This document shows, piece after piece, positions 1-64,000 of a stretch of 64,000 nucleotides of DNA. Numbering within the stretch: the first letter of the stretch is position 1; each line of letters opens with the position of its first letter. Position numbers and translations under genes: made by a program. The stretch is from IMG/VR virus record IMGVR_UViG_3300044800_000286. One strand, written 5' to 3'. The notes under the pieces were generated by a model. That model had not been told where the DNA came from. It did not search any database and saw only the letters and a list, made by a program, of their open reading frames with translations. The DNA comes from a virus.

Positions 1-13
1 CCCGCTCAAATCT

Positions 14-89
14 TGGTGGACCTGATGGGATTCGAACCCACGACCTCCTCGATGCCATCGAGGCGCGCTCCCAACTGCGCCACAGGCCC
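14..89 (-). tRNA. tRNA-Ala(GGC)
   Basis: Cloverleaf, anticodon arm CCTCG-ATGGCAT-CGAGG, G3:U70, A73, encoded CCA. Confidence 0.95.
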
Positions 90-95
90 AAAACT

Positions 96-172
96 TGGTA
101 GCCCGGACGGGGCTTGAACCCGTAATCTTCACCTTGAGAGGGTGACGAGTTAGCCAGTTACTCTACCGGGCC
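96..172 (-). tRNA. tRNA-Glu(CTC)
   Basis: Anticodon arm TCACC-CTCTCAA-GGTGA, T-loop TTCAAGC, encoded CCA. Confidence 0.93.
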
Positions 173-184
173 GAACTCAAAAAC

Positions 185-258
185 TGGAGCGGGGTACGGG
201 ACTCGAACCCGTTTCTCCACCTTGGAAGAGTGGTACACAACCCATATGCCAACCCCGC
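185..258 (-). tRNA. tRNA-Gly(TCC)
   Basis: Anticodon arm CCACT-CTTCCAA-GGTGG, U73, encoded CCA. Confidence 0.93.
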
Positions 259-265
259 GCAAAAC

Positions 266-592
266 TTTGTGTCAGACCGATAAGCCGGGTTCTGTCTGGG
301 ACAATCATTCATCTATGACGTACATCGCTGCACGCCTCAAGCTCCCAACCCGCCGCTTGGTAACGCCCCGAGCAGGGGCTCACGGCCTATTTGGGATTGC
401 TCCGCATGGAGGTTGCCCGTTTCACCCGCACGGTTTCTGCTTGGCAAGCATAATACCGTGCGACTCGTCTCTGTTGCCCTATTCGTCATCCGGCCTTTCA
501 ACCAAACGCCCAGCCGTTAGCTGGCATGCTGCTCTGTGGAGCCCGGACTTTCCTCCCCCATTGCTGGCGGCGATTGTCTAGCCTGACACAAA
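266..592 (-). ncRNA. rnpB: RNase P RNA (bacterial type A-like, apparently lacking P13/P14)
   Basis: Universal motifs GAGGAAAGTCCGGGC and ACAGAACCCGGCTTAT on the minus strand; terminal P1 helix TTTGTGTCAG/CTGACACAAA; P18 with GCGA loop. Confidence 0.95.
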
Positions 593-595
593 CTC

Positions 596-670
596 TGGAG
601 CACCCGGTCGGTGTCGAGCCGACTCGTAACAGTTTTGCAGACTGCCGCGTTCCCGTTTCGCCACGGATGC
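596..670 (-). tRNA. tRNA-Cys(GCA)
   Basis: Anticodon arm GCAGT-CTGCAAA-ACTGT, U73, CCA; atypical T-loop CTCGACA. Confidence 0.88.
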
Positions 671-676
671 AAATTT

Positions 677-751
677 TGGCGGTGCCAGCGGGAGTCGAAC
701 CCGCGCTTCTACCGTGACAGGGTAGTGTCAGTACCGCTTGACCATGGCACC
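677..751 (-). tRNA. tRNA-Asp(GTC)
   Basis: Anticodon arm CTACC-CTGTCAC-GGTAG, G73, CCA. Confidence 0.93.
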
Positions 752-790
752 GCATTGTCCGAAGCGCACATCGTTCTTCAGACACAAACT

Positions 791-864
791 TGGTGGACCT
801 GAGGAGAATCGAACTCCCAATTCAGCCTTGCAAAGGCCGCAGTTTCCCGTTAGCATACAGGCCC
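791..864 (-). tRNA. tRNA-Ala(TGC)
   Basis: Anticodon arm CGGCC-TTTGCAA-GGCTG, G3:U70, A73, CCA. Confidence 0.92.
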
Positions 865-1136
865 ACAATCTGTTCCCACGACAAACCCAAATACTTCATG
901 CACCAATGGACTGCTTTGTGGCAACGAAAACACAATCTCACAAACTCCCCACTTTTCATCTCAATCTGGTGTTCTTTCTCTCCCATTGATTCAAATCTCT
1001 TGTGTTCTTTACCATCTTTTCGATGCGCAACTGATCTCTTTGAATAACTACAAAAGAAACACTCTTTTCCAAGATTTGTATCAACTATCGCTCGCTTTCG
1101 GTCCCTTCGCTTCTTATTCCACTTAGCAGTCGCCAC
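822..1136 (-). CDS. small HNH-like Zn-binding endonuclease
   Basis: CxxC...H...LCxxCH pattern; AT-rich insert in the tRNA array; 3' end overlaps tRNA-Ala. Confidence 0.6.
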   Translation of the reverse strand: MATAKWNKKRRDRKRAIVDTNLGKECFFCSYSKRSVAHRKDGKEHKRFESMGEKEHQIEMKSGEFVRLCFRCHKAVHWCMKYLGLSWEQIVGLYANGKLRPLQG

Positions 1137-1162
1137 AAACCCACCTTGGATCGCCTAAACTT

Positions 1163-1236
1163 TGGAGCGGACGATGAGAATTGAACTCACGCCTGAACGT
1201 TGGCAACGTTCCGTACTACCACTATACTACGCCCGC
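1163..1236 (-). tRNA. tRNA-Gly(GCC)
   Basis: Anticodon arm GAACG-TTGCCAA-CGTTC, U73, CCA. Confidence 0.93.
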
Positions 1237-1237
1237 T

Positions 1238-1313
1238 TGGTAGCCCCTGTCGGAATCGAACCGACGGCCCTTCGGGTGTAGACCGAATGCTCTGACCGCT
1301 GAGCTAAGAGGCT
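1238..1313 (-). tRNA. tRNA-Val(TAC), C33 variant
   Basis: Anticodon arm TTCGG-TCTACAC-CCGAA, A73, CCA. Confidence 0.85.
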
Positions 1314-1331
1314 GCACAAAATATCGATCCC

Positions 1332-1411
1332 GTCTGCACAGGGTTCCGAATCGAACGGGGAGGGAATGACCCCCTTTGCTGGTCGCCTATGCCAGCCTGC
1401 CCTGTGCAGAC
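1332..1411 (-). ncRNA. tRNA-like structured RNA candidate (no CCA)
   Basis: Perfect 12-bp closing stem GTCTGCACAGGG/CCCTGTGCAGAC enclosing three hairpins, the last with T-loop TTCGATT. Confidence 0.6.
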
Positions 1412-1416
1412 AAGAG

Positions 1417-1452
1417 AACAAAAACAAAAAGGACGACCTTTTCAGATCGTCC
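1417..1452 (-). terminator. intrinsic terminator (attenuator) upstream of the tRNA array
   Basis: GGACGATCT-GAAA-AGGTCGTCC followed by TTTTTGTTTTTG. Confidence 0.85.
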
Positions 1453-1505
1453 TCGGAATCTCTTGGTTGGTTTCTGCTTATCCTTCCCAACCATCCTCCG
1501 AGGAC
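1449..1505 (-). promoter_or_regulatory. antiterminator hairpin
   Basis: GTCCTCGGA/TCCGAGGAC plus TGGTTGG/CCAACCA; its 3' arm overlaps the terminator 5' arm and its 5' arm lies in the last leader codons. Confidence 0.75.
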
Positions 1506-1603
1506 ACGGTATCGGCCCCTGCCGCGAAGCCTTCAAAGGCTCCGACCGCGCATACGCCGCCCAAGGTGTCTGCGGCGGCGACGAATTGGAGACTGCGGTT
1601 CAT
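1478..1603 (-). CDS. attenuator leader peptide MNRSLQFVAAADTLGGVCAVGAFEGFAAGADTVSSEDGWEG (41 aa)
   Basis: ATG...TAA read by hand, GAGAG upstream, stop codon lies in the antiterminator loop. Confidence 0.75.
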   Translation of the reverse strand: MNRSLQFVAAADTLGGVCAVGAFEGFAAGADTVSSEDGWEG

Positions 1604-1657
1604 GTCTTCGGTACTCTCTATCTTGATACTGCGTATTCGGAAAACTCCCGGTTATTA

Positions 1658-1808
1658 ACGGAAGCTGCCCGGTAGGGAGTCAAAACCCTATCCGTGCCCG
1701 GATCGCAGCTTGCGCTGCGGCATCGCCCCGAACTATGCGGGGGCATTCTGCCGTATGATCCACTCCTGCGCAGGGGCGAACCACGTTAAACTACGGGCAG
1801 CTTCCCGT
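1658..1808 (-). ncRNA. structured RNA candidate with tRNA/tmRNA-like ends
   Basis: Terminal stem GGAAGCTGCCCG/CGGGCAGCTTCC, T-arm-like TAGGG-TTTTGACT-CCCTA, GCAA tetraloop, nested hairpins; TTGACA promoter just upstream. Confidence 0.6.
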
Positions 1809-1841
1809 ACTCCCTATCAATACCGCGAAAGCGGGAATCTT

Positions 1842-1880
1842 GTCAAGAACTATTTTTGGGAATTATCCCTTTAACTCCAC
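1842..1880. repeat. 39-bp promoter-associated direct repeat, copy 1 (others at 2652-2690 and 4031-4069)
   Basis: 35/39 identity to copy 2 and 31/39 to copy 3 by manual alignment. Confidence 0.85.
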
Positions 1881-2187
1881 AAACTTCTAGCGTGGGATTT
1901 GGGTTACGTCGCAATTTCACTAAAGTGACGCCCTTGTCAGAACAATTTAACGTCGTGTACTTGATCCACGAACGCAGGGACTTGTTGTGACGCAAAACTC
2001 GACGGATGCAAACGCCAAGGTAGCCTGTGTTCGTATTTATGAATCCGGGGATTATTCCTCGATTACGACCGTGGCCGTGAATCAGCGTCAAACGGTCCTT
2101 GCCCGTCTCCCATGCCTGCTGCACAATCTTGTTGAGAATTCCATCGGTGATATCTGCCGGGAAGTATCCGTGAAGGTCAATTTCCAC
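1843..2187 (-). CDS. stand-alone Smr-domain protein
   Basis: IDLHG and LIHGHG motifs typical of Smr; RBS GGAGG upstream. Confidence 0.8.
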   Translation of the reverse strand: MEIDLHGYFPADITDGILNKIVQQAWETGKDRLTLIHGHGRNRGIIPGFINTNTGYLGVCIRRVLRHNKSLRSWIKYTTLNCSDKGVTLVKLRRNPNPTLEVCGVKGIIPKNSS

Positions 2188-2204
2188 TGTTTCCTCCTAC
2201 TCCT

Positions 2205-2240
2205 AAAAAACTGCGGGGGGGACCGGAACTCAGTCCCCCG
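2205..2240 (-). terminator. intrinsic terminator
   Basis: GGGGGAC/GTCCCCC hairpin followed shortly by T6 on the minus strand. Confidence 0.55.
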
Positions 2241-2270
2241 TTCGTGTTACTCGCCTACCGCAAACAGAGC

Positions 2271-2516
2271 TTAGCAGACTAGTTTTTCTATTTCCGTTTT
2301 CACGCGGTAAAATGTGGCTAGGACTTGTTTCGATGTCATTCCCATTGCGCGCAAGCGGTGAAGTTGCGCCTTGGAATCGTTGACAAATTTGTCTCCCCAC
2401 TCGCGCCCAAGTGGCACACCTGACGCTAGGGCGAGTTTAACGTGCGCCACGGAATCGTCAACAAATTTGTCTCCCGCGGCGTCTAATTGTTTTGCAGCGA
2501 TTTTTGATTTGTTCAT
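2271..2516 (-). CDS. hypothetical protein with internal GDKFV(D/N)DS repeat
   Basis: ORF with purine-rich RBS and a duplicated motif. Confidence 0.6.
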   Translation of the reverse strand: MNKSKIAAKQLDAAGDKFVDDSVAHVKLALASGVPLGREWGDKFVNDSKAQLHRLRAMGMTSKQVLATFYRVKTEIEKLVC

Positions 2517-2550
2517 GTTTTCCTGTTCTCCGGCGATTATCGCCTTTACC

Positions 2551-2577
2551 AAAACCCCAACTTTGTTGGGGCTTTTT
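2551..2577. terminator. bidirectional terminator-like hairpin
   Basis: AAAA-CCCCAAC-TTT-GTTGGGG-CTTTTT. Confidence 0.55.
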
Positions 2578-2659
2578 ACGATGGCGCAGAGCAGGATAAA
2601 AATTTTTGGTGATGCACCACCGACACAATAATGCTACAAACCACGAACCTCGTCAAGAA

Positions 2660-3181
2660 CTATTTTGGGGAATTACCCCTTTGACTCCGCAGCTTCTGTT
2701 GATAAATGAGGACGGCTTCAAGATTACTAGCTATCGCACGGGCAGCGCCACCCCAGATGAGTCCGACAGTGAAATTCGATGTGGGCGCATATGCATCCTG
2801 TTTCCCGTCCGCGTTGTGCCTCACGCAGTTCTTCCCTCCCTTGCATTCGACTTCGAGACTTGCGATGCTGAGTTCTGCAAACTCGATGGACCGCGCCGTG
2901 TCGAAATCCAAATCGGCAAGATAGGCGACTGTTTCGTTGTGCACGCCGCGTTTTCCCTGCGGGGCGTCATAGGTGAGGACCAGCTTGTCACCGACCACGG
3001 CAAGCCGATTGTTAATAACTCTGTTCGGGGTGTCAATAAGGTTGGAGTTGATCCTTGCCAACTCCTCGGTTTGCATCTGGAGATCGAGAGCCGGGAAAGA
3101 TTGATCGGCTTGTTTCGAGCATCCGCCGACTGCGGTCACAATCGCCGTAAAGACTAAAGCTGCGTATAAGTTGGTCTTCAT
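2660..3181 (-). CDS. putative lipoprotein
   Basis: Signal peptide ending in lipobox-like VGGC; leaderless start after TATACT. Confidence 0.65.
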   Translation of the reverse strand: MKTNLYAALVFTAIVTAVGGCSKQADQSFPALDLQMQTEELARINSNLIDTPNRVINNRLAVVGDKLVLTYDAPQGKRGVHNETVAYLADLDFDTARSIEFAELSIASLEVECKGGKNCVRHNADGKQDAYAPTSNFTVGLIWGGAARAIASNLEAVLIYQQKLRSQRGNSPK

Positions 3182-3187
3182 GCCCAC

Positions 3188-3216
3188 AGTATACAGCCGA
3201 GGAGGGATTTTAGCTA
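3188..3216 (-). promoter_or_regulatory. repeated promoter TAGCNR-N17-TATACT with TG extension
   Basis: Same architecture at 4484-4514, 4549-4578, 9446-9474, 20211-20239 and 38861-38889. Confidence 0.75.
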
Positions 3217-3285
3217 GCTGTATTGTGTTGAAAACAAGCTAGTTACAAGATACTTGTGGAGTTAAAAGGATAGTTTCTCTATTTG

Positions 3286-3455
3286 GGGGATTATATGCTT
3301 GACTCCCTTTCGCGCGGGCCGGGGTGGACTAGGCTTCGTCATCCCTTCGGGAAGCAAATCGTCACGATTATTAATCGCGCATGCGACTTCTAGCTTCAGC
3401 GCCCCTGCCCTGTTTGCTCATCGCCCGTGCTGGGGGAGTCGAGCGTATAATCCCC
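3286..3455 (+). ncRNA. 170-nt structured RNA candidate
   Basis: 22-bp terminal stem with G:U pairs on the plus strand, CUUCGG tetraloop, possible pseudoknot. Confidence 0.6.
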
Positions 3456-3483
3456 TGTCTCGGGGGCGGCTTCGCTTCGCGCC

Positions 3484-3687
3484 TTAGACCGGGACCACGT
3501 TGGCCGCTTGCAGGCCCTTGGGTCCGGTCACGACCTCGAACTCGACGGCCTGTCCCTCGTTCAGGGACTTGTAGCCGTCCGCCTGGATCGCGGAGAAATG
3601 GACGAAAACGTCCTCGCCGCTCTGGCGCTGGATGAATCCGTAGCCCTTGCTGGCGTTAAACCACTTCACTGTTCCTTGTTCTTTCAC
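3484..3687 (-). CDS. cspA: cold-shock protein
   Basis: GTVKWFN, KGYGFI and DVFVHFSAI motifs. Confidence 0.97.
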
Positions 3688-3858
3688 TGCTTTACCTCTG
3701 CTGCTTTCTGTTTAAATTTCGCTACTTCTATGCGAAGAGCGAGTACCAAACTCGAATTGGACCGTGCCGCACTTCACCGGTACAGTCAATACCCTAATGA
3801 GATCAAAAGTCCGACATTCCCTGTCAGATCGTCCGCGTCGCCCTCCCAAGGCTCCGCG

Positions 3859-4059
3859 TCATTTCGCGGATTTCCGAACGGTTTTCCTTGCGGCTTGCCG
3901 CACGGCCTTGTGGCACGCACGCCGAGCCCGGCGCTTCCCGCCATCGGTCTTGTTGACGCCCTTGTGCCACATATCCCGATCATACAAGCAATTCCCCAAC
4001 AAAGCAAGTCTACAAGTCGGAGGCGGTTTTGTCCAGCAGGACTTTGGGGAATTATTCAT
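3859..4059 (-). CDS. small basic hypothetical protein (true start probably further downstream)
   Basis: Arg/Lys-rich ORF; its 5' part coincides with a TGGACA-N17-TAGACT promoter. Confidence 0.4.
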   Translation of the reverse strand: MNNSPKSCWTKPPPTCRLALLGNCLYDRDMWHKGVNKTDGGKRRARRACHKAVRQAARKTVRKSAK

Positions 4060-4093
4060 TTAACTCCACACCCAAAGTGTCCCCCAATCAAAG

Positions 4094-4477
4094 TCAATGG
4101 GCAATCATCCGGACTACGCGGGCTAAACAGGCCAAGCCGCCGATGTAAATAGCGAAATCACCCACGCTGAAGATGCTATGCAGCATGTGGATGCGGTCGC
4201 ACAGCAGCGGGGCGTGAGTTGACCCCGTAGCTGGTTGATAATTTTTGGTCCAGTCGGCCGCATAACCCTCTCGCTCGAAAACCGGCATACGACCTCCGTT
4301 GGCTTCTACGGCGACGAGATTGAGGAGGCATCCTATTACCGCTAGGGTCCAGCAAGCGGCAGCCGAGCCGCCCACGCCTTTCCATACGGGAACGCAGAAG
4401 AGGGCGCATCCCACCGCCAAGGCGATATAACTGATACGGCTGACCGGCTGGAAGGCGCTTGTCGTGTTCTTGCTCAT
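4094..4477 (-). CDS. DUF5317-like membrane protein
   Basis: TM helices plus ANGGRMPV, LLCDRI and FSVGD motifs. Confidence 0.75.
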   Translation of the reverse strand: MSKNTTSAFQPVSRISYIALAVGCALFCVPVWKGVGGSAAACWTLAVIGCLLNLVAVEANGGRMPVFEREGYAADWTKNYQPATGSTHAPLLCDRIHMLHSIFSVGDFAIYIGGLACLARVVRMIAH

Positions 4478-4483
4478 GCCCAT

Positions 4484-4578
4484 AGTATACAACGGGCCGG
4501 GGGAATTTTGGCTATTTTCATGCCCCGTGCAATCAACAACTTAGAACCTAGCTAAAACCCCTCCCGCCTCTGTATACT
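4484..4578. promoter_or_regulatory. divergent promoter pair with central IHF-consensus site (4531-4543)
   Basis: Two TGTATACT boxes back to back; AATCAACAACTTA matches WATCAANNNNTTR. Confidence 0.7.
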
Positions 4579-4584
4579 TTGGGT

Positions 4585-5010
4585 ATGGGTAACCCGTTCG
4601 CCATAGATCGAACTTTCGTAGTCAGCGTCAAAGCCCTGCGCGGAATCCTGAAGGAGATTTCCGCCGGGAAGGAACGCTGGTGGATCGAGGAAAACAGGCC
4701 CCGCGGCGTCGTGATCGGCTACAACGCGGGAACGGAAGAACTCAACAGCATCCAATTCGAGTTCCTGAAGATCGTCGACGTGCCGTTGTTCCCGGACGGC
4801 GACGGCCAGATAGTCTGCCTCTATCCGGCGAGCCGGGGATCGATCCAGCGCGGCCTGTACTGGCAGGCGAACAGGCTGGTGTTCGACGAAGTGAAGGACT
4901 GGGGGGCTTTTTGGCCGCCGATTCGGGAAGCGTTGGCGAGACGCTATTCGGAGGGTTCGTCTTCCTCGGCAACGGCAGCCATGTCCCCGCCGAGCCTCAG
5001 CAGCATGTGA
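4585..5010 (+). CDS. hypothetical protein
   Basis: ATG 6 nt after TATACT; GC-rich coding pattern. Confidence 0.65.
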   Translation: MGNPFAIDRTFVVSVKALRGILKEISAGKERWWIEENRPRGVVIGYNAGTEELNSIQFEFLKIVDVPLFPDGDGQIVCLYPASRGSIQRGLYWQANRLVFDEVKDWGAFWPPIREALARRYSEGSSSSATAAMSPPSLSSM

Positions 5011-5150
5011 TCGGATGACAGGTTGCGCCCCAGCACGGAGACGCCTCCGTACATGTCGAATTCCCTTCGACTGACAACCACTTCGCCGCCCAAACGGTCG
5101 ATCAACACAGCGAGAATCTGGACCAGCGTGTCAATTTCGGACTGTGCCAT
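4944..5150 (-). CDS. hypothetical protein
   Basis: ORF with GGAGG upstream. Confidence 0.6.
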   Translation of the reverse strand: MAQSEIDTLVQILAVLIDRLGGEVVVSRREFDMYGGVSVLGRNLSSDHMLLRLGGDMAAVAEEDEPSE

Positions 5151-5181
5151 TGGAGGAGGCCTCCGTCTACTAAGGAAGGCT

Positions 5182-5460
5182 TTAGTCGAATTGTTGGGGG
5201 TCAACCCGTCCGCAAGATTCCCCGAAGATAGCACGGAGGAGCCTCTCTTCCGGAGAAAGCTTGGAATCAGCGCCCTCGGGATAGAAAAACATCCTCAGCT
5301 TGCAGCACAGGAGCGCTGGCTCCCCGTTGACTTGCACGACATCTAGGTGGTTGTCCGGGTCCCCGTGGCAATTGTCGCAGCACTCCACCCCGAGGTAGCC
5401 GAAATCCTTGCAGGTCTTGGTGTATTCGATGGCAACGCTATCGATCGTGAGGATTCGCAT
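5182..5460 (-). CDS. hypothetical Cys-rich protein
   Basis: CCxxCH and CC motifs; co-directional with neighbours. Confidence 0.6.
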   Translation of the reverse strand: MRILTIDSVAIEYTKTCKDFGYLGVECCDNCHGDPDNHLDVVQVNGEPALLCCKLRMFFYPEGADSKLSPEERLLRAIFGESCGRVDPQQFD

Positions 5461-5488
5461 ACAAAAGAGCCCGCTAGCCGGGATTCCG

Positions 5489-5770
5489 CTATTCGATGAT
5501 GGCGGGCTTGGGAACTTCGTTGGCCCCGGCGAGCAGGATGCTCGGCAACTCGCACTCCACCGTGGCGAGTCGGCTCGGGCAGATCAGGATGAACTTGTTC
5601 TTCTCCGGGTTGCGGAGCAGCCCCACGCTCGCGTACTGCTTGAGCATCTGCATCATGAGAAGCTGCGTCTGCTGGTCAATCGGGTACTGCGGATCGGCCG
5701 GGGCGGTGATCTCCTGCGAGGTCTCTGTCCCGTCCGCGAGCGTAATGCGGAATTGCAGCTTAATTTCCAT
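5489..5770 (-). CDS. hypothetical protein
   Basis: AAGGA RBS; overlaps the upstream gene end. Confidence 0.65.
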   Translation of the reverse strand: MEIKLQFRITLADGTETSQEITAPADPQYPIDQQTQLLMMQMLKQYASVGLLRNPEKNKFILICPSRLATVECELPSILLAGANEVPKPAIIE

Positions 5771-6005
5771 CCGTTTCCTTGCAGCACACGTCGAGGACGA
5801 ACCGGGCCGCCATCGCCGCGACTTGGATTGCCTCTTCAAGCTGCTTGCCCTTGTTCGGATACTGCTCTTTGATCTCGTCCCAAAGCTCGTCCGTCTCTTC
5901 GAGAATCACGGCGTAGCCTTCGTGGGCGCTCGCCATGGGACCGTGCTTCTTCACGGCCCTGCGAAGCTCGTCGGCGATCAATCCGCACACCTGTTCGATA
6001 TTCAT
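5760..6005 (-). CDS. MazG-like nucleotide pyrophosphohydrolase
   Basis: HEGYAVILEExDELW...EEAIQVAAMA helical acidic motifs; adjacent to RNR. Confidence 0.7.
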   Translation of the reverse strand: MNIEQVCGLIADELRRAVKKHGPMASAHEGYAVILEETDELWDEIKEQYPNKGKQLEEAIQVAAMAARFVLDVCCKETDGN

Positions 6006-6043
6006 CTCTGTCGTTGAATACTGCGTTTTCCGGGAGTGTCGTC

Positions 6044-7963
6044 CTATGCAAGCTCGCAGTTGTTGGCCGAGCATGCGAGTTCCTTGGCCCCGTCGGTCAT
6101 GTCCTCGGTCTCGAATTGCTGGAGAAGGCCCCAGTCTATCGCGGGCATCTTCTCCAGCAGGCTGTAATACTCGTCCTTGGATATTTCCTTGTACGGGCTC
6201 TGCTTGTAGATGTGGTTGGAATGCGGCAGGAAGGAGACCCCGCCGATGATGTCGAAATGCTTGTACACCCACGCCAGCACTTCGGTCCATTCGCTCTCTT
6301 TGACGTAGATCGTGCAGGACGGGTTGTGCTCCGTCCAATGCATCTTGTACGTAAGGTAAAGCTCCAATTGCTGGATGGCATTCAGGTCATTCCTGCAAAC
6401 GCTCGTCTCCGGGGACTCCATTGGGAAGTAAAAGACATCCACGTCGTTCGGCTTCACCGACTCGGGCTCGTTCGGTATGCCGATGGACTTGAGGAAGGCC
6501 GACACCGGGCTCTTGCGGTCCTCGCGCACAGCGCGGACGAGCCAGCGGGAGAAACGAGTGTGAATGCCGGAGGAACTGTTCACCAACTGGCTCACGGTGC
6601 CGCTGGGCTTCACGCAGGTGATGGCGGCCGGGACCTCGATGCGGAGCTTGGCGGCCCATTCCGTGGCGACCTCGACGGCGTACTCGCGGAATTCGTCCAG
6701 CAGCTTCTCAAGCTCGGGCCCGTTGGCGGACATCATCTTGTTGTCCATGATCCCGGTCAGGGACACGCCCAGCAGGCGTTCCTCCTCGGCGTTCGTCTGC
6801 CATTCCCTGCGCAGGTAGCGGAATTTCGTCAGGGTGGATTGGAGGCAGCCGATGATCGTGGCGAGCCGTATCTTCTTTTTGATGCTCGCCTTGGTGTCGT
6901 TCGGCCGGATCACGCATTCGCTGAGGTTGCACAGGCCCTTGGAACGCAGGATGATCTCCGCGCACGGATTCACGCCGAAATCGATGTTCTCCCACTTGCG
7001 GCGGCCCGTCTTCTTCGCCCATTGCTGGGCCGCGACCCGGTTGAAGATGCCGCGCTCTCCGGATTTCGACTCGATCAGGGTGAGGAACTCCCTGATGAAG
7101 ATTTCCGGTTCCGGCTTCTCCGTGTAGGCGACGGAATTGTTCGCGAGGCGGCGGTAGTCGAAATCGGTCCACCACTGGCCGTTCTTGGCGTTGCGCATGC
7201 GCTCGTCGCTGAGGTTCGACAGGGATAGCATTGCCGAGCGCCTGACGCCCCCCACGACCACGATGTCCGCGATCGTGCACATCAGGTCGTGGCATTCCAG
7301 CGAGTTGAGCTTGCGGCCCGCCGCCTTCTGGAAGATGCTGATGGTGAACTTGAAGAGGCGGTCGAGGGGCCCTGGGCCGCTCGCCCTGCCGCCCATGGTG
7401 CGGAGGACCGACCCCGCGGGGCGGACGGCGCTCAAATCCCACTTCGGGATGAGCCCGCCGTACAGAAGGGAAACCAGTTGGCGAAAGGAACTGGCCCAGC
7501 CGATCTTGCTGTCCCGGACTTTGATGACCGTATCCGTGTCATAGAATTTCTCGGCGACGACGGGCATCTGGTTGACGTACTGGCGCTCGACGCTGAAGCC
7601 GACGCCCGTCCCGCACATGCTGATGTACATCGCCTCGTCGAACGCACGCGGATCATCTACTGCAAGATAAGAACAATTGTACCCGGCACAGTTGTCTTTT
7701 TCGAGGGCTTCCCCCGCGGTCATCATCGCGCGCATGGACGGCATGACCTCCATGCGGAGGATCGCCTCCTCGATTTCCTTCGCGGTAGACTCCCTGTCCG
7801 CCTTGGGAATCCTGGGAGTAAAAAACTCTGTGTAGCGATGGACCGTTTCGTCCCAGTGTTCGCGGCGGCCTTTTTCGGGAAGCCATCGGGCATAGCGACT
7901 CTTGTGGATGTATTGGGAATAGGGTGAAATGTTGTACGCGGCATCAACGGCCTTGCTGACCAT
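6044..7963 (-). CDS. nrdJ: class II (AdoCbl) ribonucleotide reductase
   Basis: PSMR, YNC, GTGVGFS, VGGVRRSA, NPCAEI, TCVKPSGTVS motifs and C-terminal CxxxxC. Confidence 0.96.
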   Translation of the reverse strand: MVSKAVDAAYNISPYSQYIHKSRYARWLPEKGRREHWDETVHRYTEFFTPRIPKADRESTAKEIEEAILRMEVMPSMRAMMTAGEALEKDNCAGYNCSYLAVDDPRAFDEAMYISMCGTGVGFSVERQYVNQMPVVAEKFYDTDTVIKVRDSKIGWASSFRQLVSLLYGGLIPKWDLSAVRPAGSVLRTMGGRASGPGPLDRLFKFTISIFQKAAGRKLNSLECHDLMCTIADIVVVGGVRRSAMLSLSNLSDERMRNAKNGQWWTDFDYRRLANNSVAYTEKPEPEIFIREFLTLIESKSGERGIFNRVAAQQWAKKTGRRKWENIDFGVNPCAEIILRSKGLCNLSECVIRPNDTKASIKKKIRLATIIGCLQSTLTKFRYLRREWQTNAEEERLLGVSLTGIMDNKMMSANGPELEKLLDEFREYAVEVATEWAAKLRIEVPAAITCVKPSGTVSQLVNSSSGIHTRFSRWLVRAVREDRKSPVSAFLKSIGIPNEPESVKPNDVDVFYFPMESPETSVCRNDLNAIQQLELYLTYKMHWTEHNPSCTIYVKESEWTEVLAWVYKHFDIIGGVSFLPHSNHIYKQSPYKEISKDEYYSLLEKMPAIDWGLLQQFETEDMTDGAKELACSANNCELA

Positions 7964-8223
7964 GGTATGGAAAATTCCTCTCGAAGCTTGGGTATGAACT
8001 GTGGAGTTACAATGCAGTTCGATTCGGGTGACAACTTAGGTTTAGATATTAGGCGGATTCACTAACTCGCGGTTTTCGAAGCGGACGCGATTTCCCAACC
8101 ATTGCTGGGAAAAGCGGAGTCGGAAGAAAAATCTTCGGGTGCCGCTCCAACCCGGCACCCGAATCTTTTTGCGCCTGGAGCTTAATACTCTAGGCCGCTG
8201 CGACTTTAAGGAAGTTTTGGGAA

Positions 8224-8547
8224 TTATACGCTTGTTTCCCTTCCCCACTTTTGTGCTCTATACGTCCTCCCCCACCCCCAAACCTCCCGAAAGGACTCGC
8301 ACCATTCGTGATCGCATCCGCCTTCGCGGGGACCGTCGCCGAGACAGGGAAGCGACTCGTCCGGCTCGTCCGGGAATCCGCCCTCCCAGATGTCATAATG
8401 CTCCGCACAAAGCGGAATCCGATGTCCACACTCATTAACATAGTAACGGCAGGTGGCGGGATTCGGGCAACGATCTGGGTCATCATCCCAAGTGAGATCG
8501 AAAGGCTCTCCCCAATAAGCCAGATTCATCCCCAAGCATTGCCTCAT
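8224..8547 (-). CDS. hypothetical Cys/His-rich protein
   Basis: Several CxxC/CxxH pairs. Confidence 0.55.
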   Translation of the reverse strand: MRQCLGMNLAYWGEPFDLTWDDDPDRCPNPATCRYYVNECGHRIPLCAEHYDIWEGGFPDEPDESLPCLGDGPREGGCDHEWCESFREVWGWGRTYRAQKWGRETSV

Positions 8548-8551
8548 CGCT

Positions 8552-8806
8552 TCACCTCCAAGGCTGCGACTCGGTATCGAAGGTAAACGGGTCTTTCGTC
8601 GTCAAAAACTCGTGATTCTCCTCTCGAAATTTGACCCGGTGTTTCTTGCAAAAGAAGCACATGTCCCCGAAAAAGGAATCATCGCTGTCGCACCAATAGA
8701 ACTCCACGGGAGCACCGCACTCGGGCGGCTTGCCTGTGTCGGAACCCCCGCACTTCATGGGCCCAAACATTGTTGGAAATTTTGTTTCGTATAAAGCCAT
8801 CTTCAT
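8552..8806 (-). CDS. hypothetical Cys-rich protein
   Basis: AGGAG RBS; ATGA overlap with upstream ORF. Confidence 0.55.
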   Translation of the reverse strand: MKMALYETKFPTMFGPMKCGGSDTGKPPECGAPVEFYWCDSDDSFFGDMCFFCKKHRVKFREENHEFLTTKDPFTFDTESQPWR

Positions 8807-8958
8807 TTCTCCTTCTTTATCCTCTTTTTCGCGCTTGGGCCTTTGGCGAGTGCCTCGGCCTCGGCTTTTTCCAGCGCCTCGTAGGTGCACAGGTCGCACT
8901 CTGCGACGGGCACCTTGAGCTTCTTGTTCACGTGCTCACAAAACTTGCTTTTCTTCAT
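8803..8958 (-). CDS. 51-aa hypothetical protein (MKKSKFCEHV...)
   Basis: Fills the gap with ATGA overlaps at both ends; CxH/CxxC. Confidence 0.55.
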   Translation of the reverse strand: MKKSKFCEHVNKKLKVPVAECDLCTYEALEKAEAEALAKGPSAKKRIKKEK

Positions 8959-9296
8959 TCGTCCTCCGACTCGCGTTCTCTGTGCCTGCCGTCCAAAGTT
9001 GTGGTTTTAAGTAGTCGTTCGACCTTGGGCCATACGGTCTCGAAATCCTCGTCTGGTCGGAGATCAAGGTCCCAGCCGTAGCCGACGCTGTTGTGGTCCG
9101 CTACGCGAATCACGAGCCACCGCTCCGGGGAATCCAAGTTGCAGCCGTAAATCGCGATCGTGACGTAGGCCGAGCCTGTCGCTGTGAGGCGAGTTTGTGG
9201 GACACCGTATGTCGTCAGCAACTCATCCTCGGTGATGAATTTATTCACGATGGCGGCTGCCAACTCTTTGATTCGTGGATTAATCTCTTCGGACAT
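8955..9296 (-). CDS. hypothetical protein
   Basis: AAGGAG RBS; IRVADH motif. Confidence 0.7.
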   Translation of the reverse strand: MSEEINPRIKELAAAIVNKFITEDELLTTYGVPQTRLTATGSAYVTIAIYGCNLDSPERWLVIRVADHNSVGYGWDLDLRPDEDFETVWPKVERLLKTTTLDGRHRERESEDE

Positions 9297-9488
9297 CGAT
9301 TTCTCCTTTAATTATTATAATACTAAAGGCCCGCCAAAAATCGGAGAAAATAAAATTTGCAAGTCGTTGGCAATAAATACATTATAGTGTGATATTGCCG
9401 GAGGTACTGGTACCAATGAACTATGTGAATAAAAGCCAGTTTGGGTAGCGAAAATTCCAGGCCCGCTGTATACTTTTATACTGGAGAT

Positions 9489-10067
9489 ATGATCGACATG
9501 AACAACCTGCGGAGCCTTCTTTCGGAACTCGCCCCTGGCCCAATAGCCGAGGCCGAAGCGGAAAAAATTGAACATCTACTGTGCGAATCTTGGGGTGAGC
9601 TTTCCGGCAACGATTCCGGCGGGATGCTGGCTTACAAATTGCTAAATCGCACGGAAAATATGCTTTGGGAGCCTCCTATTCTCAAATTTGAAATTGAGCG
9701 CCATGGCGCAACCGTTAACGGTTCGGTCTACGCTGGCGTCCAACTGTGGGGGATCGATGTGGCGAGGGGGGTGGCGATTCTCGGCGGCGAAAAACGCCGC
9801 CTCGTGGGTAAGCCTGCTAAACCGCTAAAAGTCGCTCCGCTTGCGGAAGAGATCGCAGCACTAATGCTCGGACGGAAAGGAGACCCGCGGTTGAAGTGGC
9901 TGACCCCAACGTGTGTCAGAGTCGAAATCTCAGAAGTGATTCCGGCCACCAATAAACAAACTACTTCGTCACGGCGAAAGCGCTTCATCCGGGCGTTAGA
10001 AAACGAGCTTGCGCCCGCGGGCTGGCGGAAAGCCGTGGGAAAACTGAACACTTTCGCCAAAATTTAA
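9489..10067 (+). CDS. hypothetical protein
   Basis: GGAG RBS downstream of a repeated promoter. Confidence 0.7.
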   Translation: MIDMNNLRSLLSELAPGPIAEAEAEKIEHLLCESWGELSGNDSGGMLAYKLLNRTENMLWEPPILKFEIERHGATVNGSVYAGVQLWGIDVARGVAILGGEKRRLVGKPAKPLKVAPLAEEIAALMLGRKGDPRLKWLTPTCVRVEISEVIPATNKQTTSSRRKRFIRALENELAPAGWRKAVGKLNTFAKI

Positions 10068-10167
10068 GGGGCAACGCATACACCGGGAAAATCGTGAACA
10101 ACGGGCCGAGCCGGGATTCCCCCGTCTGTCGGTCGCTGCTCCCACTTCCTGAGCTTTGTCTTGAGAA

Positions 10168-10968
10168 TTATCCTCCTAACTCCGCAATCCTCACCTCCAG
10201 TTCTTTAATGTGGTGCTTTTGGTCAGCGATGATCTTGAACATCTGCTCGGCAACCTGTTTCTTTGGGTGCGCCCACTCCAAATTGCTGGGAACAAAGCCT
10301 TTTGCTTGATCTACAATGTGAATGGAGCTATTTTTATTTGGTTTTGGTCCTAGATTATCCCGAATCCGTTTCGCCCCGGCGAAAAACGACCCCCCATTAT
10401 CTCGATTCCACTCATCAAAAAAGGGCATTCCAGCATAGTTGCGAAATTGCTGAAGATGAGACATCTTAAAAATGTTGCGCTGGTGATTTGCCACGGTGGC
10501 GTACTCTGGAACTATTGCAGTGAAACCGTACTTGATGCGGCGAGCCACGCTTCGGCCGGTTAGATCGCCGTTGATTATCTCGGACCCAAGCGCAACCCAT
10601 GTCGCACCATCTTTGGAGACACGCCACCATGCCTTCTCACCGCGAAATGATACCCGATTTTCCGGACGAGCCGCAAGCTCTATAACACGCCGGCCGCCCT
10701 TAGTTGTGATGCCAGATAAGTTAGGAGAGTGCCGTCCTGTATGCCCGTAAGACCTCAAGCACGGAACTGGAGCTAAGAGAGCCTTACCCTCAACTTTTAC
10801 ACCACAAATTCCCGAGAAAAGTCCGGGTTCAAGCCGCAGGTATGACTTAATGGTTTTTGGGCTAGCTTCCAGACGCTTTGCAATTTGCATGATGGTGCAA
10901 CCTTCCCTTTGGAGGTCTAACGCGGCTTTGCGTTTTTGATTTTGGACGCTCTCCGAAGTTCCACTCAT
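10168..10968 (-). CDS. HTH plus degenerate HNH-type endonuclease-like protein
   Basis: N-terminal HTH; PKPNKNSSIHIVDQAKGFVPSNLEWA resembles an HNH core with substitutions. Confidence 0.55.
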   Translation of the reverse strand: MSGTSESVQNQKRKAALDLQREGCTIMQIAKRLEASPKTIKSYLRLEPGLFSGICGVKVEGKALLAPVPCLRSYGHTGRHSPNLSGITTKGGRRVIELAARPENRVSFRGEKAWWRVSKDGATWVALGSEIINGDLTGRSVARRIKYGFTAIVPEYATVANHQRNIFKMSHLQQFRNYAGMPFFDEWNRDNGGSFFAGAKRIRDNLGPKPNKNSSIHIVDQAKGFVPSNLEWAHPKKQVAEQMFKIIADQKHHIKELEVRIAELGG

Positions 10969-11119
10969 ACTGCACAATACTGTCGCGTCAAAGAGTTTTT
11001 GAATTCAACTGTTGTTGTTTCAATAACCTATGGATAATGTAACCTCAAGTATCGTTGTTGATTCTAAAAAGGATAGTACTTCTGTCCTAAGACAAATTTC
11101 TTAGGAAGGAGAGGCCAAA

Positions 11120-12031
11120 CTATTCTTCGGTCGCCGGACCTGTCCTTTTGCCCCTTTCTTTGGGTGGAAAAAGGTCGATGATGGCACAAATGTCCCTGAT
11201 GCGGCGGCTGAAATCCGCGCCGAACACATTGCTGAATTCGTTGAACGTGAGGTTGCTGTTCACCACAAGCTGCCCGTAGTTGTCATGCAGGGAGTTCAAG
11301 ATTTCAAACAAATTGGCACGGCGAACTTCCGTCTCCTTGATTTTGTCGATCTCTTCGAGGAAAAGGTGGAACTTGCCGCCGCTGTCCGATGCTGCCTTGA
11401 TCTTCTCGCTTGATACCTCGGGCTCCATGAGCATGGGCTTGAATTCATCGTCCGGGTCGTGTTTGTGCATCGTCCAATCGGTGTGTTGGTCCAGCATAAG
11501 CTTGGTGGAAATGCGGCGCACGGGAAAAACCCGCCTGTAATCCTCGCGCATGCAGGTCTTCCACAGCAAGTCCGCGTACAACGCCGTCGTCCATGTGGTT
11601 TTGCTGGTTCCCGGCGGCCCGAAAAACGCATAAGAGCCCTCGGGATTTGCCTTAAGCGCATTAATGACTTCCTGTTGGCGCTCTGTGGAAAGCGTGGACT
11701 TGCCATAAGGCTTCAGGTTCTTCAGGGTGATCTCGCGGTAGCGTGGAGGCACCGTATCCCGGTAGATTCTGGTAAAGTTCGATAGGCGGCGGGCGTACCT
11801 GACGCAGGTGGAGCAAGTCACCAGCATCATCGGGTTGCTGTCCTTGTTCCCGTTGTCTTCGTTGTATTTTTTCGTTACCGGATCGGGAACCAACATCTCG
11901 CGCTCTCCGCGACATTGGGGGCAGTTGGGGCACTTCTCGTCGAAACGACTTACAAACCAAGCATAGCCTTCGTTCCCGAGACGCTCCCGTTCGAGCTTTT
12001 CATACCAAATCGGTCTCTTAGTTTCAAGCAT
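11120..12031 (-). CDS. DnaC/IstB-like helicase loader
   Basis: Zn finger (CPxC...CxxC), PPRY, Walker A GPPGTSKTT, Walker B LFLEEID, RRI sensor. Confidence 0.85.
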   Translation of the reverse strand: MLETKRPIWYEKLERERLGNEGYAWFVSRFDEKCPNCPQCRGEREMLVPDPVTKKYNEDNGNKDSNPMMLVTCSTCVRYARRLSNFTRIYRDTVPPRYREITLKNLKPYGKSTLSTERQQEVINALKANPEGSYAFFGPPGTSKTTWTTALYADLLWKTCMREDYRRVFPVRRISTKLMLDQHTDWTMHKHDPDDEFKPMLMEPEVSSEKIKAASDSGGKFHLFLEEIDKIKETEVRRANLFEILNSLHDNYGQLVVNSNLTFNEFSNVFGADFSRRIRDICAIIDLFPPKERGKRTGPATEE

Positions 12032-13259
12032 TCGCCGCATCTCCGAACTTGTTCAAGCAGTCTTGGCACCGGGGGAACCCCTCGGCGTTGGCCCCGGTCT
12101 TGCCGCAGTCGCAGCATACGGCCTCGTCTCCGGTCTTGAATGCTCCGCCATCTTGACGGTACTGGGCCTTGCCCTCGTTTTTGATTTCCGCGATCTTCTT
12201 TTTGCGCAGGGCACCAGCCTTGGACTCCCCCTCGCGGGCGCTTTCGATCTTGGAGAAGTTATCGACAAACATCTTTACGGGGCCTTTACTCACGGCTTTG
12301 TTGACGGCCTCCACCCAAAAGGCGGAATCCAGCAAGGCCCACCTAATGCACTGGGAAATGTGTTCATAGGTTGTGCCTTTGTTGAGCAAGTCCCTCAGCG
12401 GGACCGACCAAAGACCATTCTCAAAATCATCCTTGAACTTGCTCAACTTACCTAGTTGGTCGAAAAACTGGTCCGCGAGGCGATCCGCGGGTGTCCAAGC
12501 ATCCCTACGCGCCGACAGGGGGGTGTGAATGGGCTGCTTTTTCTCCTCGGTTGCCCGCCGGTTGGGTCTATAGGGAATTGCTTTACGGTCTTGGAACTTC
12601 CCAGCTTTTGGATCGACCCACCTATCGTCCGACCATTGAACGGTTTCTGGCTTTTGAGATTCCATCGGTTGATCCGTTGTTTCCTCGGGGGAATTTTCAC
12701 TCTCAACAACAACGGGGAGTGTGGCAGGTCTGGCCGGTCTGGAAGTTTGGAGGTCTGGAACGTCTGGAATAGGTGCCTCCACTGTGTCCTCACTGTGTCT
12801 CTGCTGTTCCTCCACTAGCGCATCCACCGCTGCTTCGACCGCGGCTTCACCGTCTGCTTTACCGTGGCTGCCACCGTTTATTTCCTCCAACCGTGGTTCC
12901 ACTTTATCCGTGTAGAACCAAGCGTTTATGCGGTATCCCCTCAGTGCCGAGGGTTCAAATTTATGAATTACGATTAGGTATCCACCCCGCTTACCAACCC
13001 CCTTCGGGTAGTTGATGTATCCGTGCTTCCGGAGCCTGCGGAGTGACTTTTGAATTGTCTCTTTTAAGCCCGCGTCGTTGAATCCATTGAGCGCGATACC
13101 AAGGGCCGTTTGTCGGCACACCCCAGTCTTCCAGTTGCAGTTCAGGTGCAGCCAGAGATAGATGCCAAGATCAAAGGGATGAAGCTTGCCTTCCTTGATA
13201 TGCTTATTTATGCCGTTCCGGATTTTTGCAAATCCTTCGTCTTTGTTCTCTCTACTCAT
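12024..13259 (-). CDS. phage replication initiator protein
   Basis: N-terminal wHTH-like region (SLRRLRKHGYI), low-complexity linker, C-terminal IRWAxxxxFW domain; precedes DnaC-like gene. Confidence 0.7.
   Translation of the reverse strand: MSRENKDEGFAKIRNGINKHIKEGKLHPFDLGIYLWLHLNCNWKTGVCRQTALGIALNGFNDAGLKETIQKSLRRLRKHGYINYPKGVGKRGGYLIVIHKFEPSALRGYRINAWFYTDKVEPRLEEINGGSHGKADGEAAVEAAVDALVEEQQRHSEDTVEAPIPDVPDLQTSRPARPATLPVVVESENSPEETTDQPMESQKPETVQWSDDRWVDPKAGKFQDRKAIPYRPNRRATEEKKQPIHTPLSARRDAWTPADRLADQFFDQLGKLSKFKDDFENGLWSVPLRDLLNKGTTYEHISQCIRWALLDSAFWVEAVNKAVSKGPVKMFVDNFSKIESAREGESKAGALRKKKIAEIKNEGKAQYRQDGGAFKTGDEAVCCDCGKTGANAEGFPRCQDCLNKFGDAANA
12727..12767. repeat. five degenerate GGTCTGG repeats at 8-9 bp spacing (iteron-like)
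   Basis: ggtctgg x3, agtttgg and cgtctgg within the initiator linker. Confidence 0.55.
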
Positions 13260-16225
13260 AGCCCTTCATCATAGGAATCCAGCGGCATGATCCGTTCCTG
13301 AACAAGCTGCTCGGGATTGACCCTTTTCACCAGAAAACCGTCTTCGGCTTCGATCATTAAGTTGGAGTTCTCGTCAATTTGAAACTCTAGGCTGTTAAAA
13401 TTCCCGCCGTCCCGCTGGCGACCCTGTATAAGCATGCCACGGCTGCCATTTTTAATATACGGGCAGACGCCAATGGCTAGGTCGCATTTCTGCCCTATGG
13501 TGGTGAAATACTGGATGAAGCTGTCCTGCTTCATCAAAGCCTCAAGATCGTCGTAGTATTTATCGGGGCCTTCGTTCTTCTGTTGGACTTTTTCAATCTC
13601 TCGGCGTGCCTTGGAATTAAACTGGGCTGTGCCCAAAATCAGCATGCCCCTGCCGCGCTCTTCGTTTCCGTGAAAGTCTCGGCTAAAGTCAAACAGCCGC
13701 TCCAGCATTTCCGCACATTCGATCCAGTGGCTTTCTCCCAAGCCGCTTACTGGCATAACGCTGTCGAGGGGGTCAATCACAACGAAGTCATAGGGCATTT
13801 TTTGGAAAGAGGCTTCAATATAACCCTCAATGGCCGCCCACTTATCCTCCGATCCACGAGTTAGGTTGTTGATGTTCTGGACTTGCAGAAGCCCCGGCAC
13901 CGCGGTCATGTTGTAGAGTTCGTTAAGGACGATGTTCAGCTTTACCAGATCATCTTCTGTCGCAACGCAGTTCAACCCCTCCCAGCCCGAGAGGGTAGGA
14001 AGCAGGCCCACCTCCGGATTGTCCCGGAGATGGTAGGCGTACATCAAAGTAAGCCTCTTTAGGACTTTCATGCGCAGATGCTCCCCGGCGAGAAACAACC
14101 CGTGCTTCCCCTGCCGGGCGAAGTTCATCGCCAAGGACAGGACCGTGGTCGATTTGCGGCTCCCCGCGGGGCCATAGACACCGATAAAACGCTCACCATC
14201 GAGCCCAACGTTCATGCCTGAGTTGTCGATGGTGGGAAATCCGGTTTTGAATTTCCGCCTATCATTGCTTCCCCGCACATCCAACTGGAAGCTCTCGAAG
14301 ATTTCATAAGCGGAACGCTGCCAAGGTTCGGCACGAAGTTCGGGGCTTGTATTGATGGTGGACTGCCAGCGCCCCACCATGATTTGCTTGGCTATATCCA
14401 TGCGGTCGGCGACAGCCAACTCTTCGTTTTTGAGGTAGTCCCAGCCTGTCAGCCAAGCGACCTTTTCGTCGATATAGTCGATTTCTTGAAACAGTCTTCG
14501 GGCCGTGACCGCAAAGGTCCGGCCGGGGTCGAATTTCACCCCATCAACGAACTCCAATAGCTCCTTCATGCCACTCGCGTTGGAGAAATCCGTGTCATTG
14601 AGGAGGTAGTCTTTGAGTTGCACCCTATTCGGAAGCTTCTTATAGGCCCCGTAGTACTGGAAGATCGCATCCAGCACCGCCGCGATGCGAATCTTGACGA
14701 GACTTTCCACTTGGCGCAACTTTTCGATGACGGCAAGAAAATCAGGTGCAGTATTCACGGGGTCTTCCAGAACCATCGCGATGATCTGGCATGTCAATTC
14801 ATTGGGAAGCGCGCTCTTGAGGCGCTTTTTCTCGCCGGGCTTGAGTTTCTTCTTTTTCTTGTCTTTTTGGGGGGGAGCAATCTTGATGACAGCCTCGTCA
14901 CTGGCGTCTCCGGCTACGGCTTGGTTGCTAATCTCCACCTCTTCCGTGTCTTCGCTCCGGGAAGGCGTGGCGAGGGCGGGCTTATCGGGCTCATCCGATA
15001 TCTCCTCCGCCGCAAACGTTTTTGCGTCTTCTATTACCGCTTCTTCCGCAGCGTCGATGTTCGCCCAGTTGAGGCTGTCGTCCGGCCAGATCGAGTGGGG
15101 GTAGGGGTCGTATTCCTCGTTCAGCCTGCGCAGTACATCAGCAATTGTGACGCCCGTGCAGTCGTCGCTGAAACAATGGTAACCGAAGGTGTCCCCAATG
15201 ATGAAGCCCGTAAGGCCGCTTCCCGTGTGCTTGTGGCCAGCGGTAATGCATATGTCAGTGACTTTGATGGGCTTGCCCTGCCAGGTGGTTTCGCCCGTGA
15301 TATGGAAGGCGTTCAGTTTGGCGTAGTAGTCAAAAAAGTCTTGCGGGTCGAAATCCGGGAGGACAAGCGGCATTTCTCCACGGGCCTTTTCCGCCTTGGG
15401 GGCGCACCCGCCAAGCTCCAAAATCTGGTCGAACTGTACAACCGAAATTGCCCCCTGAGGGGGAATTATGCGGTTGCGGCGATACGGCCGCTGTTCAGTG
15501 CTTGTGCCTTTGCGCGTGGTTGTGCCATAGGCACGAGTCAGTCTCGCCGGGTTAAAAACCGCATCGTCAACCTTGGCGGCGTCGCTGTTGAATTTAGTCA
15601 AGGCCCTTAGGCAATCCACCAGCAACTCAATGTTGGTCTGTGTGTTGCCCTGATTGATCCTCGGCAGGATATGGTATCCGTTGCCGCTATCCGCCAGCAA
15701 GGCGTTCGGCCAGCCCTTGGAGTCAAGGTATTTAATGATTCGCTGCGCTACTTTTTGGGTTTCCCGCTTTTCTTCTGCCGTGGAGCTTTCATGCTCGAAG
15801 CCCTTGGCTCTCATGGTGTCCACGTCGATGAATATCCATCGAATATTCTTCACATCATCATTTTCCGTAAGGTGCTGCGTGGGTCCGGTGAGGATTTTCT
15901 CGACCTGTTCGTCTGTGGGATTGGCAACGATCAGCCCGCCGCGGATGCACTTGTCACACCCGCATTTTTGCCGATACTCGGCCAGCTTTTGGTCGATTTC
16001 GTTGAAAACGTAATAGATGCTTTGAATTCGGGAGTCTTGATCAAGTTGATAGACAACTTGTGCCATGCGTTCATGGTCGTTAAAATAGAACCCGCGCCAA
16101 TAGCCGTCCCAGAGACGTATTCGCACCTCAACCAGTTGCTTGGGATTGAAAAGGATTCGCGCACCGGACTTTATCTCTTCCAACTGCTTGTCGGCGGGTG
16201 TGATGGTTTCGATCTGATTTTCCAT
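13256..16225 (-). CDS. primase (AEP/RepB-like) fused to DnaB-like helicase
   Basis: FIDVD, SGNGYH, RAYGT, Zn motif; TGFPTID, Walker A, VVIDPLD, TAQFN; AGGAG RBS. Confidence 0.88.
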   Translation of the reverse strand: MENQIETITPADKQLEEIKSGARILFNPKQLVEVRIRLWDGYWRGFYFNDHERMAQVVYQLDQDSRIQSIYYVFNEIDQKLAEYRQKCGCDKCIRGGLIVANPTDEQVEKILTGPTQHLTENDDVKNIRWIFIDVDTMRAKGFEHESSTAEEKRETQKVAQRIIKYLDSKGWPNALLADSGNGYHILPRINQGNTQTNIELLVDCLRALTKFNSDAAKVDDAVFNPARLTRAYGTTTRKGTSTEQRPYRRNRIIPPQGAISVVQFDQILELGGCAPKAEKARGEMPLVLPDFDPQDFFDYYAKLNAFHITGETTWQGKPIKVTDICITAGHKHTGSGLTGFIIGDTFGYHCFSDDCTGVTIADVLRRLNEEYDPYPHSIWPDDSLNWANIDAAEEAVIEDAKTFAAEEISDEPDKPALATPSRSEDTEEVEISNQAVAGDASDEAVIKIAPPQKDKKKKKLKPGEKKRLKSALPNELTCQIIAMVLEDPVNTAPDFLAVIEKLRQVESLVKIRIAAVLDAIFQYYGAYKKLPNRVQLKDYLLNDTDFSNASGMKELLEFVDGVKFDPGRTFAVTARRLFQEIDYIDEKVAWLTGWDYLKNEELAVADRMDIAKQIMVGRWQSTINTSPELRAEPWQRSAYEIFESFQLDVRGSNDRRKFKTGFPTIDNSGMNVGLDGERFIGVYGPAGSRKSTTVLSLAMNFARQGKHGLFLAGEHLRMKVLKRLTLMYAYHLRDNPEVGLLPTLSGWEGLNCVATEDDLVKLNIVLNELYNMTAVPGLLQVQNINNLTRGSEDKWAAIEGYIEASFQKMPYDFVVIDPLDSVMPVSGLGESHWIECAEMLERLFDFSRDFHGNEERGRGMLILGTAQFNSKARREIEKVQQKNEGPDKYYDDLEALMKQDSFIQYFTTIGQKCDLAIGVCPYIKNGSRGMLIQGRQRDGGNFNSLEFQIDENSNLMIEAEDGFLVKRVNPEQLVQERIMPLDSYDEGL

Positions 16226-16411
16226 TACTCTCCTGAGAAAGGGGGTTGGGGAGAGGCCAACCCCCGCAAACTTCTGGTGATCAAGCCAGAAGGGCACTTG
16301 CTGCTGACTAATACTATGGAGAGCTTGGTTTACGGTATTTAAGATGAGCAGCAATCTGATAGTTAAATGCGGTTTGATGATTTTTAGTTTTGTATAGAGA
16401 GGTAGTTCACG

Positions 16412-17131
16412 GTGAAATTAAACCAGAAATTTGGGCGTTTAACGGTTGTGGGGCTTCCTCCGAAGGCTTTAACCCGAGCATACGCAATAGTGAGATGCGA
16501 CTGCGGTAATGAGCGCAGTGTCCGTATTGGAAACCTATTACAGGGCCGCTCGCAAAGTTGTGGATGCTGGCAAAGGGAAAGGACACGTGAAAATAGGCGT
16601 AAGAATTTGCTGGGGCGTAAGTTTGGGAGACTTGTGGTTGTGGGAGATACAGGCAAGCCAGCTAAAACGAACGGCGTACCTTGGAAAGTACGCTGCGAAT
16701 GTGGGACAGAATGTGAAGTTTGCAGCAGCAATTTAGTGACCGGAAATACACAAAGTTGTGGGTGTTTACAGCGAGAAAAGGCCAGACGAGGGTGCCAACC
16801 CGGAGACGCAGCCAAACACAGCATCCTTGAAAAATACAAAAACACCGCCAAACGGAAGGGATACATATGGGCACTAACAAATGACCTGTTTTACACACTC
16901 ATTAGCAAGCCGTGTTACTACTGTGGCAAGGAGCCCAGCGCCAGCCGAGCGGATAAAGATGGTGTGTTACAAGCCAACGGGGTAGATCGCAAGGACAACA
17001 CAAGGGGGTACCTTTTTTCAAATGTTGTTTCGTGCTGCCAATTCTGTCAGTATGCCAAGCGCGATTTGCCCCATGACGACTTCTTATCGCATTTGCAGCG
17101 AGTGGCGGAGTTCAAAATATGGCAAAAGTAG
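16412..17131 (+). CDS. HNH homing endonuclease with two FGRL..CxCG..SCGC repeats
   Basis: CYYCG...NGVDRKDN..GY...NVVSCC. Confidence 0.85.
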   Translation: MKLNQKFGRLTVVGLPPKALTRAYAIVRCDCGNERSVRIGNLLQGRSQSCGCWQRERTRENRRKNLLGRKFGRLVVVGDTGKPAKTNGVPWKVRCECGTECEVCSSNLVTGNTQSCGCLQREKARRGCQPGDAAKHSILEKYKNTAKRKGYIWALTNDLFYTLISKPCYYCGKEPSASRADKDGVLQANGVDRKDNTRGYLFSNVVSCCQFCQYAKRDLPHDDFLSHLQRVAEFKIWQK

Positions 17132-17712
17132 AAGTAAAGCTACTACAGTATGTGTTTGTTTTTCGTGATGTGAAGTGGCGGGAAGAGTTCAAGATCGACG
17201 TAGGGCCTAAGGATGACGACCGCCTGAGGGCGGTACTTTCGCGTGCCCTCACGGAAGTGTCGGGACTGAAGATTTCCTCGCCCGAGGACGCCATGCGCGT
17301 GCTGAAAGCCATCCCTTTGACCGTTATTTACCGTGTTTTCCTGATCTACAAGGGCAGCCTCCCGGCTTCCCGCCTGTTCAAGACCGTCGGTCTCTATAAA
17401 GCCCCGGAACCCAGCAGGATGGTCCGGAGGATACAGGAGGCCGAGGTGGAGCGCGAACGCATCATGGACCGAGTGGAGCAGGAGATGGAGACGAAATTCG
17501 GCCGACAGGAGCTGCTGGAAACCCGCAGGATCGAGCAGGAAATGCTCAGGAATTCCCGAGGACGGGGGCTGACCCCGGCTTCTCCCGAGGGGCTTCCGCC
17601 GACTGCGCCTCCCCCCGCGAACGAAGTCAAGATCGATCCGAAGACGGTCGAAGCCGCCGAGAAAAGGCCGTCCAAGGCCGATCCCAAGAACGCGGTCAGG
17701 AAGTATGTCTAA
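17119..17712 (+). CDS. hypothetical tail-region protein (possible assembly chaperone)
   Basis: Coding bias; position upstream of tape measure. Confidence 0.6.
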   Translation: MAKVEVKLLQYVFVFRDVKWREEFKIDVGPKDDDRLRAVLSRALTEVSGLKISSPEDAMRVLKAIPLTVIYRVFLIYKGSLPASRLFKTVGLYKAPEPSRMVRRIQEAEVERERIMDRVEQEMETKFGRQELLETRRIEQEMLRNSRGRGLTPASPEGLPPTAPPPANEVKIDPKTVEAAEKRPSKADPKNAVRKYV

Positions 17713-18284
17713 TGATTAAACAGCAACAGTTTTACACGTATATGTGGCTTCGTAAAGACGGCACGCCTTATTGCGCCGGGAAGGGCAGTGGGCCAAGGCT
17801 GTTTAGGAACAGGGGTCGCCCGTGCCAAATACCCGATGACCGTTCGCGAATTGTAGTCTTCCCCATGGATTCTGAGGTTTTGGCTTTTGAGTCCGAAAAG
17901 GCTCTCATCGATCTTTTTGGGCGCAAGGACAACGGCACAGGCATTCTCCGCAATAGAACGGACGGAGGTGAAGGCACCTCGGGGTACCGAGTTACTATGG
18001 AGGCCAAAGAAAACTTACGTCGGCACCGTCTCGGCACTAAAGCATCCGCCAAAACCAGAGAGAAAATGTCCAAACAACGGAAAGGAAAAAAGACAACATT
18101 CGCGCCCCTTCCAAGATTCGGCGAAGAGAACTCGATGTTTGGCAAACACCACTCAACGGAAACTCGCAATCGAATGAGTGAATCTCAAAAAAAGGCTTGG
18201 AATAAGTCAAAAGCCAGACGGGCCGCCCAGTCTGAGTTAATGCGGCTCCTTAATGCCCGCCGCTGGTCAAGGGAGGAATTATGA
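17712..18284 (+). CDS. GIY-YIG-like/NUMOD3 homing endonuclease
   Basis: FYTY..PYCAGKG..R, E..LI, GILRNRTDGGEG, NUMOD3 HSTETRNRMS. Confidence 0.85.
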   Translation: MIKQQQFYTYMWLRKDGTPYCAGKGSGPRLFRNRGRPCQIPDDRSRIVVFPMDSEVLAFESEKALIDLFGRKDNGTGILRNRTDGGEGTSGYRVTMEAKENLRRHRLGTKASAKTREKMSKQRKGKKTTFAPLPRFGEENSMFGKHHSTETRNRMSESQKKAWNKSKARRAAQSELMRLLNARRWSREEL

Positions 18285-19348
18285 GCCTTGGGGCGGAGTT
18301 AATGAATCGAATCCACAGCGGCGAGTTGCAGAAGGCCCCGATAGAAGAGATCGAGCGGGTCAAGAAAGAGATCGTTGACAATTGCGAGGAGCTTGTCGAG
18401 GTGGGAGCCCGGATACGCCCGCTGCTCGTCGATGGCGGCCAAGTCGGCTGGGTCCGCGGCTTGCACCCGCAGGAGCGCCTCGCCCTGAAGCGGTGGATCA
18501 AGGACCCCAGCGACTTCATCCTGAACTCCCTCCTGCTGTCCACGTCCTTCGCCGCAAAGGAGATCGAGGGCATGTCCGCTGCGGAAATCCGCTCGCTCGC
18601 CGAGGTCGTGAAGCGCATGAGCGAATACGATGTATCGCTTTACCCGTATTTGTCGGCTTATGTGACGACGCAATCCTCCGAGAACCTGTGGTTCGGCAAG
18701 GGCGAGAGGCTGACTTCGTATGAGAACAAGATCGTCAGCATGCCGGACGGCAAGCAGGTGAAGATCATGGCACCGCCCAACCACGCCAGGGCTTGGGCCA
18801 GTTTGTGCACGTACCGGGAGCAGGCGAAGCGCAGGCTGGAGGAGAACTTCAACTCGCTGTTCATCGTCCGCCCGTGGGCCGGAAGGTCCGCCGACCCCAT
18901 CGGCAACGAGCTAAAGGGCGTGGCACGCTCGCTGGAGACCGATTCGATGGAGCCGTGGGAAAAAATCGTGTCCGCCACGGTGGCTGCCCATGATGCGGGC
19001 GACGGATGGGCGCATGCGGGAGACAGCATCACCGACCTGAAACGGGAACTCAAGGGCATGCTGGAAGGCGACAAGCACGAGCGCCTCATGGACGCTTGGC
19101 AGAGGCAGATGGAAGCCGAGGCGGAGGCGCAGAAGCGCAAGCTTGAGAAGCTGCGGAAGGAGCGGGGCACCGACAAGCCCGGCATCGTGGACGAGCGGTA
19201 CGAGATTTTCACGGAAGCGCAAATCAGGGCTCGGCAGCAGGCCTTGCGGTTGGGCAGGAAGCCGCTGCCGGGTGCGACGAAGGTGCGGGACGATTTCGAG
19301 TTCGACCCGATCAACCTGCACTTGGAGAAGATGCGGAAGTACCGTTAG
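18281..19348 (+). CDS. hypothetical tail-region protein
   Basis: GGAGG RBS; strong coding bias. Confidence 0.7.
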   Translation: MSLGAELMNRIHSGELQKAPIEEIERVKKEIVDNCEELVEVGARIRPLLVDGGQVGWVRGLHPQERLALKRWIKDPSDFILNSLLLSTSFAAKEIEGMSAAEIRSLAEVVKRMSEYDVSLYPYLSAYVTTQSSENLWFGKGERLTSYENKIVSMPDGKQVKIMAPPNHARAWASLCTYREQAKRRLEENFNSLFIVRPWAGRSADPIGNELKGVARSLETDSMEPWEKIVSATVAAHDAGDGWAHAGDSITDLKRELKGMLEGDKHERLMDAWQRQMEAEAEAQKRKLEKLRKERGTDKPGIVDERYEIFTEAQIRARQQALRLGRKPLPGATKVRDDFEFDPINLHLEKMRKYR

Positions 19349-19995
19349 GAGGACCGATACATCGGCCACCGATAAAGTGGTGTGCTCCTGTACATGTTTA
19401 ACGCCTCCCCCTGCATTTCAATCCATCGGCAAGACGCATCGTGATACGCAGTGAGTGTCGTCCAATCGTTTTGGTTATCGCCACCGATTGCCGGAACCTG
19501 TTTTTGGCAAAAAGCGCATTTTCCTAGACACATTTTGCTGAGATCAGCCTTCGGAGAAGCAAGGGTTTCCACGCTCCTTTTGCACCAGAGTACGTACCGG
19601 GCATCTATCAAGTCCTCAAGGTCAAGCTCTCTCTCTGTTGCAACGGCTGCTAGGTCATGGATGTTGATGTCATCTAGGCCTTCTGCGTGGAGTTCTTCTG
19701 CGACTTCTTTTGCACGCAGCTTTTCTGCTTCTCTTTCCTTGAGGCGTTTTGAAACCACCCAGATGATTATGCCGAGCAGCGGAATCCATACGGGGGAGAG
19801 AAGAATAATAGCCCACTTCGCCAGGATGATCTCATCAGGACTCATAATGGGCTCGCCCGTAAGCATCCACTTGATGAGACAGACGATGAAGACGATAGGC
19901 GCGACGATGATGAACAGGAGAATCTGCAACCAAGCCTTGACGAAGCGGAACGGCGCTGCTATCAGGTGGATGTCTTGTTCTGTTTGCGGGTTCAT
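19345..19995 (-). CDS. membrane protein (2 TM) with C-terminal Cys/His motif
   Basis: Two hydrophobic segments; CxxC...HxxxC. Confidence 0.7.
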   Translation of the reverse strand: MNPQTEQDIHLIAAPFRFVKAWLQILLFIIVAPIVFIVCLIKWMLTGEPIMSPDEIILAKWAIILLSPVWIPLLGIIIWVVSKRLKEREAEKLRAKEVAEELHAEGLDDINIHDLAAVATERELDLEDLIDARYVLWCKRSVETLASPKADLSKMCLGKCAFCQKQVPAIGGDNQNDWTTLTAYHDASCRWIEMQGEALNMYRSTPLYRWPMYRSS

Positions 19996-19996
19996 T

Positions 19997-20191
19997 TTAC
20001 TTTCTCCCCGCCATGCCGACTAGGCGGTTTCCGGTTCCGATCTTGCTGCCGCCGGGCGTGTATGTGGCATTCGTGTTGGGATCGTAGTAGGCCTTTTGGT
20101 TGCCGGAGTTGCTAGTCAGCACTTCTCGGTCTCCGGCCAACTTGCGAATAACCCCTTCGGGTTTCCCGTTTCTGTCCTTGATGATCTCCAT
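19997..20191 (-). CDS. small hypothetical protein
   Basis: GGAGG RBS after a repeated promoter. Confidence 0.65.
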   Translation of the reverse strand: MEIIKDRNGKPEGVIRKLAGDREVLTSNSGNQKAYYDPNTNATYTPGGSKIGTGNRLVGMAGRK

Positions 20192-20339
20192 GGTGTCTGC
20201 CTCCACCCCTAGTATACAGCGCTGGGGGGAAAACAGCTATCTGTATAGTGTTGAAAACAAAGGCAATACAATATATTTCGCAGCACGTACAACGAAATCG
20301 GCTTTTTCGCCTGCGAGACCGATTAACAGGAAGGGACAT

Positions 20340-20990
20340 ATGGAAGACAAAGACTCAGTGCAAACAGCCAAGGAAGAGATGGAAGTGATCGCCCCCTCGG
20401 GCGACGGGGAAGCGGTCCCCCAATCTATTGAAGAAGTGATCGCCGGGCTCAAAGGCTTCGGTATCGAGGAGCTGGAGGAAATCCTCACGCTCCGGTCGAA
20501 GGGCAAGACGGTGCGCCTGAAGATTTCGAACATCCCAACCTCGGACGAGATGCTCTCGATTCAGGCGTCGGATGAATTCAAGGGTTACCTATGGGTCAAG
20601 CGGGTGAAGGCTGAAATCCTTTCTCGCGCCATTAGCTGGATCGACGGGATCGACATCCGCAAGCTCCCCCCGGAGAAGCGGTTCGTCGCCGATCCGACCG
20701 ACCCGCAGAAGTCCGTGCGCGATTTGCAGGTGGTGTTCCGCAACCTGATCCTGAGTTGGGGTCAGGAAGTGATGGAGCTCCTCTGGAAGGTCGTGATGAC
20801 GCACGCGCAGAACATCGAGGACCGTCTCAGGAAGGAATTTCCCGACAGCACCGTCATGACCGAGATCGAGAAACGTCTCTTCGAGAACGCCGCGCAGCAA
20901 ATCGAAGCGGCCAGCCAAGCGATCATCGACGAATCGGTCGCCGAGCTTTATGACTCAGTGACGATGAAGCCCGAGGCCGAGACGAAGTAA
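20340..20990 (+). CDS. putative tail assembly chaperone
   Basis: Acidic helical protein immediately before tape measure. Confidence 0.6.
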   Translation: MEDKDSVQTAKEEMEVIAPSGDGEAVPQSIEEVIAGLKGFGIEELEEILTLRSKGKTVRLKISNIPTSDEMLSIQASDEFKGYLWVKRVKAEILSRAISWIDGIDIRKLPPEKRFVADPTDPQKSVRDLQVVFRNLILSWGQEVMELLWKVVMTHAQNIEDRLRKEFPDSTVMTEIEKRLFENAAQQIEAASQAIIDESVAELYDSVTMKPEAETK

Positions 20991-20995
20991 CCTAA

Positions 20996-23900
20996 ATGCC
21001 AAACGTACCCAACATCCCGCAAGGCGTATCCGAGCAGCAGCCGCAAGCCAACCAGCAGCTAAACGAGGCTGTGTCTACCATGTCCCAGATGGCCAAGGAC
21101 AACAAAGCCCTGCTCGTGGCTTTGGACGAGATACTCCAGAAGACGCCTTCGTACGCGCAGCACGCCGCGCGGGAATTCGAGAACCTCTCGTTTGAACTGA
21201 AAGCTTCGCTTGAGTACTTGACGGACGCGAAAGAAGCGATGCAGGCCATCCAGTCGTTTGCCCGCAAGACCAAGGGCGGCATGTTCGACACGAAGAGCTT
21301 GGACCGTGCCTCGAAAATCGTAGAGGAAATCAAAGCAGGCCAAGAGAAAGTACTGAAACTCACTGGCAAGAACACAGATGAGTACAAGAAAGCCGGGCGC
21401 GCTTTGGAGCAGCTTACGCGCTGGCAAAAGGAGAACGAAAAATCCATCGACGCGAGCGGAAAAGCCATCGAGATGAACACCGAGCAAATGAAGAAATTCT
21501 CCAAGATGGTTGAAGAAACGGTTGGGAACTGGAACAACTTGAACCGCAGCTTGCGCAGCACGAATATCGGCCACATGACCCGGCAAGTCCACAGCATGTC
21601 CAAGGCTTTTGCGGAGATCGGTATCGGCAAGGGCTTCGCCGCAAGGATGGATAAATACGCGGCCGGGGCGGAGATCAAAGGCCGAGTTGCTGAGTATAAA
21701 AAGGCCCGTGTTGACGGAAACATCGCCGCAGCCCAAGAGAAAAAAGTTCAAGCCCAAGAATGGGTCAGACAAAACGCTGGACGCCTGAAGCTTGAGGGAC
21801 CGCTGGATTTCGCTAAAGGCCCAGCGCGCGAGGCAGTCGCCGAGCGAATGGGGCTTGGCGGAGCAGCAAGAAAAGTGTTTCTTAGTGGTGTAGGTGGCGA
21901 AGATGAGGCGTTCAAGCATGGCGGAGGCGGCATGCTCAAGACCGGAGCTTCTATGGTTGCCGGAGCCGTGGAAGGCGGAGTCGGCGAAGCCGCCGGGGGG
22001 TTGGCCGCAGCCGCTCTCCCGCTCGCCGCCGCGGCGGGCGTCATAGAGCTTCTCCGCGAGGGCTTCGACAAGCAGGCCCAGCAGAACAAGGACATGGAAT
22101 CCTCCCTCGGCAAGGCGGGGTTGTTCGCCCAGCCGGGCATCGCGGGATTCGACGAAGCCCGCCACAATCTCACGCCCGCAACCCCTTTCACGCGTCTCGG
22201 ATTGAGCTTTGATCGCAACGTCAAGATCGCCCAAGCGCTGCAAGAGGGCGGTGTCGGCATGCGTGAGCTTGTTACAGGCGAAGGCGGCAGGCCAGCGGCC
22301 GAGGGAGTCGAAGGCGGGGAAGATTTCGGCGTCGGCGGGTTCGGGCGCTACCAACGGATCGCCGTGGGCGCGGGGCGCGTGGCGGGAATGACCGATGTGG
22401 AGGGCATCAAGGAAACCGTAAAGCTCGCGGACCAATACGCGCAAACCTTGTCGCAGAGCGAGGACTTTTTCATCAGGGTAGCCAAGGCCTCCTCTGCCGC
22501 CGGGTTGTCCACCACAAAATACATCGAAATCGTAGATGAAATCACCAACGCCTTCGGCCGCATGAACAAGGGGCTCGACGGAGCCTTGGGGGCGCTTGCG
22601 GAAATGAGCAAGACCGGGCGCTTCGGTGCAGAGGACTTGAAATCGTACATGAATTTCTTGACGGCTGGCGGTCCCGCCAAGGGCATGCAAGCGCTGCCGA
22701 TGAACACCTTCCTTTTGCAGCACATGCCCGCGCTCAGGGAAAACATCCAGTCGGGCGCTACAGCGGACCTGACCCAAACCCTTGCAGCCGCAAGGGGAGA
22801 ACTCGGTCCCATGGCGGACAAGTTACCTGGGCTAGAGCAATTACAGGGGCCTGACGCCCAAAAGACCCTCAATCAATTGGAAGACGCTTTGACCCCGTGG
22901 TTGAACACCCTGAGCGAAAGCGACAGGAGCAGCAGGGAAAAAGCCATCACGCTCCTGCGCATGTCGACGATGCGCTATGCCGGAGCCCAAAGCCCCACCG
23001 CCCTCGGCTTGGCTTCCGGCTTGAACTACGGTCAGACCCCGGCCGGACTGGCGGCAAGAAACGAAGCGGCAGCGGAAATGGTGATGCGGATAGCTAAGAC
23101 GACACCGGAAGAGTTTATGAGGAAGGGAGGGGCGCAGGGGCTTTCTGACGAGCAGAGGCTTAGAATGACGGCCGCCCTGCAAATACCGGGATTCGAGGGC
23201 TTCACCGAACAGACCATGAATGACATAGCCTTGCAGCGCCCCAAGCTCGTGCCGGGAATGCTCGCAGGCATGGAAGGGGCGATGGGGGAGACCGACAACC
23301 AGAAGAGAAACGATTACATCATGCTGTCTAGGACGCTCTTGAAGGAAGCCAAAAAGTTTCCCGACGGGCTGAAGATGACCATGAAGAACGGAAAGGTCGG
23401 ACTCGCCGACAAGGACATAGACGCGCTGACACCCGACGAGGTAGTAGACGCCATCAAGGAGAACCACACCTATCTGGCTGGCATTGCCGCCAACACCGAT
23501 ACCACCGGCGAATACAGCGTAAAAATGTTCCAATGGAACCAGACGGTGGACAATAAAGACCGGTCCGAGGCGATGGAGAAGGCGCGCATGGCGGGCTTGC
23601 GCACGCAGACGACCGGGGACATAATCGCCAACGCGTTCAGCAAGTGGTTCAACGACCTCATCAGCATAACAACCAAGATCATGGACCGGATCACGGGCAC
23701 CAGCCCGGGGTCCAGGGCGGCAGCCCAAGCGGCAATAAGCACGCCCGAATTCCACAAGAAACTGATCGCAGCCACGGAAAGCCTGGACAAGCAGGCAAAC
23801 GAGCAAATGAAAGCCATGGATTCGGCCAAAACCGCCGACGAAAGGGAGGCAGCATCGGTCAGGCTCGAAGCCATACAGAGGAAACGACGGGGCTTGGAAA

Positions 23901-24412
23901 CCACGCCCCAAAACGCGGCGGATGTGAAAACCCTTTCCGATTCCATAGACGGTATCTTGCAAAAGTACACGGGTGCCGGAAAGCCGATCACGGCCGGGGA
24001 CATCGGCGAGGAAGGCAGGATGTATCAGCTATATGCCGCCGCCGCCAAAAGCAACCAAGCCGTTACCGAGACGCTCCAGCGGAACGCCGGAGGGGTCATG
24101 GCCAACCTGATGGCCGCCGGGGGAACGGCGGACATGACTAAGGGCTCGGTCACCTACTCCTTGGCGGATTTCGATAAGAGCGCCAGCAAGTTGAACTCGC
24201 TGGTTCAGTCTGGCGCTGCGTGGAAGACAGAAGATAAGCAAGCGGGTACTATCACGCTCACAACTAACTACTACTTGGCGGAGGTCACCCAGAGGCAGGA
24301 AGCGCAAAACAGTGTGACCGGTAGCGGGGCAGGCGAAAATCCCAACACCATCACGGGAAGGCCAGCCAGGCGTCTGGGGCCGCACGGAATTGCGATGGGC
24401 GGTAACCAATAA
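20996..24412 (+). CDS. tail tape measure protein
   Basis: 1138 aa, Ala/Gly-rich helical, central hydrophobic segment, synteny. Confidence 0.75.
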   Translation: MPNVPNIPQGVSEQQPQANQQLNEAVSTMSQMAKDNKALLVALDEILQKTPSYAQHAAREFENLSFELKASLEYLTDAKEAMQAIQSFARKTKGGMFDTKSLDRASKIVEEIKAGQEKVLKLTGKNTDEYKKAGRALEQLTRWQKENEKSIDASGKAIEMNTEQMKKFSKMVEETVGNWNNLNRSLRSTNIGHMTRQVHSMSKAFAEIGIGKGFAARMDKYAAGAEIKGRVAEYKKARVDGNIAAAQEKKVQAQEWVRQNAGRLKLEGPLDFAKGPAREAVAERMGLGGAARKVFLSGVGGEDEAFKHGGGGMLKTGASMVAGAVEGGVGEAAGGLAAAALPLAAAAGVIELLREGFDKQAQQNKDMESSLGKAGLFAQPGIAGFDEARHNLTPATPFTRLGLSFDRNVKIAQALQEGGVGMRELVTGEGGRPAAEGVEGGEDFGVGGFGRYQRIAVGAGRVAGMTDVEGIKETVKLADQYAQTLSQSEDFFIRVAKASSAAGLSTTKYIEIVDEITNAFGRMNKGLDGALGALAEMSKTGRFGAEDLKSYMNFLTAGGPAKGMQALPMNTFLLQHMPALRENIQSGATADLTQTLAAARGELGPMADKLPGLEQLQGPDAQKTLNQLEDALTPWLNTLSESDRSSREKAITLLRMSTMRYAGAQSPTALGLASGLNYGQTPAGLAARNEAAAEMVMRIAKTTPEEFMRKGGAQGLSDEQRLRMTAALQIPGFEGFTEQTMNDIALQRPKLVPGMLAGMEGAMGETDNQKRNDYIMLSRTLLKEAKKFPDGLKMTMKNGKVGLADKDIDALTPDEVVDAIKENHTYLAGIAANTDTTGEYSVKMFQWNQTVDNKDRSEAMEKARMAGLRTQTTGDIIANAFSKWFNDLISITTKIMDRITGTSPGSRAAAQAAISTPEFHKKLIAATESLDKQANEQMKAMDSAKTADEREAASVRLEAIQRKRRGLETTPQNAADVKTLSDSIDGILQKYTGAGKPITAGDIGEEGRMYQLYAAAAKSNQAVTETLQRNAGGVMANLMAAGGTADMTKGSVTYSLADFDKSASKLNSLVQSGAAWKTEDKQAGTITLTTNYYLAEVTQRQEAQNSVTGSGAGENPNTITGRPARRLGPHGIAMGGNQ

Positions 24413-25923
24413 TGCCTGTTACAACGATCAACCTTCCTTCATCCGTGTCGCAGAGTTTGCAGTCGTTTGCGAATCAATACGGGCTCGACTCGAACGTCGT
24501 ACAGGCGGTCGCCCAAGTCGAATCAAGCGGGAACCAGTACGACCGATCCGGTGCACCCTTGACATCCCCCGCTGGCGCAGTGGGAATCATGCAGGTGGAG
24601 CCGAGCACATTCAACGGCCTCACCGCGCCCGCAGGACAGGTTTTCCAATCGACCGGGCTTCCGTATTTCACGGACATCAACGACCCGCAGCAGAACATGG
24701 AGGCGGGCACGTACTACTTGTCCCAGCAGTACAGCACATACGGGAACTATCCGACCGCCTTGGCGGCATACAGCGCCGGGCCGGGCGCTGTCAACAAATA
24801 CGGCGGCATCCCGCCGTACAACGAGACGCAAAACTATGTTTACAACGTCTCCAAGCTGGCGGCAAACGCAGGGAGCACATCGGACACGCTCGCCTCGCCA
24901 GCGCTGCAAAACACCATGAACTCGGCGGGGCAGGCCACGTCCCCCGCATCGACTTCCGCGCAGTTGCTGGCTCCCGCGCCGCCGCCCGATTCCCAAGAGC
25001 CTGTCGTCACGGCGCTCCAGATCGCCGACAGCAGCCTGAGCGCGACCGCTTGGTACGACGACACGACTTTGGTCACCGGGAATTCCCGCATCCGCAAGAC
25101 GGTGCAGCCCGTGGCGTTCAAGATTTACCTGAACCAGCAGACGGGGGAGTTCCTGAAGAACCCGGCGAATACCGGCCAGCCCATAGTCCTGCAACTGAAC
25201 ACGGGGCTGCAAACTCTCGAAATTATGAGCAAGCATGTCTACGTCCGCACGCCGTCCCGCACCGGGCAGCACGTGACGTTCTGGGGCATGCAGCCGGACC
25301 TTATCAGCGGCACGGGCAGCACGGGCGTGTTCATGAACCAGTACGGCTTGACCGACTGGTTCAGCGTCGCCAGCATACCGTCCGATGTCACCACCCTTGT
25401 TACTCAGGCGTTCACGACCGGAAAGGGAAAAACCGTGGGGGACTACGCTCAGGACTTGGCGCTCATCGCCCAGCCCAACGCCATGCGGGTGGCGGCTCAG
25501 GACTGCTTCGTGGAATTCCTGAAGATGTTCCAGATGAACGGCAACGTCTGGTTCTACAACCCGAACTATGCGAGCTATCACACGGGGCAGCAGCAAACCA
25601 GTACGACGACTTGGTCAACGCAAACAGGACTCAGCACGTTCCAGCAGAACGCCCGGAACAACGACGTGTTCAGTCGCGGCTGGGTGGCCATGGAATTCAA
25701 GAACAACGTCTATCTTGGCTATTTCAAGGCCCTAAGCTGGAACCAAGACGCAGAAAAACCTTTTAGTTGGTCTTTTAACTTTGTATTTCAAGTAGAAAGG
25801 ACGTTTACAGCGCTGTATGTTCCTACGCCGATTACTTCTCAGCCGCAACAGACGACTTCGAGCAGCCTGCCGAGCACCTTGCAGGCAGCCGGACCCGCAA
25901 CAAGCGAGGGCACATACGGATAA
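24412..25923 (+). CDS. SLT lytic transglycosylase fused to tail tube initiator-like domain
   Basis: VESS, SPAGAVGIMQ, ALAAYSAGPGAV, ETQNYV; C-terminal YLGYF..W..DAEKPF. Confidence 0.85.
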   Translation: MPVTTINLPSSVSQSLQSFANQYGLDSNVVQAVAQVESSGNQYDRSGAPLTSPAGAVGIMQVEPSTFNGLTAPAGQVFQSTGLPYFTDINDPQQNMEAGTYYLSQQYSTYGNYPTALAAYSAGPGAVNKYGGIPPYNETQNYVYNVSKLAANAGSTSDTLASPALQNTMNSAGQATSPASTSAQLLAPAPPPDSQEPVVTALQIADSSLSATAWYDDTTLVTGNSRIRKTVQPVAFKIYLNQQTGEFLKNPANTGQPIVLQLNTGLQTLEIMSKHVYVRTPSRTGQHVTFWGMQPDLISGTGSTGVFMNQYGLTDWFSVASIPSDVTTLVTQAFTTGKGKTVGDYAQDLALIAQPNAMRVAAQDCFVEFLKMFQMNGNVWFYNPNYASYHTGQQQTSTTTWSTQTGLSTFQQNARNNDVFSRGWVAMEFKNNVYLGYFKALSWNQDAEKPFSWSFNFVFQVERTFTALYVPTPITSQPQQTTSSSLPSTLQAAGPATSEGTYG

Positions 25924-25926
25924 ACC

Positions 25927-27054
25927 ATGGCAAACCAGCCCGCTAATGATATCAGCGACGTAAGGCCGAGCGGCGTGAATGACAACGCTACCGTATCGCC
26001 CACGCAGATTCCCATCCGCGGCGAGAAACGGATCATCCCCACCCCGGTGAACCCGGCGGGCGAGGCGACCCAGTTTCAGAGCGCATGGACCGCCGGTGGA
26101 CAGCAGTCTCCGGACCAGAAAGGGTATGCTCCGGGCTCGACACGCACAGCCCTTGTTGAGCAAAGCGACTTCTACGTCGCGGCGGCCATGGAGCCATACA
26201 TCGACTACGTGATCATCCGGCTCCAGAACCGGGGGTCCACCTCTGCGAACCAGCAGACTAGCAATAACGTCCCGGCGGTGTACAGGTTCCTCATCAATCC
26301 CGCGCAGGTGGCAATTTCGCGCACGACCCTCGACGGGCAGGCGATGACCCGCGCCGGATGGCAGATCGGCGTATGGGGCGAGGACTCCGTCAATGTCAAC
26401 CTGAGCGGCAAGACGGCCGGGCAGTATTTCGCCTTCGGCATCACGGACAAGTACCAGCAATTCTCGGAATCGTACCGCAACCTTGAGCAGCTTCAGATGG
26501 TATTCGAGAACAACGGCTACTGGTTCGAGGGCGAGCAGGTAGCCGAGGGTCCGCTGGCGGCGGACTTTGCACGCCGCAGGATCAAGATGCACGCGGACGT
26601 GGAGCTTATCGTCGGGAACTTCGACTGGTTCGGCATGTTCGACACCCTGACGATCACCCAGAACGCCGACGAGCCGTGGCTGGCGTCGTTCAACATCCAA
26701 TTCGTAGCATGGATCGAGCGGTTCCGCAGCGGCTCCCCGTACCAGAACCAGCTTTCGAGCGGTGTACAAAGGGGGCATTCCTACGCCGCTTGGTTGTCTT
26801 CGACAGCTAGCTCCTCGCAGGGGATTCCGGCGAACGCCGCTACCCCGGCACAGTACTTGCCTCCGACCCAGCCTGAACCAGTACAGCCATCGGCTACGGT
26901 TGTGTCTCCGGCGATACAGGTCGAGACCCAGAACGCTTTGCTGCCGAGTCTTGACACGACCACGGTGGATTCGTCGCCCATAATGAATACGGTGTACCAG
27001 ACGGGGCTGTTCGCTCCTACGTCTCCGCCCCCGCCACCAACCGGAGGTGGCTAA
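25927..27054 (+). CDS. baseplate/tail tube initiator-like protein
   Basis: FLINP..TRAGW...WGED...SGKTAG; paralogous to the C-terminal domain of the preceding gene. Confidence 0.65.
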   Translation: MANQPANDISDVRPSGVNDNATVSPTQIPIRGEKRIIPTPVNPAGEATQFQSAWTAGGQQSPDQKGYAPGSTRTALVEQSDFYVAAAMEPYIDYVIIRLQNRGSTSANQQTSNNVPAVYRFLINPAQVAISRTTLDGQAMTRAGWQIGVWGEDSVNVNLSGKTAGQYFAFGITDKYQQFSESYRNLEQLQMVFENNGYWFEGEQVAEGPLAADFARRRIKMHADVELIVGNFDWFGMFDTLTITQNADEPWLASFNIQFVAWIERFRSGSPYQNQLSSGVQRGHSYAAWLSSTASSSQGIPANAATPAQYLPPTQPEPVQPSATVVSPAIQVETQNALLPSLDTTTVDSSPIMNTVYQTGLFAPTSPPPPPTGGG

Positions 27055-29762
27055 TGTCGACGATCCGCAACATTTCGCAGACGGTGCAGGAGCGGGAAAT
27101 AATCAAGACCGCCCCCGATGTTGTCGTGTACCTTGAGGGTCTGCCCTACCTGCTGAATTATTTCATCGACGATCCCAACACGAAAGCGCACTACAGCATC
27201 GTGAACTTCAACGACCATGTGACCTCGTTCAATGCCGGGTACGACACGGAGGCTTTGGTTCCGCAGGCGTCCTTCGGCCTTCAGGTGCCCAACTATCTGA
27301 AGAACCTGTACATGATGCCGGGCGGCAACAACCTCATCCAGACGATGATGGAGGTGCAAATCTTTGCCAAGGGGTACTTTCTCGCCAGCAACGGCGACAC
27401 GGTGTACCGCCGCGTCTTCAAGGGCTTGGTATCGCATATCGGATATTCGGACAACGGCAGACTCCTTGAGATATCCGTGCAGTGCCACGGCACGCTGCAC
27501 TTCCTAGAATTGATGCAGATCAACTTGAGCCCCTCCATACAGACCGCGATAGACAGCCATGTGGAGGCTGTAAACTGGAGCACCATCTTCGCTTTCAAAA
27601 ACCCCTATTTGATCCTCGCGGCGATGTTCGTCTACGGGCTCAACACGGCGGGATTCCAGCAAACTAACTTGAACCAGGACTCGCCGTCCCTCCAGTCCGA
27701 CAGATACTCTGCGGCGGTCTCCGCCGGTTACATCGCCAAGTGGCAGGCGATTTTGTCGGGCATTGCCAAGGATGTCCACATTTACGGGGTTTCGTACAAG
27801 GATGTCCTCGACAAATCGCAGGTGAAACTTTCCGATGTCATAAACAGCAGGGCGAAGAACACGCTTCCGGCGCAGTCGGTAGCGTCGCCGACAAAGGCTA
27901 CGCCCGACCAGCAGGCGGACATATACTACGGCATGATCAGGGGATACCATCCGGACGCGACGATGACCGGCTTTAATCAATTCAACAACAAGATCGTGTC
28001 TCGGCTGGAGAACATCCGCCAACTCATCCAAGCCATAGAGTTTGAGGGCTATCAGGACGTGGACGGCAAGATCATCATCAAGCCGCCTCTGTACAACCTT
28101 GACGTGACAAACCTTGGTCCGATGAATCAAAAAACTTCGCAAACCGCGCAAGGGTCCGGAGATGCATATTCCAGCGCCTCTAATCCCCTGACGGAAATCC
28201 AGGAGCAGACCAATCCGTTTGTTGTTTTCTTGTCCGAAATCCTCACGGAAAACGAGACGGAGGACCAAGCGGCAATCCGTAAAACCCGCGTGACCTGCAT
28301 GGGGAACTTCAATCCCGGCATGCAGATTGCGTATAACGATGTGCTTCTTTCCGTGGGCGAATGGATCGACATCGACAAGCTCAAGAAATTCGGGCTGCGC
28401 GAGGAGCCCACGATCAAGGTGCCATGGATCGGGGATGACAAGCTAGCTCTCAGCATCCATGCCGTGGTGGAGACTGTCAGGGCCAATCGCGGGTACCGCA
28501 CCTACACGGTTACTATACCGTTGCGCCCGGAACTGAAGCTCGGGTTTCCGATCTATTTCCCGCACAAGGATTTCTACGGGTACGTCAAGAGCCTCAGCAT
28601 CCAGTACCAGGTGGGCGGCAACGCCACCATGACAATCATGTGCGACTCTATCCGCCGCAGGGTTTTGATCCCCGCGCAGGCGACGGATTCCAACGGAGCG
28701 CCCTACACGTATTTCTACAGCGCCCCGAATCTTGTGTACCAATGGACAAAGGACAACTCTTCGAACGCTTCGACAGGCCCGAATCCCGAGCAGTCCCCCG
28801 GAAACAGCCTCCAGTTTTACCAGAGCTATTTTGCCTCGCTCGCGCAAGGCGGCACATCCAGCGGCAGCCAGTCCCAGGATTCCCCCGCTATACCCACGAA
28901 CCAGCCGGGCTCCCTGCCCGCTACGCCGGAAGTGCAGCCGACTGCCGATGACTATATCCTGCGGACCTTGACCTCGCAGCGCCTCGCTTCGACTTGGGTT
29001 TTCCAGCCCGACACAGCAAGCGCCAGCTATGTCGTGAAGCAGGACACTTCGTATTATGTCAATGCGCGGCTTGTAGACAATCAGTATTTCAGGGACGTTT
29101 GGGGAGGCGACGGCGGCACAAGCAGCGTCATCCCGTACACGGACGGCAAGGGATACGAAGTACTGGCTCCTTTCCCGTGGGGCCGCTACAAAGACCTCCG
29201 CACGGTTATCAAGGATGTCACGGAACTGGGTTACGTCGCCCAACCTACTGATGTGAGCGGAAACGCACAGGAGAGCCAGCAGGACATCAATGTCCTGAAC
29301 GCCACTAACTCCTTCCTGTTCGCGGGCCTCGGCACGCCTACGGCCACGTCGAGTCCGTCCAGCCAGCTTATCAGCGCCTTGGCCCAGATACAGAACGAAG
29401 CGGACACGGATACGGTGATAGTCCTCGATTATTCCGGCAGCCAGACCAGCAACGATACGCAACTGCTCAATACTATGCAGCCCGACATACAGGGGCAGCT
29501 TGATGCATCGCTAGCAAGCCAGACACAAAATGCCGGGAATCAATTGATCGACGTATTAGTAACTGGGGCGGTCTCTCCGGTCAAGAATGCCCGTCAAGTG
29601 ATGCAGAATATAAACTCAACGCCGCCTTCGCCAGCGGCCGGAGCCGGGCCGGGCAAGACGGCGGCCCAGTTCGCCAACACGCCCCCGACAATTGCGCCGG
29701 GGGCTGGTGCAACGCCGAACACTTCGACGGAGCTTGACCAGTTCAAGGGAGCGGACGATTAA
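27054..29762 (+). CDS. baseplate hub protein (gp27/gpD-like)
   Basis: VFKGLV, EFEGYQDVDG.IIIKPPLYN, LRPELKLGFPI..YVKSL motifs; synteny. Confidence 0.7.
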   Translation: MSTIRNISQTVQEREIIKTAPDVVVYLEGLPYLLNYFIDDPNTKAHYSIVNFNDHVTSFNAGYDTEALVPQASFGLQVPNYLKNLYMMPGGNNLIQTMMEVQIFAKGYFLASNGDTVYRRVFKGLVSHIGYSDNGRLLEISVQCHGTLHFLELMQINLSPSIQTAIDSHVEAVNWSTIFAFKNPYLILAAMFVYGLNTAGFQQTNLNQDSPSLQSDRYSAAVSAGYIAKWQAILSGIAKDVHIYGVSYKDVLDKSQVKLSDVINSRAKNTLPAQSVASPTKATPDQQADIYYGMIRGYHPDATMTGFNQFNNKIVSRLENIRQLIQAIEFEGYQDVDGKIIIKPPLYNLDVTNLGPMNQKTSQTAQGSGDAYSSASNPLTEIQEQTNPFVVFLSEILTENETEDQAAIRKTRVTCMGNFNPGMQIAYNDVLLSVGEWIDIDKLKKFGLREEPTIKVPWIGDDKLALSIHAVVETVRANRGYRTYTVTIPLRPELKLGFPIYFPHKDFYGYVKSLSIQYQVGGNATMTIMCDSIRRRVLIPAQATDSNGAPYTYFYSAPNLVYQWTKDNSSNASTGPNPEQSPGNSLQFYQSYFASLAQGGTSSGSQSQDSPAIPTNQPGSLPATPEVQPTADDYILRTLTSQRLASTWVFQPDTASASYVVKQDTSYYVNARLVDNQYFRDVWGGDGGTSSVIPYTDGKGYEVLAPFPWGRYKDLRTVIKDVTELGYVAQPTDVSGNAQESQQDINVLNATNSFLFAGLGTPTATSSPSSQLISALAQIQNEADTDTVIVLDYSGSQTSNDTQLLNTMQPDIQGQLDASLASQTQNAGNQLIDVLVTGAVSPVKNARQVMQNINSTPPSPAAGAGPGKTAAQFANTPPTIAPGAGATPNTSTELDQFKGADD

Positions 29763-32137
29763 TGATAGTCGAGGACAACAGGAGACTCTACAGGGAATCG
29801 CTGGTGGACAGGCGGCGCGACGATGTCAAGTTCAAGCCGTTCATCGCGCGCGTCCTCACAGTGGACTATGAGCGGCATGTCCTGACCCTTGAAGAAGTCG
29901 GCACCGCGATCATCTACAAGGAAGTGCAGTGGTTCCCCGCCTCGTCTTCTTCGGCGACAGGCGGCGAGGTGTACATGCCGGAGCAATCCTCCGTGTGCGT
30001 GGCTGCCAATATCGACTATACCGGCGGCTTCAGCGACACCGTTATCCTAAGCTGGGTGAACAGCGACACGATACGGCACATGGACGCCATCTCCCAGCGT
30101 TTCGTCGAGGGCTCGGAGCTTCAGGGATACAGCGACCGCCTCCGCGGCACGTACCGCAAGGCGTTTCCGGGGCAGAAGACATCGTCGTTCACCGGGGGCT
30201 ACTCGGAAAAGATCGACCAGGGCTGGGACCGATTGGGCTCGGACTTCAGCAGGGACAAGCTCGACACCGACCGCCGCACCTGGACGCAGATAGCCGCACG
30301 CAAAGTCACGGTGACCGGCGGCGGCTTGTCGTACCAAGGCCCGATCAATCGCCCGAATGCGCCCGGTTTGGCACCTGTCACCCTTCCGGACGGCTCTCAA
30401 GAATATATCGCCTACTTGCAGCCCGGCGCGCAGCCGTCGGATCGCTATGTCAGCGGCAAGCAGGACGTGATCCCGTTCGCGGAAAACACCGAGCTGGTGC
30501 AGGAATACTCGCTGGATTACGTTCCGCCGATAGAAACCATCCAGACGGACTTGCAGGACACGATCCTCGGCACGAATGCCGATCCGTGGGGTCGTACCAC
30601 GGTCGTCAGCCCCAGCGGCCAAGTGGCGTACGACAGCGAAACTTTCACGGTCATGCAGGGCTGGGACCACCCGGACGACACCAGCCAAAAGCCGGTAGGC
30701 CCCGCATTGGCAGAAGGCGTGACCCCGGCACGGCGGGCTTTCATCCTCGAAAAAGCGGCGGGCACGCTGGTCGGGTACAACCGCTTCGACAAGCTGACAT
30801 ACGGCAAGGTCCTCAAGCCGAGCCTGTTCATCAGTCCTAACAGCACCTCAGCTAACGGACGCTTCGGAGCGGACGTGGAGTCGGCGTATTTCCCCGTGGT
30901 TGATTCCGCAGACCATGCCGAAGCGCGCTTGGCCGCCTCCTGCATGGCGATCCGCTTCCCCTACGAGTACAACACGACCCGCTTGGACGTGACCAAGGAA
31001 GGCTTCACGAGCTTCGAGATCGGCTCGACGCTGCCGAAGGAAAATATCCCCTTGGCCGGAAATTACGAGCACCCGCACGGAGCCGGGCGCTCCTTGGAAG
31101 CCCATCTCGTGGGATCGGCCAAGCTGGTCGTCGGCAAGAACCGCGACGAGGAAGAGGCGTTGGATGTTCAGGCGTTGGGTCAGGCCGTGATCCGGCTCGG
31201 CGCGGACGATACGGGATTGCCGAACGCCCGCCGCACGGTGCAGACGCAAATCCGAAGCAAGAGCGATGCCCCCGCTGCGCGCACGCTCCAGTACTGGACC
31301 GCCAGCGGCGTCAAGCTGAAGCCCGGAGACTCCGGCGTGGACACGCAGGGCTACAACAAGACAGGAGCGGAGAATGTCTCGCTTCGCGCTGCGCTCGACG
31401 GCTCCGCCGCCGTGCGCCTCGGCGCTAGGAACCCCGCCGCCAAACGCCGCCATCTCATAAACGGCTATCAGGATGGCCCGGGCAAAACGGCTTACGCTGT
31501 GGGCGATACAAGTCGCAAGGACGCCTATTCGCCGGGACGCCCCAACTATGGCGCTGGCGACAGCATCTATGCTTTCAACAACCTTACGGTAGCGGGGCAG
31601 CCGACTCTCAACATGCTTCCGTTCAACACGGCCGCGTGGAGCGGCACGCCAGTCCCGAGCGATCCCAGCACTACAGGCAACACGGCGATGGACCAGCACG
31701 GGCTGTCTCTCGACCTGCATTCCACACGGGACATCCTTGTGCGCGTAGGGTCGAACCCGGTTTCCGGCCAATCCATTTTGCTCGACACGGACGGCGGATT
31801 GGTCGCAGTCATTGGCGCTGACAAGCAGGGGCGCTCGGTCACAGCTACGTTGCTCGGCGGCTGCGAGATCGTCATAAGGCCGAACAAGCAGTACAAGGCG
31901 TTGCGCATAGAGCTTGAGGGCGACATCGACATCACCCACAAGGGGAACCTCCAATACAACTGCACGGGCGATTTCATCACCGAATGCACCAATTGGCGGC
32001 ACGTCACCAAGGTGGACAAGATTTTCACGCAGCAGAAGTCCATCGAGATGTCCCTTGTGCGGCACACCATCGAGGCACCGGATATTGTTTCAAATCAAGG
32101 CTCTCAGCAACCCGTTCCCGGCGATGAAAACAGCTAG
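29762..32137 (+). CDS. baseplate central spike (gp5/gpV-like)
   Basis: N-terminal OB-fold-like ARVLTVDYE..MPE; C-terminal beta-repeat region. Confidence 0.6.
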   Translation: MIVEDNRRLYRESLVDRRRDDVKFKPFIARVLTVDYERHVLTLEEVGTAIIYKEVQWFPASSSSATGGEVYMPEQSSVCVAANIDYTGGFSDTVILSWVNSDTIRHMDAISQRFVEGSELQGYSDRLRGTYRKAFPGQKTSSFTGGYSEKIDQGWDRLGSDFSRDKLDTDRRTWTQIAARKVTVTGGGLSYQGPINRPNAPGLAPVTLPDGSQEYIAYLQPGAQPSDRYVSGKQDVIPFAENTELVQEYSLDYVPPIETIQTDLQDTILGTNADPWGRTTVVSPSGQVAYDSETFTVMQGWDHPDDTSQKPVGPALAEGVTPARRAFILEKAAGTLVGYNRFDKLTYGKVLKPSLFISPNSTSANGRFGADVESAYFPVVDSADHAEARLAASCMAIRFPYEYNTTRLDVTKEGFTSFEIGSTLPKENIPLAGNYEHPHGAGRSLEAHLVGSAKLVVGKNRDEEEALDVQALGQAVIRLGADDTGLPNARRTVQTQIRSKSDAPAARTLQYWTASGVKLKPGDSGVDTQGYNKTGAENVSLRAALDGSAAVRLGARNPAAKRRHLINGYQDGPGKTAYAVGDTSRKDAYSPGRPNYGAGDSIYAFNNLTVAGQPTLNMLPFNTAAWSGTPVPSDPSTTGNTAMDQHGLSLDLHSTRDILVRVGSNPVSGQSILLDTDGGLVAVIGADKQGRSVTATLLGGCEIVIRPNKQYKALRIELEGDIDITHKGNLQYNCTGDFITECTNWRHVTKVDKIFTQQKSIEMSLVRHTIEAPDIVSNQGSQQPVPGDENS

Positions 32138-32241
32138 TATCAAACATATGAACATGATACAGTATATTTCCAGCAAACCGGAAAAACAGCAGCCTCCACT
32201 TTTTGAACCACCAAAAGCACTTACAGGAGTGTGTTTCTGGC

Positions 32242-33018
32242 ATGTTCGTTTACGCGATTGTAAACTCTCAAAACCTAAAGCTTTATATAGGCAAGACGAT
32301 AAGGTCGGATTTGGACAAGTATCTTCGAGAAAAGGTTTGGTGTGCTCAGACCGAAAAATACCGAGGACGTTCTCGCCTTTTTGCGGCGATGCAGAAATAT
32401 CCCTCCACAGTTTGGTCGATTCATCCGCTCTTCCAAGGACAGACTGATGTGGAAATTTGCGCCCACGAAAAACTGCTTGTTAAGGCTACAGCCAGTCAGA
32501 ATCCGGTTGTCGGGTATAACATTCGTGATGGCGGGGTTGGGGGCTCCTATTCTTCGGAGCATTGTTTGAAAATGAGTGGGCTGATGAAAATAATTATGAA
32601 TCGTCCAAGTACTAAAACCAATGTTTCGGCCGCCCAACGAAAGAGGTTTGCAAATCCGGAGAATCGCAAGAAACACGCTCTCGCTTTTGCTACATCGTCT
32701 GCAAAGGAAAACAGGAAGGTGGCTCAAGCATGGAGATTGACACATTCCCCAATAGAACATACCGAACAGTGGAAACAAGGGCAGTCTAAGCGGGCCTTAC
32801 GATGGCATCACGACCCAACTAATTGCGGAGCCCGCTTGTTACGGGCACAACGAATTAGCGCCTCCAAAAAAGCCAAGAGTAAACCGCTCCTTGAAAAAAC
32901 ATGCCCGACTTGCATGAAGACATTCTTCATAAAATTCAAAGAGCGTAATAGAAGAATTTATTGCTCTAAATCGTGCGCTTCACGACGTAGATGGCAAAGC
33001 TGTAAGGAGAACAGCTAA
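32242..33018 (+). CDS. GIY-YIG homing endonuclease
   Basis: VYAIVN..KLYIGKT, GYNIRDGG, C-terminal CxxC..YCSxxC. Confidence 0.85.
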   Translation: MFVYAIVNSQNLKLYIGKTIRSDLDKYLREKVWCAQTEKYRGRSRLFAAMQKYPSTVWSIHPLFQGQTDVEICAHEKLLVKATASQNPVVGYNIRDGGVGGSYSSEHCLKMSGLMKIIMNRPSTKTNVSAAQRKRFANPENRKKHALAFATSSAKENRKVAQAWRLTHSPIEHTEQWKQGQSKRALRWHHDPTNCGARLLRAQRISASKKAKSKPLLEKTCPTCMKTFFIKFKERNRRIYCSKSCASRRRWQSCKENS

Positions 33019-36000
33019 TGTCTACCCCTCCCATCATTCCGTCAAGCGTGCTGATGTGGCCGATCACGGCCAAGGGCGCGATCAATCGGCACAACCCGCT
33101 CGGCGATCCCACAATCGAGAAGTACTACCACAAAGCGCTGGAAGACGGACGCTGGCTGGAACGGAACATCGCGGAAGCCAACCACTGGCTGCTCCAGAAG
33201 CAGCAGCTTGTCCTAGCCAAGATCAAGACCTACACGGACATGAACAAGCTGGCCGTGGACGGGCAGCTTAAGCGCAATCCCCGCAAGTTCAAGTACATCG
33301 CCGACTCGCTCGCTTTCTTGCAGGAAGTCAACCAGTTCCAGAAAGATGTCGTTGCGCTGGTCCAAGCGACCACGCAGAACATCGCCCTGCTCGCGGCGAT
33401 GGAGCAGAACCTCCTCAAGATGGTGCAGTCCGTTCTGAACTCGCTGGCGCTCCTGCTGAACCAAGTCTGCAACTGGAACCTGCCCAAGCTTCCGTCGCTC
33501 CCGAACTTGCTGCCGGACGGCATGTTCAACTGGAACGGCTTCAATTTCTCCTCCTTGGCGGCGTTCGCGGCGCTCAAGCCCAACCTGAATTTCAACGCAA
33601 ACTTCTCGTTCAGCCAATGCAGTCTTGGGCTGCCCAACCTCGGCAACCCGGCGGCCAATCCCCCGGCGTCCATTACGGGCTACAGCGGCAACACTCTCGG
33701 CACGCAGCAAATCGTTCCGCCCCTCGATGGGACGGTCCCGCCCGCGGGACAGAGCTTGACCGATCCGCTGTATGTCGCCCAGATGCAATCGACAACCACC
33801 CCGGTCTACGGCCCGGCGTTCAATCCGAATTCCTCCATGATCGGCGCGGTGCCCGATCCCAGCACGATCATCTCGGATTACCAGATGCCCGCGCAGACGT
33901 ACCAAAGCAATATCGTGAGCATCGTCCCGTCGCTCACCGGCAACACCGTGGAGCCCGGCGACGCGGATTACAGCAATCCCAATCTCTTGGTGCGGCAGCC
34001 GAACCTTCAGAAGGATTTGATCCACTACATCAATCTCGATTCCGTAGTTTCTTCCGGCTTTGATCCGTATGTCACGTCCGCATGGCTGTTCTACATCGAC
34101 ATCTGCCGCAACGGCCGCGCTGGCAATTGGCTGCCCCAATACCAGAACGCGTTCACGACGTACATCCAGCCGTCCATGGCGAGCTTGGCGGCCAACGCCG
34201 TGCCGTGGAACAACGTGCTCGGCGGAACCGGCGTGAGCGATACGCCGAAGGATATCCCGTTCACCGACACGCTGAAAGCGATGCCGACCGCGCAGCAGCA
34301 GCTTACCCTGTGGAAGCTGTCCTACGTGGAGGCCGCCTTGCTCGGTTACACGAGGTCCAAGACGTGGGATGCCTATCAGGATGCCAATTACCTCAGCGGC
34401 ACGACAGGCTCCGACCTCGACTACAAACCGACCAGCGTCAACTACGCCAGCACAACTACCGCCACGCTTGGAACGGGAACCGCTGAATATCCGACGCCTT
34501 GCACATACCCGACCGCCATCGCCGCCATCTTCAACGAGGTCGTGGCGCAGGCAACCTTGGACATCCGGAACGATGTGACGTACGAATCTCCGCGCCTCGG
34601 GAACCGTTTCGTGTACGATCAGTTCGCCCAAGCGACCCTCGTGGACCGCTTCACGCAGTTCTGGCGGGACTTCAACACCAACACGGTCTCCCTGCTGGCG
34701 CAAGACCCCTACCTCGTCCAATTCGCCGTCACCTATTTCGGGACGCTGAACGGGGCGCTGAATCCCCTCGGGGACCAGACCGCCTACACGGCGCTGAAAG
34801 CGGATGTGGCGATCCGCAACCGTGCTTGGACGCCCGGCACGCCGTTGCTCGCCATTCCTGTAGCCCCTGTTGTCACCTACGCGAACGACAGCGCGCCGGG
34901 AGCCGGGGCGAGCGGGTGGTCCGGCATCAATTTCGACCCGAACGCGTTCCTAGCCCGTCCGGATGTACAAGGGCAGCCGATTCCCGTGCAGATGGCCATG
35001 CTGCGGACGAACATCAGCTACGCCGCGCTCATGCAATATCAGCAACAGGCAGTCAACGCGATCAATGATCAGATCAATACCGCCAACAGCCTGTTGGCGC
35101 TGGCGCAGCAGCTTGGCTTCGCGGTCGAGTCGGTGTCCGTCGCCACGGTCGTGCCTGCGGGCTCTCCCGGCGTCCCCGTGGCTTTCGACCAAGCGGACTT
35201 CGACCTCACGGGCAATGTGACCAACCAGACCACCTTCACGATCCGGGCGACCGGGGAATACACCTACGCCGGGACGCTCAATTGGGAGGGCACGGACTCA
35301 GGAGAACTCTACACGGTGACCGTGCTGCAAAACAGCGTGGCTATCCTGACCGAGTCCACCGATCCGTCCTTTACGCCTCCGATCAGCCAGTCGTTCACGG
35401 GCTACGGCAACTTCGCCGAGGGAGACGTGGTGCAGGTCATCGCGAGCCATTCGTTCTCCTCGACGGAGACAGTAGGGGCGGGAAGCTCGTTCACCATGAT
35501 CCAATCCGGGCCTGCGGCTCCCTCCTTGCAGGTGCCGTCAAGCGCGACGAACAACACCAAGCAATTCACGGCGGATGGCAGCATGTCGGCGCTGACGGCC
35601 TTCAGCATCCAGCCGGACGGCGGGATCGCCCCCATCGACCCCACAATCGTGCGGGGGCACCTCACCGCCCCGATCACCGAAGTCTCGGTGATAAGCGATG
35701 TCCTGACGGTCACTTGCATTAACAGCTTCACAGCCGGGCAGACCGCTTTCTTCTACGGGCTTACCGGGGCGGCGTTCCTCAACGGGCAGTCGGCCGTAAT
35801 TGTTACCGCCAGCCCCACCCAGTTCACGGCGAACTTCGCCTACACGGACTCCCCGCCCACGGACTATCCGCCAACCCCGGAGACCACGGGCGTGGCGAAC
35901 AGCGGCACGGTCCTTTTCCCGTTCGTCGATGGGGCGACCCTGACCGCGGTTTCCGCGGGCGGCACCGCGGAATGCGGCACCACCTACGGCGGGGCGTTTC

Positions 36001-36209
36001 AAGCCGCCGGGGCGAGCTTCACGGTCGGCGGGCTGCTTTATGTTGGTAAAGGTGGAATTTTAACCCAAGACTACTCATCATTGATAACGGGCTCGCCTGA
36101 TGCTAGTGTAGGTCCGGTCCAATGGATCATTTGCGTCGGTCGGGCGATGGCATCGGACACATTCATCTACGAGCCGCACCTGCCGCAGCGAATCGTGAGC
36201 CTGTCGTAA
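33018..36209 (+). CDS. large virion structural protein
   Basis: 1063 aa, low charge, C1q-like and FLNG beta modules near the C-terminus. Confidence 0.65.
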   Translation: MSTPPIIPSSVLMWPITAKGAINRHNPLGDPTIEKYYHKALEDGRWLERNIAEANHWLLQKQQLVLAKIKTYTDMNKLAVDGQLKRNPRKFKYIADSLAFLQEVNQFQKDVVALVQATTQNIALLAAMEQNLLKMVQSVLNSLALLLNQVCNWNLPKLPSLPNLLPDGMFNWNGFNFSSLAAFAALKPNLNFNANFSFSQCSLGLPNLGNPAANPPASITGYSGNTLGTQQIVPPLDGTVPPAGQSLTDPLYVAQMQSTTTPVYGPAFNPNSSMIGAVPDPSTIISDYQMPAQTYQSNIVSIVPSLTGNTVEPGDADYSNPNLLVRQPNLQKDLIHYINLDSVVSSGFDPYVTSAWLFYIDICRNGRAGNWLPQYQNAFTTYIQPSMASLAANAVPWNNVLGGTGVSDTPKDIPFTDTLKAMPTAQQQLTLWKLSYVEAALLGYTRSKTWDAYQDANYLSGTTGSDLDYKPTSVNYASTTTATLGTGTAEYPTPCTYPTAIAAIFNEVVAQATLDIRNDVTYESPRLGNRFVYDQFAQATLVDRFTQFWRDFNTNTVSLLAQDPYLVQFAVTYFGTLNGALNPLGDQTAYTALKADVAIRNRAWTPGTPLLAIPVAPVVTYANDSAPGAGASGWSGINFDPNAFLARPDVQGQPIPVQMAMLRTNISYAALMQYQQQAVNAINDQINTANSLLALAQQLGFAVESVSVATVVPAGSPGVPVAFDQADFDLTGNVTNQTTFTIRATGEYTYAGTLNWEGTDSGELYTVTVLQNSVAILTESTDPSFTPPISQSFTGYGNFAEGDVVQVIASHSFSSTETVGAGSSFTMIQSGPAAPSLQVPSSATNNTKQFTADGSMSALTAFSIQPDGGIAPIDPTIVRGHLTAPITEVSVISDVLTVTCINSFTAGQTAFFYGLTGAAFLNGQSAVIVTASPTQFTANFAYTDSPPTDYPPTPETTGVANSGTVLFPFVDGATLTAVSAGGTAECGTTYGGAFQAAGASFTVGGLLYVGKGGILTQDYSSLITGSPDASVGPVQWIICVGRAMASDTFIYEPHLPQRIVSLS

Positions 36210-36389
36210 AGCTTTGAAACCACTGGCATTATTAGAGTTTTCCTCAACTTTTTCCGCTATCGAGTATTAGATAGAACTAGGATACAAAAGGAGTAGCTTT
36301 TTACCCCTGAGTATCCTATAATGTTTTGAGGAGGTATGGCGCGAGATTGGCAGCCTTAGCTCGGGAAAACTGAAACCTTAGGAGAACAC

Positions 36390-37004
36390 ATGCAGACACT
36401 ACTTCGGGTGGTCGGTATGACACTCATGGCGGCCCTGCTGTGGACGCCCCCAACGTTCGCAGCGACTCACAGAACTAAGGCGCAGAAGGACACGGTTCAT
36501 AGTAACCACGGTTCAATTGGCACTGCGTCTCACAAGAAACACCCGGCAAGTCACGTCAAGCTGGTCTATTGCGATTGGCACGTATGTAGGGACGAGAAGC
36601 CCCATTGGTTGGGAAAGGCATCATTCTATGGACGCCATTATTGGCAGGGAAGACGAATGGCCAATGGCAACCGTTTCGACTACCGCAAGCCGACCGCAGC
36701 TACGTGGGGTATTCCCCTTGGCACCATGGTCCAGATCACCAATCTTGGCAACGGGAAATCGGTCATCGTGGAGATCACCGATCGCGGCCCAGCACATTCT
36801 CTCCATAGGGTCGCAGACCTTTCCCAAGCCGCAGCCGAACAACTGGATTATATTCAACAGGGAACCGCTACGGTTCTGATTCAGGTCATTGTGGATGTGG
36901 AGCCTGAATCCGCGGTCCTTGAGGCCGATCTGATCGAGCTTGAATCCCCGTTGGCTTTGGAGGCCGTGTCGCTCGCCGTATCGCCGATTTCTGGACGGGA
37001 CTAG
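36390..37004 (+). CDS. rlpA: RlpA-like (DPBB) lytic transglycosylase with signal peptide
   Basis: GKASFYG..MANG..TAA..LGT.V.ITN..NG..V.ITDRGP..R.ADLS.AAA. Confidence 0.9.
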   Translation: MQTLLRVVGMTLMAALLWTPPTFAATHRTKAQKDTVHSNHGSIGTASHKKHPASHVKLVYCDWHVCRDEKPHWLGKASFYGRHYWQGRRMANGNRFDYRKPTAATWGIPLGTMVQITNLGNGKSVIVEITDRGPAHSLHRVADLSQAAAEQLDYIQQGTATVLIQVIVDVEPESAVLEADLIELESPLALEAVSLAVSPISGRD

Positions 37005-37016
37005 TATTAGGGGAGT

Positions 37017-37382
37017 ATGAAGATACTCAATCTCCCCGACGTTTTGCACGAATATCTGATCCATCTGCTTGAGACCCATGCCGCCCGCGGCATCCATCCC
37101 GAGGAGGGCATGGCAATCGCCCGCCTGTGGGATTGCGTCAACAACCGCGCAACGACCATTCCCGACGCCGAGATCGAAAAGATGGTGAAAGCCGGGACTC
37201 CCCCGGTTCCGGGCGATCCGCCATCGGCTCCCCGCATTCATTCCGCTGCCGATCCTCATGAGCCGGACACGCCCCGCCATTCGGAAGAATGCAACCGCGG
37301 CGTCACCTCCAAGGGCTGCCCGACCTGTGATCCCCCCATCCCCGTTTCTTGGACAGAATCGAAAGCCAATCCTCCGAGGTAA
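37017..37382 (+). CDS. hypothetical protein
   Basis: GGAG RBS; operon context. Confidence 0.6.
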   Translation: MKILNLPDVLHEYLIHLLETHAARGIHPEEGMAIARLWDCVNNRATTIPDAEIEKMVKAGTPPVPGDPPSAPRIHSAADPHEPDTPRHSEECNRGVTSKGCPTCDPPIPVSWTESKANPPR

Positions 37383-37384
37383 CC

Positions 37385-37732
37385 GTGTTCGAGGAAGACA
37401 TGGAAGACGGCGAGACCCCGACGACCCACGTGCTGGCGGGGTTTTGCCTTTTCATGTCCCTTGCCGCCCGAGCCGACGAGAACGGGAAGACGGAGGTTCC
37501 CACCGACGAGCACGGCGAGGACGACATCGTCGTTCTGACCCAATGGGCCAACGAGTACCTGCTGGCCAACAAGCCGCTCACGGAGGAGGAATGCGGCACC
37601 CTGAGGGAGCTCGGGGCCAGATGCGAGCTTTCGGAAGCCGAACTCAACGGCATGATGTCTTTGGCAGAGGGTGGCATCGGCGTGCTGGACATCCGCATGA
37701 TCAGCCTGAACGCGCCGATCGAGCCGAATTAG
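37385..37732 (+). CDS. acidic hypothetical protein
   Basis: GAGG RBS with GTG start; coding bias. Confidence 0.6.
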   Translation: MFEEDMEDGETPTTHVLAGFCLFMSLAARADENGKTEVPTDEHGEDDIVVLTQWANEYLLANKPLTEEECGTLRELGARCELSEAELNGMMSLAEGGIGVLDIRMISLNAPIEPN

Positions 37733-37765
37733 CTTTCCGACCCCCTATTATGGGAGATTTCATTC

Positions 37766-38185
37766 ATGATTACCTTAGACGACAACGACATACAAAGCCT
37801 TGCGCTCGTGGCTTGGAAGGAAGCCCGAGGCGAGGGTGACGAAGGAATGGACGCTGTGATGCACGTCATCGTGAACCGTGTGGGCGCGCCCGGCTTTGCC
37901 CACGCACTCCACGATGTGATCTATGGCAAGAACCAGTTCACGAGTATGAGCGTACCATCCGACCCTGAGTTCAACCTTGAGCCGAAAGACGGCGACTCAC
38001 AGTACGCGTTCTGCGTCGCCACGGCCCAAAGCTTTCAAACCGACCCCGCCGACTGCACGCAAGGTGCCCACTACTACGCCGACTTACAGTACACAACCTC
38101 TGGCTGGTTCTTCCGCAACATCGTGAACAATCCCACCGACCATCCGCACACCGTTAAGATCGGAAGACACGACTTTTACGTATGA
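37766..38185 (+). CDS. SleB-like cell wall hydrolase
   Basis: EARGE..G..AV..VIVNRV, QFTS, GAHYY, IGRHDFY. Confidence 0.9.
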   Translation: MITLDDNDIQSLALVAWKEARGEGDEGMDAVMHVIVNRVGAPGFAHALHDVIYGKNQFTSMSVPSDPEFNLEPKDGDSQYAFCVATAQSFQTDPADCTQGAHYYADLQYTTSGWFFRNIVNNPTDHPHTVKIGRHDFYV

Positions 38186-38200
38186 TGTGTATTAGAAATA

Positions 38201-38794
38201 ATGAGAAACAGACAAAATTTGATAGGAAAACGGTTTGGCAGATTGATTGTAATTGCCCTGACTGACAAAGTCCGACACTTTCCAAGCGGAAGCAAAACTG
38301 TTTATTGGCTTTGCCGCTGTGATTGCGGTAATGAAAAGCTTGTGCCGGGATCAAGCCTGACTATCACTCGTCCAACTTTGAGTTGTGGCTGTATCGTGCA
38401 TAGAGGCGGGGATACTGTGGCTTTGCGAAAGTTGTATGACAACTACAAGCATCGAGCATCAAAATAGGGCAGACAGTTTGCTCTCAATCTAGAATTGTTC
38501 AAAAGTCTGACGAGTTCCAACTGTTATTATTGCGGAACATCTCCAAAGCAAATCATGGTATACCCTACTCGACCAAAGAAAGCCCACGGCGGAACCGACT
38601 ATATATACAACGGGATAGACCGTATAGACAACGAGAGAGGCTACCTGCCAGATAACGCGGTGCCTTGCTGTAAGCGTTGCAACCAGGCTAAGGCCGATAT
38701 GGCCATTGATGAATTTAAGGGTTGGCTTTCAGACATCATGAAACATTTCTACACTGGGAAGCAGGACGCAGTCCCGCAGCAGGCTGGCTCTTAA
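38201..38794 (+). pseudogene. HNH homing endonuclease interrupted by in-frame TAG (38465-38467)
   Basis: Two ORFs in the same frame join into a full homolog of 16412..17131. Confidence 0.8.
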
Positions 38795-38854
38795 AGTGCC
38801 AGCGGGGGCGAAACCATCCTTGCCGCGGAGCCAAAGATAGGAGTAGAACTCCAT
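38729..38854 (-). pseudogene. N-terminal remnant of GIY-YIG-like endonuclease
   Basis: MEFYSYLWLRGKDG resembles FYTYMWLRKDG of 17712..18284; retains a promoter. Confidence 0.55.
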
Positions 38855-38940
38855 ACCCCTAGTATACAGCGGGCGTGGGGAAATGGCTACCCGCTCAAAC
38901 TATTGAGTATAATATACTTAAAGGTACGGTTTCCAAAGAA

Positions 38941-39486
38941 TTATAGAGCCACATCCAAATAAACTGTGTCCTGGGAGAAATCTAAAGTAACAACCATCGC
39001 GGTGTCTATCGGGGGCGGGGTAATCGGGGGTGAAGCGGGCGAGATATTGCCGGAGTCCGGAGAATAGATCACGCTGATCACGCCGTCGGCGTACGCCAGC
39101 CCGGAGGGCGTCCAGCCGTTTAATCCGCTATCAAAATTGTTGCCGAGCGCATAGAAATCCGACAAAAGAAACAGCATCCATAGGGGCAGCTTCGTGGCGT
39201 CGAGCGTCGGCGTGCCCTGGTCCAGTATCGTTAGGGCCACGGGGGAAAGCAAAATCAGCCCGGCCGTGGGAAACGGCGCTCCGTCTCCCCGGTAGGCGTT
39301 GGGGCTTTCCGTGAACCACGACGCCTGCGGATGCCCCGCCTGCAAGACCCCGTCCAAGTAAAAATTCCCGTCGCAGGCGTATCCGTAATGGTTGTTAGGC
39401 CCCGGCGTATAAAAACTGTCGTCATCGGTCGGCTGTATTAGCCGACTTGCGACAATCGGCTGGTCTAAAAAATTGTATCCACCCAT
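38941..39486 (-). CDS. hypothetical protein (virion-like composition)
   Basis: 181-aa ORF with clear coding bias. Confidence 0.7.
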   Translation of the reverse strand: MGGYNFLDQPIVASRLIQPTDDDSFYTPGPNNHYGYACDGNFYLDGVLQAGHPQASWFTESPNAYRGDGAPFPTAGLILLSPVALTILDQGTPTLDATKLPLWMLFLLSDFYALGNNFDSGLNGWTPSGLAYADGVISVIYSPDSGNISPASPPITPPPIDTAMVVTLDFSQDTVYLDVAL

Positions 39487-39526
39487 GTTATGACTATTGA
39501 ACTCCTTCTATTAGAGGGGGACTTAA

Positions 39527-40221
39527 TTGGGAAACATAATTGCTTTGGCTGGAAAACGATTTGGACGTTTGACAGTTCTTGAACAAACCGCAAACAATAA
39601 GCAAGAAGTTATGTGGAAAGCTCAGTGCGATTGCGGAAATGTTGTTGTAGTGCGAAGAGGCAGTCTACGTAGCGGAAATACGAGAAGCTGCGGATGTTTA
39701 AGTAGGGAATCGGCGTCCCAACGCATGGCGAATCTTAACAGACAAGGCAATCCGAGCTTGATCGATCTCACCGGAAGAAGGTTTGGACGTTTGTCCGTGA
39801 TAGAACGTGGTTCGACGATTTGTTATGCAACGGGCTGGGCCGTAACGACATGGATATGCAAATGTGATTGCGGCGCTATAAAAATCATCAGAAGTCAAGC
39901 CTTGCGAAATGGAATGACACAAAGCTGTGGCTGCTTGCAAAAAGAGCTAACCGCTAAACGGATGAAATTAAGCAACTTATTGAGTCAGGCTGCTTTTACT
40001 GTAATGCTGTTCCATCCAACACATTGAAAACTCGGAGCGGCGGGGGACTTACCTACAGCGGCATTGACCGCCAAGACAGCAAACTCGGATATACGAAGGA
40101 TAATACAGTATCGTGTTGCTACCCCTGCAACTTGATGAAGGGCAGCATGTTGCCCAAAGAATTCCTAACCCGCATCGGTAAAATATACACCAATCAAAAA
40201 GACCGCGTTGACGCCCTTTGA
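39527..40221 (+). pseudogene. frameshifted/deleted HNH homing endonuclease
   Basis: Repeat domains in one frame; CFYC...GIDRQD..GY..NTVSCC in another; junction near 39960. Confidence 0.75.
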
Positions 40222-40285
40222 AAATCAATGCCCGGAGGTTAGCCGACTACGGTTTCCTTAAACGAGGACGGGGGCGTAACCATAG

Positions 40286-40708
40286 GTGGGTAAGCCGGGA
40301 ACAACCTTTAAGGACTTGAAAGGACTGACTTTCGGATTTCTCTATGTAGAAGGCCGGGCAGAGTCAAGGTGCTCCAAGACCTATTGGCTGTGCAAGTGTG
40401 AGTGTGGGGTCAGAAAACCCATCCGCAGCGAAAGTCTGTTGGACGGATCGGCTAAAAGCTGTGGTTGCGCCCGGAGCCGACTCAAGCGCACAAAGATGGA
40501 AAAGCATTACAGCCTCGTGAATCAGCGGTTCGGCGACCTTTGGGTGGTTTGGCGTGCCGGGTCGAGAAAGCAGGGGACCGGGACGGGCGCTGTTTGGGAA
40601 TGCAAGTGCAAATGCGGAAGGCTGGTGAAAGTCTCCGCTAGGGCGCTTCGCGATGGAAAGCAAAGCTGCGGCGAATGCAGCGCCGCCGCAATAGGAGTCT
40701 CAGCATAA
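40286..40708 (+). CDS. homing-endonuclease repeat domains without nuclease domain
   Basis: Two FG.L.V..W.C.C.CG..SCG repeats only. Confidence 0.7.
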   Translation: MGKPGTTFKDLKGLTFGFLYVEGRAESRCSKTYWLCKCECGVRKPIRSESLLDGSAKSCGCARSRLKRTKMEKHYSLVNQRFGDLWVVWRAGSRKQGTGTGAVWECKCKCGRLVKVSARALRDGKQSCGECSAAAIGVSA

Positions 40709-43700
40709 TGGCCAGCACATTCCAGTACCCCACCCTCGTGAGCCGCACGCTTGATCCGTCCAATAAGGCCCTGTTATCGATAATCGCCCTCCACGATCAC
40801 GAAGTCACCGATGCCGATTTGAACTTGATCCAGCAGCTTCAGGATTATAAACGGGGCAAGCTTGTTGCCAATTTTGGCGTGACCTCTGGCAGCACCACGT
40901 ATGCGCCGTTCCAGTTCAACATCAACAATCCGAACACGTTCTTTATCCCATCATTCGACACACTTTTCAACGGGCAAGTCGTCACTATTGAGGGGCAGCT
41001 TTCCTCGGACCTGACTCTGAACCGCGTGCAGCTTCCCTTGCCCCCGGCCCTCGTGTCGGGGAATGAGGACGCCTGCTTGTACATCGTGTTCCTTGAACTT
41101 TGGTATCAGGCGCTCAATCCCATCGCTTCGTCCAATTCTGGTTATTACCAAGACCCGCTGAGTCCCGGCCCGAAATATTTCTTCCCCTACGGCGGCATCC
41201 TGCCCGACCCGTCGAACGCCAAGCTCGTGCCGGACGATTCGGTCGATCCGTTCCAAGGGCTGTTCACGACCGAACGCGCGCAAATCCAGTGGCGCATCAA
41301 CGTCCAGCGGGTGGCGCTCGACTACGACTTCACGCAGGAGACCTTCGGATTCTGGTATGCCACCGCCCGAGTTCCCAGCAGCAATTACATCACGAATGGT
41401 ACGGGCGATCCGGGCCAGATCGTCTACGGACAGGCGTCCCGGCCCAGCACTACGCTAGGCGTCTCCCCGCTTGTCGGCTTGCCCATCTACGAATTTACAA
41501 GCATGGGCGGCGTCAACGGCGACACGGGCCTGTGGCGCTGCGGCGACGGGAACGTCAACAACTCCCTCGGCACCATGGACGGCTACAGCTACGCCATGCC
41601 GGTAGCGGTCGTCTTCCAGCGCAACACGGGCAGCTTCGACGTTGCGAGCAACATTTTCGGCTGCGCCGACTCTTCCTCGGGCGTGTCCAGCACCGGGACG
41701 CTCGCCACGCGCATCTCCGGCCGCTACGACCAAAAGCTCGCCGACCAGGTTTTCCCGTCCGAGGTCGTTGACACCCGCACGACTATCGACCTCTCCGGCA
41801 TCGACACGGACGACCTGATGCGGAAGGGCTTCGCGGATTTGATCACGGGCAGGACCAGCCTTGCGATCAGCCGCTTCGGCGACCCGCAGGGGAACAAGAC
41901 GGAGGCCGTCGGCTCGCTGCTCGACTACTATCTCGGGGTGAATCCCCTGTCGATCGCCAACGTGTCCACCATCGGCACGTTCGACGGGTTTTCCAACGGG
42001 TTCAGCAGCGACCTGCGCACATTCTACTCGACCCGGAAGATCACCATCGGCCAGAAGGCCACCGGGACGAACGGGAGCGCATGGGCCGTGGGGGACTCGT
42101 TCGCAATCTCCCTCCCCCAATCCTCGAAGGCGACCATCACCGAGGTAAGCGTGACCGCCTTGGTCAGCAATTTCTCGGCTGGCACCGTGACCCCCGCCTC
42201 CCTGCTCCAAGGACAGGTCCAGATCAACGGGCTGAACTCCACCACGGCCACCGTGGTGCTCGCCAAGAACCTTTCCGCCACGGCGTTCGATCCCGGATCG
42301 AACGGAATCTACGCGACCATAGGGGTCACCTATCCCGCGGACATCGGTCTGGATACCCGCAAGATTCCATCCTTGATCGAGGGCGGCGTTCTTTACGATG
42401 CAAGCTCCGGCCGGGTGCTCCCGGTCTACGGCATATCGGAGTACGAGGTCCAGAGCCAGCAGGCAGCCTTGGAAGCCTACCAAATCTGGGCGGTCAACCC
42501 CGAGTATTCGGACATCATCCTTGGCACCAAGGTTTGGATTCAGGTTTCGGGCTCAAGCGGCGCGGTCACGACCGTGAGCGGTGCGCAAATCACTACATTC
42601 ACCATCCTTTGCAAGGGGCTGAACGAGAAGCTCAACGGGCTCTATGTCACGCGGGCTTGGGACCTAGCGACGGGCAATTTCTACAACGTCGTGGCCCGGC
42701 AGATGCTCTCCGTGTCCAATGGCGTCCAGCACACCGTCGTGCTCAGCGGCGCGGTGCAGCCCAGTTCCATGGTCGTATTCTCCGTCTTGGCGCAGGACAC
42801 CGTGCAGCTTGCCTATAATGCCCCGGTCAAGGGAGCCACGCAGATCGAGGAGACGGTTTTGTTCGGCAACTACACGTCCGACACCAACTTCCCCATGGAC
42901 CCCCGCGTGGTCATCGAATCCGTATCCTACGACACGGCATCCGACGCCAACACAGTTGTGTTCGGAGCCAACGGATGCCAGATCAAGGGCATCTCCGGGG
43001 ATGACACCGTGCGCCTGATATGGACCAAGAACGGTCTCGGCGGCCTCACGGCTTACAACGTTTCTTCGGCGGTTTTTGGCAGCGGCACATTGACGATCAT
43101 AGTTCCGGGCAACAGCGGGACGGTCAATTTGACGACTACGCCCTTTCTGTTGATCGGCTCGATCCTTCCGGCGTTTATCCCGGCTTCGACCCTCGCGTTG
43201 CAGGTCCAGTACGTGCCGTATCAAGGCGAGGGCGTGATCAACCGGGATTATGAAATCCTGCATTCGGAAGATAGTGCCCTGATCACGACAAACGGAACGG
43301 GTGCCGCCCCGGTCATCGGGCTTTCGGATGTCTACCCGTACAATCGGGAGCTTCCCATCGTCACTATGCTTCCGGCGCAGCTTAGCTGGAACGACACCAC
43401 TTTGGAAAATTCTCCGGTGGCGACCCTCTTCGACTCCAACTACGTGGCGATGCGCGCGAACAACGTGGAGCACACGTTCGACGCCCCGCTGCACACAAAC
43501 GACTTCATCCCGCCGATCAACAAGGACACCCGCAAGACGGTCAGATTCCTTGCCACGGGACAACGAGGCTTCTCCTTGGCAACTCCGCATCTTGGATACG
43601 CCATCGCCCCGCCAACCGCCCGCACAGTATTGGGGCAGAACCTCCAGTCCACGCAGGCATCGATCATCCTGTACGTAGACAACGTGAACGGCAGCGATTT

Positions 43701-44565
43701 GAACACCGGATTGACGCTCGGCACCGCCAAAGCGACCATCGGCGCGGCGCTGTCCGAACTGCCCCCGGTTCTCCGCCATCCGTGCTCGATCGTCATACGG
43801 GACACCGGAGTGCCGTTTTCCATCCAGAACTTGCAGTCCAGCCTGGAGATCATCGCCCTCGGGGACGGGGACATCCGCAGCGCCAAGCAGTACGCCTTGG
43901 GCAATTTGTCCCGAGTCATACAGGACGAGGGGCGTCTGGTCATCACCAGAGAAGCCACGGCGACGAATCCGGCCATCATCGACGCCACGGGCTTCACGGG
44001 ATTCGGCGACGGGCCGACCGCGGCGTTTTACATCGACACCAGCCGCGTGATCCTGAACGGCTTGCAATTCCAAGGATTCACCAACCCCGCGATCATGGCG
44101 TACAACAGCGACATCGACATGGTTGCCTGTTCGTGGGTGAACAACGTGCAGGCGGGCGCGTACGTCGGCTGCGACAGCGTCATCCTCGACGGCGGATCGA
44201 TCTCGCTGTCGGCGCAAAGCACGGGGCACGTGCTTTCACAGTCGAACCTCACCGTGTCGGCCCACGCACTGATTGTCCCGGTCGGGGTGACGCCGCAAAG
44301 TGCGTTCTTCGTTGCCACCCGCGGCTCGACAATGACTTTGCAGCAGCACGGCACGGGTACGCTGGACGAAACTAATATCTCGGCTACTACGGTCGTGGCT
44401 GCCGCCCAGCTTAACTCCAGCATCGCGGTCAATAGCACATTCCAGAGCGCGGGCAGCGCTTCGATAACAGCGAACAGCGTTATTCTCCAGACGGTCAGCA
44501 TCAATCCGTTCTTGGGCGGAGTCACGGTAGATGCGTCCTCTTCGGTAGTAACACAGGTAGGGTAA
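40708..44565 (+). CDS. large virion (baseplate/tail fibre-associated) protein
   Basis: DADLNLIQ N-terminal motif, YVDNVNGSD.N.G..A..TI..AL pectin-lyase-like start, beta-rich. Confidence 0.7.
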   Translation: MASTFQYPTLVSRTLDPSNKALLSIIALHDHEVTDADLNLIQQLQDYKRGKLVANFGVTSGSTTYAPFQFNINNPNTFFIPSFDTLFNGQVVTIEGQLSSDLTLNRVQLPLPPALVSGNEDACLYIVFLELWYQALNPIASSNSGYYQDPLSPGPKYFFPYGGILPDPSNAKLVPDDSVDPFQGLFTTERAQIQWRINVQRVALDYDFTQETFGFWYATARVPSSNYITNGTGDPGQIVYGQASRPSTTLGVSPLVGLPIYEFTSMGGVNGDTGLWRCGDGNVNNSLGTMDGYSYAMPVAVVFQRNTGSFDVASNIFGCADSSSGVSSTGTLATRISGRYDQKLADQVFPSEVVDTRTTIDLSGIDTDDLMRKGFADLITGRTSLAISRFGDPQGNKTEAVGSLLDYYLGVNPLSIANVSTIGTFDGFSNGFSSDLRTFYSTRKITIGQKATGTNGSAWAVGDSFAISLPQSSKATITEVSVTALVSNFSAGTVTPASLLQGQVQINGLNSTTATVVLAKNLSATAFDPGSNGIYATIGVTYPADIGLDTRKIPSLIEGGVLYDASSGRVLPVYGISEYEVQSQQAALEAYQIWAVNPEYSDIILGTKVWIQVSGSSGAVTTVSGAQITTFTILCKGLNEKLNGLYVTRAWDLATGNFYNVVARQMLSVSNGVQHTVVLSGAVQPSSMVVFSVLAQDTVQLAYNAPVKGATQIEETVLFGNYTSDTNFPMDPRVVIESVSYDTASDANTVVFGANGCQIKGISGDDTVRLIWTKNGLGGLTAYNVSSAVFGSGTLTIIVPGNSGTVNLTTTPFLLIGSILPAFIPASTLALQVQYVPYQGEGVINRDYEILHSEDSALITTNGTGAAPVIGLSDVYPYNRELPIVTMLPAQLSWNDTTLENSPVATLFDSNYVAMRANNVEHTFDAPLHTNDFIPPINKDTRKTVRFLATGQRGFSLATPHLGYAIAPPTARTVLGQNLQSTQASIILYVDNVNGSDLNTGLTLGTAKATIGAALSELPPVLRHPCSIVIRDTGVPFSIQNLQSSLEIIALGDGDIRSAKQYALGNLSRVIQDEGRLVITREATATNPAIIDATGFTGFGDGPTAAFYIDTSRVILNGLQFQGFTNPAIMAYNSDIDMVACSWVNNVQAGAYVGCDSVILDGGSISLSAQSTGHVLSQSNLTVSAHALIVPVGVTPQSAFFVATRGSTMTLQQHGTGTLDETNISATTVVAAAQLNSSIAVNSTFQSAGSASITANSVILQTVSINPFLGGVTVDASSSVVTQVG

Positions 44566-44567
44566 AC

Positions 44568-45197
44568 ATGGCAACCAAGGTGAAGACTTTTGCACAAAAG
44601 AATAGAGAAATGGGACTTTGCGGTTGTGGACAATCCCCAATAGCGGGCAAGAAAATGTGTGAGAAATGCACGGTTTATTTTAGAGATGCCAATAAAGAGG
44701 CACGGAAGAAGCGAGTAGCGAAGGGGAATTGTTTGTCGTGTTCGGTAAGAAAGATCGCAACAGGGCATAGGTGTTGCAAAATTTGTATGGATAGATTCAA
44801 AGAACTTTACGCTGCAAATGTAGAACGGGGCGCGTGCGGGGCCTGCGGAAAAGGAGAAATAATCGCTGGTAAGAAAAGATGCCAGCGATGTCTTGATAAT
44901 TCTGCGACGGCAAAACAAAGACAAAAACAGCAAGTCTTGGATCATTACGGACAAATGTGTATATGGCCAAACTGCAATGTCACCGACTACGATTTGTTGA
45001 CTGTAGACCACATAAACAATGACGGCAAGGAAGAACGCAAAAAGTTTAAGAACCACAGTTGGAAACGTGCCATTGATAGTAGATTTTCTGCGGTTTACCA
45101 AATACTTTGCTGGAACCATCAATGGAAAAAACGAATGATGACACTTCGCAATGAAATATTGCCAGCTATGAGTCGAAAAGCTGGGGTAGGAGCTTAA
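44568..45197 (+). CDS. Cys-repeat HNH endonuclease
   Basis: Tandem G.C..CG...C..C repeats; LTVDHINNDG...YQILCWNH. Confidence 0.8.
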   Translation: MATKVKTFAQKNREMGLCGCGQSPIAGKKMCEKCTVYFRDANKEARKKRVAKGNCLSCSVRKIATGHRCCKICMDRFKELYAANVERGACGACGKGEIIAGKKRCQRCLDNSATAKQRQKQQVLDHYGQMCIWPNCNVTDYDLLTVDHINNDGKEERKKFKNHSWKRAIDSRFSAVYQILCWNHQWKKRMMTLRNEILPAMSRKAGVGA

Positions 45198-45200
45198 CTT

Positions 45201-48200
45201 ATGTCAGTTTATGCCAGCGCTCCAGCGGTCGGGATTTTAGATTCTAGCAATAACTTGACGTTTAGCTGGACCCCCTATCCGGATGGCAGCGGGTTGTTCT
45301 CCCAGTATGACCATTGGGTCATCACCGTTGATTCGACGCCCTATACCGTCCAACGCGTTCCGCTCACTGGGAATCTTAGCACGCAGACATTCACGCAGAT
45401 TTTGAACTCTGGCAGTCACGCAATTACGATGCAGGGGTTCAACAGTTCGAGCGTTGCGGTCACCGACCCATGGGAAACGAACAATGTCCCCACCGCCCGC
45501 ACGTTTCCGGCTGTTTTTGCCCCATCCTCTGTCGCGCTCAGCCTCGCATCTGTGTTGCTCGGCCAAACGCTTACGCTCACCCTGTCTTCGCTTTACGCGG
45601 GCGCGGACCAGTGGCAGGTTCTTTGGCCCGACAACACCGCCACGGGCTGGCTGCCTCTTTCCGCCGGCGTGGTCGCCAAGTCCTTCTCCGTCCCCGGCGC
45701 TCAGAATATCGTCGTTCAAGTCCGCAAGGACTACAGCGGGAACCAGTATGTTCCGCCAGCCTCGTTGATCCGCCAGATCGCCCAGCAGATTTTCGTCATC
45801 GACCAGCAGGCTCCGGGGACCACCCCGACCACGGGCGGGCTCACGGGCGACCTCGGCATCGGCGGCCAACAGGGCTTCGAGATCGTGGACGCGTCGAGCC
45901 CGACAGCCGTTCCCAATCCTTGGGAGATTATTGCCCGCGCCTTTGTGCGGGACACCATTACCAACGAATTGAAGCTGCTTGTTGCCACCACGCGCTTCTC
46001 CAACGCAAGCTCGTTGCTCGGCACCATGGCCATCGACGTGTTCCCCGTTGAGGGCCGTCCGCACTCGTTGGAACTGATTGTGCCCGTGTACGAGTTGACA
46101 ACCACATCCGCCACCGGATCGGTGCCGGTGAAAATCCAAACGAGCACCCTCCCGAATCTCATCGTCGGCAAATCCATATCGCAGGCGCTCGGCGGGACGC
46201 TGGCCCTGACGGTTAAGTCGGGCACGGGCATCCAGCCGTTCCTGTGGACCGCCACGGAGCTCCCCGCCGGTGTGTCGATGAGCAGCAGCGGCGTCATCAA
46301 TGGCATCCCGCTTGAGCTTGGCGCATTCACCCCGACGTTCGCGGTGCAGGATTCCAGCATTCCATTCTCCATCGATGAAGCCACGCTGAACGTAACGGTC
46401 ATTACTGATCTTCTTGTGCAAATTGCGACCGGACAGACGGATGCAAAGGGCAATGCACTGGCTCCGCTCGGCACTACTTTTGGCATTGCGCAGGTTGGGA
46501 CTCCGTACACGGTGCAGATGCAGGTGGGCAACATCAACGCCTCGGCCGCCACGGCGGGCGGACTGCCCCCGTACCAGTGGAGCATCCCTGCTGGCGCTCT
46601 TCCCATCGGGCTGAGCATCGATCCGAACACGGGCATCATCAGCGGCCGTCCCTGCACTTACAATTCCACGACGGATTACAGTCTGACCTATACCGCTGTT
46701 GTGCAGGTCACAGACGCTATCGGGGCCAAGGCGACCCAGACGTACACGATGTCGCTGATCGCCGCCGCCCTGCAATTCGGTCCAATTGACCAGTCGCTCA
46801 TTTTCTCCCTACAAGAATTCAATCTGGATGTTCCTGTGTTCGGCGGGCAGTCTCCTTACAACTCTTTGGTTTTCACGGCACCCCCGAGCGATGGTTCGTA
46901 TTATGGCACGGTCGCGCTGATAGACGGACGTGTTGAAGTGCCAGTCAGCAGCGGCGGGTTTCCGACTACATCCATAGGCGGCCACCAGTTCGTCCTGAGC
47001 GTGTCGGATTCTTCCAGCCCGACCAAAACTACGGGGAATGTTTCTGTCAACTTCCAAGTCGGAGTGCCGAGCGCGACACCGCCTATCGGCGAAATCAGCG
47101 ACATTCGCATCGTGCAGGCGGACCCGGAGCACTACTGGGACTATGCCGACAGCACGGCAAAGACCTTGCCTATCCGCGGCAATTTGACCGGATACACCTT
47201 GCAAGGCGGAACCCTCTCCCCCGACCTCTCGAACGGCATCGTCTTGGCTATCGATGCAACCGTGCCGCAGGTGGATGCCACCGGCCCGGCGACCACCTAT
47301 AATAACGCCCAGCTTCGAATCCCGCTCGTGCTGACCCAGTCCGGGCAGGCGTTCGGAAGCGTGTCCCGCGAATACACGTTCTCGGCGCACAACGACAAGG
47401 CGAGCACGGGCGACATCGGGACATTCACGGCCTACCCACGCCCCTATATCATTGGGGACGCGGTTGGGCTGAACCCACGGAAACCGTATTTCAACTCAAC
47501 CGCCACAGTCCCCGCTTCCCTCGCTGGCAGCGTTTCGCCTCCGGAACCCCTACTCACGGCGCGGGTCCAAAGCGGCTCCTCGCTTCCTCCGGGGCTTTCG
47601 CTGGACGCCAACACGGGTTTGATTTACGGCACGCTGGTCGGGCTGTCAACGGGCAGCAGCATCGTCGAATACACGGATGCTGGCGGCACGATCCACGGCA
47701 CCATCACGATCAATTGGGCCACCTACCAGAGCACGTTCCAATCCACCAATCCCGGAAATTCGGTCGCAGGATCGATGGGCGTCGCCGCCACCCTCACGCT
47801 CTTCACCGCGCCTTCGGGCATCACCCTAGCGAATCCTATGATCATTTATCCGTTGTCCAACAACGTCGCCTACGGGGTTCCGGGACTCTTGTTGGGCTTG
47901 GATGTCACGAACACAATGGTGCGGTTGACGGGCACGCCCACGGAGGCGGGCTACTTCGACATCTGGCTTCAGGTGCAGGGAAACAACGCTTCCCAAGTCT
48001 CGTATGTCTACCAGCGCGTGGTCATCGGCTACGCAAAGCCGATGATCATCCTGACTTCCAGCTTGCCGGATATCTCCGCCGCCCCGCTTACGACGCAGTT
48101 CCCATCGAACGGAATAACCTTGCAGGGCTTCGGCGGAGTGCCGCCCTACGCGTGGTCCTCTCCGCAGTTCCCGAGCGGCTCGGGTGCGGCTCCGATTGTT

Positions 48201-50156
48201 GGCTTGACGCTCGCGACGAACACAGGCATCATTGCCGGAACGTTGAGTTCGCCTCCGGGAAGCAGCCCGACGCCGCTGTTCACTGTTGGCAGTCCGATCA
48301 CGTTCACCTTGACCGACAGCCGTGGTGCGACCGTATCCAAGAACTTCTCCTGGAACTACAACAACATTATGCGAATCACAACCACGGTAATTCCGACAAT
48401 CGTGGACCTCACGGTCTACGGTTTTGCCATGTCGGCCTTGGGCGGCACGGGCATCGGATACACCTGGTCAATCGGCACGGGCTCGCCGACAGCCGCCCTG
48501 CCTACAGGCATTTCCTTCAGTAGCTCTGGCGTTTTCTCCGGGACAGCGCTGGTGCCGTCGCCGCCGACTCCGTATAGCTCGTCATTCCCGATTACGGTCA
48601 CCGATAGTGCCGCCAATACATGGACAGGCTTGTACCCATCCGGCGCTCTGTTTTTGATCCAAACCGGTCCCGCTGTTTTGAACATTGACCAAAGCAAGGT
48701 TGGCGTCATTGACCGTGGCGTGCCGTATCAGGGCACATTGACCCTTGAGAACGGAACCAGCAATTATGTGCCCCCGATCCAGTGGCAGGTCGCCCCCTCG
48801 GGGAATGCGATTTTGTCCGGCTTGGCGTTTCAGGCGGACGGTGCAACGCAGGGCGTGAACGCCATTGTCGGCGGCACGTATTCCGGCACGCCGTACCAGC
48901 CTTACAGTATTGCCAAGATCACGGGTAGCGGTGCGACCGTCACTGTGACGACGCAGGATGCAATTGGTTTCGTCGCGACCAATACGGTTGTCATCAGCGG
49001 CACTGTCAATTTCAATGGTGCCCATGCCGTCGCATCGGTCGCTGGCGATTACAGCAGCTTCACATACTCTTCCAGCGTCGTAGGGACGGAAACCACCGGA
49101 ACCGCCACGGTCGCGACCGACCTGTATCCGATCCAGGTTCTGGCGGTGGACTCGATAGGGCAGTCTGCGTTTTTGGCCCCTGTCTATCTCAACACCGGAA
49201 CAGATTTGATAATCGCTACGACAAGTCTGCCCAACGCCATAGTCAGCGGATCGTACAACTGCACTCTTGCCGCATCGGGCGGTGTGCCGCCGTACACATG
49301 GATGGTTGATCCGACTTCGGTTCCCTCTTCCTTGCCCGCATCGCTGAGTTTGAATAGTAGCACCGGAGCGATCACAGGCCCAGCAGGCACTATTTTTTCT
49401 GATTCTATTATTTTCCGCGTCACGGACAGCCTCAGCGGCATTCCGAATTTTGCGCGAGCCACGCTGAGCTTAACATCGCAAGCGACTGGTTTGACGATTA
49501 CAACCACGTCAATCACCCCGGCGATCTCCGGGCAGGCTTACACATTCGCACTGGCTGCGTCCGGCAGTGCGAACACCCCGTACACATGGAGCATCGACAG
49601 CGGCTCGCTCCCCACTGGGCTGAGCCTCAGCACCTCCGCCAACCAAGGCATCATCAGCGGCACCTCGACGGCCGTCGGGTCCAGCCAGTCGATCACCTTC
49701 CGGGTCACGGACAGCATCGGGGCCTACGCGACTAAGGCGCTGACAGTGTCCGTGGGGTCCGCCCTGACTCTGTACTCGGGGATCGACTATGAGGACAGCA
49801 TCAGCACCGGAATCCTCGGGTACATCGACCAGGGCCAAGTTAGCTCGATCAATCCGCGCCCGAATTTGTCCTTCTATGTCGTGGCCACCGGGGTGCAGAG
49901 CACATCGCCTGCCCAGATGTCCGTGTCCACGGGCAACGCCAATATCACTGGCGCGGTGGCCTCGCTCGGCGGCGGGATCGCCCAGATCAGCCTGACGGGG
50001 ACGGGCTTCGCTGCCGGGTCTCTGGGAAGCAACCCCTTGTCGGTCTCGGTAACGGATTCCGGCACGACGGTTACGGGCACCTTTACGTGGGTGGTTTACA
50101 ACGACGGAACCCTTCGCATCGGCGCTACTTTGCCGACGCAGTTGACGACGCCATAA
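45201..50156 (+). CDS. Ig-like (He_PIG) repeat virion protein
   Basis: Many I.T..LP...G..Y...A.GG.PPY.W...LP.GL.L..TG.I.G.P repeats. Confidence 0.85.
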   Translation: MSVYASAPAVGILDSSNNLTFSWTPYPDGSGLFSQYDHWVITVDSTPYTVQRVPLTGNLSTQTFTQILNSGSHAITMQGFNSSSVAVTDPWETNNVPTARTFPAVFAPSSVALSLASVLLGQTLTLTLSSLYAGADQWQVLWPDNTATGWLPLSAGVVAKSFSVPGAQNIVVQVRKDYSGNQYVPPASLIRQIAQQIFVIDQQAPGTTPTTGGLTGDLGIGGQQGFEIVDASSPTAVPNPWEIIARAFVRDTITNELKLLVATTRFSNASSLLGTMAIDVFPVEGRPHSLELIVPVYELTTTSATGSVPVKIQTSTLPNLIVGKSISQALGGTLALTVKSGTGIQPFLWTATELPAGVSMSSSGVINGIPLELGAFTPTFAVQDSSIPFSIDEATLNVTVITDLLVQIATGQTDAKGNALAPLGTTFGIAQVGTPYTVQMQVGNINASAATAGGLPPYQWSIPAGALPIGLSIDPNTGIISGRPCTYNSTTDYSLTYTAVVQVTDAIGAKATQTYTMSLIAAALQFGPIDQSLIFSLQEFNLDVPVFGGQSPYNSLVFTAPPSDGSYYGTVALIDGRVEVPVSSGGFPTTSIGGHQFVLSVSDSSSPTKTTGNVSVNFQVGVPSATPPIGEISDIRIVQADPEHYWDYADSTAKTLPIRGNLTGYTLQGGTLSPDLSNGIVLAIDATVPQVDATGPATTYNNAQLRIPLVLTQSGQAFGSVSREYTFSAHNDKASTGDIGTFTAYPRPYIIGDAVGLNPRKPYFNSTATVPASLAGSVSPPEPLLTARVQSGSSLPPGLSLDANTGLIYGTLVGLSTGSSIVEYTDAGGTIHGTITINWATYQSTFQSTNPGNSVAGSMGVAATLTLFTAPSGITLANPMIIYPLSNNVAYGVPGLLLGLDVTNTMVRLTGTPTEAGYFDIWLQVQGNNASQVSYVYQRVVIGYAKPMIILTSSLPDISAAPLTTQFPSNGITLQGFGGVPPYAWSSPQFPSGSGAAPIVGLTLATNTGIIAGTLSSPPGSSPTPLFTVGSPITFTLTDSRGATVSKNFSWNYNNIMRITTTVIPTIVDLTVYGFAMSALGGTGIGYTWSIGTGSPTAALPTGISFSSSGVFSGTALVPSPPTPYSSSFPITVTDSAANTWTGLYPSGALFLIQTGPAVLNIDQSKVGVIDRGVPYQGTLTLENGTSNYVPPIQWQVAPSGNAILSGLAFQADGATQGVNAIVGGTYSGTPYQPYSIAKITGSGATVTVTTQDAIGFVATNTVVISGTVNFNGAHAVASVAGDYSSFTYSSSVVGTETTGTATVATDLYPIQVLAVDSIGQSAFLAPVYLNTGTDLIIATTSLPNAIVSGSYNCTLAASGGVPPYTWMVDPTSVPSSLPASLSLNSSTGAITGPAGTIFSDSIIFRVTDSLSGIPNFARATLSLTSQATGLTITTTSITPAISGQAYTFALAASGSANTPYTWSIDSGSLPTGLSLSTSANQGIISGTSTAVGSSQSITFRVTDSIGAYATKALTVSVGSALTLYSGIDYEDSISTGILGYIDQGQVSSINPRPNLSFYVVATGVQSTSPAQMSVSTGNANITGAVASLGGGIAQISLTGTGFAAGSLGSNPLSVSVTDSGTTVTGTFTWVVYNDGTLRIGATLPTQLTTP

Positions 50157-50166
50157 AGAGGAAGAA

Positions 50167-52512
50167 ATGCCGAATGAAATTGTAACTGTAAACATATCGG
50201 GGGTCAACCCGCAAACGTTAACCCGCACGGTTAACGTGAGTGCATCGCTGGGGACGGGCACCGTCCCCATTAGCTGGACCGGTGCCAACTTCGGTTTGGA
50301 CAGCATCTCGGCGTCTGCCACGATCACGGGGTCGGGCCTGACCTCCAACACGGCCCAGACCCGCTGGGGCTATGCCGATATCGTCCCCGTATTCAACTCC
50401 TCGGGCGCATCCGGCGGCCCGAGCAGCACCACCTTTTGGACGTTCGTCGTGATCGGCGTCATGCCGGACGGCACGCACACCGGGTCCAGCCACTCCGTCA
50501 CGATCAACTACACCCACTTTTACCTCTCATGGAACGCCGTGCCGGGCGTCAGCTACTACAATGTGTATTGCACGTCGTCGATACAAGGCCAAGCCGGGGG
50601 GCTGTCGGCGACCGTGGGCTTGCTGCACGGCGTAGGCTCGGGCAACGGCGGCGACAACAGCAGCACTCGCGCCGGTGGTGGTCCCAATTTCCCGCCCTCG
50701 TTTACCCAGATGTGGATGGACGACGGCGCGATGTTTCCATATCGTGGAGACGGCTCCGCTCCTCCGGCCACCAACACGACGATGCTCGCTCCGAGTCTGG
50801 CAACGCCTTCCGGCAAGCTGACGATCATTCCCTCGGGTTCCGCGCTTGTCGTTGGCGGTGTTCAAACCCTGACCGTCAACGTGAGCGGCATCGTCTACAC
50901 GTCGGTCCCGTACATTCCGCTGTACCAAGGGGTCTCCGGCACTTTGCCGCTGTACAACAATCCGAGCAGCAACGTCTTCGCGTACCAAACCTACAACGGC
51001 AGCCCCGTGGACAAGGCCACGGCGGTGAGCAGCGCATGGTCGCTGTCGGGCGACAACACCTACTGGCAGGGACGCACGTCCGTGGCTTACGACGGCACGA
51101 ACTTCAACCTGAGCTACAACGGAAGCGCCCCGGCGAGCGGCGTGGACACCACGAATCTCACGATCATCGCGGACGACATCGCATGGTACAATGCCACGCC
51201 CAAGACGTTCGACCTGTTCGCCGTGCAAGGAACGGCCGGGGGCGTGACGGATTCCATCCTGGTAAACTGGCTGGTTGAGCCAACGGTCGCCTCGGTCAGC
51301 CCCACGACGGCGCTCGCCAACGGCACGTCCCAGACGTTCACCGTGACCCTATCGAGCCCCATCGGGCCTCGCCAGCTTGGCACGCAGTACGCCACGGGCA
51401 ACAGTATTTCGTCTTCGTTCAGCATGGTTGGTGGCACAGTAACAACCCCGAATGGGGTAGCTATCTATAATGGAAGCGGATGGCTCACCGGATGGACAGT
51501 GACGGCCACGATTCCTTCGTCCTCGTCCAACGGCACCGCCACGCTGAGCGCGAGCGTCACCGGGACGCTCACGTACTTGAACGGCACCTCATTCGCAATT
51601 GGGGCGGGAGTCACGTATATCACCGGAGCTATCGCCACCATCACCACGACGGGCTTGGGATTCACAGCGCCGCAGGCGTATTCGTTCTCTGTGTCTCCCG
51701 CTGGTCCCTCTTACACGGGAGCCATCGCGATTACCCCCACAGGTGTCGTGTTCCAGCAGCAGAACAACCCGATCACGATGGAATTCATTTCCTCAACAGG
51801 CAATATTGTTGCAGGCACGCAAACAAACCGCGCGACGGGTTCGTTCGGAGGCAACTCCGGCTGGATCACTACGTTCGCGGGTCCCTCCTTCACATCGTCT
51901 TCGTATCTTCCGGCATCCCCCGGCGTGAACCTCGGGTTCAGGGCGACGGACTCCACTAGCGGCTTGAGCGTCACGTTCCTTACGTCCGGTTCCTATTATG
52001 AAATCACAGGTGGCGGCGGGGGCGGCGGGGGTGGATGCCCGGCGGTCGAGATGTTCCTCGACGGCACGCATCGTGTCTGCGATGCAATTCTCGGTTTTGC
52101 CGTGAACACTCTTGCGGGTGAGGCGGAAGATTATGTGAACGGCTTGCCTCTTACCGAGGACGCCGAGATCATCCATATGGATTACAGCACCCAGCCCTGC
52201 TACCACCTCATAGCGGAGAACAGCGCCGAGATTATTGTCTCCGACAGCACCCCGGTCCCGACTCGTGAAGCAATCATCATCATCGCTCAGGGAGCGTCAA
52301 TCGATGAAATCCCAGTCTATGCCAATCAGGTGCGTGCGGGGATGCACGTCATTACCGACGTGGGTAACGGGCTTGAATGGTCGATGTTGACCGAGACTGT
52401 AGCCATCGGTATGCGCCGCGTGTGCCGCTTGCACTGCGGAGGCAGGAACTTTGCAGCCGGAAGACAGCCAGGCAAGTACATTTACACACACAACCTCCTG
52501 TATGTGAAATAA
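50167..52512 (+). CDS. tail/virion protein with C-terminal Hint domain
   Basis: Gly9-Cys624 ... His775-Asn776 followed by LLYVK. Confidence 0.8.
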   Translation: MPNEIVTVNISGVNPQTLTRTVNVSASLGTGTVPISWTGANFGLDSISASATITGSGLTSNTAQTRWGYADIVPVFNSSGASGGPSSTTFWTFVVIGVMPDGTHTGSSHSVTINYTHFYLSWNAVPGVSYYNVYCTSSIQGQAGGLSATVGLLHGVGSGNGGDNSSTRAGGGPNFPPSFTQMWMDDGAMFPYRGDGSAPPATNTTMLAPSLATPSGKLTIIPSGSALVVGGVQTLTVNVSGIVYTSVPYIPLYQGVSGTLPLYNNPSSNVFAYQTYNGSPVDKATAVSSAWSLSGDNTYWQGRTSVAYDGTNFNLSYNGSAPASGVDTTNLTIIADDIAWYNATPKTFDLFAVQGTAGGVTDSILVNWLVEPTVASVSPTTALANGTSQTFTVTLSSPIGPRQLGTQYATGNSISSSFSMVGGTVTTPNGVAIYNGSGWLTGWTVTATIPSSSSNGTATLSASVTGTLTYLNGTSFAIGAGVTYITGAIATITTTGLGFTAPQAYSFSVSPAGPSYTGAIAITPTGVVFQQQNNPITMEFISSTGNIVAGTQTNRATGSFGGNSGWITTFAGPSFTSSSYLPASPGVNLGFRATDSTSGLSVTFLTSGSYYEITGGGGGGGGGCPAVEMFLDGTHRVCDAILGFAVNTLAGEAEDYVNGLPLTEDAEIIHMDYSTQPCYHLIAENSAEIIVSDSTPVPTREAIIIIAQGASIDEIPVYANQVRAGMHVITDVGNGLEWSMLTETVAIGMRRVCRLHCGGRNFAAGRQPGKYIYTHNLLYVK

Positions 52513-52514
52513 AC

Positions 52515-53744
52515 ATGAACACCCTAGCGATTCTAACGAAGAACAAGGCAGCGTCTTTTAGGCGTTGCCTTGTGACGCTTCGGGATAATGCCGAGGAGTT
52601 CGGCCACGATGTCCGATTTGTTGTGGCGGACGACTCGACTGACCCAACGCCAAATCGTCAGACGCTTGAAGAAGTTGGTGTTAGTTTCACGCATCTGGAC
52701 CGCGCATGCCGGGAAGGATTTATTCAGGATTTGGGACGCCGATCCGGATGCCCAGAAGAGCTTCTTCGCTATGCCTTGCTGCCCGACGGCGATGTGGCGA
52801 TGGGTGCGGTGCGCAATTTTTTGACTCTGGTTCTGGCGGGACAACAATTCATCACGATCGATGACGACATGGTATGCAAATTCGCTGCGGTTCCCGGCTC
52901 TAGCGACGAGATTATCTACTCGCTCAAGCCTACCCGGGAATTCCAAACGTGTTGGATCATCGATGGAGTTGATGAAAAGAGTCTAAGCGACGAAGATTTC
53001 ATTGGCAAGCACGAGCAATTGTTTAACGCCGCGGTTAAACCCTCTCTTGTTGCGGGTGGCTCGGTCGGGGATTCGGGGGCTACAAACGCCTATTACGGAC
53101 TGATCGCTCCGGAAGTCGTGTCAAAGCTCGACTCTTATGAGCGCATGCTACAGGTGCTTTGCAATCGACAAGTACTCCGGTCAACGACTAACCCACAAAT
53201 AGTTAACTGGGTGATCTGTCCGGGAATGAGCCTGGGACTGGATGCGAGTACGCTTCTCCCCCCGTTTTTTCCTATGGGACGTGGGGAAGATGTCCTGTTC
53301 GGGACGATGCTAATGAATTGTCTTAAGAAGCCATCAGCATACTGCAATTATGCGATGTGGCATACGTCCGCTCGAAAAGCCGATTTAGTTCGTGACTTGG
53401 AGACGATAGCCTTTCCCACTTTTCCCGAATTCATTTACATCTTAGTGTGCCAGATCAATCCGCAAAGTCTGGGTGAGTTTGGTCAGGTTCTCAGGCAAAT
53501 AGCCAATGATGAAAAGTTCAAAGTGGCTGTCGTTGATGATTGGCGTAAAAGAGCCATCGGGCTTTTTTCCGCCCGTGCAGGGGGGTTGCCGGAGTTTATA
53601 GCACGGGAAAGTCAAAAGGTGCAGCGGGCATATCGTGCAGCAGCCCCGTATGAAATACCGGCTTTCCCGATTGAAAAGTACGGCGAGCTTCTGGCAGCTT
53701 GGCCTTCCGTTTTCGAGGCGGCAAAGACCTATGGCGAATACTAG
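52515..53744 (+). CDS. GT-A fold glycosyltransferase-like protein
   Basis: VVADDS, GAVRN, TIDDD and GED motifs. Confidence 0.7.
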   Translation: MNTLAILTKNKAASFRRCLVTLRDNAEEFGHDVRFVVADDSTDPTPNRQTLEEVGVSFTHLDRACREGFIQDLGRRSGCPEELLRYALLPDGDVAMGAVRNFLTLVLAGQQFITIDDDMVCKFAAVPGSSDEIIYSLKPTREFQTCWIIDGVDEKSLSDEDFIGKHEQLFNAAVKPSLVAGGSVGDSGATNAYYGLIAPEVVSKLDSYERMLQVLCNRQVLRSTTNPQIVNWVICPGMSLGLDASTLLPPFFPMGRGEDVLFGTMLMNCLKKPSAYCNYAMWHTSARKADLVRDLETIAFPTFPEFIYILVCQINPQSLGEFGQVLRQIANDEKFKVAVVDDWRKRAIGLFSARAGGLPEFIARESQKVQRAYRAAAPYEIPAFPIEKYGELLAAWPSVFEAAKTYGEY

Positions 53745-53814
53745 ACATGAGGATTTAACCGGCAAGAAGTTTGGCACGCTTACACCTTTGAAAACGGAGG
53801 AAAAACATGCCTAA
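53731..53814 (+). pseudogene. 27-aa vestige of homing endonuclease (MANTRHEDLTGKKFGTLTPL...)
   Basis: DLTGKKFG.L matches the N-terminus of the local HNH family. Confidence 0.65.
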
Positions 53815-54478
53815 CGGGCGCATTTATTCTTATCCCGGACCGCCGTTCAACTTTCTTGGGCATCACTCCCAGACGCAGCAGAACGCGTTCGCCTCGTGGA
53901 TCAACGCCCGGACGGGCAAGCTGGCGGCGGTCCAGCAGTTCTACCAAATCCGGGCCGCCCAGTTGCGCAAGACAGCCGGGGTGCTGGAGCAGTATTACAA
54001 GGCCGTCAACGATGAAAAATTGGCTCCCACTTTCCAGAAGGAGACTTGGCAGCCCGGCCCGCAGGGGCATTTTTCGTATGTTTGGCGCGAGGATCATCTG
54101 CCGATGGTCGCCATGGCGCAAATCAAGGACTACATGCGGGAGCAGTTGCAGCGGCAGGACGAGGCCGTATTCCACATGAATCATATTCGCAATCTTGTTG
54201 AAAAACAAGAAGATAAGGCTCAAAGGGCCAACGAGGCGCTCAACCATCCGTTGCGCAGCATCACGCAGCTTCTCGCCCAGATCAACACTTATTTCAACAA
54301 GCCGGAATATGACGCTGTTCTAGTGAAGGACACCGTTGATGTGTACCCCGCAGGGTCGTCCCAGCCGAGGTTCCGTGTGCACCAGCTTGATGCCCCGACG
54401 CAGTGGGAGCTTGAGCAACTCGGACGTGCTTCAGCACCGGGCGCGGCGGTCAATATCAAGCAGGAGATTCAGCAGTAA
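53807..54478 (+). CDS. hypothetical baseplate-region protein
   Basis: GGAGG RBS; coding bias. Confidence 0.7.
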   Translation: MPNGRIYSYPGPPFNFLGHHSQTQQNAFASWINARTGKLAAVQQFYQIRAAQLRKTAGVLEQYYKAVNDEKLAPTFQKETWQPGPQGHFSYVWREDHLPMVAMAQIKDYMREQLQRQDEAVFHMNHIRNLVEKQEDKAQRANEALNHPLRSITQLLAQINTYFNKPEYDAVLVKDTVDVYPAGSSQPRFRVHQLDAPTQWELEQLGRASAPGAAVNIKQEIQQ

Positions 54479-54750
54479 TGCGAAAAGAAGACTTAATCGG
54501 ACAGAAATTTGGAAAGCTGACAGTAATATCTGCCGCTCCATCTCATAAAGGTCGGGCGATGTGGGTGTGTAAATGTGAATGCGGAAATCAGAGTACGGCT
54601 CGCGCTGGTAACTTGAAAAGAAATAAAACGAACAGTTGTGGTTGCAATAAAGGCAAGGGAAAGCATTTTAGTTATGAAGAGTGGGTTGAGGTTGGAAAAA
54701 CCCTAAGGAAGTTCAGAAAGCAACAGTTAAAACTTGGAGCGGGGGTGTAA
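54478..54750 (+). CDS. truncated homing endonuclease (single repeat domain)
   Basis: DLIGQKFGKL..W.C.CECG..SCGC; no nuclease domain. Confidence 0.7.
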   Translation: MRKEDLIGQKFGKLTVISAAPSHKGRAMWVCKCECGNQSTARAGNLKRNKTNSCGCNKGKGKHFSYEEWVEVGKTLRKFRKQQLKLGAGV

Positions 54751-54751
54751 C

Positions 54752-55534
54752 ATTAGTTACGATTACAACGTTCTTACGGTCGATCCGGTGACTAGACTGC
54801 CTATAGGAGCCTGCTCGCATGACATAAGTTTTGAAAGATATGTAGTGAACCAGAACGACCACCGCACGCTGAACTACGCCAGCCTGCCGAGCATCAACAT
54901 GCGGGCCCCGATCAACGGCGCGGACATGGTGCGGATGTGGATTTCCGGCGAGGAGGTCTACTCCGACGACCCGGCATACGGCTGGCAGGTGGTCGTGGAC
55001 ACCAACCGTGTCGAGGAAAGCGACATCTTCTACAAGATCATGTTCAACAAGGCGATCCGCTTGGTTGTTCCCCTGATCGAGGTCTCCTACATCACTCGGC
55101 AGGGGCTCTGTCTGAAGTGCAGTGCCTTGGGCTCCTTGAACGATTTCAAGCTGTCGTCCGGAGGATTCTTGCAAGCTACTCGGAACACGAAGCTCGTGCA
55201 AAGAGCCCTCAAGTGGATTTTGACATCCGCGTGCCCGTTCTATCCCAACTTTGTGTGCGCGTTGAAGTCGTACATCGGGCGGAAGATCGGCATCCAAATC
55301 ACGGAGACCGACATCCAGACACAGATCGTGAACGCCCTCACGCAGATGCAGCGGGTCCAGCAGGCCCAGTCCACCGTGCAGTCGTTGGACCCGGCCGAGA
55401 TTTTGAAGGATATCATCGGCATAACCGTCACGCTCGATCCGAATGATCCGACCGTTGTGAGAGTGTCGGCGACGGTGTCGTCGTACGCCGGGACTGCTTC
55501 GCCGCTAGGATTTACTTTACGGATGAATTCATGA
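54752..55534 (+). CDS. baseplate wedge protein (gp25-like), possible ATT start
   Basis: CxxC plus KLVQ..KWILT..P.Y..IG.K and C-terminal DPT motifs; precedes J-like gene. Confidence 0.65.
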   Translation: MSYDYNVLTVDPVTRLPIGACSHDISFERYVVNQNDHRTLNYASLPSINMRAPINGADMVRMWISGEEVYSDDPAYGWQVVVDTNRVEESDIFYKIMFNKAIRLVVPLIEVSYITRQGLCLKCSALGSLNDFKLSSGGFLQATRNTKLVQRALKWILTSACPFYPNFVCALKSYIGRKIGIQITETDIQTQIVNALTQMQRVQQAQSTVQSLDPAEILKDIIGITVTLDPNDPTVVRVSATVSSYAGTASPLGFTLRMNS

Positions 55535-55893
55535 AACGAAAATACTTAAATCGCAAAGAACAGAGAGACGCTTGGATACGTACTCGTCCTATGTATCTGG
55601 CGGTGTCCAGAGCCAAAATAAGGGCCAAAGAGATGGGACTGGCATTAGACATTACGGATGCAGACCTTATGGTGCCAGAATTTTTTCCGGTATTTGGAAC
55701 AAGACTTGAGTTCAACCATCAAGATAAGGCAGGACCGACTGACAATTCTCCAAGTGTTGATCGGATACGACGGGAACTTGGCTACACAAAAGGAAATGTA
55801 AGAGTGATTTCAAATCGAGCTAATCGGCTTAGGTCAGACGCTACTGTAAAAGAACTCAAACCGCTCATTCTTGATGAGGAGTCCAGGCAATAA
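55531..55893 (+). CDS. HNH homing endonuclease
   Basis: SPSVDRI..LGYTKGNVRVISNRAN. Confidence 0.85.
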   Translation: MKRKYLNRKEQRDAWIRTRPMYLAVSRAKIRAKEMGLALDITDADLMVPEFFPVFGTRLEFNHQDKAGPTDNSPSVDRIRRELGYTKGNVRVISNRANRLRSDATVKELKPLILDEESRQ

Positions 55894-58800
55894 TGGCTAC
55901 CACCCCACAAACACTTCTATCCCCGTTGCAACTGGTGACTCCGGTCCTGCCTCCAAGCACTACCACGATGTCGGTGGATTCCACTGTTCTGCCCGTCACT
56001 GTGTTGGCGGACGCGAAGACAACCCGAATCGAGCTTTCACTGTACAACACGACGACGCCGATCACCACGTACACGGCATCTTCCAATGGAAACATTTTCA
56101 CGACCAGCGTCGCTATCGACCAGACCGTACTCGAAACCGCCGTCCAGTTGATCGGGCGCAATTACGATCCGAATGCCGCATGGAATCCCTTGACTACGTA
56201 TGCCGCTAGTTATCGGTACGCCGACACGAACGGGAACGTGCAAGTCGCGGTGCAGGCGGGCATCTCCGGATCGCTCCAGCCGACGTGGATCACCAATACC
56301 CCGGCGACGATCACCAACATTCAACTAAGCAGCAACACCCTCACAATCACTTCTCCGGGCAACACCCTCACAGCCGGGAAGCAGGTGTACCTGACGGGGC
56401 TCACGAACGCTACGTTCCTGAACGGATTGATCGTGACGGTTGTGACTCCCGGCGTGGCATTTACCGTTACATACATTCATGCCGATTATCTGTCTGCTGC
56501 CGACACGGGCACCGCCAATGCCGTCACGACGGACGGCGGTGTCCTCTGGGCCAACTACGGCGTCATCGCCATCACTCCCACGATCCAGTTCACCCTGCTG
56601 GCGTATGAGAGCGGCCTCGCGGTCGCCATCGCTCCCCCCTCGGGCATCACGGCGGAGAAGAACCAGACCGACTGCATCCTGCAATGGGTCACGCCGGACT
56701 ATCCGGGCTTCATCGGCGTGCGGGTGATGATCTCTACGGACCGAGCCGGGATCAGTCCGCCCTACACCCAGTTCGGCGACCTCGTCACAACCGTCAGCAA
56801 CACGGAACAGACGGTCATCAATACGGTGACCAACACGGCCGTAAACGTGCCCACGGCGGTCATCACGAACGTGGAAATCAGCAACGGCACCCTGACCGTC
56901 ACGGCCATCAACAGCTTTGTTCCCGGCACCGTCCTCGTCCTGACGGGCTTGAATAACGCCGTGTTTTTGAACGACGAAATCGTCACGGCGAACACCGCCA
57001 CTGGCACGCAGTTCACCGCCCATGTGGTCGCGCAGGATTATCCATCGGCACCCAACACCGGGACGGCGACGAGCACGATCTCGACCAACACCGTCACCAG
57101 CAAGCAAACGGTCATGGCCGCGAACTTCAGTTCCGTGGACATCCCCAGCAGCCTCATCAACCAAGACACGTTCTATGCCCTGTTCTCGACGGTCATTCAG
57201 GACACTATGGGCACCAACGTCCTTTACGAGTCCGTGCAGAACGGGCCGCTGCTTTGCGGCTTCGTCAACCTGAGGGTCGTCAGTCCCACGGATTTCGTCC
57301 CCGCGCTCCAGCGCAAGGAGGACATCGCCGGACGGCTTATCGGGCAGATCGTACGCCAGATTCCGACCTTGGACCTGTCGCCCCGCTCGGAAATCCGCGA
57401 CATCTTCATCGACCCGTTCTCCATCGAGTGCGCGAACATGAGCGTGCGCGAATGGTTCGCCCGCGTTAGCACGTCCATTTCTGCCATCTCGCAAGTAGAC
57501 GACACCACGGGCACTGGGGTCAGTGATCCGTTCCAGTCCAGTCCCTACAAGCAGCAGATCGCCCGCGCATACGGGCTGAGCCCGCAGGACACCCAGACCC
57601 TCATCAACGGGCAATTCGTCATCCTCGGCGAGCAGGCCGGGTTGATCCCCTTGGCGGCCAGCCAATCCACCGGCGTGCTGACGTTCTACACGTACCAGCA
57701 GCCGCAGTCCAGCTTCACGGTGCCGCAGGGAGCCGTGGTGGCGACCGTGGCGGACGCCAATACCCCGGCGTTGAACTTCGTCACGCAGGGGCAAGCGACG
57801 GTCAACATCTCCAACTTGTCTTCGTTCTACAATTCCGAATACGGCTGGTGGGCGGTCAGCGTCCCGGCGCAGTGCAGCGCCATGGGCTCGAACGGCAACG
57901 TCGGGGCGGGAACGATCCGGCAGGTCGTGAGCGGCGTGCCTTCGGGCTTGAACGTCACGAACCTCGTCCCGGCGGCCTACGGCACGGACAACGAATCCAA
58001 TTCCCATCTTGCCGCCCGCATCCAAGCACGGTTGGTGACGGGCGTGGACACCGGGACCCGCCACGGGTACCTCGGCACGGCATTGAGCACGCCGGGGATC
58101 ATCGGGGCGCAGGTCGTGGCGGCTGGCGACCTCGAAATGATACGGGACTGGGACCCGATCCGCCAGAAGCACGTCTTCGGCTGCGTGGATATCTATACCC
58201 GCGGAACGACGCTTTCCCAGCAGGACGAGACGGCGTTCTTTGAGTACCAGAACACGGGCACCTACGGGCAGACCAGCACCTACCTGCCGCTCCTTCCGGT
58301 AAGCGGGCTGAAGTTCCAGATCACGGGGTTCAGCGGGCTCCCCTACCCGCTCTACGATGCGGTGGAGATCGCGGTCACCCGTCTGGGAAGCACCTTCTAT
58401 CTCGGCACGGAACGGGCGCAGTTCGACAACGTCAACGGGGACGTTATTTTGAACCCCAACGACATGGCGTACCAGTATGCGGGCTCCACGGTCACTCAAG
58501 CTAGGATACCCCTGCTTCTTAACGGCACTCCGGCGACGAACCAAGCCGCGGCGGCGGCCCTCACGGGCGCTGTGGGCGGCACATACGCCATCACGATGTT
58601 CGCGCGCTACGAATCGCCGTTCACCTTGGTGCCCACGCTCCAGCCGGTCTTGGACATCTACTCCATCGTCGGGCAATCCGACCTGACGGGCATGGTTCCA
58701 AGCTCAGCCATCGAACTGATCCACACCTCGGACTTTTTGCTCGACGGCGGGTCGAATGCCGCCGGGGACACGGTTCAGGTCAACATCGTAAGCTCTCCGG

Positions 58801-60572
58801 CGCAGGGCACGGTCACGGCTTTGTCCGCCAACGCAGTCACGATTGATACTGGCATGGACGTTCCGCTCGATCCGAACGGGAATCCAATCGACGTTCTCTC
58901 CGTGCGGAGCGCTGACCTGTCCACCCTGTACAAGGTGGGTGTCGATTACAAGATCGTACCAGTGGCAGACCTCGCCCTCGGCACGTATCATACTTACGGC
59001 TTGCAGATTCTTGCTTCGTCCGTGTTAGTGACCAGTGTCAGCGCAACCGGCAGCACCGTTACTCTTGTGGCGAATAATGAGTTTGGTGCTGGGTCTTTAG
59101 TCAGCTTTAGCGGATTTGTTAATCCTAACAACCTATTTTTGAACAGTCAGACAAATGTGCCTGTGGCATCCGCCACTCCGACCCAATTTACTATTTCTTT
59201 GTCTACATCATCCTATCCGACAACCGCCGATAACGGACTAGCAACGGGCAGCGCCATACGGAACAGCCAATCGGTCGTCGTGGCGTACAACAAGTTCGCG
59301 CTGTACGAGCGTTTGACATATGTTGGTCAAACTCTCACTACTGTGCCTGAAACGCAAGTCCTGAACGGCACCTTGCCGACGACGCTGGACAATAACGGGT
59401 TCGTGAACAATGTGTGGTTGCCAGCAAGCTACAGCAGCAGCCAGGCATGGACGTATCCCGTGAACGATCCGTACCTCGCCCTCATTCTTGATGGGTGGGA
59501 CGGGTTGTACGGCGCGGACGGTGGGCTGGATGTCGCGGGCTCGGCTGGGCTGGTCGGCGCTCAAATTCCGTACGCCAGCCGCTACATCAAGGTCACGTAC
59601 AATAACGACGTGATTGACGTGGTGAAGAAAGAAGGCATTGACTTTACCCTGACGGTTGATCCTGTATCGGGGACGGCGACCATCGCCCGCATCCTCACGG
59701 GCACCATACCGGACGGGGGCACGGTGAATGTCAGCTACTTCTACGCTGAGCCGTTCGACTTTTCGACCCAGTACCCCGCCTACGTGCAGATATTGGTCAA
59801 CGAGCTTGCGGCGACGAAGCACGCCGCCGCGGACGTGCTCGTCAAGGCCATGACAGCCAACCCGGTGGACATCACCTTGGCCGTCACCTTGGATGCCAAT
59901 GCATCGCCCGAGGCGGTGGACTCGACCATCCGCACGGTGGCCAACATCGTGCTTGATAATGCGGAGACCACGCTGTACCAGTCGGAACTCATCGGCCAGA
60001 TACAGGCAATTACGGGCGTGCAGAGCGTTCAGATTCCGCTTATCAAGTGCGCCAAGAGCGACGGGTCGTATGACATCGGCGTCGTCATCCCGACCGGAAC
60101 ATCGTGGACGCCGCTGCGCAACGACCCGGCTTTCTCAGGCCTGACTGTTCCGCAAAATAGCTGGATCAGCACGTCGCAAGTGCTGCCGGACAGCACTGTG
60201 CCTTCCGGCGGAGAGGCAATCGCCGTCGTGGACTTCCTCTACGAGGGGCAGATTTTCCGCCGCGCCACATCCGTGCAGGATTTCCTCACGAACAGCATTC
60301 CCGCAGCCCACATCGCTTCCACGGCGACGCCGGGCTCCTTCTACATCATCGGCACTAACGACCGGATCAACTCAAGCACCCCGCTGGCGTCCGCCTACTG
60401 GCAGAAGGTCATGCTGGTCGTGCCACAAGATGTGGTGAATCCCGGCAATTTGTCGTATCTCTGCACCTATCAAGTGTTCAACGAGGGCGGAGCCAAGGAC
60501 GTGACGGTATCGTCTACTGAATATTTGTCGAACGGGCGTATCACAATCAACTACGTTACATCTGCGAGTTAG
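55893..60572 (+). CDS. baseplate J/gp6-like wedge protein with extra domains
   Basis: SEIRDIFIDP, G..GNV.AG.I, VTN....GTD.ESN..L..R, GCVDIY. Confidence 0.85.
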   Translation: MATTPQTLLSPLQLVTPVLPPSTTTMSVDSTVLPVTVLADAKTTRIELSLYNTTTPITTYTASSNGNIFTTSVAIDQTVLETAVQLIGRNYDPNAAWNPLTTYAASYRYADTNGNVQVAVQAGISGSLQPTWITNTPATITNIQLSSNTLTITSPGNTLTAGKQVYLTGLTNATFLNGLIVTVVTPGVAFTVTYIHADYLSAADTGTANAVTTDGGVLWANYGVIAITPTIQFTLLAYESGLAVAIAPPSGITAEKNQTDCILQWVTPDYPGFIGVRVMISTDRAGISPPYTQFGDLVTTVSNTEQTVINTVTNTAVNVPTAVITNVEISNGTLTVTAINSFVPGTVLVLTGLNNAVFLNDEIVTANTATGTQFTAHVVAQDYPSAPNTGTATSTISTNTVTSKQTVMAANFSSVDIPSSLINQDTFYALFSTVIQDTMGTNVLYESVQNGPLLCGFVNLRVVSPTDFVPALQRKEDIAGRLIGQIVRQIPTLDLSPRSEIRDIFIDPFSIECANMSVREWFARVSTSISAISQVDDTTGTGVSDPFQSSPYKQQIARAYGLSPQDTQTLINGQFVILGEQAGLIPLAASQSTGVLTFYTYQQPQSSFTVPQGAVVATVADANTPALNFVTQGQATVNISNLSSFYNSEYGWWAVSVPAQCSAMGSNGNVGAGTIRQVVSGVPSGLNVTNLVPAAYGTDNESNSHLAARIQARLVTGVDTGTRHGYLGTALSTPGIIGAQVVAAGDLEMIRDWDPIRQKHVFGCVDIYTRGTTLSQQDETAFFEYQNTGTYGQTSTYLPLLPVSGLKFQITGFSGLPYPLYDAVEIAVTRLGSTFYLGTERAQFDNVNGDVILNPNDMAYQYAGSTVTQARIPLLLNGTPATNQAAAAALTGAVGGTYAITMFARYESPFTLVPTLQPVLDIYSIVGQSDLTGMVPSSAIELIHTSDFLLDGGSNAAGDTVQVNIVSSPAQGTVTALSANAVTIDTGMDVPLDPNGNPIDVLSVRSADLSTLYKVGVDYKIVPVADLALGTYHTYGLQILASSVLVTSVSATGSTVTLVANNEFGAGSLVSFSGFVNPNNLFLNSQTNVPVASATPTQFTISLSTSSYPTTADNGLATGSAIRNSQSVVVAYNKFALYERLTYVGQTLTTVPETQVLNGTLPTTLDNNGFVNNVWLPASYSSSQAWTYPVNDPYLALILDGWDGLYGADGGLDVAGSAGLVGAQIPYASRYIKVTYNNDVIDVVKKEGIDFTLTVDPVSGTATIARILTGTIPDGGTVNVSYFYAEPFDFSTQYPAYVQILVNELAATKHAAADVLVKAMTANPVDITLAVTLDANASPEAVDSTIRTVANIVLDNAETTLYQSELIGQIQAITGVQSVQIPLIKCAKSDGSYDIGVVIPTGTSWTPLRNDPAFSGLTVPQNSWISTSQVLPDSTVPSGGEAIAVVDFLYEGQIFRRATSVQDFLTNSIPAAHIASTATPGSFYIIGTNDRINSSTPLASAYWQKVMLVVPQDVVNPGNLSYLCTYQVFNEGGAKDVTVSSTEYLSNGRITINYVTSAS

Positions 60573-60575
60573 CCT

Positions 60576-61268
60576 GTGTTGGACTACAAAATAACAAATA
60601 CGGTTAACAGCAAAGTGTACATCGGTCAAACTATGCAATCTATACAACAACGTTGGGGAGGCCATTATAGGTCTGCAAAAGCTGGCAATCATTCGCATCT
60701 TTCACACGCTATTCGTAAATACGGTCGAGAAAATTTCAGGATTGAAGTGCTTCATCAAGCCCAGACTCTTGACGAGTTGAATGCGATGGAAACCCACTTC
60801 ATTCTTTTGTATCAGTCCTATAAGCCAGAAAACGGATACAATATGACACTGGGTGGCGAAGATAATATCATGCGGTATCGTACGGGAAAGAAAAACCATA
60901 TGTACGGCCGTGCTGGTTTTGGAGGCAAAAAGCACTCTAAGGAGACGAAAAAACTACAAAGCGTAGCGCAGATGGGCAGACCAAAATCGATAGCACATCG
61001 AACTAGTTTGAGTAGGGCAGCGAAGAAAAGGTTTCAAACCCCGGAAGGGCGACTTTTCAGAGAAAAATTGCGGACGCTCACTTCAGTTCGTTTCAAAGGC
61101 AAGCCCAAACCCAGAGCATACAGCTTGAGAATGGCAGCGTACAACCGAACTAGGATTAGCCCACTGATTGGGCGGATTTGGGCAACTAGTCCTGAGGGTG
61201 TAAGCAAGCTAATATACCCCAACAAAATAAGCAAAAATTGGACTCGGGGGCGAGTTAACCATGGTTAA
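60576..61268 (+). CDS. GIY-YIG/NUMOD3 homing endonuclease
   Basis: YKITN..VYIGQT...RW..H, AIRKYG..NF, GYNMT.GG, KHSKETK. Confidence 0.9.
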   Translation: MLDYKITNTVNSKVYIGQTMQSIQQRWGGHYRSAKAGNHSHLSHAIRKYGRENFRIEVLHQAQTLDELNAMETHFILLYQSYKPENGYNMTLGGEDNIMRYRTGKKNHMYGRAGFGGKKHSKETKKLQSVAQMGRPKSIAHRTSLSRAAKKRFQTPEGRLFREKLRTLTSVRFKGKPKPRAYSLRMAAYNRTRISPLIGRIWATSPEGVSKLIYPNKISKNWTRGRVNHG

Positions 61269-63318
61269 CAATAAAATCTCTCCCGACCAACTGTACTTGA
61301 AAAGCCGCGAGCAACTTTTGCAATACGAAGATGCCCGGATGAACTCGCTGATTCAGGGCATGGCGAACTATTATACAACAAGAAACGATCAATCAATTTG
61401 GGGGAACTTCCTCCGCGCCCTCGCGCAGGAACTCGGAAAGCTCGACTACTATTATTCCTATGACATCGTCAACAAGAACCCGAGCTATCTGACGCCGCCC
61501 GACATCCGCCGCCGCTGGAACGATCCGCTTTACATCAGTTCCAACTGGCCGAGCAAGACGCAATTCGACACCGACTTCAAGACGATGCTGATCGAATTGA
61601 TCTCGGCATACCGCGAGGGCTCCACGGCCAAGGGCATACAGGACGTGATCCATGCCTACACGGGCATCAACATACAGGTGCAGGAGCTTTACAAGGAGAT
61701 CGGCAACGGAGTTTACGACCAGTCCGACCGCAACGCCATCAAGGTCAGCGTCAGCGTGGGCAACAACTCGCTCAGCGAGATCGCCACGCTCACCCAGCTT
61801 CAGCAGATCGTGGAGAGCCTCTACGGCGCAATCGACCTTGCCAAGCCAGCCCACGTCGGGCTGGAATTCACCACGATATTCGGCGAAGACGAGGACATCG
61901 ACTGCTTCATCAGCCCGGCGTACGTCACGCAACAGCAGTACATCACCCTCACCCCGACGCAGCAGTCGCTATATTCCCTGACGGGATACGTGCTCGTCAA
62001 TCCTCCGGTCTTCTGGCAGGCGAGCACGCCCACCTCGAACCCGTTCAACCTGTACACGTTCCTGCGGGACACCAACGGCAACCTCCAGATGGTGACGACG
62101 GCGGGAAAGCCTGGCACGGTTGAACCGGTGTGGAATACAGCATCCGATGGCGAGACTGTTGACAGTATAAGCAGCCCCCCCATCGCCAACCCCATCACAT
62201 GGACCAACATTTCCCCCGCGGTGACCAACCTTGTTGTAAATGCAGCGTCGTTAAGCCCAGCCATACCAACCACGGTTACTGTGACTTTCGCTCCGAAGTA
62301 TGCGCCGACATTTACTATCTTGCAGCAGGTCAAGCTCATCGGTTTGACCGATCCGAACTTCACGTTCCTGAACGGCGTGCAGCTTAGCGTCCTGACTTCC
62401 ACATCCACGACTTTCACCGCCGCCCTCGGTTTTACGCACGCCCCCACGGCTTCCGTGGCACAGTTGGCGGGCACAGTGGGCTACTTGCCTTCCGCTTCCA
62501 TCAACCTCTTAACCTATAGCGACCTTCCGTCCGTGTTGCAACCGCTCTACCAGCAGCAGTACACGAACACAAACTGCTCGTCAAGCGGGATCGAGGACAC
62601 ATTGCGCATATTCATCCGACTGGTTGAAGAGCCTCCGGAAACCCCGATGCTCATCCAAGCCCCCGTGCTTGACCCGACCAACCCCACCACGACGGTCACG
62701 GCTTGGGGCGAGGTGTTGTCCCCGGCCCTTTCGGTGCATGACTGGGGTCTGTTGCCGACCATCACGTTCAACGTCATAAAGACAGTTGCAGACGGAATCA
62801 ATGCAACTTACACATTCGACAATTTGGCTGGGGGGCTTACCGTCGTCCCGCCGAATCTGGACCTGCACGAAGGCATGCGGGTCACCATCGTGGGCTGCAC
62901 GAACGGTTTGACAGGTTCGTCGCTACAGTCGCCGTTCAACACCACGGGCAAGATTCAAAACGTGACCAGCACCACGTTCCAAATCCCGTTGGCTCAGACG
63001 ATTGCTTTGGCGACAGAGACAGGCAGCGGCACGGTTACCCCGACATTACAGAGCGCCTATGCGCTTCAGGGCGGCCAATACGTCCTCTTGCAGGACGCTT
63101 CCTTGCCGCCACTCAGCGACCCGACGCTCAATCCGCCGACAAGGTGGATTGCGGTCATCGGCGTGGATAAGGCGACTAACACGCCGCTGAATCCCTATCC
63201 TTCGGGCGAAGTGGCGAACTGGGACATCACCCACCCGGCGGGGCTTGTTGCGCCCCGCTTGAGTCAAACATGGGAGATTTCTGGCGGAGATGAGTATTTC
63301 ATTTACGGGTTATCGTAG
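61261..63318 (+). CDS. baseplate wedge protein (gpI/gp7-like)
   Basis: GST..GI...I..YTG and KPAH motifs following the J-like gene. Confidence 0.75.
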   Translation: MVNNKISPDQLYLKSREQLLQYEDARMNSLIQGMANYYTTRNDQSIWGNFLRALAQELGKLDYYYSYDIVNKNPSYLTPPDIRRRWNDPLYISSNWPSKTQFDTDFKTMLIELISAYREGSTAKGIQDVIHAYTGINIQVQELYKEIGNGVYDQSDRNAIKVSVSVGNNSLSEIATLTQLQQIVESLYGAIDLAKPAHVGLEFTTIFGEDEDIDCFISPAYVTQQQYITLTPTQQSLYSLTGYVLVNPPVFWQASTPTSNPFNLYTFLRDTNGNLQMVTTAGKPGTVEPVWNTASDGETVDSISSPPIANPITWTNISPAVTNLVVNAASLSPAIPTTVTVTFAPKYAPTFTILQQVKLIGLTDPNFTFLNGVQLSVLTSTSTTFTAALGFTHAPTASVAQLAGTVGYLPSASINLLTYSDLPSVLQPLYQQQYTNTNCSSSGIEDTLRIFIRLVEEPPETPMLIQAPVLDPTNPTTTVTAWGEVLSPALSVHDWGLLPTITFNVIKTVADGINATYTFDNLAGGLTVVPPNLDLHEGMRVTIVGCTNGLTGSSLQSPFNTTGKIQNVTSTTFQIPLAQTIALATETGSGTVTPTLQSAYALQGGQYVLLQDASLPPLSDPTLNPPTRWIAVIGVDKATNTPLNPYPSGEVANWDITHPAGLVAPRLSQTWEISGGDEYFIYGLS

Positions 63319-63556
63319 TCAATAATCCCCAGCCCTAAAGGGCGGGGCTTGGTGAGTTCCACCGAGCACATTGACCAGACTAAGTTCTAACCAACTACGT
63401 TTCACAGGCCACGACACCCAAGAATGCTTGCCAGTTTTTGGCTCTGTCTTCAGCAATCATGCTCCTGAAAGATAAAGCAGGGAAGGTCGCTGATACACAA
63501 ACCTGAGAAACATTGTCGAGGCAAACTTTACCGGAGCAATCCGAGAGGACATTTAG
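63318..63556 (+). ncRNA. omega-RNA (HEARO-like) of IscB element
   Basis: GTCAA..CCC.GCCCTAAAGGGCGGGGCTTG...TTGACCAGACT..CTACGTT...CATTGTCGAGG upstream of IscB. Confidence 0.85.
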
Positions 63557-64000
63557 ATGTCAGTTTTTGTTTTAGCACAAGATAAGACGCCGCTCTCCTG
63601 CACTACACCGGCACGCGCACGCTTGCTGTTGAGTGCGGGAGACGCGGCTGTTTTTCGTCGCTATCCATTCACCATCATTCTTAAACGTCCACCTTCGGAC
63701 GGAGTCATTCAGCCCTTGCGGTTGAAGCTTGACCCCGGCTCAAAGGTCACAGGCATTGCGTTGGTCAACAACGCTGGCTTGGTTGTCTCTCGTGCAGAGT
63801 TGCAGCACCGAGGACAGGAAATAAAGAACTCGTTGGAATCTCGTGCCGCACTTCGCAGAGGGCGGCGCAATCGCAAGACACGGTATCGGCAAGCACGCTT
63901 TCTCAACCGCACCAAACCCGAGGGCTGGCTTGCCCCGTCATTGATGCACCGCGTGCTCACCACCACGACTTGGGTTAATCGGTTTCGCCGCTTGGCTCCT
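63557..64000 (+). CDS. iscB: IscB RNA-guided endonuclease (RRXRR), truncated by window end
   Basis: MSVFVL..PL..T..RAR.LL, PFTI.L, LDPGSK RuvC-I, RRGRR..R.R.ARFLNR, GWLAPS. Confidence 0.92.
   Translation, partial: MSVFVLAQDKTPLSCTTPARARLLLSAGDAAVFRRYPFTIILKRPPSDGVIQPLRLKLDPGSKVTGIALVNNAGLVVSRAELQHRGQEIKNSLESRAALRRGRRNRKTRYRQARFLNRTKPEGWLAPSLMHRVLTTTTWVNRFRRLAP

Follow-up and report, generated by a model that had tools for sequence, protein, structure and literature searches.

A candidate leader-peptide attenuator with codons matched to the phage tRNA array that it precedes

The window analysed here is a stretch of 64,000 nucleotides from a 100.7-kb IMG/VR virus record (IMGVR_UViG_3300044800_000286, here G000; completeness 32%). 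Relatives were collected via ribonucleotide reductase (RNR), without selection on leader structure. These RNR relatives are 300-463 kb long, with a CheckV completeness of 99-100% and 43-69 tRNA matches each. Four near-complete jumbo relatives (G001-G004) were used for the comparison of leaders with arrays. All counts over relatives share ancestry and are not phylogenetically independent. G000 was taken to be a phage from its classing by IMG/VR and CheckV, the terminal repeats of G004, and the lytic tail-like protein and DnaB encoded in the window. Domain searches gave no match to Terminase_6N and found a Sheath domain in G004 only. The best bacterial matches of the window's cold-shock protein were mostly from Acidobacteriota, which points to this phylum as the host's. 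Coordinates of the features at the locus are collected in Table 1.

Table 1. Features of the leader and tRNA array, in order of transcription; positions are those of the window unless marked otherwise.
Feature	Position	Strand	Remarks
Promoter-like site	1817..1846	minus	sigma70 -35 match, 18-nt spacer, imperfect -10; read from sequence
Multi-hairpin structured RNA	1657..1808	minus	12-bp closing stem; z -3.45; inverted repeat I5
Conserved promoter-like motif	1623..1645	minus	invariant columns in leader alignment
Leader ORF, 41 codons	1478..1603	minus	proposed sensing zone, codons 7-31; structural tail, codons 32-41
Antiterminator 5' arm (region 2)	1497..1505	minus	leader codons 33-36; 9/9 pairs in window
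Antiterminator inner helix	1464..1493	minus	leader stop codon in loop; from folds
Antiterminator 3' arm (region 3)	1449..1457	minus	4-nt overlap with terminator 5' arm
Intrinsic terminator	1420..1452	minus	hairpin 1452-1431 and U-tract 1430-1420; terminator scan
tRNA-like cloverleaf	~1415-1328	minus	z -4.54; overlong acceptor stem, no CCA
tRNA-Val(TAC)	1313-1238	minus	tRNA search
tRNA-Gly(GCC)	1236-1163	minus	tRNA search
104-aa low-GC ORF within array	822..1136	minus	3' end inside tRNA-Ala(TGC)
tRNA-Ala(TGC), tRNA-Asp(GTC), tRNA-Cys(GCA)	596..864	minus	tRNA search
RNase P RNA, bacterial class A	265..589	minus	RF00010, 209 bits
tRNA-Gly(TCC), tRNA-Glu(CTC), tRNA-Ala(GGC)	14..258	minus	tRNA search
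Gly-CCC, Val-CAC, Ala-CGC, Val-GAC, Phe-GAA, Glu-TTC	G000:C1:76038-77766		beyond the window's left edge

The 8 tRNAs, the RNase P RNA and the tRNA-like RNA that the original prediction had placed after the leader were all recovered by tRNA and Rfam searches and by folding. That prediction also took the array to encode exactly Val, Gly x2, Ala x2, Asp, Glu and Cys, which holds inside the window but not for the array as a whole, as six more tRNAs lie beyond the left edge. Besides RNase P RNA, the complete array contains 14 tRNAs (three each for Val, Ala and Gly, two for Glu, one for Asp, and Cys-GCA and Phe-GAA); 12 of the 14 tRNAs read GNN codons, the other two being Cys-GCA and Phe-GAA. A Phe tRNA had been predicted to the left of the window, and Phe-GAA was found there, whereas the Trp, Ser and Thr tRNAs predicted with it are missing from this array. 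By blastn, RNase P RNA was also found within or next to the GNN arrays of relatives (L001, L002, L003, L005, L006, L008, L010 and L047-L051). The first RNA past the terminator is the tRNA-like cloverleaf, which scored under the ARAGORN and Rfam thresholds and had no match in the other loci of relatives. The 104-aa ORF was likewise not found in relatives' loci; its Cys/His motifs are HNH-like by eye only, with no Pfam match above cut-off. A tmRNA was considered and rejected, since neither the leader nor the tRNA-like RNA gave a call at default thresholds and a lowered-threshold ARAGORN call lacked a tag-like peptide. Elsewhere, G000:C1:4713-5061 holds a candidate for a permuted tmRNA.

Upstream of the leader, a -10-like hexamer (1628-1623 in the window, where the -35 is weak) lies 9-30 nt ahead of the start codon in 12 homologues. 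The second promoter-like site lies upstream of the multi-hairpin RNA and fails a consensus scanner; judged by its sequence, it may feed the leader too. The multi-hairpin RNA matched no Rfam family at gathering score. Among relatives it was found at the same position in L001 only (nhmmer E 0.004), and a pattern scan gave 18 matches outside L001's contig, 0 of which had the closing stem or tRNAs close by. As it is present only in the window and L001, it was rejected as a required part of the switch. An Smr-domain ORF (2187-1843, PF01713), which ends within a repeated element end, was rejected as part of a ribosome-stress module because it is missing from the relatives' fetched loci.

The 41-codon leader ORF (1603-1478) was confirmed together with all coordinates and counts originally given for it. 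In codons 8-41, 25 of 34 codons are GNN (8 Ala, 7 Gly, 4 Val, 3 Asp, 3 Glu), accompanied by one Cys codon, and 14 distinct GNN codons are in use. The peptide matched no Pfam family above cut-off. A Watson-Crick codon is present for 14/14 array anticodons; all 14 cognate codons occurred in 0 of 27,252 genic 40-codon windows from the long ORFs of the phage, and 13 occurred in 31 such windows. Codons for Ala, Val, Gly, Asp, Glu, Cys and Phe make up 29 of 40 leader codons, compared with 0.40 in phage ORFs (binomial p 3e-5), with 1-4 leader codons for each tRNA. Within codons 7-31, 23 of 25 are cognate to the array and 12 of the 14 cognate codons are included; those of Val-CAC and Glu-CTC occur only in the tail, outside the sensing zone. 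The tail Ser and Trp codons were read as structural because they form antiterminator arms and because similar tails recur in the leaders of other arrays. Taken as a whole, the leader's Trp, Ser and Thr codons are for the most part structural.

The antiterminator and terminator were predicted to be mutually exclusive, and both helices indeed use 1452-1449. The terminator hairpin (1452-1431) is the sole strong terminator-like site across the array region and is followed by a U-rich tract of 11 nt; its exact pattern gave 0 matches in viral contigs. At 11 other RNR-anchored loci the leader module likewise stands ahead of the first Val tRNA of a GNN+Cys array. The module also recurs in 8 metagenome loci (L184-L189, L191 and L193), which were pattern-selected, include one truncated leader and were kept out of the covariation counts. 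Across the 12 homologues 107 of 108 antiterminator pairs are kept, with two-sided changes at 5 of the 9 positions. Own versus crossed antiterminator arms gave -19.8 versus -14.4 kcal/mol (0/100,000 permutations). The 5' arm begins 19-25 nt ahead of the leader stop, and the distance from stop to terminator is kept at about 21-35 nt. Terminator stems differ in sequence in each homologue, with pairing and U-tail kept. Leaders of the 11 relatives are 31-44 codons long; the frame is kept through 7 different lengths at a peptide identity of 24-53%, and 11 aligned leaders all share the start codon and an Asp codon near the end. Conservation with compensatory base changes thus supports the attenuator anatomy. 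Similar geometry and tails were found in 10 leaders of other arrays, in which the terminator lies 24-35 nt past the stop. A canonical terminator is missing from some leaders, namely the Pro/Met/Phe type and several in G004.

Folding under a ribosome mask, suggested with the original prediction, agreed with a switch in early-transcript snapshots, whereas full-length equilibrium was not decisive in the window. In the snapshots the RNA was visible only up to the antiterminator end. The antiterminator probability was ~1 until the ribosome entered the last ~10 codons and then ~0 (12/12 homologues), a drop that is partly built in by the masking. In full-length equilibrium folds of the window the terminator reached 0.94 without a ribosome and ~0.8-0.9 at the majority of stall positions. 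With the ribosome placed in the tail the terminator won, but in the window it did so at most upstream positions as well. With the terminator dominant at equilibrium, read-through would need kinetic trapping of the antiterminator while the polymerase crosses the U-tract. Pairing of the start region with region 2 was strong in the window (shuffle p 0.017), L001 (0.003) and L008 (<0.004), but weak or absent in the remaining nine homologues. A protector (1:2) helix, in which the start region would occupy the antiterminator 5' arm, is therefore tentative.

The other main arrays of G001-G004 are of Trp/His/Arg/Asn/Lys/Gln-CTG, Ile/Thr/Gln-TTG, Tyr/Leu/Ser and Pro/Met/Phe composition. Outside the G002 Leu array, all of them are preceded by separate short leaders enriched in the matching residues, so that the proposed search for self-matching leaders at other arrays succeeded in these four genomes. 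Leu, Ser and Tyr tRNAs are of the long-variable-arm type, which makes theirs the one grouping with an apparent rationale. Sorting of all arrays by codon first base was rejected, as it holds for the GNN block only and the other arrays mix bases.

Leader-array matching was scored on whole leaders, with no zone picking, and left out the upstream region of the G002 Leu array. The true assignment ranked first in G001 (1/120 permutations), G002 (1/24), G003 (1/24) and G004 (1/120). Leader codons also tracked rearrangements. Two arrays are merged in G003, and the leader of the merged array (L070) has codons for each of its nine amino acids. In G004 the leader of the Val/Ile/Phe/Gly/Glu/Asp array (L072) has no Ala and no Cys codons; Ala codons are found in L075, whose array has Ala-TGC, and Cys codons in L076, whose array has Cys-GCA. 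Rank-1 matching and the tracked rearrangements together show that leaders covary with array content, the point on which the original prediction was to stand or fall. The RNR tree places the window with L001, L008, L002 and L005 (100/99), apart from G004. Within this clade only the window has Phe-GAA in its array plus mid-leader Phe codons (23 and 26). Three limits apply to this Phe match: Phe at codons 3-5 is also found without a Phe tRNA; the array of L002 is possibly not complete; and Phe stands at codon 12 in two of the metagenome loci, both truncated. In the Pro/Met/Phe leader L067, Thr codons outnumber Pro, Met and Phe codons.

Matching extended to the choice among synonymous codons. Leaders of arrays with only Gln-CTG contain 5 CAG and 0 CAA codons, those of Ile/Thr-type arrays with only Gln-TTG contain 5 CAA and 0 CAG, and the leader of the single array with both tRNAs has both codons. 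In six G34-read families, the ratio of U-ending to other leader codons was 35:12 for tRNAs encoded in the array behind the leader and 2:39 for tRNAs not encoded there, against a genome background of 31% U-ending; the nominal p of 7e-12 is overstated, as the counts share ancestry, and the window leader shows the bias weakly. Wobble-read codons slow first under limiting tRNA. The bias looks like selection for sensitive sensor codons.

From its anatomy, conservation, covariation and codon-choice selection, the module is read as a ribosome-dependent transcription attenuator that senses the supply of the tRNAs under its control, with a probability of about 80%. We infer that the leader is translated, that transcription terminates behind it and that stalling gives read-through. 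RNA polymerase would transcribe the leader with a ribosome trailing. With all cognate charged tRNAs present, the ribosome would reach the last ~10 codons and mask the antiterminator 5' arm; the terminator would then fold and transcription would end near 1425. If any Val, Ala, Gly, Asp, Glu, Cys or Phe tRNA were scarce, the ribosome would stall in codons 7-31 and the antiterminator would fold first, so that the polymerase would continue into the 14 tRNA genes and the RNase P RNA. The whole circuit would form a negative feedback loop. As the tRNA set of this phage family is split into 4-5 arrays, each with a codon-matched leader, the inventory could be monitored block by block.

The same switch might instead sense general translation speed or transcription-translation coupling, with the codon match secondary and any slowdown inducing; this is unlikely. 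The antiterminator forms first when the tail is ribosome-free, so that global inhibition could also yield read-through, and the trn operon of Anabaena responds to translational stress in general by induction (PMC8421152). A general sensor would, however, have no need for 4-5 differently worded leaders per genome or for codons that track moved tRNAs, and it leaves the Gln isoacceptor split and the U-ending bias of cognate codons unaccounted for. Quite unlikely, too, is a sensor of amino-acid starvation like those of trp, his and ilv, for which uncharged tRNA rather than tRNA abundance is the signal. A ribosome stall looks alike for missing and uncharged tRNA, which the stalled ribosome cannot separate, and most of the matching is at the amino-acid level. 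Yet tRNAs and RNase P RNA as products would not relieve starvation, the matching reaches isoacceptors (Gln CAA/CAG; 14/14 window codons), and a single codon per tRNA would suit the near-complete loss of a tRNA more than a graded shortage of amino acids. Together, the nature of the products, the matching of isoacceptors and the number of codons per tRNA would favour tRNA loss over starvation as the signal. It is highly improbable that the terminator is constitutive or protein-controlled without translation coupling and the ORF a trans-acting peptide, a small RNA or a GC-rich by-product: equilibrium folding of the window does favour the terminator and Ala, Gly and Val codons easily arise within GC-rich hairpins, but frame, codon class and stop-to-terminator distance are kept at a peptide identity of 24-53%, and GC content does not explain other arrays' leaders rich in Lys/Arg/Asn/His, Thr/Ile/Gln or Leu/Ser/Tyr codons.

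Four defining features of a leader-peptide attenuator are present at this locus: a conserved short ORF, codons that match the genes behind it, a terminator with U-tract and a mutually exclusive antiterminator. Among known leaders, those of thr and ilv are multivalent attenuators. The ribosome-speed mechanism of the his leader (PMC4046918) and attenuator anatomy (PMC1262725) have been described, and the phage leader shares with his and trp attenuators the short regulatory-codon ORF, the alternative antiterminator and terminator hairpins and the U-tract. Unlike these, it is phage-borne, precedes and would control tRNA genes and RNase P RNA, is repeated per array with different wording, and contains one or a few codons for each of 14 anticodons and 7 amino acids, without single-codon runs. 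In the pheST attenuator and the predicted leuS and trpS2 attenuators (PMC1262725) a leader peptide likewise reads charged tRNA and controls translation machinery; pheST-type leaders respond to one amino acid and have a protein product, whereas the phage leader holds many anticodons' codons and its product is the tRNAs themselves. The Anabaena trn operon and L-arrays (PMC8421152, PMC10272220) are likewise supernumerary tRNA arrays induced by impaired translation, but trn is a single 26-gene operon regulated at initiation by the DNA-binding repressor TrcR and is not codon-specific; the trn paper (PMC8421152) makes no mention of a leader or attenuation. In T-box riboswitches (PMC7778990) tRNA status also sets an antiterminator/terminator switch, but one uncharged tRNA is bound directly, without translation, whereas the phage leader is proposed to depend on the ribosome. 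A T-box was rejected here, as no family matched either at gathering score or with E relaxed to 10. In a look-alike, the Streptomyces ilvB attenuator, codon changes were without effect (PMC1262725), which warns that comparable anatomy need not bring a response to codons. A leader attenuator on tRNA genes was not found in the published literature, in a search outside which most subscription papers lay.

Under the tRNA-supply attenuator reading, loss could be caused by host anticodon nucleases, general decay during infection or high demand. T5 tRNA-Tyr acts against retron-Eco7, and tRNA-Lys against PARIS and PrrC (PMC11555353, PMC11464382, PMC10264068). Such anti-defence tRNAs give a plausible reason for sensing tRNA loss in infection, the nuclease link being hypothetical for this phage. 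Their expression has been credited to a strong promoter, with no mention of a leader or attenuator (PMC11555353). Most anticodon loops of the array are identical to those of one Terriglobia genome, which may not be the host's; position 33 is C in Val-TAC, and position 38 is G in Ala-CGC. In Phe-GAA position 37 is G, and the Terriglobia comparison set is without a Phe tRNA. The tRNA-repair ligase RtcB was absent from 5 of 5 genomes searched. It is conceivable, though on balance doubtful, that the matched leaders act as a multi-channel counter-defence sensor, with a full tRNA set divided into blocks and the host's inventory read anticodon by anticodon, in which only the block whose tRNA was destroyed by a host anticodon nuclease is induced, in the case of this array together with RNase P RNA. 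If so, the leaders would be a read-out of the tRNAs attacked in uncultured hosts.

The purpose of phage tRNAs has been open for decades (PMC10264068); candidate roles are codon compensation, replacement of degraded host tRNA and evasion of anticodon nucleases. A switch that ties an array to the decoding of its own codons would make this purpose directly testable, as the inducing condition would be the purpose. Leader-peptide attenuation would be extended from enzyme operons to tRNA genes as feedback at the isoacceptor level, and the leaders could be used as natural reporters, with many codons each, of toxins and bacterial defence systems that target tRNAs.

Codon-matched leaders followed by alternative hairpins and lacking a canonical U-tract terminator (Table) precede Pro/Met/Phe arrays and several arrays of G004, one of four near-complete jumbo relatives. 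These leaders may therefore act through a second kind of output, for example Rho-dependent termination or control of processing. Arg-CGA codons are retained in the leaders of Ile/Thr/Gln arrays (L064, L066, L076, L077), with Tyr also retained in L076, and no tRNAs for these codons were called in the four arrays. A tRNA-Ala(TGC) gene lies outside predicted attenuator control in four relatives.

The Smr-domain ORF just upstream of the leader module overlaps the end of a repeated element at its 3' end. It was not found in the relatives' loci that were compared, and therefore is probably mobile cargo. The multi-hairpin RNA adjoins the 5' side of the leader in both phages that carry it and matched no Rfam family; a second structured RNA, conserved in three relatives, is not present in the window.

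Within the array, the cloverleaf was found in the window's phage alone among the loci compared. Hairpin units are packed among the tRNA genes of the array portion beyond the window, without matches in relatives. Of the two low-GC ORFs inserted in the array, the one in the window terminates within tRNA-Ala(TGC) and the other follows a fragment resembling a tRNA D-arm. CTA-anticodon tRNAs, possibly amber suppressors, were also found in relatives (L064, L066, L077).

Table. Coordinates of features in the window, in G000:C1 (the whole 100.7-kb contig containing it) and in loci (L) of relatives or of G000.
Feature	Location	Strand	Remarks
Leaders without canonical U-tract terminator	L065 ~7940-8010; L067 ~3700-3770; L073 ~3555-3615; L072 ~4135-4245; L075; L076		
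tRNA-Ala(TGC)	L002 6094-6168; L005 15346-15421; L008 15234-15309; L072 3837-3912		5' of leader
Smr-domain ORF	window 2187-1843	-	PF01713 above cut-off; immediately 5' of module
Repeated element end	window 1861-1882		partner 3254-3275; copy 2664-2688
Multi-hairpin RNA	window 1808-1657; L001 15748-15907	- (window)	12-bp closing stem; last hairpin T-arm-like
Second structured RNA	L001 15611-15695; L002 6340-6420; L008 15641-15715		~80 nt; 5' of leader
tRNA-like cloverleaf	window 1415-1328	-	no CCA; first RNA past terminator
Stable non-tRNA hairpin units	G000:C1:76385-76474, 76755-76950 (= L061 3386-3475, 3756-3950)		
Low-GC ORFs	window 1136-822; G000:C1:77176-77684	- (window)	HNH-like Cys/His motifs
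tRNA-Val(TAC)	window 1313-1238	-	C at position 33 (usually U)
tRNA-Phe(GAA)	G000:C1:77040-77115		G37
CTA-anticodon tRNA	G000:C1:1463-1535	-	
Permuted tmRNA candidate	G000:C1:4713-5061	-	Ala-rich tag; own terminator
HEARO RNA	window 63318-63531	+	RF02033, 120 bits
422-aa ORF	window, start 63557		after HEARO RNA
Cold-shock protein	window 3687-3484	-	up to 91% identity to bacterial homologues

Elsewhere in the window, the HEARO RNA and the ORF after it are presumably an element of IscB/OMEGA type. The bacterial homologues of the cold-shock protein are mostly from Acidobacteriota, and this protein is the best clue to the host.
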